Positions 1 through 16,336 of a stretch of DNA of 16,336 bases are shown here, piece by piece (the stretch's first letter is position 1; each line of letters starts with the position of its first letter). The notes under the pieces were generated by a model. That model did no database searches. It was given only the letters and a program-made list of their open reading frames with translations, and was not told where the DNA came from. Origin of the DNA: an archaeon (GTDB taxonomy: Archaea; Iainarchaeota; Iainarchaeia; Iainarchaeales; 1-14-0-10-31-34). Made by a program: the position numbers and the translations under genes. The stretch covers positions 1-16,336 of the forward strand of contig JBDRFE010000052.1 in NCBI GenBank assembly GCA_043819075.1, in the 5' to 3' direction.

Positions 1-1
1 G

Positions 2-2587
2 GCAGTTACAGCAACAAATTTCACTGACTCAAATGTTGTTTTTGGGACAACATATTATTACATTTTAAAGGCAATGGATTCTGCCGGAAATTTATCAAAT
101 AATTCAAGTCAGGTTTATTCCAGTGCACTGGATTCAACTGCACCGACAACAGACTTTAACGGATTCACAAACAATGCTTGGAGAAAAACCCCTGCAACAG
201 TTTCTTTAAGCTGTTCTGATTCAGGCTCTGGATGCAATAAAACTTTTTACAAAATAAATGACGCAAATTTCTTGCAATATACTGCGCCATTCACTGTAAG
301 CGCACAAGGAACAACAACACTACAATATTATTCAACCGACAATGCAGGAAACACTGAAACAACAAAAACCGCTGTAATAAAAATTGATTCAACTGCGCCA
401 ACAACACCAACAGGATTAACTGCAACAGCAAGCGGGTTAAACCTTGCAATAAGGATAGATTGGAATGCTTCAACTGACATTAACGGCTCTGGCGTAGCAA
501 AATATTATGTTTTCAGAAATTCAGTTTTACTCACAAGCACAGGAGCAACAAATTATTCTGACACAGGATTAACCCATAACACAACATACACTTATTATGT
601 AATTGCAGGAGACAATGCAGACAACAATTCAGCTAAATCAAATGACGCTAATGCAACAGCAATGGATATAACTGGGCCAAGCGTCACAGCAAACAATAAT
701 TCAATCTGGAATAAAGGCACACAAACAATAACAATAACATGCACTGATGACTGCAATTTATTATACTACAAAATAAACGGATCCCAGTTTGAAACAACAA
801 CAAACCCTAAATCAGTTGAAATTTCCTCTGAAGGGGAAAACTCACTTGAATTCTGGGCAAAAGATTCTTACGGCAACGAAGGAACACACATTACCACAAG
901 CGTGAAAATAGATAACACTTCTCCTAACGCGCCTTCACTGAATTCGCCTGGAGCAAGCTCTAACGGAGAAGTAAGCTTGAGCTGGAACGAACCAACAGAC
1001 AGGCCTGGAACAAACTCTGGGGTAAAAGGATACAAGATTTACAGAAAAACCGGTTCTGACAGCTACTCTGCAATAACAACAATTGAAGGAAAAAGCAATT
1101 TAAGCTGGACTGATTCAGGGAGAAGCCAGGGAACAACTTATTATTATAAGGTAACGGCTTTTGACAACTTAAACACTGAATCAGATTTAACCAACAGCAA
1201 CGAACAATCAGTTTCAATGCCATCAGATTCAACTATAACAACTAATTCAGGGGACAGTGTTGCGCCAAGCCTTTCATGGAGTGCACCAAAAGACGGAGAC
1301 ACAATAACAGACATAAATGTAACGCTAAAAGCATATGCTTCAGACACTTCAACATTACAGTTTATCAGCTTTACATTCAAAAAAGAAACTGAAAGCTCTT
1401 ACACTGCAATCACAAGCTTCCAGGACAACCTATTGAACGGCTACAAGACAACTGTATGGAATACAAGCGGATTAGAAAACGGAAAATACAACTTAAAAGT
1501 CCTTGCAAGGGATTCACCCGGAAATGTCAGCACAAAAGTAATAACAGTAACATTAAACAGGGAAAACATTGGAGAAAAACCAGTGGAAGAAAAACCAGAA
1601 GAGCTTGTAATAACAGAAAACATGATCCAAGAAGCAAAAGACAGCAAAACAGAGGCAATGGATTTAATCAGTTACTGGAAAAAATTCAACATAAATTTTT
1701 CTTCTGACACAACAATAAAAGAAGCAAATTCATTGCTTGAAAAAGCTGAAGAAGAAATGAATGCAAACAACTTGTTTGCAAGCATGAAAGACGCAAACAA
1801 CTCAAAAAAATTGTTTGAAGCATTCAGTTCAAATACAAAAATAAAAGTATATAATTCAAGCACAACAGAAAACAAGGAAATAAGCTTGAGCGGAAACCTT
1901 TCAAAAGAAAACACTGAACTCAAAAAAGAACTCAGTGTTTCAAGAGAAATACAGTTCATTGAAGTAACAGACGGAAATAATACATTCTACCAGCAGAACG
2001 TTGTTTTAACAATAAAAAATTCTTCAGATAAAGCAAAAACATTCAAGGCAGTTGAATTAATTCCAAAAGAATTAATTGAAAACACTGACAGCATTAAAAG
2101 CAGTTATGCATTCAGTGTCATAGAAAAAGATCCTGTGATTGAATGGAATATTACACTCAAAGCAGGAGAAGAAAAACAAATAGTTTATTCTTTGGACAAA
2201 AAATTAACCAAAGCAGAAGCAGACAAAATAATTGCATCAGGAAACCTTGAATTATTTGAAGGAAACACTGTGCTTGCAGGGGAAAAAACAAAAATAAACA
2301 GCAATTCATTTAAGGCAGCAACAACTGGATTTATTTCATTAGACAGCATTCTGCCAATTGGCGCAGGAATAATAGTAATAGTGATTTTAATCGGAATTTT
2401 CTTTTTCTTTAAAGGAAGAAATTCCGGCAACGGTTCAGCGAAAAAAAATGAAGCAGGTTCAGACGGATTAATAAGCATTTATTCAGAGAGCCCAAAAAAC
2501 GGAAAAATAACTTTAAGGGAAGAACTAAACAACAATAAAAGAATCACGCCAGGAAAAAACGGAAGATTTTCTTTCAAAGGGGATTAA
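2..2587 (+). CDS. Large cell-surface protein with fibronectin type III / Ig-like repeats and C-terminal membrane anchor (5'-truncated)
   Basis: The frame is open from base 2, so the start lies upstream of the window. Repeated D(S/T)xAP domain boundaries and Fn3-type motifs (W..S.D..GSGV..Y.V.R...Y.D.GL...TTY.Y.V.A.D...N.S). Ser/Thr/Asn-rich with many NxS/T sequons. Hydrophobic helix IGAGIIVIVILIGIFFFF followed by a charged tail. Confidence 0.85.
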   Translation, partial: AVTATNFTDSNVVFGTTYYYILKAMDSAGNLSNNSSQVYSSALDSTAPTTDFNGFTNNAWRKTPATVSLSCSDSGSGCNKTFYKINDANFLQYTAPFTVSAQGTTTLQYYSTDNAGNTETTKTAVIKIDSTAPTTPTGLTATASGLNLAIRIDWNASTDINGSGVAKYYVFRNSVLLTSTGATNYSDTGLTHNTTYTYYVIAGDNADNNSAKSNDANATAMDITGPSVTANNNSIWNKGTQTITITCTDDCNLLYYKINGSQFETTTNPKSVEISSEGENSLEFWAKDSYGNEGTHITTSVKIDNTSPNAPSLNSPGASSNGEVSLSWNEPTDRPGTNSGVKGYKIYRKTGSDSYSAITTIEGKSNLSWTDSGRSQGTTYYYKVTAFDNLNTESDLTNSNEQSVSMPSDSTITTNSGDSVAPSLSWSAPKDGDTITDINVTLKAYASDTSTLQFISFTFKKETESSYTAITSFQDNLLNGYKTTVWNTSGLENGKYNLKVLARDSPGNVSTKVITVTLNRENIGEKPVEEKPEELVITENMIQEAKDSKTEAMDLISYWKKFNINFSSDTTIKEANSLLEKAEEEMNANNLFASMKDANNSKKLFEAFSSNTKIKVYNSSTTENKEISLSGNLSKENTELKKELSVSREIQFIEVTDGNNTFYQQNVVLTIKNSSDKAKTFKAVELIPKELIENTDSIKSSYAFSVIEKDPVIEWNITLKAGEEKQIVYSLDKKLTKAEADKIIASGNLELFEGNTVLAGEKTKINSNSFKAATTGFISLDSILPIGAGIIVIVILIGIFFFFKGRNSGNGSAKKNEAGSDGLISIYSESPKNGKITLREELNNNKRITPGKNGRFSFKGD

Positions 2588-2597
2588 ACCCTTTTCC

Positions 2598-2972
2598 TTA
2601 TTTTTTTTTCAGAAAAGAAACAAAAAACAAGTCAACTGCATTCTTTTTATCTGTTTTTGGCAGAACAAAATAAACTGCATTTGGAACAGCAATCTTTTGA
2701 GTCCTCACCATCCACGAAAACAAGCCTAAAACAATTATTAAAAGAAAAGTTGCAATGCTTGAAGTAAAATTAATCGGAATGCCGAACAACTGGTTTTCAA
2801 TCAAAACAAATAACGGCAGAAAAGAAACTGAAAAAACCATTGAAAAAGTAAGCCTTTCAATTGAATCAATTTCATTTTTGTCAGGAAAAAAGCCTAAAGA
2901 AAGAAAATAGCCCGGCACGGTAACAGTTAAAGCTAATGCAATTAACCCAAGAAATAATTCAATTAAAGGCAT
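2598..2972 (-). CDS. DUF1616-like membrane protein
   Basis: Three hydrophobic segments and the motif PGY..S..FFP...EID.IER...S...S typical of archaeal DUF1616 proteins. The ATG at 2972 (MPLIELF) is preferred over the longer ORF start at 3026. Confidence 0.7.
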   Translation of the reverse strand: MPLIELFLGLIALALTVTVPGYFLSLGFFPDKNEIDSIERLTFSMVFSVSFLPLFVLIENQLFGIPINFTSSIATFLLIIVLGLFSWMVRTQKIAVPNAVYFVLPKTDKKNAVDLFFVSFLKKK

Positions 2973-3072
2973 AACAACATAAATAAAAGAGAAAGAGTTT
3001 TTAAAAGTTATTTCAAAGAAAAACAAAGGTTAAAAAAAGAAAAAGCCATAATATATGATAAAAGTGAGTTGA

Positions 3073-4212
3073 ATGGAAAAAATGATTACTGTTGTAGGCG
3101 CAGGACCGGTTGGCTTAAGGGCTGCAATAGGATTAAAAGAACAGGGCTGGGATGTAACAGTATTAGAAGAACACAAGGAAATAGGAACGCCATGCAATTG
3201 CTCTGGATTATTAAGCGCTTCAGGGCTCAAAAAAACAGGAATCCCTTTCTCTGAAGCTGAAGTAAACAAGTTTTACGGCGCAAAAATTTTTTCTCCGGAC
3301 AAAACAATGTTTACTGTACGAAGAAAAGAGCCTGTTGCATTATTGCTTGACAGGGCTGAATTAGACAAAACACTTGAAAAAAAAGCTTTAAGCAAGGGAA
3401 TTGAAATAAGAAAAGAAACAAGAATGATTGATGCAAGAAAAGACACTGTTTTTGTCCAGCACGAAAAAAGAGGGGAAATGCTGAAAACAAGGTTTGTTGT
3501 TGGAGCAGACGGCGCTTCATCTAAAACAAGAAGGCTTGTAATGCAAAAAATTGACCCAACATCTTTTGTCAGGACAATACAAATTACTGCAAAAGGAAAT
3601 TTTGACAAAGACTTGGTTGAAGTTCATGTAGGAGACTTTTGTAAAGGATTTTTTGCATGGATTATCCCTGAAAGCAGTTCAACTGCAAGAATCGGGTTAG
3701 GGGTTAACGGAACGCTTAACTCAAAAGAAGCATTAAACAAGTTTATCAAAGACATGGATTTAGAAGTATTAAATGAATCATATTTTGTTATTCCAATCGG
3801 AAAACCGGTGAAAGACATCCAAAAAGACAATATTTTTTTGGTTGGAGATGCGGCTTACCAGACAAAAGCAACAACAGGCGGAGGAATAATTACCGGAACG
3901 ATTGCAGCAGATGCTTTGGTTAAAACAATTTCAGATAACCTGAAATACAAGAGGCCTTTAACTGATTACTGGAAAAATTTAAGTTCGTTAAACAAGGAAC
4001 TGGAATTGCACTGGAAAGTAAGAAAGTACTTGAATTCCTTGAACGAAAAACAAGTTAATGCATTGTTCAGGAAAATGAAGAAAGCCGGCATGGAAGAATT
4101 TTTGTCAGAGCACGGGGACATGGATTTTCCTTCAAAGTTTGTAAACAAAATGATGCTGTCGCCAAGCAAATGGGGCCTTCTTCCGACAGGATTAAAGTTT
4201 TTGTTCTCATAA
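3073..4212 (+). CDS. Geranylgeranyl reductase family flavoprotein (DGGGPL reductase-like)
   Basis: Rossmann motif VVGAGPVG, PCNCSG, VVGADG, FAWIIP (YxWxFP-like), LVGDAA..TGGGI. 379 aa. Confidence 0.88.
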   Translation: MEKMITVVGAGPVGLRAAIGLKEQGWDVTVLEEHKEIGTPCNCSGLLSASGLKKTGIPFSEAEVNKFYGAKIFSPDKTMFTVRRKEPVALLLDRAELDKTLEKKALSKGIEIRKETRMIDARKDTVFVQHEKRGEMLKTRFVVGADGASSKTRRLVMQKIDPTSFVRTIQITAKGNFDKDLVEVHVGDFCKGFFAWIIPESSSTARIGLGVNGTLNSKEALNKFIKDMDLEVLNESYFVIPIGKPVKDIQKDNIFLVGDAAYQTKATTGGGIITGTIAADALVKTISDNLKYKRPLTDYWKNLSSLNKELELHWKVRKYLNSLNEKQVNALFRKMKKAGMEEFLSEHGDMDFPSKFVNKMMLSPSKWGLLPTGLKFLFS

Positions 4213-4644
4213 TTTTTTCTGCATTTGGACAAAAGCTGTCTGCTTGTATCCCATTTTCTTCCAGAAATCAAATGCTTTTGCTTTAGTGTGGGCAAACAAG
4301 TCAATCACTGCAATATTTTTTTCTTTTGCTGTTTTCTCCAGTTCCAGAACAAGCTTTTCCCCAACATTTTTCCCCCTAAAAGTCTTGTCTACGTAAAGGT
4401 CTTCAACAAAAAGATGTGTTCCGTCATGCCAGATGTAAGTGGCACAAAAAAGCAATCCAATAATTTTTCCGTTTTCTTCAGCAAAAAAAGCAAAATCTTT
4501 TGCCTTGGAAAAAGAATGCAACAATCTTTTTTCTGCATCTTCTTTATTCCATTTCTCAAAATAAGGAGGTTCTGCCATAACCTCAACAAACAAATCCAAG
4601 CCTTTTTTCACTTCTTCAGGATTTTGAATTTTTTTTATCTGCAT
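4207..4644 (-). CDS. GNAT family N-acetyltransferase
   Basis: Acetyl-CoA motif LYVDKTFRGKNVG, plus AEENGKIIG and A..FW.KMGY. 145 aa. Its 3' end overlaps the convergent reductase gene by 6 bp. Confidence 0.88.
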   Translation of the reverse strand: MQIKKIQNPEEVKKGLDLFVEVMAEPPYFEKWNKEDAEKRLLHSFSKAKDFAFFAEENGKIIGLLFCATYIWHDGTHLFVEDLYVDKTFRGKNVGEKLVLELEKTAKEKNIAVIDLFAHTKAKAFDFWKKMGYKQTAFVQMQKKL

Positions 4645-4700
4645 TTAAATCATTCAGTCTTTGAAATATTAATGCTCTATCGCAGATATGGCGACATATT

Positions 4701-4814
4701 TCGTTTCTCGCGAGCGAAATCGCGGCACAGTTTCGGCTGTGCGGTACGACGCACGACGTAAAGTCGTGCTAGCACGGGTTTATCCCGTGCATCGGCACAC
4801 TCGGACGAAAACGA
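4701..4814 (-). ncRNA. Putative structured element (multibranch, three GCAC...GTGC hairpins) in the tRNA 3' trailer
   Basis: GC-rich patch in AT-rich DNA. 7-bp stems at 4725-4742, 4751-4769 and 4772-4790. 4701-4714 is complementary to 4800-4814 (13 bp, two bulges). Whether it acts as RNA is unproven. Confidence 0.45.
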
Positions 4815-4815
4815 G

Positions 4816-4888
4816 TAGCCCCGAGGAGATTCGAACTCCTGTCATCTGCTCCAGAGGCAGACATCCTTGGCCACTAGACTACGGGGCT
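4816..4888 (-). tRNA. tRNA-Gln (anticodon CUG), intronless, CCA not encoded
   Basis: Reverse complement AGCCCCGTAGTCTAGTGGCCAAGGATGTCTGCCTCTGGAGCAGATGACAGGAGTTCGAATCTCCTCGGGGCTA. Acceptor stem AGCCCCG/CGGGGCT with the archaeal Gln A1-U72 pair, anticodon arm TCTGC-CTCTGGA-GCAGA, T-loop TTCGAAT. Confidence 0.96.
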
Positions 4889-4916
4889 AGCGGAAAAATA
4901 ACTAGGTTCAGAAAAT

Positions 4917-4924
4917 TTAATAAA
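4917..4924 (-). promoter_or_regulatory. Candidate TATA box for tRNA-Gln
   Basis: TTTATTAA on the minus strand, 29-36 nt upstream of the mature tRNA 5' end. Confidence 0.45.
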
Positions 4925-4926
4925 CA

Positions 4927-5059
4927 TATTAATGAGCTATCGAATAAAATGAGATAACTCGATGTATTCAGATGCTAACTGGCTGGGCAGTTATTAATGA
5001 GCTATTGAATAAAATGAAATAGCTCGATATATTCGCACACCAACCGAGCGAGACGGTTG
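4927..5059. repeat. Two tandem ~65-nt units (43-nt conserved core plus a covarying hairpin)
   Basis: 4927-4969 and 4992-5034 match at 39/43 nt. Each is followed by a 6-bp hairpin (TAACTG/CAGTTA; CAACCG/CGGTTG). Confidence 0.85.
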
Positions 5060-5061
5060 AG

Positions 5062-5757
5062 CTATTTGCCAAATCTTCTCTGCCTTTCATAATAGTCAGA
5101 GAAAGCCTTGCTCATTTCTTCTTTAGAGAACTCCGGCCAGAATTTTTCACAAAAATACAGTTCAGAGTAAGAGCTTTGATAGGTTAAGAAACCAGACAAT
5201 CTTTTTGTCCCAGAAGTCCTTATAATTAAGTCAGGGTCAATAAAATCAGAGTACAGGAATTTCTTGAAAGATTTTTCATCCAAAGAATCCAGGTCAAGGT
5301 TTTTTTCGTTAAACTGCAATGCAATTTTTTTTGCTGCGTCAACTATTTCTGCCTGGCCGTTGTATCCTAATGCAAGATTAATTGTTTTTTCTTTGTTGTC
5401 TTGGGTTGCCTGCTCTGCTTTCAGAATTTTTTCCCTTGTTTTTTCTGGGAAAGACTCAATTCTTCCAATAAACTTGAGTTTTATTCCGTTAGTGGAAAAA
5501 AATTCAGAGCTGACTACCCTGTCAAGTTCTCTTTCAAAGATTGACAAAAGGATTCTCAGTTCAGCCCTGTTTCTTGAAAGGTTTTCCATTGAAAGAGTGT
5601 AAAACGTGCCAACTTTAATTTTAGGGTAATCTTTCAGCCAATCCAGTACTTCCCAAGCCTTTTGGGTTCCTAACTGATAGGATTTAAGGAAATTAATATT
5701 ATTCAGCAAGGCATATCTTCTATTTCCGTCAGGAATGAAAGCTACAGAATTCAACAT
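5062..5757 (-). CDS. uppS: cis-prenyltransferase (undecaprenyl/polyprenyl diphosphate synthase)
   Basis: IPDGNRR, S.EN..R, LALGYNG..EI, DPDLIIRTSG..RLSGFL.YQ..YSEL.F....WP.F and the C-terminal RRFG motif. Confidence 0.93.
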   Translation of the reverse strand: MLNSVAFIPDGNRRYALLNNINFLKSYQLGTQKAWEVLDWLKDYPKIKVGTFYTLSMENLSRNRAELRILLSIFERELDRVVSSEFFSTNGIKLKFIGRIESFPEKTREKILKAEQATQDNKEKTINLALGYNGQAEIVDAAKKIALQFNEKNLDLDSLDEKSFKKFLYSDFIDPDLIIRTSGTKRLSGFLTYQSSYSELYFCEKFWPEFSKEEMSKAFSDYYERQRRFGK

Positions 5758-5880
5758 TAAACCACTTTAATAGTATTTGATTAAGTATTTTAATTGAAAA
5801 ACATTTTAAATGATTATTATTGGTTTTACAAGAATTTAAACCTATCTCTTTATATTATCCAAAAACCAAAATATTGTTTT

Positions 5881-6105
5881 ATGAAGAAATTAGAGGAAAT
5901 AGATGAAAAAAAGACAATGGAAATGATAAAAAAATTTGAAACCATGCTTGTTTCAAGAGAAGAAATGCATAAGCTGAAAGAACAGGTTTCAAAGCTAAAA
6001 GATGTTCCGATGAAAGGAAAAATTTTCACTGAATCAGAGAAAATAAAGCACAGAATAGAGGAAATAAAAGTTCCTACTTTAAAGGCATTGGATGACACTG
6101 ATTGA
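5881..6105 (+). CDS. Small charged hypothetical protein (74 aa)
   Basis: ATG at 5881 (MKKLEEIDEKK...). K/E-rich and helical-looking. Its stop overlaps the TTG start of the DUF192 gene. Confidence 0.6.
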   Translation: MKKLEEIDEKKTMEMIKKFETMLVSREEMHKLKEQVSKLKDVPMKGKIFTESEKIKHRIEEIKVPTLKALDDTD

Positions 6106-6458
6106 AAATGCTTTACAACAAGACAAGCAAAAAAACTGTTATTGAAAAAACACGGATTGCAAAAACTTTTTTTGAAAGGTTTAAAGGCTTAATGTTTTCT
6201 TCAAAACCAGATTATGCATTGATTTTTGAATTAGAAAAAGAAGGGAAAATAAATGCAAGCATTCACATGCTGTTTGTGTTTTATCCGATTGATGTAGTGT
6301 ATTTGGACAGCAGGAAAAAGGTTGTGGACATTAAACTTGGTTTTAAGCCATTTGAACTGAATTATACCCCGAAAAAGCCAGCAAAATACTTCATTGAATT
6401 CCCAACCGGAATAATTGAAAACAAAATTTCCTTAAACGATAAACTGGAATGGCAGTAA
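6102..6458 (+). CDS. DUF192 family protein
   Basis: A.TFFERFKGLMF, IHMLFVFYPIDVVYLD....VVD and AKY.IE.P.G are typical of DUF192. Start is TTG 6102 or ATG 6108. Confidence 0.85.
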   Translation: MKMLYNKTSKKTVIEKTRIAKTFFERFKGLMFSSKPDYALIFELEKEGKINASIHMLFVFYPIDVVYLDSRKKVVDIKLGFKPFELNYTPKKPAKYFIEFPTGIIENKISLNDKLEWQ

Positions 6459-6490
6459 GCTCAACATCGTTAACTTTGAAGCGGAAGTTG

Positions 6491-7543
6491 TTAAGGGATT
6501 TCTTCGGTAAAACATTCGCATTTCAAATCATCCGCCGATATTTTGCCATCGCGAACTAGCAATTTTATTTGCGGGATTTTACTTTGTATTTCCTCAACCG
6601 AAATTTTAGTCATGTCACAGTAAAACCTAAATTTTTCAGTTGGAAAACTTGACAATGCTTTAAAGCACCTACCGCCACAGATTTCATTGATATCACAATT
6701 TAAACAAAAATCTGAACGTGGCAACTGCTTTTGTTGAATACCAGTATTTGTAGCGCCGATTTTAAATTTTTCTTTTAATAGTTCATCACAAGAATAACAA
6801 TTACCATCAGAATCAATCGTTATTAAATAGGTTCCAGCCCCGCACTTGTAGGACTGAGCTGGTTCTTTGCTTAATATGGATAACACAACAGAACAAAACG
6901 GAATAATTTGTAATGCCTTTCCGGCAGTCAGGTTCTTGACCCAAAAATCCGCTAATTTTCTAATCTCTTTTTTATAATTTTCTTTGACTCTCAAATAATC
7001 AACTTTGCTGGGCGAATTTTCTAGTTGCCAGTAAATATAATCAAACACTCCAAGATTTACAAGATGGGTTACAGAGTTGAAAAGGGGGCTCTCAGGAATT
7101 ATAGTCATGCGAGCTAGTAACTTGCCTTTAAATTTTGGTTTAATTTTCTTAATATTATCCAAAACAACATTGTATGTTCCATTTCCACGAAATTTATCAG
7201 TTGTCTTTTGGTCGCCATCAATGGATATATAGATAAAGTTAAGATTCTCTAGAATAAAATCGTCTATTTTGTTTAAAAGTGTTCCGTTAGTTTGCAAAGT
7301 GAAAGTTAAATTATCGACTTTTGATAACTCAATAAATTCTTTAATCCATTTTTGGTTTAAGAGCGGCTCTCCACCATAAAAAACAACATTATTTTTCTTT
7401 TTATCTAAATGATTAAGAACAAATTTTGCGGTTTGTTTAACATCTGGCTCCTCGTTATTTCTAGGAATTTTCATAAAATTGGTTTCAGAACAATATTTAC
7501 AGCTTAGATTACACGCTTTTGTTACAAACACGTAAAATTCCAT
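6491..7543 (-). CDS. Radical SAM enzyme with SPASM domain (resembles TIGR04084/AF0577-type putative peptide maturases)
   Basis: CNLSCKYC (CxxxCxxC), FYGGEPLL, QTNG.LL, SIDG, and C-terminal SPASM cysteines (CGAG...C.SC...C..C....ICGGRC...C) ending in EEIP. The ATG at 7543 is preferred over TTG 7585. Confidence 0.85.
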   Translation of the reverse strand: MEFYVFVTKACNLSCKYCSETNFMKIPRNNEEPDVKQTAKFVLNHLDKKKNNVVFYGGEPLLNQKWIKEFIELSKVDNLTFTLQTNGTLLNKIDDFILENLNFIYISIDGDQKTTDKFRGNGTYNVVLDNIKKIKPKFKGKLLARMTIIPESPLFNSVTHLVNLGVFDYIYWQLENSPSKVDYLRVKENYKKEIRKLADFWVKNLTAGKALQIIPFCSVVLSILSKEPAQSYKCGAGTYLITIDSDGNCYSCDELLKEKFKIGATNTGIQQKQLPRSDFCLNCDINEICGGRCFKALSSFPTEKFRFYCDMTKISVEEIQSKIPQIKLLVRDGKISADDLKCECFTEEIP

Positions 7544-7657
7544 ATTATTGAAAGAATATGAAAGTTCTTTAAAAAGAGATTTCAAAAATTATCTTTTGCA
7601 AACGTAAAAGTAAACTATGTTTCATTTTATTGAAAAGCGGTTTTCTTGGGTTCCATA

Positions 7658-8011
7658 TTAGCTAGTTTTGTATCCAAATTTTCTGTCATAGTTTTTGTGG
7701 TCCATCCACTTGAGGATGACTGCAACGATTTTGACTGAATCGCCTTTGATGGTGTAAAGCAATCTCCATGCATTTGGCAAGTCATATTTCCACAAGTTGT
7801 TTATTCCGTATTTTTGTATGTATTCTTTTGGCCAAAGTCTTTTTGCTATTTTTATGCCAACAAAAGGGTTTTCTTTCAAGTCATCAATAGCCCTGTCAAT
7901 GAATCCATAAAGCGTTTTGTCTTCAAACTTTCCTTGTTTGAGCTTGTCGAAAGCATTTCTCGTCGATTCTTCAATAAAGGTTACTTGTTTTGTTCTTTTG
8001 TCTTCTTTCAT
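7658..8011 (-). CDS. RelE/ParE-superfamily toxin-like protein
   Basis: 117 aa. The pattern I..AI..LKENP..G...LWKYDL...WRLLYTI...HKNYDR resembles RelE/HigB-type folds. Start overlaps the upstream gene's stop (ATGA). Confidence 0.6.
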   Translation of the reverse strand: MKEDKRTKQVTFIEESTRNAFDKLKQGKFEDKTLYGFIDRAIDDLKENPFVGIKIAKRLWPKEYIQKYGINNLWKYDLPNAWRLLYTIKGDSVKIVAVILKWMDHKNYDRKFGYKTS

Positions 8012-8298
8012 CTGACCACTAGCTTTGGGTTTTTCAAGATTTTCCTGACTCCTTCAGGATCCCAAATCCAAACTATTGCTCCGTCTTTGTCTAGGTAAAT
8101 CTTGCCAGAATACTCCAAATAATCAATAATTGTGTTGAATGTCTGGTACATTATCTTTTTTGGCAGGTTTCTCAAAAGCTCTGCTTTGGTAGGATATTCT
8201 TTGGCCTTTTGGATTGCTTTCTCTACCATGAGAACAGTATCGAGGCGCGGATACCTAAGAATGCTCTTAGGCGCGAAAATGGTTTCAGTTTTAGACAA
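8008..8298 (-). CDS. Small winged-helix-like protein, putative antitoxin/autoregulator
   Basis: 96 aa. TK.EL...LP......TF..IIDYLE.SGKI...DG.IVW suggests wHTH. TTG start preceded by an SD-like AGTGAT. Coupled to the toxin-like gene. Confidence 0.6.
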   Translation of the reverse strand: MSKTETIFAPKSILRYPRLDTVLMVEKAIQKAKEYPTKAELLRNLPKKIMYQTFNTIIDYLEYSGKIYLDKDGAIVWIWDPEGVRKILKNPKLVVR

Positions 8299-8306
8299 AT
8301 TGTATC

Positions 8307-8326
8307 ACTATATCAATTGATATAGT
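8307..8326. promoter_or_regulatory. Perfect 20-bp palindrome, probable operator
   Basis: ACTATATCAA-TTGATATAGT, lying between the TATA box (8331-8338) and the start codon (8298). Confidence 0.7.
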
Positions 8327-8330
8327 AACT

Positions 8331-8346
8331 TTATTTAAGCTTTTCT
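8331..8346 (-). promoter_or_regulatory. BRE + TATA box of the wHTH/RelE-like operon
   Basis: Minus strand AGAAAAG-C-TTAAATAA, about 33-48 nt upstream of the TTG start. Confidence 0.6.
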
Positions 8347-8496
8347 GCCAGACTTTTTGGGCGTTGTTTCAATAATCAGGTTAACGGAGTTTGCAAATCA
8401 TTCCCCGTCTAATTTGTTTGTCTCCCATAAGAATAATAAGATGTCAAAGAAACATAATAAATTTATCATTAGACTAAAAAAAGTTAAAACCATCAA

Positions 8497-8542
8497 TAAA
8501 AAGAGAAAGAGGAAAGCTTTGAACTTTCCTCCTTTGCCTTTT
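8497..8542. terminator. Terminator-like hairpin with A-rich and T-rich flanks
   Basis: Perfect 8-bp stem GAGGAAAG(8509-8516)/CTTTCCTC(8524-8531), extendable with bulges. T-rich runs follow it on both strands. Confidence 0.4.
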
Positions 8543-8659
8543 GTTGTTTTCCTTTGCAGAATCCGGGGTGATATACCCGCCAATAAATAGCATCTTTTGC
8601 TTTAATAACTTTTCGTTGTTAGGAATCCAAACAAAAACAAGAAAAAAGATTAGTAATCG

Positions 8660-9058
8660 TTATTTGTGGCTTTGTACGGGATTTTTTGTGTCAAGCAAGC
8701 CAAATGATCCGTGAATGAACTGGAAAATAATTGTAATCCAGATAGCAAAAACTATTAGGTAAAAGAAAGGGTTTGATAAGCCAAGGAATAAAAGCGCTAT
8801 AAGCAAGCCAAAGTACACCCATTTATAGACAAAAAAGTTGATTCCCATAAACAACAGCCAGCACAAAATTAATACCTGCACAACATAAAAGTGTTCAATA
8901 AACCTTATCATTGAAAGAAAGCCGAGAATCATTACAAGATAGTAAATTCTTGTCCAGCCTTTATTCCAGGCAATGGTAATGAAAATTATTGCACCAAACA
9001 TTGCCCAAAGCCAGAAATCAAACTGCACTAAAAAGTCAGCAAAAAACTGTGAAACCAT
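8660..9058 (-). CDS. Hypothetical polytopic membrane protein (paralog A)
   Basis: 132 aa, almost entirely hydrophobic. Aligns without gaps to the 12576-12962 product. Confidence 0.8.
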   Translation of the reverse strand: MVSQFFADFLVQFDFWLWAMFGAIIFITIAWNKGWTRIYYLVMILGFLSMIRFIEHFYVVQVLILCWLLFMGINFFVYKWVYFGLLIALLFLGLSNPFFYLIVFAIWITIIFQFIHGSFGLLDTKNPVQSHK

Positions 9059-9159
9059 ACAAAAAAATTGAGCAAAACAATATAAAAATGCTACATAATT
9101 GTTTTTTCGTGGATTAACGAAGAAAATTAGTTTTAAGCATATTCTATTTGATTTTTTTG

Positions 9160-10599
9160 ATGAATCAATTGGAAAAGCAGGAAAAAGAAAGGAAAATCGG
9201 CTTTACTTTAAAGCATTTCCCTGAAGAAAAAAAAAGAAAAATTCTTGACAAAAGAGATGACACAGAATTAATTGAAAGCCTTGAAGGGGAACTGATTTAT
9301 CTTATAACAGGGATTCCAGAGCTTTCCCCTGAAGAAGCAGAGACAGCGAAAAACATTTTAGAGGGAATACAGAAAAAAGAAGAAAAAATTTGCATAGAAG
9401 GGATTCAAAAAGAAATTGATTTTTACTGTGAAAAACAGTGGATTAAATTAGAGGAAAAACAGAATAATTACATCAGGAAAGTAATTGAAGCAAATGTCTT
9501 TGGTTTTGGGGCAATGGATTTTATTTTAAAAGACAATTCAATTGAAGAAATAAGCGTCATAGGAAAAGAAAAAAACGTTTTTGTTTTCAAGAAAAACTTT
9601 GGCTGGATGAAAACAAACCTGTATTACCTGAACGAGGAAAGCATTGTGAATTTAGCCAACAAAATGTCTAGGACAATCGGAAGAAGGCTGACTTTACAGA
9701 ACCCAAAGCTTAACTCAGTGCTTCCGAACGGTGAAAGAATTAATGCAATAACAGAGCCAGTTGCTTCTTCTGCGACAATAACAATAAGGAAATTCAAGGA
9801 AAACCCTTTTACTCCAATAGAATTAATTGAAAACAAAACTTTTAGCTCAGAGTTAATGGCTTTCTTGTGGCTTGCAATGCAGACTGACACAAGCATTGTG
9901 ATTGCAGGCAACACCGGAAGCGGGAAAACAACTTCAATGAACGCATTGTTTTCTTTTGTGGACAAAAAAGAAAGAATTGTAATCACAGAAGAAACACCTG
10001 AAATTTCTTTGCCGCAGGAACACCAAATAAAGCTTATTACAGCAGAAAATTTAGGAATTGGAATGCAGGAATTGATTGTAAACACTTTAAGGATGAGGCC
10101 TGACAGGATTATTGTAGGCGAAATAAGGGAAAAAAACGAGGCAAAAGCTTTCATTGACACCCTGCTTGCAGGCCAGGGAAAAGGAAGTTATGCAACTTTT
10201 CATGCATTGACTGGAAAAGAATGCATTACAAGAATGAAAAATCTTGGCTTAATGGAAATGGATATTGCGGCAATAGACTTAATTTTAGTGCAGAAAAGAT
10301 GGAATTCAGTTAACTTAGAAAAAGGGATTAAAAGAGAGGAAAGGCATTTAATTGAAGCCAGCGAAACAGTGAACGAAGACGGGAAAACAGGGTTAAACAC
10401 TTTATTTGAATTTGATTTCAGCAGGAAAAAACTCCTGAAAAAAAATCCAAGCATCAGGGTGAAAAACAAGATAAAACAGTGTTTTGGCTTTAACGAAAAA
10501 GAGTTCAGGAGAGAATTAAGCAAAAGGAAAAAAGTTCTTGAAAAAATGAAGGGAAAAAATATTTCACTGAAAGAACTGCATGAAAAAATATTTTTTTAA
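9160..10599 (+). CDS. Type IV pilus / type II-IV secretion ATPase (TadA/CpaF/VirB11-like)
   Basis: ITIRKF, Walker A GNTGSGKTT, Asp-box ITEETPEI, Walker B LRMRPDRIIVGEIR, His-box ATFHA. The ATG at 9160 is preferred over TTG 9148. Confidence 0.92.
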   Translation: MNQLEKQEKERKIGFTLKHFPEEKKRKILDKRDDTELIESLEGELIYLITGIPELSPEEAETAKNILEGIQKKEEKICIEGIQKEIDFYCEKQWIKLEEKQNNYIRKVIEANVFGFGAMDFILKDNSIEEISVIGKEKNVFVFKKNFGWMKTNLYYLNEESIVNLANKMSRTIGRRLTLQNPKLNSVLPNGERINAITEPVASSATITIRKFKENPFTPIELIENKTFSSELMAFLWLAMQTDTSIVIAGNTGSGKTTSMNALFSFVDKKERIVITEETPEISLPQEHQIKLITAENLGIGMQELIVNTLRMRPDRIIVGEIREKNEAKAFIDTLLAGQGKGSYATFHALTGKECITRMKNLGLMEMDIAAIDLILVQKRWNSVNLEKGIKREERHLIEASETVNEDGKTGLNTLFEFDFSRKKLLKKNPSIRVKNKIKQCFGFNEKEFRRELSKRKKVLEKMKGKNISLKELHEKIFF

Positions 10600-10608
10600 G
10601 GGAAAAAA

Positions 10609-11466
10609 ATGCGCGAAAAAAGAATGGAAACAAAAATAAACTGGATTATTCCTGCAGGAGAAAAATTGCAGGAAAAAATCACGGAAATAATTTTAGTAAA
10701 AGAAGCTGACCTAAAAAAAGCCGGCATAAGTTTAACTGAAAAAGAGTTCAGCAAAAAAGCAGTGAAATATTCTTTGATTGCAGGAAGCGTTTCAGCAATA
10801 ACTTTTTTTGCTTTCACCGGAATAATTAATTCAGTGCTTTTCGGAATAATTGCTTTCTTGCTGGGAATTTTTTTCTCCAAAAGAATTCCTTTAATGCTCA
10901 AGCAAAAAAAGGCAAAAAAAGTGGAAAAACACCTTGCGTTTGCTTTGATGGCAATGGCAGTTGAAATGAACATTAACTTAAGCTTTGAAAAAATCCTGAA
11001 AAACATTTCAGACGGGAATTACGGTGAATTTTCTATTGAAATAAAAAAAACAATAAAAGAAATTGAATCAGGGGCATCAATTCAGGAAGCATTATTCAAT
11101 TTAAGCGAAAGAACTGACTCAAAAATGCTTAAGAGAAGCATTTCACAGATTACAAGCATTTACGAGCACGGCTCGGAAGAAAAAGGCGAACCAATAAAAC
11201 AGCTTGCAAGAGAACTTCTTTCAAGGCAGAAAACAGAAGCAAAAGAATTCACTGAAAAAATGATTATGTATTCTGTTGTGTTCATTGTATTGTCTGCAAT
11301 AATTCCTGCAATGTTCCAGGCATTTATTTCAATCGGAAGCACTTTCATGGAACTGGACTTTACTGGATTAGAAGTACTGCTGATTACAACAGTTTTTTTT
11401 CCTGCAGTCAATTTAGGAATACTGCTTTTGATTAAAAGCAAGACACCTGAATTCCTGAAAGGGTAA
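10609..11466 (+). CDS. Type II secretion system F family membrane platform protein (TadB/TadC-like)
   Basis: Two N-terminal TM helices, the T2SSF-like YGE.S.EI......IESG.S..EAL..L.ER.DS..L.R, and C-terminal TM helices. Follows the ATPase. Confidence 0.85.
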   Translation: MREKRMETKINWIIPAGEKLQEKITEIILVKEADLKKAGISLTEKEFSKKAVKYSLIAGSVSAITFFAFTGIINSVLFGIIAFLLGIFFSKRIPLMLKQKKAKKVEKHLAFALMAMAVEMNINLSFEKILKNISDGNYGEFSIEIKKTIKEIESGASIQEALFNLSERTDSKMLKRSISQITSIYEHGSEEKGEPIKQLARELLSRQKTEAKEFTEKMIMYSVVFIVLSAIIPAMFQAFISIGSTFMELDFTGLEVLLITTVFFPAVNLGILLLIKSKTPEFLKG

Positions 11467-11486
11467 AAAAAAAAGAAGGCAATAAA

Positions 11487-12581
11487 ATGGAAAAAGAAAC
11501 AACAGGAATAAAAACAATAAAAGAATTAAAAAAAATTGTTAAAGAAATCAATAAAATAAAAAAACAGTTAGCCGGAAAAGCAAAAGCACTGCGGAAAAAC
11601 TTTTTTAAAACAGGTAAAAACAGGAAAACAAGGATAAAAGAAACAACAGAATCTAAAACAGAAAACACAAGCAAAATTGAATTGATTTTCGGAAAAGAAA
11701 GAATCAAAAATTTCAGCGAAACCCTGGAAGAAAACAATTCAGGGAAAAAAGCAGAAGAATTAATCAAATTATATCTTGCTTTTGGAGCAGCAACTGCAGT
11801 TATTTCTGTTGCAGTTTCTTTTATTGCAGGGCTTGATTTAATTTATTCAGGCATTCTTTTCGCTTTAAGCTTTTTTTTGCCTGGACTGCTGCATTATTTT
11901 TTCCATTTATTCAAGTTTGAAAAAAACAAAAGGGAAAAAGAGAATTTAGTGCCGGACATTTTACTACAGGCGAGCATTTTCCCAAAAGGAACGCCGATAA
12001 TAAAAATAATCAAGTATATTTCTGAATCAGATTACGGCTTAATGTCAAAAGAATTCAATAAAGCATTCAGTGAAACAGAAAAAGGAAAAACAATAGAGGA
12101 CTCATTAAAAGACATCAGCCTGAGATGCAAAAGCGAAATAATTTCCAGGACAATGAATTTGCTTATTCAGGGAAACCGGTCTGGCGCAGAAATGAATAAA
12201 GTGTTCAAGGAAACAGCAGAAGACATTCTTGAAACACAATCAATAATAAAAGAAAGAATTGCTTCAACGTTTATCCAGAAATACACTCTTATTCTTGCAG
12301 GAGGAATAATTGTTCCGGCTTTGCTTGGGTTGATTGTAGGATTCATTAATGAAATGAGTTTTTTGGGAATAAACGAGTTAGGTTTGGGAATGCCGGCAGA
12401 ACAAAGAAAAGAAATAATTGAAGCAGCGTTAACAGCAAACCAAATTTACTTAATAGAGTATGCGTTAATTGCATCGGTTTTTATTGCACAACAAGAAGGC
12501 AACACAAAAAAGGCTTTAGTTTATGCATTGATTTTAATTCCCTTGGGAGTTGTGTGCTATAATCTTGCACTGCTTTTATAG
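11487..12581 (+). CDS. Second type II secretion system F family protein (TadC-like) with basic N-terminal extension
   Basis: VPD.L.......G......I......YG..S.EF......E.G...EDSL....R..S....R...L......SG, flanked by TM helices. Confidence 0.85.
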   Translation: MEKETTGIKTIKELKKIVKEINKIKKQLAGKAKALRKNFFKTGKNRKTRIKETTESKTENTSKIELIFGKERIKNFSETLEENNSGKKAEELIKLYLAFGAATAVISVAVSFIAGLDLIYSGILFALSFFLPGLLHYFFHLFKFEKNKREKENLVPDILLQASIFPKGTPIIKIIKYISESDYGLMSKEFNKAFSETEKGKTIEDSLKDISLRCKSEIISRTMNLLIQGNRSGAEMNKVFKETAEDILETQSIIKERIASTFIQKYTLILAGGIIVPALLGLIVGFINEMSFLGINELGLGMPAEQRKEIIEAALTANQIYLIEYALIASVFIAQQEGNTKKALVYALILIPLGVVCYNLALLL

Positions 12582-12962
12582 AGTTTTTTTGCTGTTTATT
12601 TTTTTAAGGGTTGAAAAAATGAAATTAGATAAAGTTATAGTGTAAATCACAAAAACAAGGATATAAAAAAATGCGTTGCCCAAGCCAAGCAGCATTAAGA
12701 CCACAAACAAAAGAAAAAGGATTTCCTTTGAAACAAAAAACTTTGTTCCTGTAAAAAGAAACCATAAAGCCATAATCGTTGTTGCAAAAAAAAAGTTTTC
12801 AATAAAATAAAGAATCAGCAGATAGCCGATTACAATAACAATCAGCAAAATCTTTTCATTTCTTTTTCCTGAAAAAAACTGTATTGCAACACACACCCAT
12901 ATAAGCACAGTAATAAGCAGCTGGAATACTTCAAGCAGGCCTGAAAAAGATTCTGCAACCAT
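12576..12962 (-). CDS. Hypothetical polytopic membrane protein (paralog B)
   Basis: The ATG at 12962 (MVAESF) was chosen because it aligns with the start of paralog A. 128 aa, hydrophobic. Confidence 0.78.
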   Translation of the reverse strand: MVAESFSGLLEVFQLLITVLIWVCVAIQFFSGKRNEKILLIVIVIGYLLILYFIENFFFATTIMALWFLFTGTKFFVSKEILFLLFVVLMLLGLGNAFFYILVFVIYTITLSNFIFSTLKKINSKKTL

Positions 12963-13072
12963 GAAATAAAAAAACTGTTTAACTGCTAATAAACTTTTTG
13001 CAAATCCCGAGAAAAACATACTTTAATAAACTCTAATAACCTTTTTTTATTAAATTAAAAAAGGTGGATTTA

Positions 13073-13822
13073 ATGGCAAAAGAAGAGGCAAAAATCAGTT
13101 TTATTGAAAAAACTCAGATTAATTTTTCAGGTTACACTTTAATTGAAGGCTTTCCCGGAATGGGTTTAGTTGGAACAATCGGCGCAAAATACCTTTCAGA
13201 AAAACTCAAGTTCGAGGAAGTCGGTTTCATTGATACAAATATTTTTATCCCGATAATAAGGATTCATGACGGCACCCCAGTTAATCCTTCAAGAATTTAT
13301 GTTCACAGGGAAAAAAAGCTTGCAATAATTATTTCAGAACAAATAATTCCAAAATATTACGTTGAAAAAATGGCTAAAGCAATAGTTGAATGGATTGAAG
13401 AAAACAATTTTGCAAGATTAATTTCATTGGAAGGAATCAGCGCAGGAGAAAAAAATCAGAACAAAATTTATGGAATAGGGGCAAATGAAAAATCCCTTCA
13501 ATTGCTTGAAAAATTCAAGATACAGCCGATAAAAGAAGGAATCACAACAGGAATAACTTCTTTGATTCTGCTTGAACTAAAGAAAAACAAAGACTTTGAA
13601 GCAATAAGCATTTTAGGCAATGCAAACATGCAGGCAGACTACAAGGCAGCGGCAACAATAATAAAAAAACTGTCTGAAATAATCGGGCTGCCAGTTGACA
13701 CAGAGCCATTAATGGAAGAAGCAAAAAAGACAGAAAAAGAGTTGTTAACGCATTTCGAAAACCTCAGGAAAACATCAGGCAAAGTAGACAAATTTGAAAG
13801 CCACACGCCAATGTACACATAA
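13073..13822 (+). CDS. Proteasome assembly chaperone PAC2 family protein
   Basis: LIEGFPGMGLVGTIGAKYL, P.RIY, I.LEG, G..TGIT..IL, D..AA. The SD-like AGGTGG just upstream of ATG 13073 supports this start. Confidence 0.9.
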   Translation: MAKEEAKISFIEKTQINFSGYTLIEGFPGMGLVGTIGAKYLSEKLKFEEVGFIDTNIFIPIIRIHDGTPVNPSRIYVHREKKLAIIISEQIIPKYYVEKMAKAIVEWIEENNFARLISLEGISAGEKNQNKIYGIGANEKSLQLLEKFKIQPIKEGITTGITSLILLELKKNKDFEAISILGNANMQADYKAAATIIKKLSEIIGLPVDTEPLMEEAKKTEKELLTHFENLRKTSGKVDKFESHTPMYT

Positions 13823-13861
13823 AAATTTATTAAATAGAAAAGCCATTAATTAAATGATAAT

Positions 13862-14812
13862 ATGCCCAAAAAACCTGTTAAACCAAAATCTTTAGGCGGC
13901 GTTGGAAAAAGCGGGGGAACACACGTATTCTATCATCCGATAAAAGTTACAGTTCAGACAAGAAAAACCGCTAAAAAAACTGCTAAACCAAAAGCAGCAA
14001 CAACAAAAAAACCAGCTGCAAAAAAGCCTGTTCCAAGAAAAACAACTGCAAAAACAGGAGCAAAAAAAACAACAGCAGGAAAAAAAACAGCACCGCATGC
14101 ACAAGCGGAAACAGCCCATTCAGATTCTCATTCATCTCATGAAACTGCATCCCATTCAGCTCATGAACACAGGGAAAAAACTGTGCGAGAAATCTTTGAA
14201 GACGAAAGAAAAAAATTTATTGCAGATGAAGCACACAAAAAAGAACACGAATTAAGGGAAAAAATAAGAGACAATTTAAAGCAGGTTGAAGCATTAGAGG
14301 CTGCAGTGAAATTCCAGAAATTCACTATGTTAGTAATAAATGACCATGCATTCAGAAAAAAAATGGGTTTATATTCAATGGATGAAATAAAAAAATTAAA
14401 GAGAAATCCTGCAGAATATGAAAGAGCTAAAGCTGAAGCAAAAAAAAATAATCTTGCATGGGCAAACGACCCTAATTTTCTTAGAGGGCATGAGCCAAGA
14501 ATAGCTGAAATAGAAAGAAGAGCCCCTGAAATGGCAAGAAAAATGAACTGGGAATCAATATTCCAGAAAGCACTAGGAAACAAGTTTGAGGCATTATGGA
14601 AAAGCCTTGGATTACAAAGATTAACAAATATTCCGGTGAATCCATCAAAAGTATTCCAGATAGCTACAATAAGACAATTAAGGGAACATTATGCAAAAAA
14701 ACACTGGCTGATGAAAGCAAACACCCAAATCATTCTTGACAGATACAGGGGAAGGCTTGAATACTGGAAAGAAAAAGAAGCAGAAATGAATAGGTCAAAT
14801 AAAAAAATTTAA
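13862..14812 (+). CDS. Hypothetical basic protein with histone H1-like N-terminus and His/Ser-rich linker
   Basis: 316-aa ORF with genome-typical composition. K/A/T/P low-complexity region, His-rich stretch, then a helical-looking domain. Candidate TATA TTTATTAA at 13826-13833. Confidence 0.75.
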   Translation: MPKKPVKPKSLGGVGKSGGTHVFYHPIKVTVQTRKTAKKTAKPKAATTKKPAAKKPVPRKTTAKTGAKKTTAGKKTAPHAQAETAHSDSHSSHETASHSAHEHREKTVREIFEDERKKFIADEAHKKEHELREKIRDNLKQVEALEAAVKFQKFTMLVINDHAFRKKMGLYSMDEIKKLKRNPAEYERAKAEAKKNNLAWANDPNFLRGHEPRIAEIERRAPEMARKMNWESIFQKALGNKFEALWKSLGLQRLTNIPVNPSKVFQIATIRQLREHYAKKHWLMKANTQIILDRYRGRLEYWKEKEAEMNRSNKKI

Positions 14813-14819
14813 GCAAAAA

Positions 14820-16334
14820 CTATTTTTTTCTGAAACTGAATTGCACGAAAAGCATAAAAGAAATTAAACCAAGAACAAACAAAGCCAATGCAATTGGATT
14901 TTCAGGAAGCGAAGGCAGATTATAAGGATTGTTTGCGGTTTTATCATTCAAATTAATGTTCATTACATTTTGGCCTGGAACTCCTTTAACAGTGTCATCC
15001 TCAACTATTGCTTTAAGTCCTTGTGTTCTGAACAAGTCAAGCAATGGAAGCAGTTGTGCGTTCTCTGCATACCATAATCCTTTGTCAGGATCATACCACA
15101 TGCTTCCGTTTAAGCCGCCGATTGTTCTCAGCAGTTCTTTTACTCCATTGTAATCAAGGAAAGGCCTTCCGTCTTCAGTGGAAAAACCAAAGTCATGTGT
15201 CTGGCCGTCAGCAGTTTTTACTTCAAACCCATCATTAGTTGAATTAATGGAATCAATCGGCGCATCATATTCTACTTCGCCTGTTTCATTGTTAATTATT
15301 TTTAAGTGAGCAACACAGTCTTCATCTTCATAAAAAACATAAGTTTTTTTGTCTGTCTTGAATGTATTAAACGGACCCATTTTCTGCAGTGACTGGTTAA
15401 ATAATTTTACTTTCTCCTGGTTTAAAGGAGAATCAAGGTCACCTAAAACACTTAAGTCAAAAACATATTCTTCACAGCCGGTAACAGCATTAGTCTGGGT
15501 TTTTGGGGTAACTTTTAAGCCAGAAACATCATTTTGCTCTAGTATTCCTTTTTCATGGTGCTTTAACCAAAAAATAAATTCATTTGTTTCAGGCTTATAC
15601 AAAATAAAGCCGTTATCAAAATAAACTGCTTCAAGCAAGCCAATATCCGGGTCAGAGTCCTTTGAATTAATTAATTTAACGCTTCTGTCGCCATAAACCT
15701 CTAATCCAGGATTCTGGAAAGCAATTTTTCTTGGAATTCCTTCAGCAATAATCTGACCATCAGAAACAAAAACACTTGCATGCGAGTTAGTCTTTAAGTC
15801 CTTGAATTTGCCGAAAGCCTCGCTTAAATTATCTGAATTCAATGGAAGGCCGGTTTGTTTCATTACACCCTGTTTAATGCAGTCAAGCAATTGTGCTTCT
15901 TTTACAATCAAGTCAGCTGTTTCTCCTCCAGAAGAAAGCTTTAATTCAAAAACTAATTCATCTGGATTACCTGAAAGCCTTGCAAGAGTCAGATCCTGAG
16001 GGTATTCAATTGCAGGAATAGCCAGATTAGTTGAAGCCAATCTTACATGGTCTTCTGATGTTAGGACTGGTTCGCCGTCAACAGTTAACTGGCCTGCTGC
16101 ATTATCTGATACAACTGTCTGGCCATTAGTTCCTTTTATCACAGTTTTGCCTGTTGTCTTGTATTCAGTTGGATCAATAATGCTTCCGCCTGCAACCCAA
16201 AAATAAAACAATCTAATGCCCTGCATCATTCCCCTTGAAAAACCAAAAGAATCAAATGTTGCCTGAACCAAATCAGAGCTTTTTGCCCCGCCTGAAAGAG
16301 AGTCAAGCTGTTCCTTCACATTGCTTACAGCATC
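14820..16334 (-). CDS. Large acidic extracellular protein with C-terminal membrane anchor (5'-truncated)
   Basis: The frame stays open to the window edge. At least 504 aa. Ends in LPSLPEN, a hydrophobic helix and RKK. Confidence 0.8.
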   Translation of the reverse strand, partial: DAVSNVKEQLDSLSGGAKSSDLVQATFDSFGFSRGMMQGIRLFYFWVAGGSIIDPTEYKTTGKTVIKGTNGQTVVSDNAAGQLTVDGEPVLTSEDHVRLASTNLAIPAIEYPQDLTLARLSGNPDELVFELKLSSGGETADLIVKEAQLLDCIKQGVMKQTGLPLNSDNLSEAFGKFKDLKTNSHASVFVSDGQIIAEGIPRKIAFQNPGLEVYGDRSVKLINSKDSDPDIGLLEAVYFDNGFILYKPETNEFIFWLKHHEKGILEQNDVSGLKVTPKTQTNAVTGCEEYVFDLSVLGDLDSPLNQEKVKLFNQSLQKMGPFNTFKTDKKTYVFYEDEDCVAHLKIINNETGEVEYDAPIDSINSTNDGFEVKTADGQTHDFGFSTEDGRPFLDYNGVKELLRTIGGLNGSMWYDPDKGLWYAENAQLLPLLDLFRTQGLKAIVEDDTVKGVPGQNVMNINLNDKTANNPYNLPSLPENPIALALFVLGLISFMLFVQFSFRKK

Positions 16335-16336
16335 CT

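Follow-up and report, generated by a model that had tools for sequence, protein, structure and literature searches.

The window (the whole stretch of DNA analysed, 16,336 nucleotides, contig C52) belongs to an archaeal genome of 1.24 Mb that is 90.6% complete and has a GC content of ~34%. Within it, a GC-rich fold sits between the gene for tRNA-Gln(CTG), on the minus strand at 4888-4816, and a GNAT acetyltransferase gene. The repeat feature in the window occupies 4664-4816 and resumes 5′ of the tRNA at 4927-5059. The features are as follows, with bit scores of units given against repeat model R1.

4207..4644, minus strand: GNAT acetyltransferase gene, downstream of the tRNA (PF00583, E 4.8e-16)
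4664..4725, minus strand: unit U3, running head-first along the tRNA strand, with its head at 4725-4708, a linker at 4707-4700 (TCG/CGA) and an irregular tail of greater length
4725..4769, plus strand: unit U2; head 4725-4742, linker 4743-4750, tail hairpin 4751-4769 (64.5 bits)
4770..4771, no strand: TA shared by two tail-to-tail units, the centre of a 92-bp dyad at 4725-4816 (18+8+19+2+19+8+18)
4772..4816, minus strand: unit U1, in the same head-first sense as U3; head hairpin 4816-4799, linker 4798-4791, tail hairpin 4790-4772
4816..4888, minus strand: tRNA-Gln(CTG), no intron, no encoded CCA, discriminator 4816 (ARAGORN; RF00005, 64.1 bits)
4927..4993, minus strand: unit U5, upstream of the tRNA; head 4993-4976, linker 4975-4968, irregular tail (a reading of the sequence; repeat D1)
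4994..5059, minus strand: unit U4; head 5059-5041, linker 5040-5033, irregular tail
5062..5757, minus strand: cis-prenyltransferase gene (uppS-like), the synteny anchor (PF01255, E 3.3e-61)

The head of U1 includes the discriminator base of the tRNA and one inner mismatch, and the unit scores 59.0 bits against R1, which was built with the U1 copy included. In both U1 and U2, the loop bases TCG pair with CGA in the linker. The tail of U3 consists of a worn hairpin (4692-4674) followed by an AT-rich end (4673-4665), which lies 21-29 nt upstream of the GNAT start, a TATA-like spacing, and has a putative promoter role. In the long-tail units (window 4665-4673; C59:30167 and C2:101695), the last part is an AT-rich and TATA-like word located 20-40 nt before the next gene, and these ends may supply or abut promoters. 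Upstream of the tRNA, U5 (loop CAG pairing with linker CTG) falls under the GC filter of the trailer/unit scan and forms a 65-nt tandem with U4. The head of U4 begins 3 nt past the uppS stop, its loop CGC pairs with linker GCG, and a 9-bp direct repeat (4998-5006 and 5058-5066) brackets most of the unit. No terminator was found at the locus.

The GNAT gene occupies the same site in congener G004 but did not turn up in the regions fetched from G001-G003 and G005. Of the 120 uppS-like homologues listed, those with names mostly bear the label Diapherotrites or Iainarchaeum (10), and two are Micrarchaeota, among them the closest named one, at 75%; from this the host is taken to be a DPANN archaeon, probably one of the Iainarchaeota. 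Between the ends of GGR and GNAT (window 4212-4214), a contig from sequencing run X1 is longer by 818 letters, which marks an accessory insertion in a closely related strain. Elsewhere in the window (13862-14812) lies an ORF of 316 aa whose N-terminal part has a long stretch rich in Lys, Ala and Thr, resembling histone H1, and which also contains a His-rich linker.

The fold at 4701-4814

An earlier note, made from the letters of the window, had read positions 4701-4814 as one multibranch fold of three GCAC-based hairpins, closed by an outer stem. The hairpins at 4725-4742, 4751-4769 and 4772-4790, and a fourth GCAC at 4795, are correct in coordinates and sequence, and 4814 is indeed two bases past the discriminator of the minus-strand tRNA-Gln. 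Folded as RNA against 200 shuffles, the stretch gave z scores of -3.76 (plus strand) and -4.22 (minus strand), with 0 and 1 of the 200 equally stable; as DNA it also beat shuffles on both strands (z -4.0 and -4.6). The note's view that this is not a known family was upheld by Rfam 15, which gave no match at this locus by gathering or E-value thresholds (to E 10); here and at 7 other unit loci no family was matched, the only hits being to tRNA, rRNA and sub-threshold noise.

Folding in the pre-tRNA context predicts the outer stem (4701-4714 with 4800-4814) for the tRNA strand, with pair probabilities of 0.54-0.91, but not for the plus strand (at most 0.03). As a conserved feature it did not survive, being predicted in 2 of 41 GC-rich tRNA trailers and in none of the tested orthologous trailers. 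Within the pre-tRNA, neither strand gives the three-way junction that had been drawn between 4744-4750 and 4791-4798 a probability above 0.02; its pairing emerges only when the 92-nt dyad is folded by itself. Moreover, the three hairpins are not of one class. That at 4725-4742 is a head (6 bp, 6-nt loop) which merely happens to begin with GCAC, and the other two are 7-bp tails. Positions 4701-4814 cut across three copies of a ~45-nt repeat and do not make up one new RNA gene. Because the element holds units on both strands, the question of its strand has no single answer.

The idea of one conserved 114-nt multibranch ncRNA or ribozyme, released by tRNA 3′ processing, is already largely refuted, and we regard it as exceedingly improbable. 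It draws on the preference of the outer stem for the tRNA strand at this locus, where 12.5 of the first 16 trailer bases pair over long range. However, orthologous trailers in G001, G003 and G004 score 0.2, 4.1 and 0.0, and congeners carry other units or none. The stem itself is formed by two same-strand members of the repeat family and shuts out the conserved heads and pseudoknots, the linkers that would pair in the junction are random partners, no HDV-like topology was found here and Rfam holds no match. What defines the unit is a covarying pseudoknot, which the note had overlooked.

A unit of ~45 nt with a covarying pseudoknot

The unit is composed of a 6-bp head with a 6- or 7-nt loop, a fixed linker of 8 nt and a tail hairpin that is exchangeable. 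Searched against its own genome, the stretch matched at 48 places, which with the upstream spacer make 37 clusters. Hairpins of the form GCAC..GTGC number 57 in the genome, against 2-6 in five shuffles; among 142 strand-rows of such hairpins, 45 had a second hairpin centred 17-17.5 nt upstream and 38 had a partner across TA. The genome holds 85 strict copies. Of 43 distinct units that were recognised, 42 belonged to fetched loci and entered the alignment. Many units stand single, and heads were found interrupting older heads. There are 25 distinct tail-to-tail dyads, none with identical halves. The linkers and head stems of dyad partners are no more similar than those of random pairs, and their tails match each other less well than random pairs do (12.8 vs 14.1 of 19; 0/5000), which suggests independent joins and loss of perfect palindromes. 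Unit junctions mostly carry 0-3 extra T or A, and the T's may be remnants of a terminator.

Alongside these copies there is an AT-rich class with the same geometry of hairpin and 8-nt linker, with T-tract and A-tract arms and an A-run in the linker. It occurs at many tRNA flanks and introns (for example G000 C8:5586 onward and C60:59742-59869, and loci L049 and L154), and, judging from its tracts, could possibly form a triple helix.

Three bases of the head loop are complementary to linker bases 5-7, predicting a 3-bp H-type pseudoknot. Across the 42 aligned copies, which were picked on the two hairpins alone and not on loop-linker pairing, 125 of 126 pseudoknot cells were paired, a value reached by 0 of 500 shuffles. 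All three pairs show double changes (19, 15 and 9 cells), and slid controls were 23-45% paired. Model R1 contains no pseudoknot pairs but does hold the consensus of loop and linker. When 47 congener loci were searched with it, 73 matches were obtained, of which 48 parsed to the fixed geometry, 46 of them distinct and new; the remaining 25, with longer tails or indels, were left out of the pairing test. In these held-out congeners 120 of 138 cells were paired, compared with a shuffle mean of 89 and maximum of 105. Six of 30 matches from other families could be parsed, and there 16 of 18 cells were paired (84 of 5000 shuffles were as high). Such shuffle tests overstate significance because the copies are related and the model carries their consensus.

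In a head-only scan of 40 loci from other genera, other families and named records, 26 of 63 heads had the pairing at the register, versus 1-4 at four other registers. Among the 348 perfect heads of the genome, 85 had the 3-bp pairing at the exact register; six shifted registers gave 3-12, and three shuffled genomes gave 0-3. Eleven complementary triplet types occur among 78 filtered copies, a diversity that is hard to get without selection on pairing. The stems are near-perfect Watson-Crick helices and fold as DNA on both strands. Mismatches of the G-T and A-C kinds numbered 7 vs 8 in the pseudoknot (counted by hand), 6 vs 5 among 432 cells of the head and 5 vs 13 in the tail, without clear strand bias.

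Placement, distribution and turnover

Fifty-one of the 85 copies lie inside or within 250 nt of the 43 tRNA genes, a zone that makes up 2.0% of the genome and 12.1% of its non-ORF bases. Counted by gene, 27 of the 43 have a unit within 250 nt and 16 do not. tRNA genes were located with a T-arm parser that had been checked against RF00005; most of the 186 calls made by ARAGORN, run at low stringency and allowing introns, were false. Across six genomes, 86 tRNA contexts (44 from this genome plus loci fetched for other reasons, and thus not a random sample) included 29 in which an outward, sense-strand head starts at -1 to +6 of the 3′ end, 14 with a head at the 5′ end on the antisense strand and none with an abutting tail. 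Five heads begin near the 5′ splice site of introns, and units follow the 3′ end of RNase P RNA in three genomes. From the 3′-sense, 5′-antisense and other placements it follows that heads face functional sequence whichever strand is transcribed. Two sets in G000 are in frame within ORFs, at C2:58903-59562, where the head abuts an RGQ motif, and at C29:35674. From sequence motifs, we take the former host to be a pilin-like leader and the latter the C-terminal tail of an NrdD-like ORF.

Some RNA genes in G000 occur twice. There are two RNase P RNA matches (C70:708-1025 and C41:8672-8942), two tRNA-Gly/tRNA-Val clusters (C2 and C36) and an identical tRNA-Leu on C41 and C59; these doubles suggest duplication or strain mixture in the assembly. 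At C9:2061, about 3 kb downstream of tRNA-Glu, there is an orphan copy of the 3′ end of that tRNA followed by a unit, an arrangement that resembles the far end of an integrated island.

Matches to R1 were found in 27 of 61 relatives, with 73, 58, 18, 71, 54 and 32 matches in the genus genomes, and in 44 of 151 genomes of the phylum, where every positive listed belongs to the same order. The fold is kept across at least seven families of that order, and genomes negative for R1 may hold divergent forms of the sequence. Searches with three patterns returned 0 loci on viral contigs; metagenome contigs yielded 5 loci, and genome contigs yielded 4, labelled only ‘archaeon’. At L045 (G037 C1:199800-200000), from another family of the order, three repeats of 85 bp stand in tandem, and every one of them shares 25 identical nt with window 4725-4749.

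The units turn over quickly at fixed sites. The syntenic tRNA-Gln(CTG) carries different units in G001, G003, G004 and G005 and none in G002. The same tRNA end was compared between genomes in 26 pairs, not independent of one another, in which one genome or both had a unit: the unit was present in one genome only in 20, different in 5 and the same in 1. Conversely, a composite of 163 nt is found, 93% identical, behind two unrelated tRNAs. Contigs from four DNA runs were compared with the locus: one from X2 covers 4309-5167 and one from X1 covers 4592-4845, each with 2 differences. Joints that skip the element (4637-4816 in X1 and 4211-4816 in X5), with sides of 30 and 21 letters and a likeness of 85, were rejected as empty alleles.

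The same tRNA gene also varies in other respects. In G003, G004 and G005 (L055, L051 and L056) an ORF of 313-340 aa with a LAGLIDADG domain lies between uppS and tRNA-Gln(CTG), just upstream of the tRNA; for the G003 ORF this assignment rests on a genome-wide LAGLIDADG domain search. In these three genomes the tRNA has an AT-rich intron in the D-loop. Both intron and ORF are missing in the window and in G002, and in G001 the tRNA has an intron in the anticodon loop.

The strong bias towards the ends of stable RNAs fits a host function as well. The units could be host-useful modules of RNA ends, in which a pseudoknot at an end made by RNase Z or RNase P shields leaders and trailers, marks them or aids their processing, perhaps with an xrRNA-like role at a new 5′ end and a TLS-like role at a new 3′ end. 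Since only the fold would matter, units would be exchangeable. In favour of such modules, units are placed exactly at the ends of tRNAs, at intron 5′ splice sites (5 units) and at the 3′ end of RNase P RNA, and the fold is retained between families. However, many tRNA genes lack a unit, most units in the comparisons are confined to one genome and some copies lie within coding sequence. Of 5 genomes, all 5 have RNase P RNA, and transcription reads opposite strands of the unit at the two ends of a tRNA. G-T pairs in the units are rare and unbiased. Most single-strand RNAs differ in this, their G-T (G-U) pairs being neither rare nor unbiased. On balance, we consider host modules of this kind unlikely.

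Less probable again, with low odds in our estimation, is a role at the level of DNA, either as hairpins or cruciforms bound by a host protein or as inserts that block integrases or homing endonucleases at tRNA genes. The near-perfect stems would suit it, as would the abundance of LAGLIDADG domains (28 matches here, and matches in 54 of 61 genomes) and the presence of one just upstream of the tRNA in G003-G005. However, a cruciform in duplex DNA has no need of a loop-linker pseudoknot, LAGLIDADG counts are high in genomes without R1 matches too, and units leave unchanged the body of the tRNA, which is the usual target.

Origin of the copies and relation to known elements

The locus is probably best explained by three stacked copies of a small mobile element that is non-autonomous. 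In this explanation a trans-acting enzyme would recognise the fold, and not the sequence, of a single strand and would attach its head end with precision to a free end, either at the edge of a gene or within an older unit. Copies would persist where they are cut away or harmless, and would then decay; the tolerated sites would be tRNA leaders, trailers and introns, the 3′ end of RNase P RNA, the pilin leader and the protein tail. Those at tRNA ends would be tolerated because tRNA processing discards them. At this locus the pre-tRNA would carry a trailer of three units, which RNase Z would release and which might then fold into the outer stem as a by-product.

For the copying step, our tentative favourite is a polymerase that jumps onto the 3′ end of the pseudoknot strand in the manner of a retroplasmid reverse transcriptase. 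This template jump is placed first because of the TLS-like shape of the unit when read tail-first and because of the 0-3 extra T or A at junctions. One-ended single-strand transposition of the HUH type would be a rather unlikely route, and capture during repair of homing-endonuclease breaks at tRNA genes slightly more so. It is doubtful, though conceivable, that the repeat is a fold-only, ultra-small mobile element without a transposase of known family, whose 26-nt pseudoknot head with a tRNA-acceptor-like 3′ end would be copied by polymerase template jumps. Such an element would jump onto processed ends of tRNAs and stable RNAs or onto their DNA copies, would fold on both strands like a minimal replicon and would build the GC-rich leaders, trailers and long introns of Iainarchaeota tRNA genes.

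A search for the mobiliser gave no candidate among the usual families. Y1 transposase (PF01797) was not found in this genome (90.6% complete) and was found in one of the six genus genomes (G004). A reverse transcriptase is likewise found in one of the six, which is not this genome, IS110 in none, and Y2 in none, the Y2 control having matched 0 of 14 genomes. This genome has a single tyrosine recombinase. Across 61 genomes, none of Y1, reverse transcriptase, tyrosine integrase, IS110, Y2 and LAGLIDADG tracks the load of the element. HUH and reverse transcriptase motifs matched 0 of 2099 ORFs in a search that had no positive control.

Nor is there a consistent mark of insertion. No target duplication was seen for the 29 units abutting tRNA 3′ ends. 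Duplications of the tRNA end of 14-21 nt, reaching the D- or T-loop, were found in 6 of 86 contexts, mostly with AT-rich relatives; five further rows were excluded as neighbouring tRNA genes. Several of these contexts run in the order target, head, linker, inverted target, target, an arrangement which suggests that nick-primed synthesis with fold-back, from a nick in the D-loop, may have taken place. Upstream of tRNAs at L154 (G002), L046, L049 and L050, a copy of tRNA bases 1-15 is followed by an AT-rich head, a linker, an inverted tRNA start and the intact tRNA. A rule that heads are placed 3′ of a helix foot was rejected (4/57, against 62/1500 and 24/228 in controls).

Compared with known systems, the repeat resembles REP, BIME and REPIN sequences in being a short, GC-rich, extragenic stem-loop of many copies that forms mosaics and inverted pairs, sometimes after stop codons, and is probably non-autonomous, as these sequences are outlined in PMC3184786. 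The conserved GTAG-type foot of that outline is absent here, and the bases before head and tail vary (alignment A1). The RAYT/Y1 transposase is missing in five of the six genus genomes and no ORF lies between head-out units, whereas the units have a covarying pseudoknot and a linker fixed at 8 nt, and are targeted head-out to introns and to the ends of tRNAs. As to MITEs, terminal inverted repeats are lacking, as none of the 25 dyads has identical halves and many units are single, and so is a target duplication of fixed length. The earlier suggestion of a REP/MITE-like single-stranded DNA element thus pointed in the right direction, towards a multicopy repeat, but the units depart from REP/BIME and MITE sequences in part of their defining features.

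Mitochondrial palindromes of Neurospora reportedly flank tRNA genes (Yin 1981). Yeast mitochondrial GC clusters (GC42) are also GC-rich palindromes in an AT-rich genome, with constrained structure and rapid gain and loss (PMC4478555). As far as the account in PMC4478555 goes, these clusters and the double-hairpin elements share with our units merging and shuffling, an association with tRNA genes and the lack of a known mobiliser. The present repeat differs in its archaeal chromosome, its pseudoknot unit, its strict mirror orientation and the absence of a fixed dinucleotide target duplication.

Read tail-first, a unit is a hairpin followed by a 3+6-bp pseudoknot, one of the two acceptor-arm combinations (3/3/6) described for viral valine TLSs in PMC7749636. 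The 3′ pseudoknot of 3+5 or 3+6 bp given there is present on the tail-first strand, where the 3-bp and 6-bp helices covary. However, the stack here is 7/3/6, or 16 bp as opposed to 12 bp, the 5-nt loop is unlike a T-loop, there is no anticodon arm or 3′ CCA, and the units are genomic DNA in both orientations. Theta (minimal HDV-like) ribozymes are pseudoknotted elements within a few bases of phage tRNA 3′ ends (PMC10879173), and U1, which begins at the discriminator, falls within the 5 nt from the tRNA 3′ end described for them. Their nested double pseudoknot with a catalytic J4/2 C was not found here, where the pseudoknot is a single one of H type, and units are not limited to 3′ ends, occurring within introns and ORFs as well and, on the opposite strand, at 5′ ends. 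A relaxed HDV-like descriptor, run without a positive control, matched 1 of 86 trailers, which was not the trailer studied here.

The polymerase of the Mauriceville/Varkud retroplasmids is described in 10.1101/792986 as starting on, or jumping to, a 3′ tRNA-like end without complementarity and adding a few untemplated bases. The likeness lies in the model for the copying step and in the few extra bases at junctions; here there is no reverse transcriptase in the genome, no CCA and no plasmid. In the xrRNAs of dianthoviruses and poleroviruses, a pseudoknot ring around the 5′ end blocks 5′-3′ exonuclease, according to PMC7668246. Their topology is only loosely similar (a pseudoknot of 4-5 bp, against 3 bp here), with no Rfam match.

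The repeat works like REP/BIME mosaics and mitochondrial GC clusters, yet it belongs to neither of these, nor to MITEs, theta ribozymes or TLSs. No description of such a repeat in DPANN was found in the literature, where subscription papers were mostly outside coverage, and it seems to be an undescribed kind of genomic parasite. For screens of ncRNAs it carries a warning, namely that strong covariation beside tRNA genes can stem from a repeat family. If the mobile-element explanation is true, streamlined DPANN genomes carry a structure-selected parasite whose mobiliser lies outside the usual families, which would point to an enzyme not yet known or to a host enzyme employed in an unknown way. 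It would also provide a prokaryotic parallel to the unexplained mitochondrial GC clusters, and a testable route for the origin and turnover of the long introns, leaders and trailers of archaeal tRNAs.

Follow-up and report, generated by a model that had tools for sequence, protein, structure and literature searches.

Tandem copies of a dispersed, polar hairpin-pseudoknot repeat beside a tRNA-Gln gene of an Iainarchaeales archaeon: a likely gene-less mobile element

What kind of element lies, in two similar copies whose differences preserve pairing, between a prenyltransferase gene and a tRNA gene of an archaeon? The locus belongs to a 16,336-nt stretch of DNA, analysed as a whole and called the window here, which is contig C52 of assembly G000 (1.24 Mb, 90.6% complete, ~35% GC). 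On the minus strand, the order is an uppS-type cis-prenyltransferase gene (PF01255; 5757-5062), the tandem units, a tRNA-Gln(CUG) gene (4888-4816), a GC-rich hairpin array and a GNAT gene. A sequence-only reading had proposed a tandem RNA specific to this locus (an element of the uppS 3' UTR, a tRNA leader or an sRNA array) and, as its last-named option, a structured ssDNA site. The last option is the one preferred here: on balance, the units are likely to be two head-to-tail copies of a dispersed hairpin-pseudoknot repeat, a gene-less mobile element that would fold as ssDNA and be joined at the 3' foot of its knot.

The two copies occupy 4927-4969 and 4992-5034 at a spacing of 65 nt and agree at 39 of 43 nucleotides, against a best 43-nt match of 27 in 2000 shuffles of the spacer. 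The tandem is intact in all three contigs that span it, one of which carries G4964A; these contigs come from three studies (one possibly the source), so the tandem is not an assembly artefact. Each unit (unit 1, 4927..4993; unit 2, 4992..5059; both on the plus strand) consists of a flank, AT-rich in unit 1, followed by a hairpin A and a knot module, K. Stem A was confirmed as GAGCTATC/GATAACTC in one unit and GAGCTATT/AATAGCTC in the other, a C-G to T-A swap, together with the single mismatch of unit 1, which is C.A on the plus strand and G-U on the minus strand; stem B was likewise found in both units (TAACTG/CAGTTA and CAACCG/CGGTTG). The 9-nt TGAGCTATT, described earlier as a partial copy, is present at 5058-5066, but it is no third unit, being made up of stem B's final two bases, an AG and five letters of the uppS coding sequence. 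Compared with shuffles, the region folds better on both strands (z -2.9 on plus, -2.5 on minus) under nearest-neighbour folding, which can score neither knots nor G.A pairs and separates neither the strands nor DNA from RNA.

By comparing positions 4640-5100 with the archaeon's own genome using blast, 66 matches were obtained in which stems A and B occur in many combinations; the two stems also recur separately, mostly beside or inside tRNA genes. A full-length paralogue of unit 1 lies behind tRNA-Lys (G000:C2:38094-38161) and one of unit 2 upstream of tRNA-Gln(UUG) (G000:C60:26822-26889). Since each ~67-nt unit has its own paralogue elsewhere, the two are separate members of a dispersed family and no local duplicate that has diverged to serve a function of its own, and the proposal of a locus-specific tandem RNA is not supported. 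The repeat-spacer look of the locus, and the resemblance of tandem pseudoknot units to ToxI/CptI, could also recall an antitoxin array similar to those of type III toxin-antitoxin systems or a mini-CRISPR. Such an origin is highly improbable: the 'spacers' are family modules that recur in the genome, there are two units only and they are not identical (4/43 differences), and the neighbours are the convergent uppS and tRNA-Gln, with no toxin gene after the units and no gene following on the plus strand.

Hairpin A1 (4934..4960, plus strand) has an 8-bp stem with one C.A, a 2-bp inner stem and a 3-nt loop AAA, with tandem G.A pairs predicted at 4942-43/4951-52; hairpin A2 (4999..5025, plus strand) has a perfect 8-bp stem, a predicted tandem G.A, a 2-bp inner stem and the same loop. 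In DNA, tandem sheared G.A pairs and GNA triloops form stable motifs, and the tandem G.A motif of hairpin A is predicted on the plus strand only. The loop had been called invariant, which is true between the window's two copies alone; in relatives it varies with internal covariation in the arrangement GA-NN-loop-NN-GA. Among 22 hairpins, gathered without requiring this arrangement, the inner two pairs are Watson-Crick in 19 (as AT/AT, GT/AC or GC/GC), and the remaining three resemble unrelated coding hairpins; AC/GT is seen as well.

The pseudoknot first proposed, between GAATA in the loop and TATTC outside stem A, fared less well. Watson-Crick pairing at all five positions occurs, within the same 22 hairpins, in the window's two units only; across 12 aligned units, 93% of cells pair if G-U is allowed, and a double-sided change is seen in 0/5 pairs. 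Moreover, eight short-loop A hairpins retain the same 3' flank without a GAATA partner, and this knot shares bases with the internal pairing of the hairpin A loop. It could at most be an alternative fold, one that the comparison leaves unsupported. In the same unit alignment, double-sided changes were found in both inner pairs of hairpin A (2/2) and in all three pairs of a different knot, on stem B (3/3, 13 cells).

This second knot, overlooked at first, defines module K, which has a length of 25-26 nt and comprises a triplet, a 4-nt linker, a 6-bp stem and a 6-7-nt loop that can pair with the triplet through its positions 2-4; the module's upstream partner is either hairpin A or a GCAC..GTGC hairpin. 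In K1 (4969..4993, plus strand), the triplet CAG (4969-71) faces the loop triplet CTG (4983-85) across stem B (4976-81/4988-93). In K2 (5034..5059, plus strand), the corresponding elements are CGC (5034-36), GCG (5048-50) and 5041-46/5054-59, and the 3' end of the module is 2 nt from the uppS stop codon. The idea that structure rather than sequence is conserved, and that there is a pseudoknot, was upheld, with the covarying knot placed on stem B.

Triplet and loop pair perfectly in 47 of 56 distinct family hairpins, whereas permutations gave a mean of 12.0 +/- 2.4 (maximum 23 in 20,000). The 56 hairpins were filtered by loop type, anchor and upstream hairpin, triplet pairing being no criterion, and the test on them supersedes one on mixed family and coding hairpins (60/186). 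After collapsing to triplet-loop types, 10 of 18 pair against 0.9 expected, with 10 triplet types represented; neighbouring registers pair in at most 14 of the 56 and then extend the same helix, and G-T is absent from the triplet helix of the family-filtered hairpins. A pattern that fixed anchor, triplet and loop only also predicted the 6-bp stem: of 41 matches in other genera, drawn from 40 loci of the order-wide pattern list, 37 have it (at least 5/6 pairs). A similar pattern in viral contigs was accompanied by such a stem in 0 of 22 chance matches. Stem mismatches are few (33 of 642 pairs) and show no excess of G-T (6, versus 9 A-C). Across 107 modules with 13 triplets, the linker C is nearly fixed (87/107), as is C-G at stem pair 4 (98/107); the copies are related, and these counts do not represent independent events. 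The knot itself is predicted, and as a helix of 3 bp it would be weak.

Compensatory changes in long stems can also come from template switching at inverted repeats. The repeats might thus be neutral debris, that is, fork-stalling hairpins copied and perfected by template switching, slippage and recombination, read by no protein and trimmed to gene edges by purifying selection. The low number of mismatches without G-T bias is consistent with palindrome correction, the DNA adjoining knots shows short duplications, and no mobilising enzyme was found among the families searched, all of which would fit. Template switching nevertheless leaves unexplained why the 3-bp knot covaries in a single register through 10 triplet types, why the G.A internal loops are kept and why the polarity described below runs one way, and this account is considered quite unlikely.

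The family extends beyond the window's genome, which contains 89 K modules (one probably false). Of the order's 196 genomes, 29 match the anchor/triplet/loop pattern of the commonest subtype, among them 6/6 in the genus, against 2 control matches, and the same knot geometry was found in several families of the order. The repeats are dispersed, extragenic and multi-copy palindromes of 20-40 bp, as REP elements are. Inverted doublets and mosaics also occur, in the form of head-to-head GCAC..GTGC pairs and mixed arrays, whereas the window's two units are head-to-tail. With regard to MITEs, which have terminal inverted repeats and a target duplication of fixed length, symmetric cassettes with outward knots exist as well; knot junctions vary from -2 to +2 nt, and no fixed duplication was noticed in a non-systematic look. 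A GTDB-wide scan with one narrow subtype gave 1 match, and a related record labelled Ca. Micrarchaeota carries the same units; together with the gene content of G000, this record indicates a DPANN archaeon. Two specific knot patterns gave 0 matches in viral contigs, where a loose pattern gave the 22 chance matches. In metagenomes, the A-unit pattern gave 0 matches and the doublet pattern 10 contigs, 9 of them with blast matches to G000 and all resembling chromosomes of close relatives; plasmids yielded one weak, unannotated match. As a separate observation, a genome from another of the order's families (G037:C1:199804-199998) matches one hairpin of the window three times over 25 nt, the matches being identical and spaced 85 nt apart.

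The placement of the knots is strikingly uneven. In G000, zones reaching 250 nt from a tRNA make up 2.2% of the genome and hold 57 of the 89 knots, and 28 of 45 tRNA calls have a knot; these calls were made with ARAGORN, 5 of 50 being removed as spurious before counting, and some remaining names are wrong owing to introns. A knot comes to within 3 nt of a tRNA edge with its 3' end in 22 cases and with its 5' end in none; of the 22, 8 lie in sense orientation on the tRNA's 5' side and 14 in antisense orientation on its 3' side. Similarly, at the stop codons of convergent ORFs the 3' end was found 6 times, unit 2 at uppS among them, and the 5' end 0 times, and other genera display the same polarity (6 versus 0). 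The binomial p for polarity is 5e-7, calculated over copies that are not independent.

This arrangement bears directly on another explanation, a structured RNA (an uppS 3' UTR element, a pre-tRNA leader or a small antisense RNA) that would stabilise transcripts or guide processing. Both strands fold better than shuffles, the mismatch of unit 1 becomes G-U on the uppS strand, the GAATA/TATTC knot is largely paired with G-U allowed, the modules occur in transcribed and discarded regions, and the linker and loop lengths of the plus strand suit an H-type RNA pseudoknot like the acceptor arm of TYMV. On the other hand, the knot strand is sense in leaders and antisense in trailers, G-U is not in excess, and the GAATA/TATTC knot lacks double-sided change. 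At the present locus, the covarying strand is the plus strand, antisense to uppS and directed away from the tRNA, and a TATA-like box (4916..4924, minus strand), probably the promoter of tRNA-Gln itself as judged from sequence, lies ~28-36 nt upstream of the tRNA, between it and the units. In addition, the units match no Rfam family, relatives carry a single unit or none, and the tandem is confined to this species among the 6 genus members examined. An RNA is therefore unlikely. As the strand that folds does not follow the one that is transcribed, and mismatches are 6 G-T versus 9 A-C, DNA would be the simpler substrate.

Further features of the locus are as follows. The Rfam scan near the tandem units returned the tRNA alone at E<=1 and no family at paralogous loci, and no terminator-like site was found at the units; the sigma-70 promoter scan used a bacterial-type model, which does not cover archaeal promoters. 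SECIS elements, kink-turns, twister/pistol/HDV-like ribozymes and riboswitches were considered and dropped, their motifs being unmatched. On the other side of the tRNA, a second mosaic of the same family (4667..4816, with no assigned strand) contains a short-loop hairpin A, head-to-head GCAC..GTGC hairpins and several K modules, at 4701-4725 (plus), 4749-4725 (minus) and 4792-4816 (plus), the last of which abuts the 3' end of tRNA-Gln.

Some further arrays in the same genome deserve separate mention. Long tRNA introns (up to ~185 nt by ARAGORN estimates) contain the same GC-rich modules or AT-rich hairpins, and knots often begin at the splice junction (for example C30:9013-9240, C59:9770-9943, C60:51037-51239 and C71:3826-4050). 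Two regions, G000:C2:101696-103058 and C36:1657-2672, share the same order of three tRNAs and differ in arrays and introns; they possibly reflect a second strain in the bin, in which case two alleles may have entered some of the counts. One array (G000:C2:97780-97924 and L147) precedes a ribosomal-protein-like gene and is flanked by the gene's duplicated first ~30 nt; knots are directed at both gene-start copies, and the array differs in a relative.

Comparison of relatives revealed turnover. At the orthologous site, the congeners G001 and G002 have a single hairpin A, and in G001 a different knot type overlaps the uppS stop; G003-G005 have no tRNA behind uppS. The family-level relative G007 has a short plain spacer without a unit, as does a relative in run X6, where the match is weak (27 letters on the short side). 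Within a population (run X1), the array on the tRNA's far side occurs as two alleles with depths of 5.05 (the window form) and 8.34, joined exactly at the tRNA 3' end, 71 other letters replacing 178 in the second allele. In the related contigs L146 and L151, hairpin A is shortened at different points by an incoming knot cassette. For the window units, no excision intermediate, clean same-species empty-site pair or target duplication was found. These states would be compatible with a history in which the genus ancestor had one hairpin A beside the tRNA-Gln promoter, knots were gained or exchanged against the uppS stop, and the second unit was copied into this species by recombination between A hairpins.

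The same turnover helps to weigh another possibility, namely that the knots are polar DNA signals kept by the host. A host protein would bind them, gene edges would be marked or shielded, and gene conversion among copies would appear as turnover; stalling nucleases or polymerases, ending transcription and guarding tRNA integration sites are the proposed roles. Strict polarity with exact abutment, the shared geometry across families of the order, and a near-fixed linker C and fourth stem pair that suggest protein contact are what such signals might display, and the search for a mobile enzyme came out negative for the families covered. Yet 167 of the 196 order genomes have no match to the commonest knot subtype, 17 of the 45 tRNA calls in G000 have no knot, orthologous sites are empty in relatives, and cassettes truncate one another. 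Host-kept signals are therefore regarded as unlikely.

What tells against a mobile element is the enzyme search, which covered G000 or small sets of motif-bearing genomes and chosen domain families and turned up nothing linked to the repeats. In G000, at 90.6% completeness, no match to Y1 transposase, GIY-YIG, RT, TnpB (TnpB/Cas12f domain) or HNH was found, and a single tyrosine recombinase is present. Y1 genes and the motif do not co-occur across the 196 genomes, the assemblies of which are incomplete (7/29 with the motif versus 48/167, p 0.82). Fifteen of 16 Y1 loci examined are without a knot, and in the exception the knot is ~1.1 kb away, beside another gene; neither the two RT genes of G002 nor the four Y1 matches of G004 are flanked by family knots. 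Around 40 knot loci in other genera, the ORFs among those listed looked housekeeping-like by eye.

If the units are indeed copies of a gene-less mobile element, its fold would form where forks or heavy transcription expose ssDNA, and a structure-reading nuclease or ligase (HUH-like, of host or viral origin) might use it to recognise an end. Joining would take place at the knot's 3' foot, and the element would be non-autonomous and recognised by shape. Insertion would be imprecise, and copies could survive where they land in leaders, trailers, introns or the gaps between genes, with the first essential base as their limit. A more far-reaching version, which is put forward tentatively, holds that the ends of a new class of gene-less mobile elements in DPANN archaea are signalled by a natural 25-nt DNA pseudoknot, defined by its shape rather than its sequence; the mover of these elements would be an enzyme, encoded by host or virus, that belongs to no known transposase family, and they would dock at exact tRNA and ORF edges and in the same way build tRNA introns and carry small gene cassettes.

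Several known systems show partial likeness to these repeats. The ends of IS200/IS605 elements consist of an ssDNA hairpin with a short guide sequence directly 5' of it that base-pairs elsewhere, whereas the guide-like triplet here pairs with its own hairpin loop, and no tnpA or tnpB is linked. The cyanobacterial SDR4-6, which Elhai is said to have described in 2008, are reportedly 21-27-nt elements with shared structure, little shared sequence and nested insertions; they are likened to K (25-26 nt) by size and description rather than by structure, and their host and target context differ. A close parallel is provided by REP, BIME and REPIN elements, especially the CGTC-tagged REPs. As far as the consulted portions of two reports go (PMC3733652, PMC3116915), these are also short palindromes outside genes, with stems that vary in a complementary manner, and they form inverted doublets and mosaics growing beside or into each other. 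According to the same portions of PMC3733652, CGTC REPs lack a dedicated transposase, and no archaeal host is named there; the word 'pseudoknot' is absent from that paper. The pseudoknot proposed for REPs in the part consulted of PMC4690160 is a bimolecular G-tetraplex, unlike the triplet-loop knot. By comparison, the present repeats have an archaeal host, lack a fixed GTAG/CGTC tag (CGTC occurs in a subset only, and the linker is variable, as is the upstream triplet, which finds its partner in the loop), are strictly polar at tRNA and gene edges, and have no RAYT (Y1) beside any array examined. In the way they work they resemble REP/BIME mosaics and mitochondrial hairpin elements, but they are not filed as REPs, because two features expected of REPs, the fixed tag and a linked RAYT, were not found. 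Mitochondrial double-hairpin and repetitive hairpin elements and yeast GC clusters, in the sections consulted of PMC2800124, are likewise GC-rich gene-less hairpins in AT-rich small genomes, lineage-confined and often adjoining tRNA genes, with mobility deduced from distribution; the present repeats differ in residing in a prokaryote chromosome and in their covarying knot, tandem G.A motif and one-way orientation into genes.

A literature search, for which subscription journals were mostly out of reach, returned no description of this repeat family or of REP/BIME-type mosaics in DPANN archaea; such mosaics are already known from bacteria and organelles. For the uppS/tRNA-Gln locus alone, the outcome is deflationary, with no new RNA gene. 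The covarying polar pseudoknot provides a sharp handle for tests of a natural DNA pseudoknot and of a protein that reads the fold, and it bears on the spread of transposase-less repeats, such as CGTC REPs and mitochondrial hairpin elements, and on the gain of tRNA introns in archaea.

In addition to the family itself, partial gene copies and neighbouring genes were recorded. In G003-G005 (L029, L030 and L032), uppS is followed by a conserved ORF, LAGLIDADG-like by eye, instead of a tRNA. In the tRNA-Gln leaders of G003, G005 and G001 (L011, L013 and L033), an AT-rich hairpin upstream of the gene is framed by a duplication of the tRNA's first ~15 nt, and in L010 the 3' end of tRNA-Gln is present as two partial copies in tandem. 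At L110:189-1410 (G000:C27:5788-7009), the last ~15 nt of a weak C/D-box sRNA-like match, below the gathering score, recur twice downstream, each copy directly behind a knot, and an HTH-nucleotidyltransferase and HEPN gene pair lies between the copies; the locus looks like a small cassette integrated at the end of an RNA gene, with knots at its joints. A knot followed by a partial copy was also noted twice in L049 and once in L146. Elsewhere in the window, two small overlapping genes at 7658-8298 (minus strand), one of them weakly YoeB-like (E 8e-4), are probably a type II toxin-antitoxin pair. Two similar-looking small membrane proteins without a Pfam match (8660-9058 and 12576-13019) bracket a type IV pilus-like ATPase and two T2SSF genes (9148-12581), and after a PAC2 gene, positions 13862-14812 encode a protein with a Lys/Ala/Thr-rich N-terminus that is weakly histone-H1-like.
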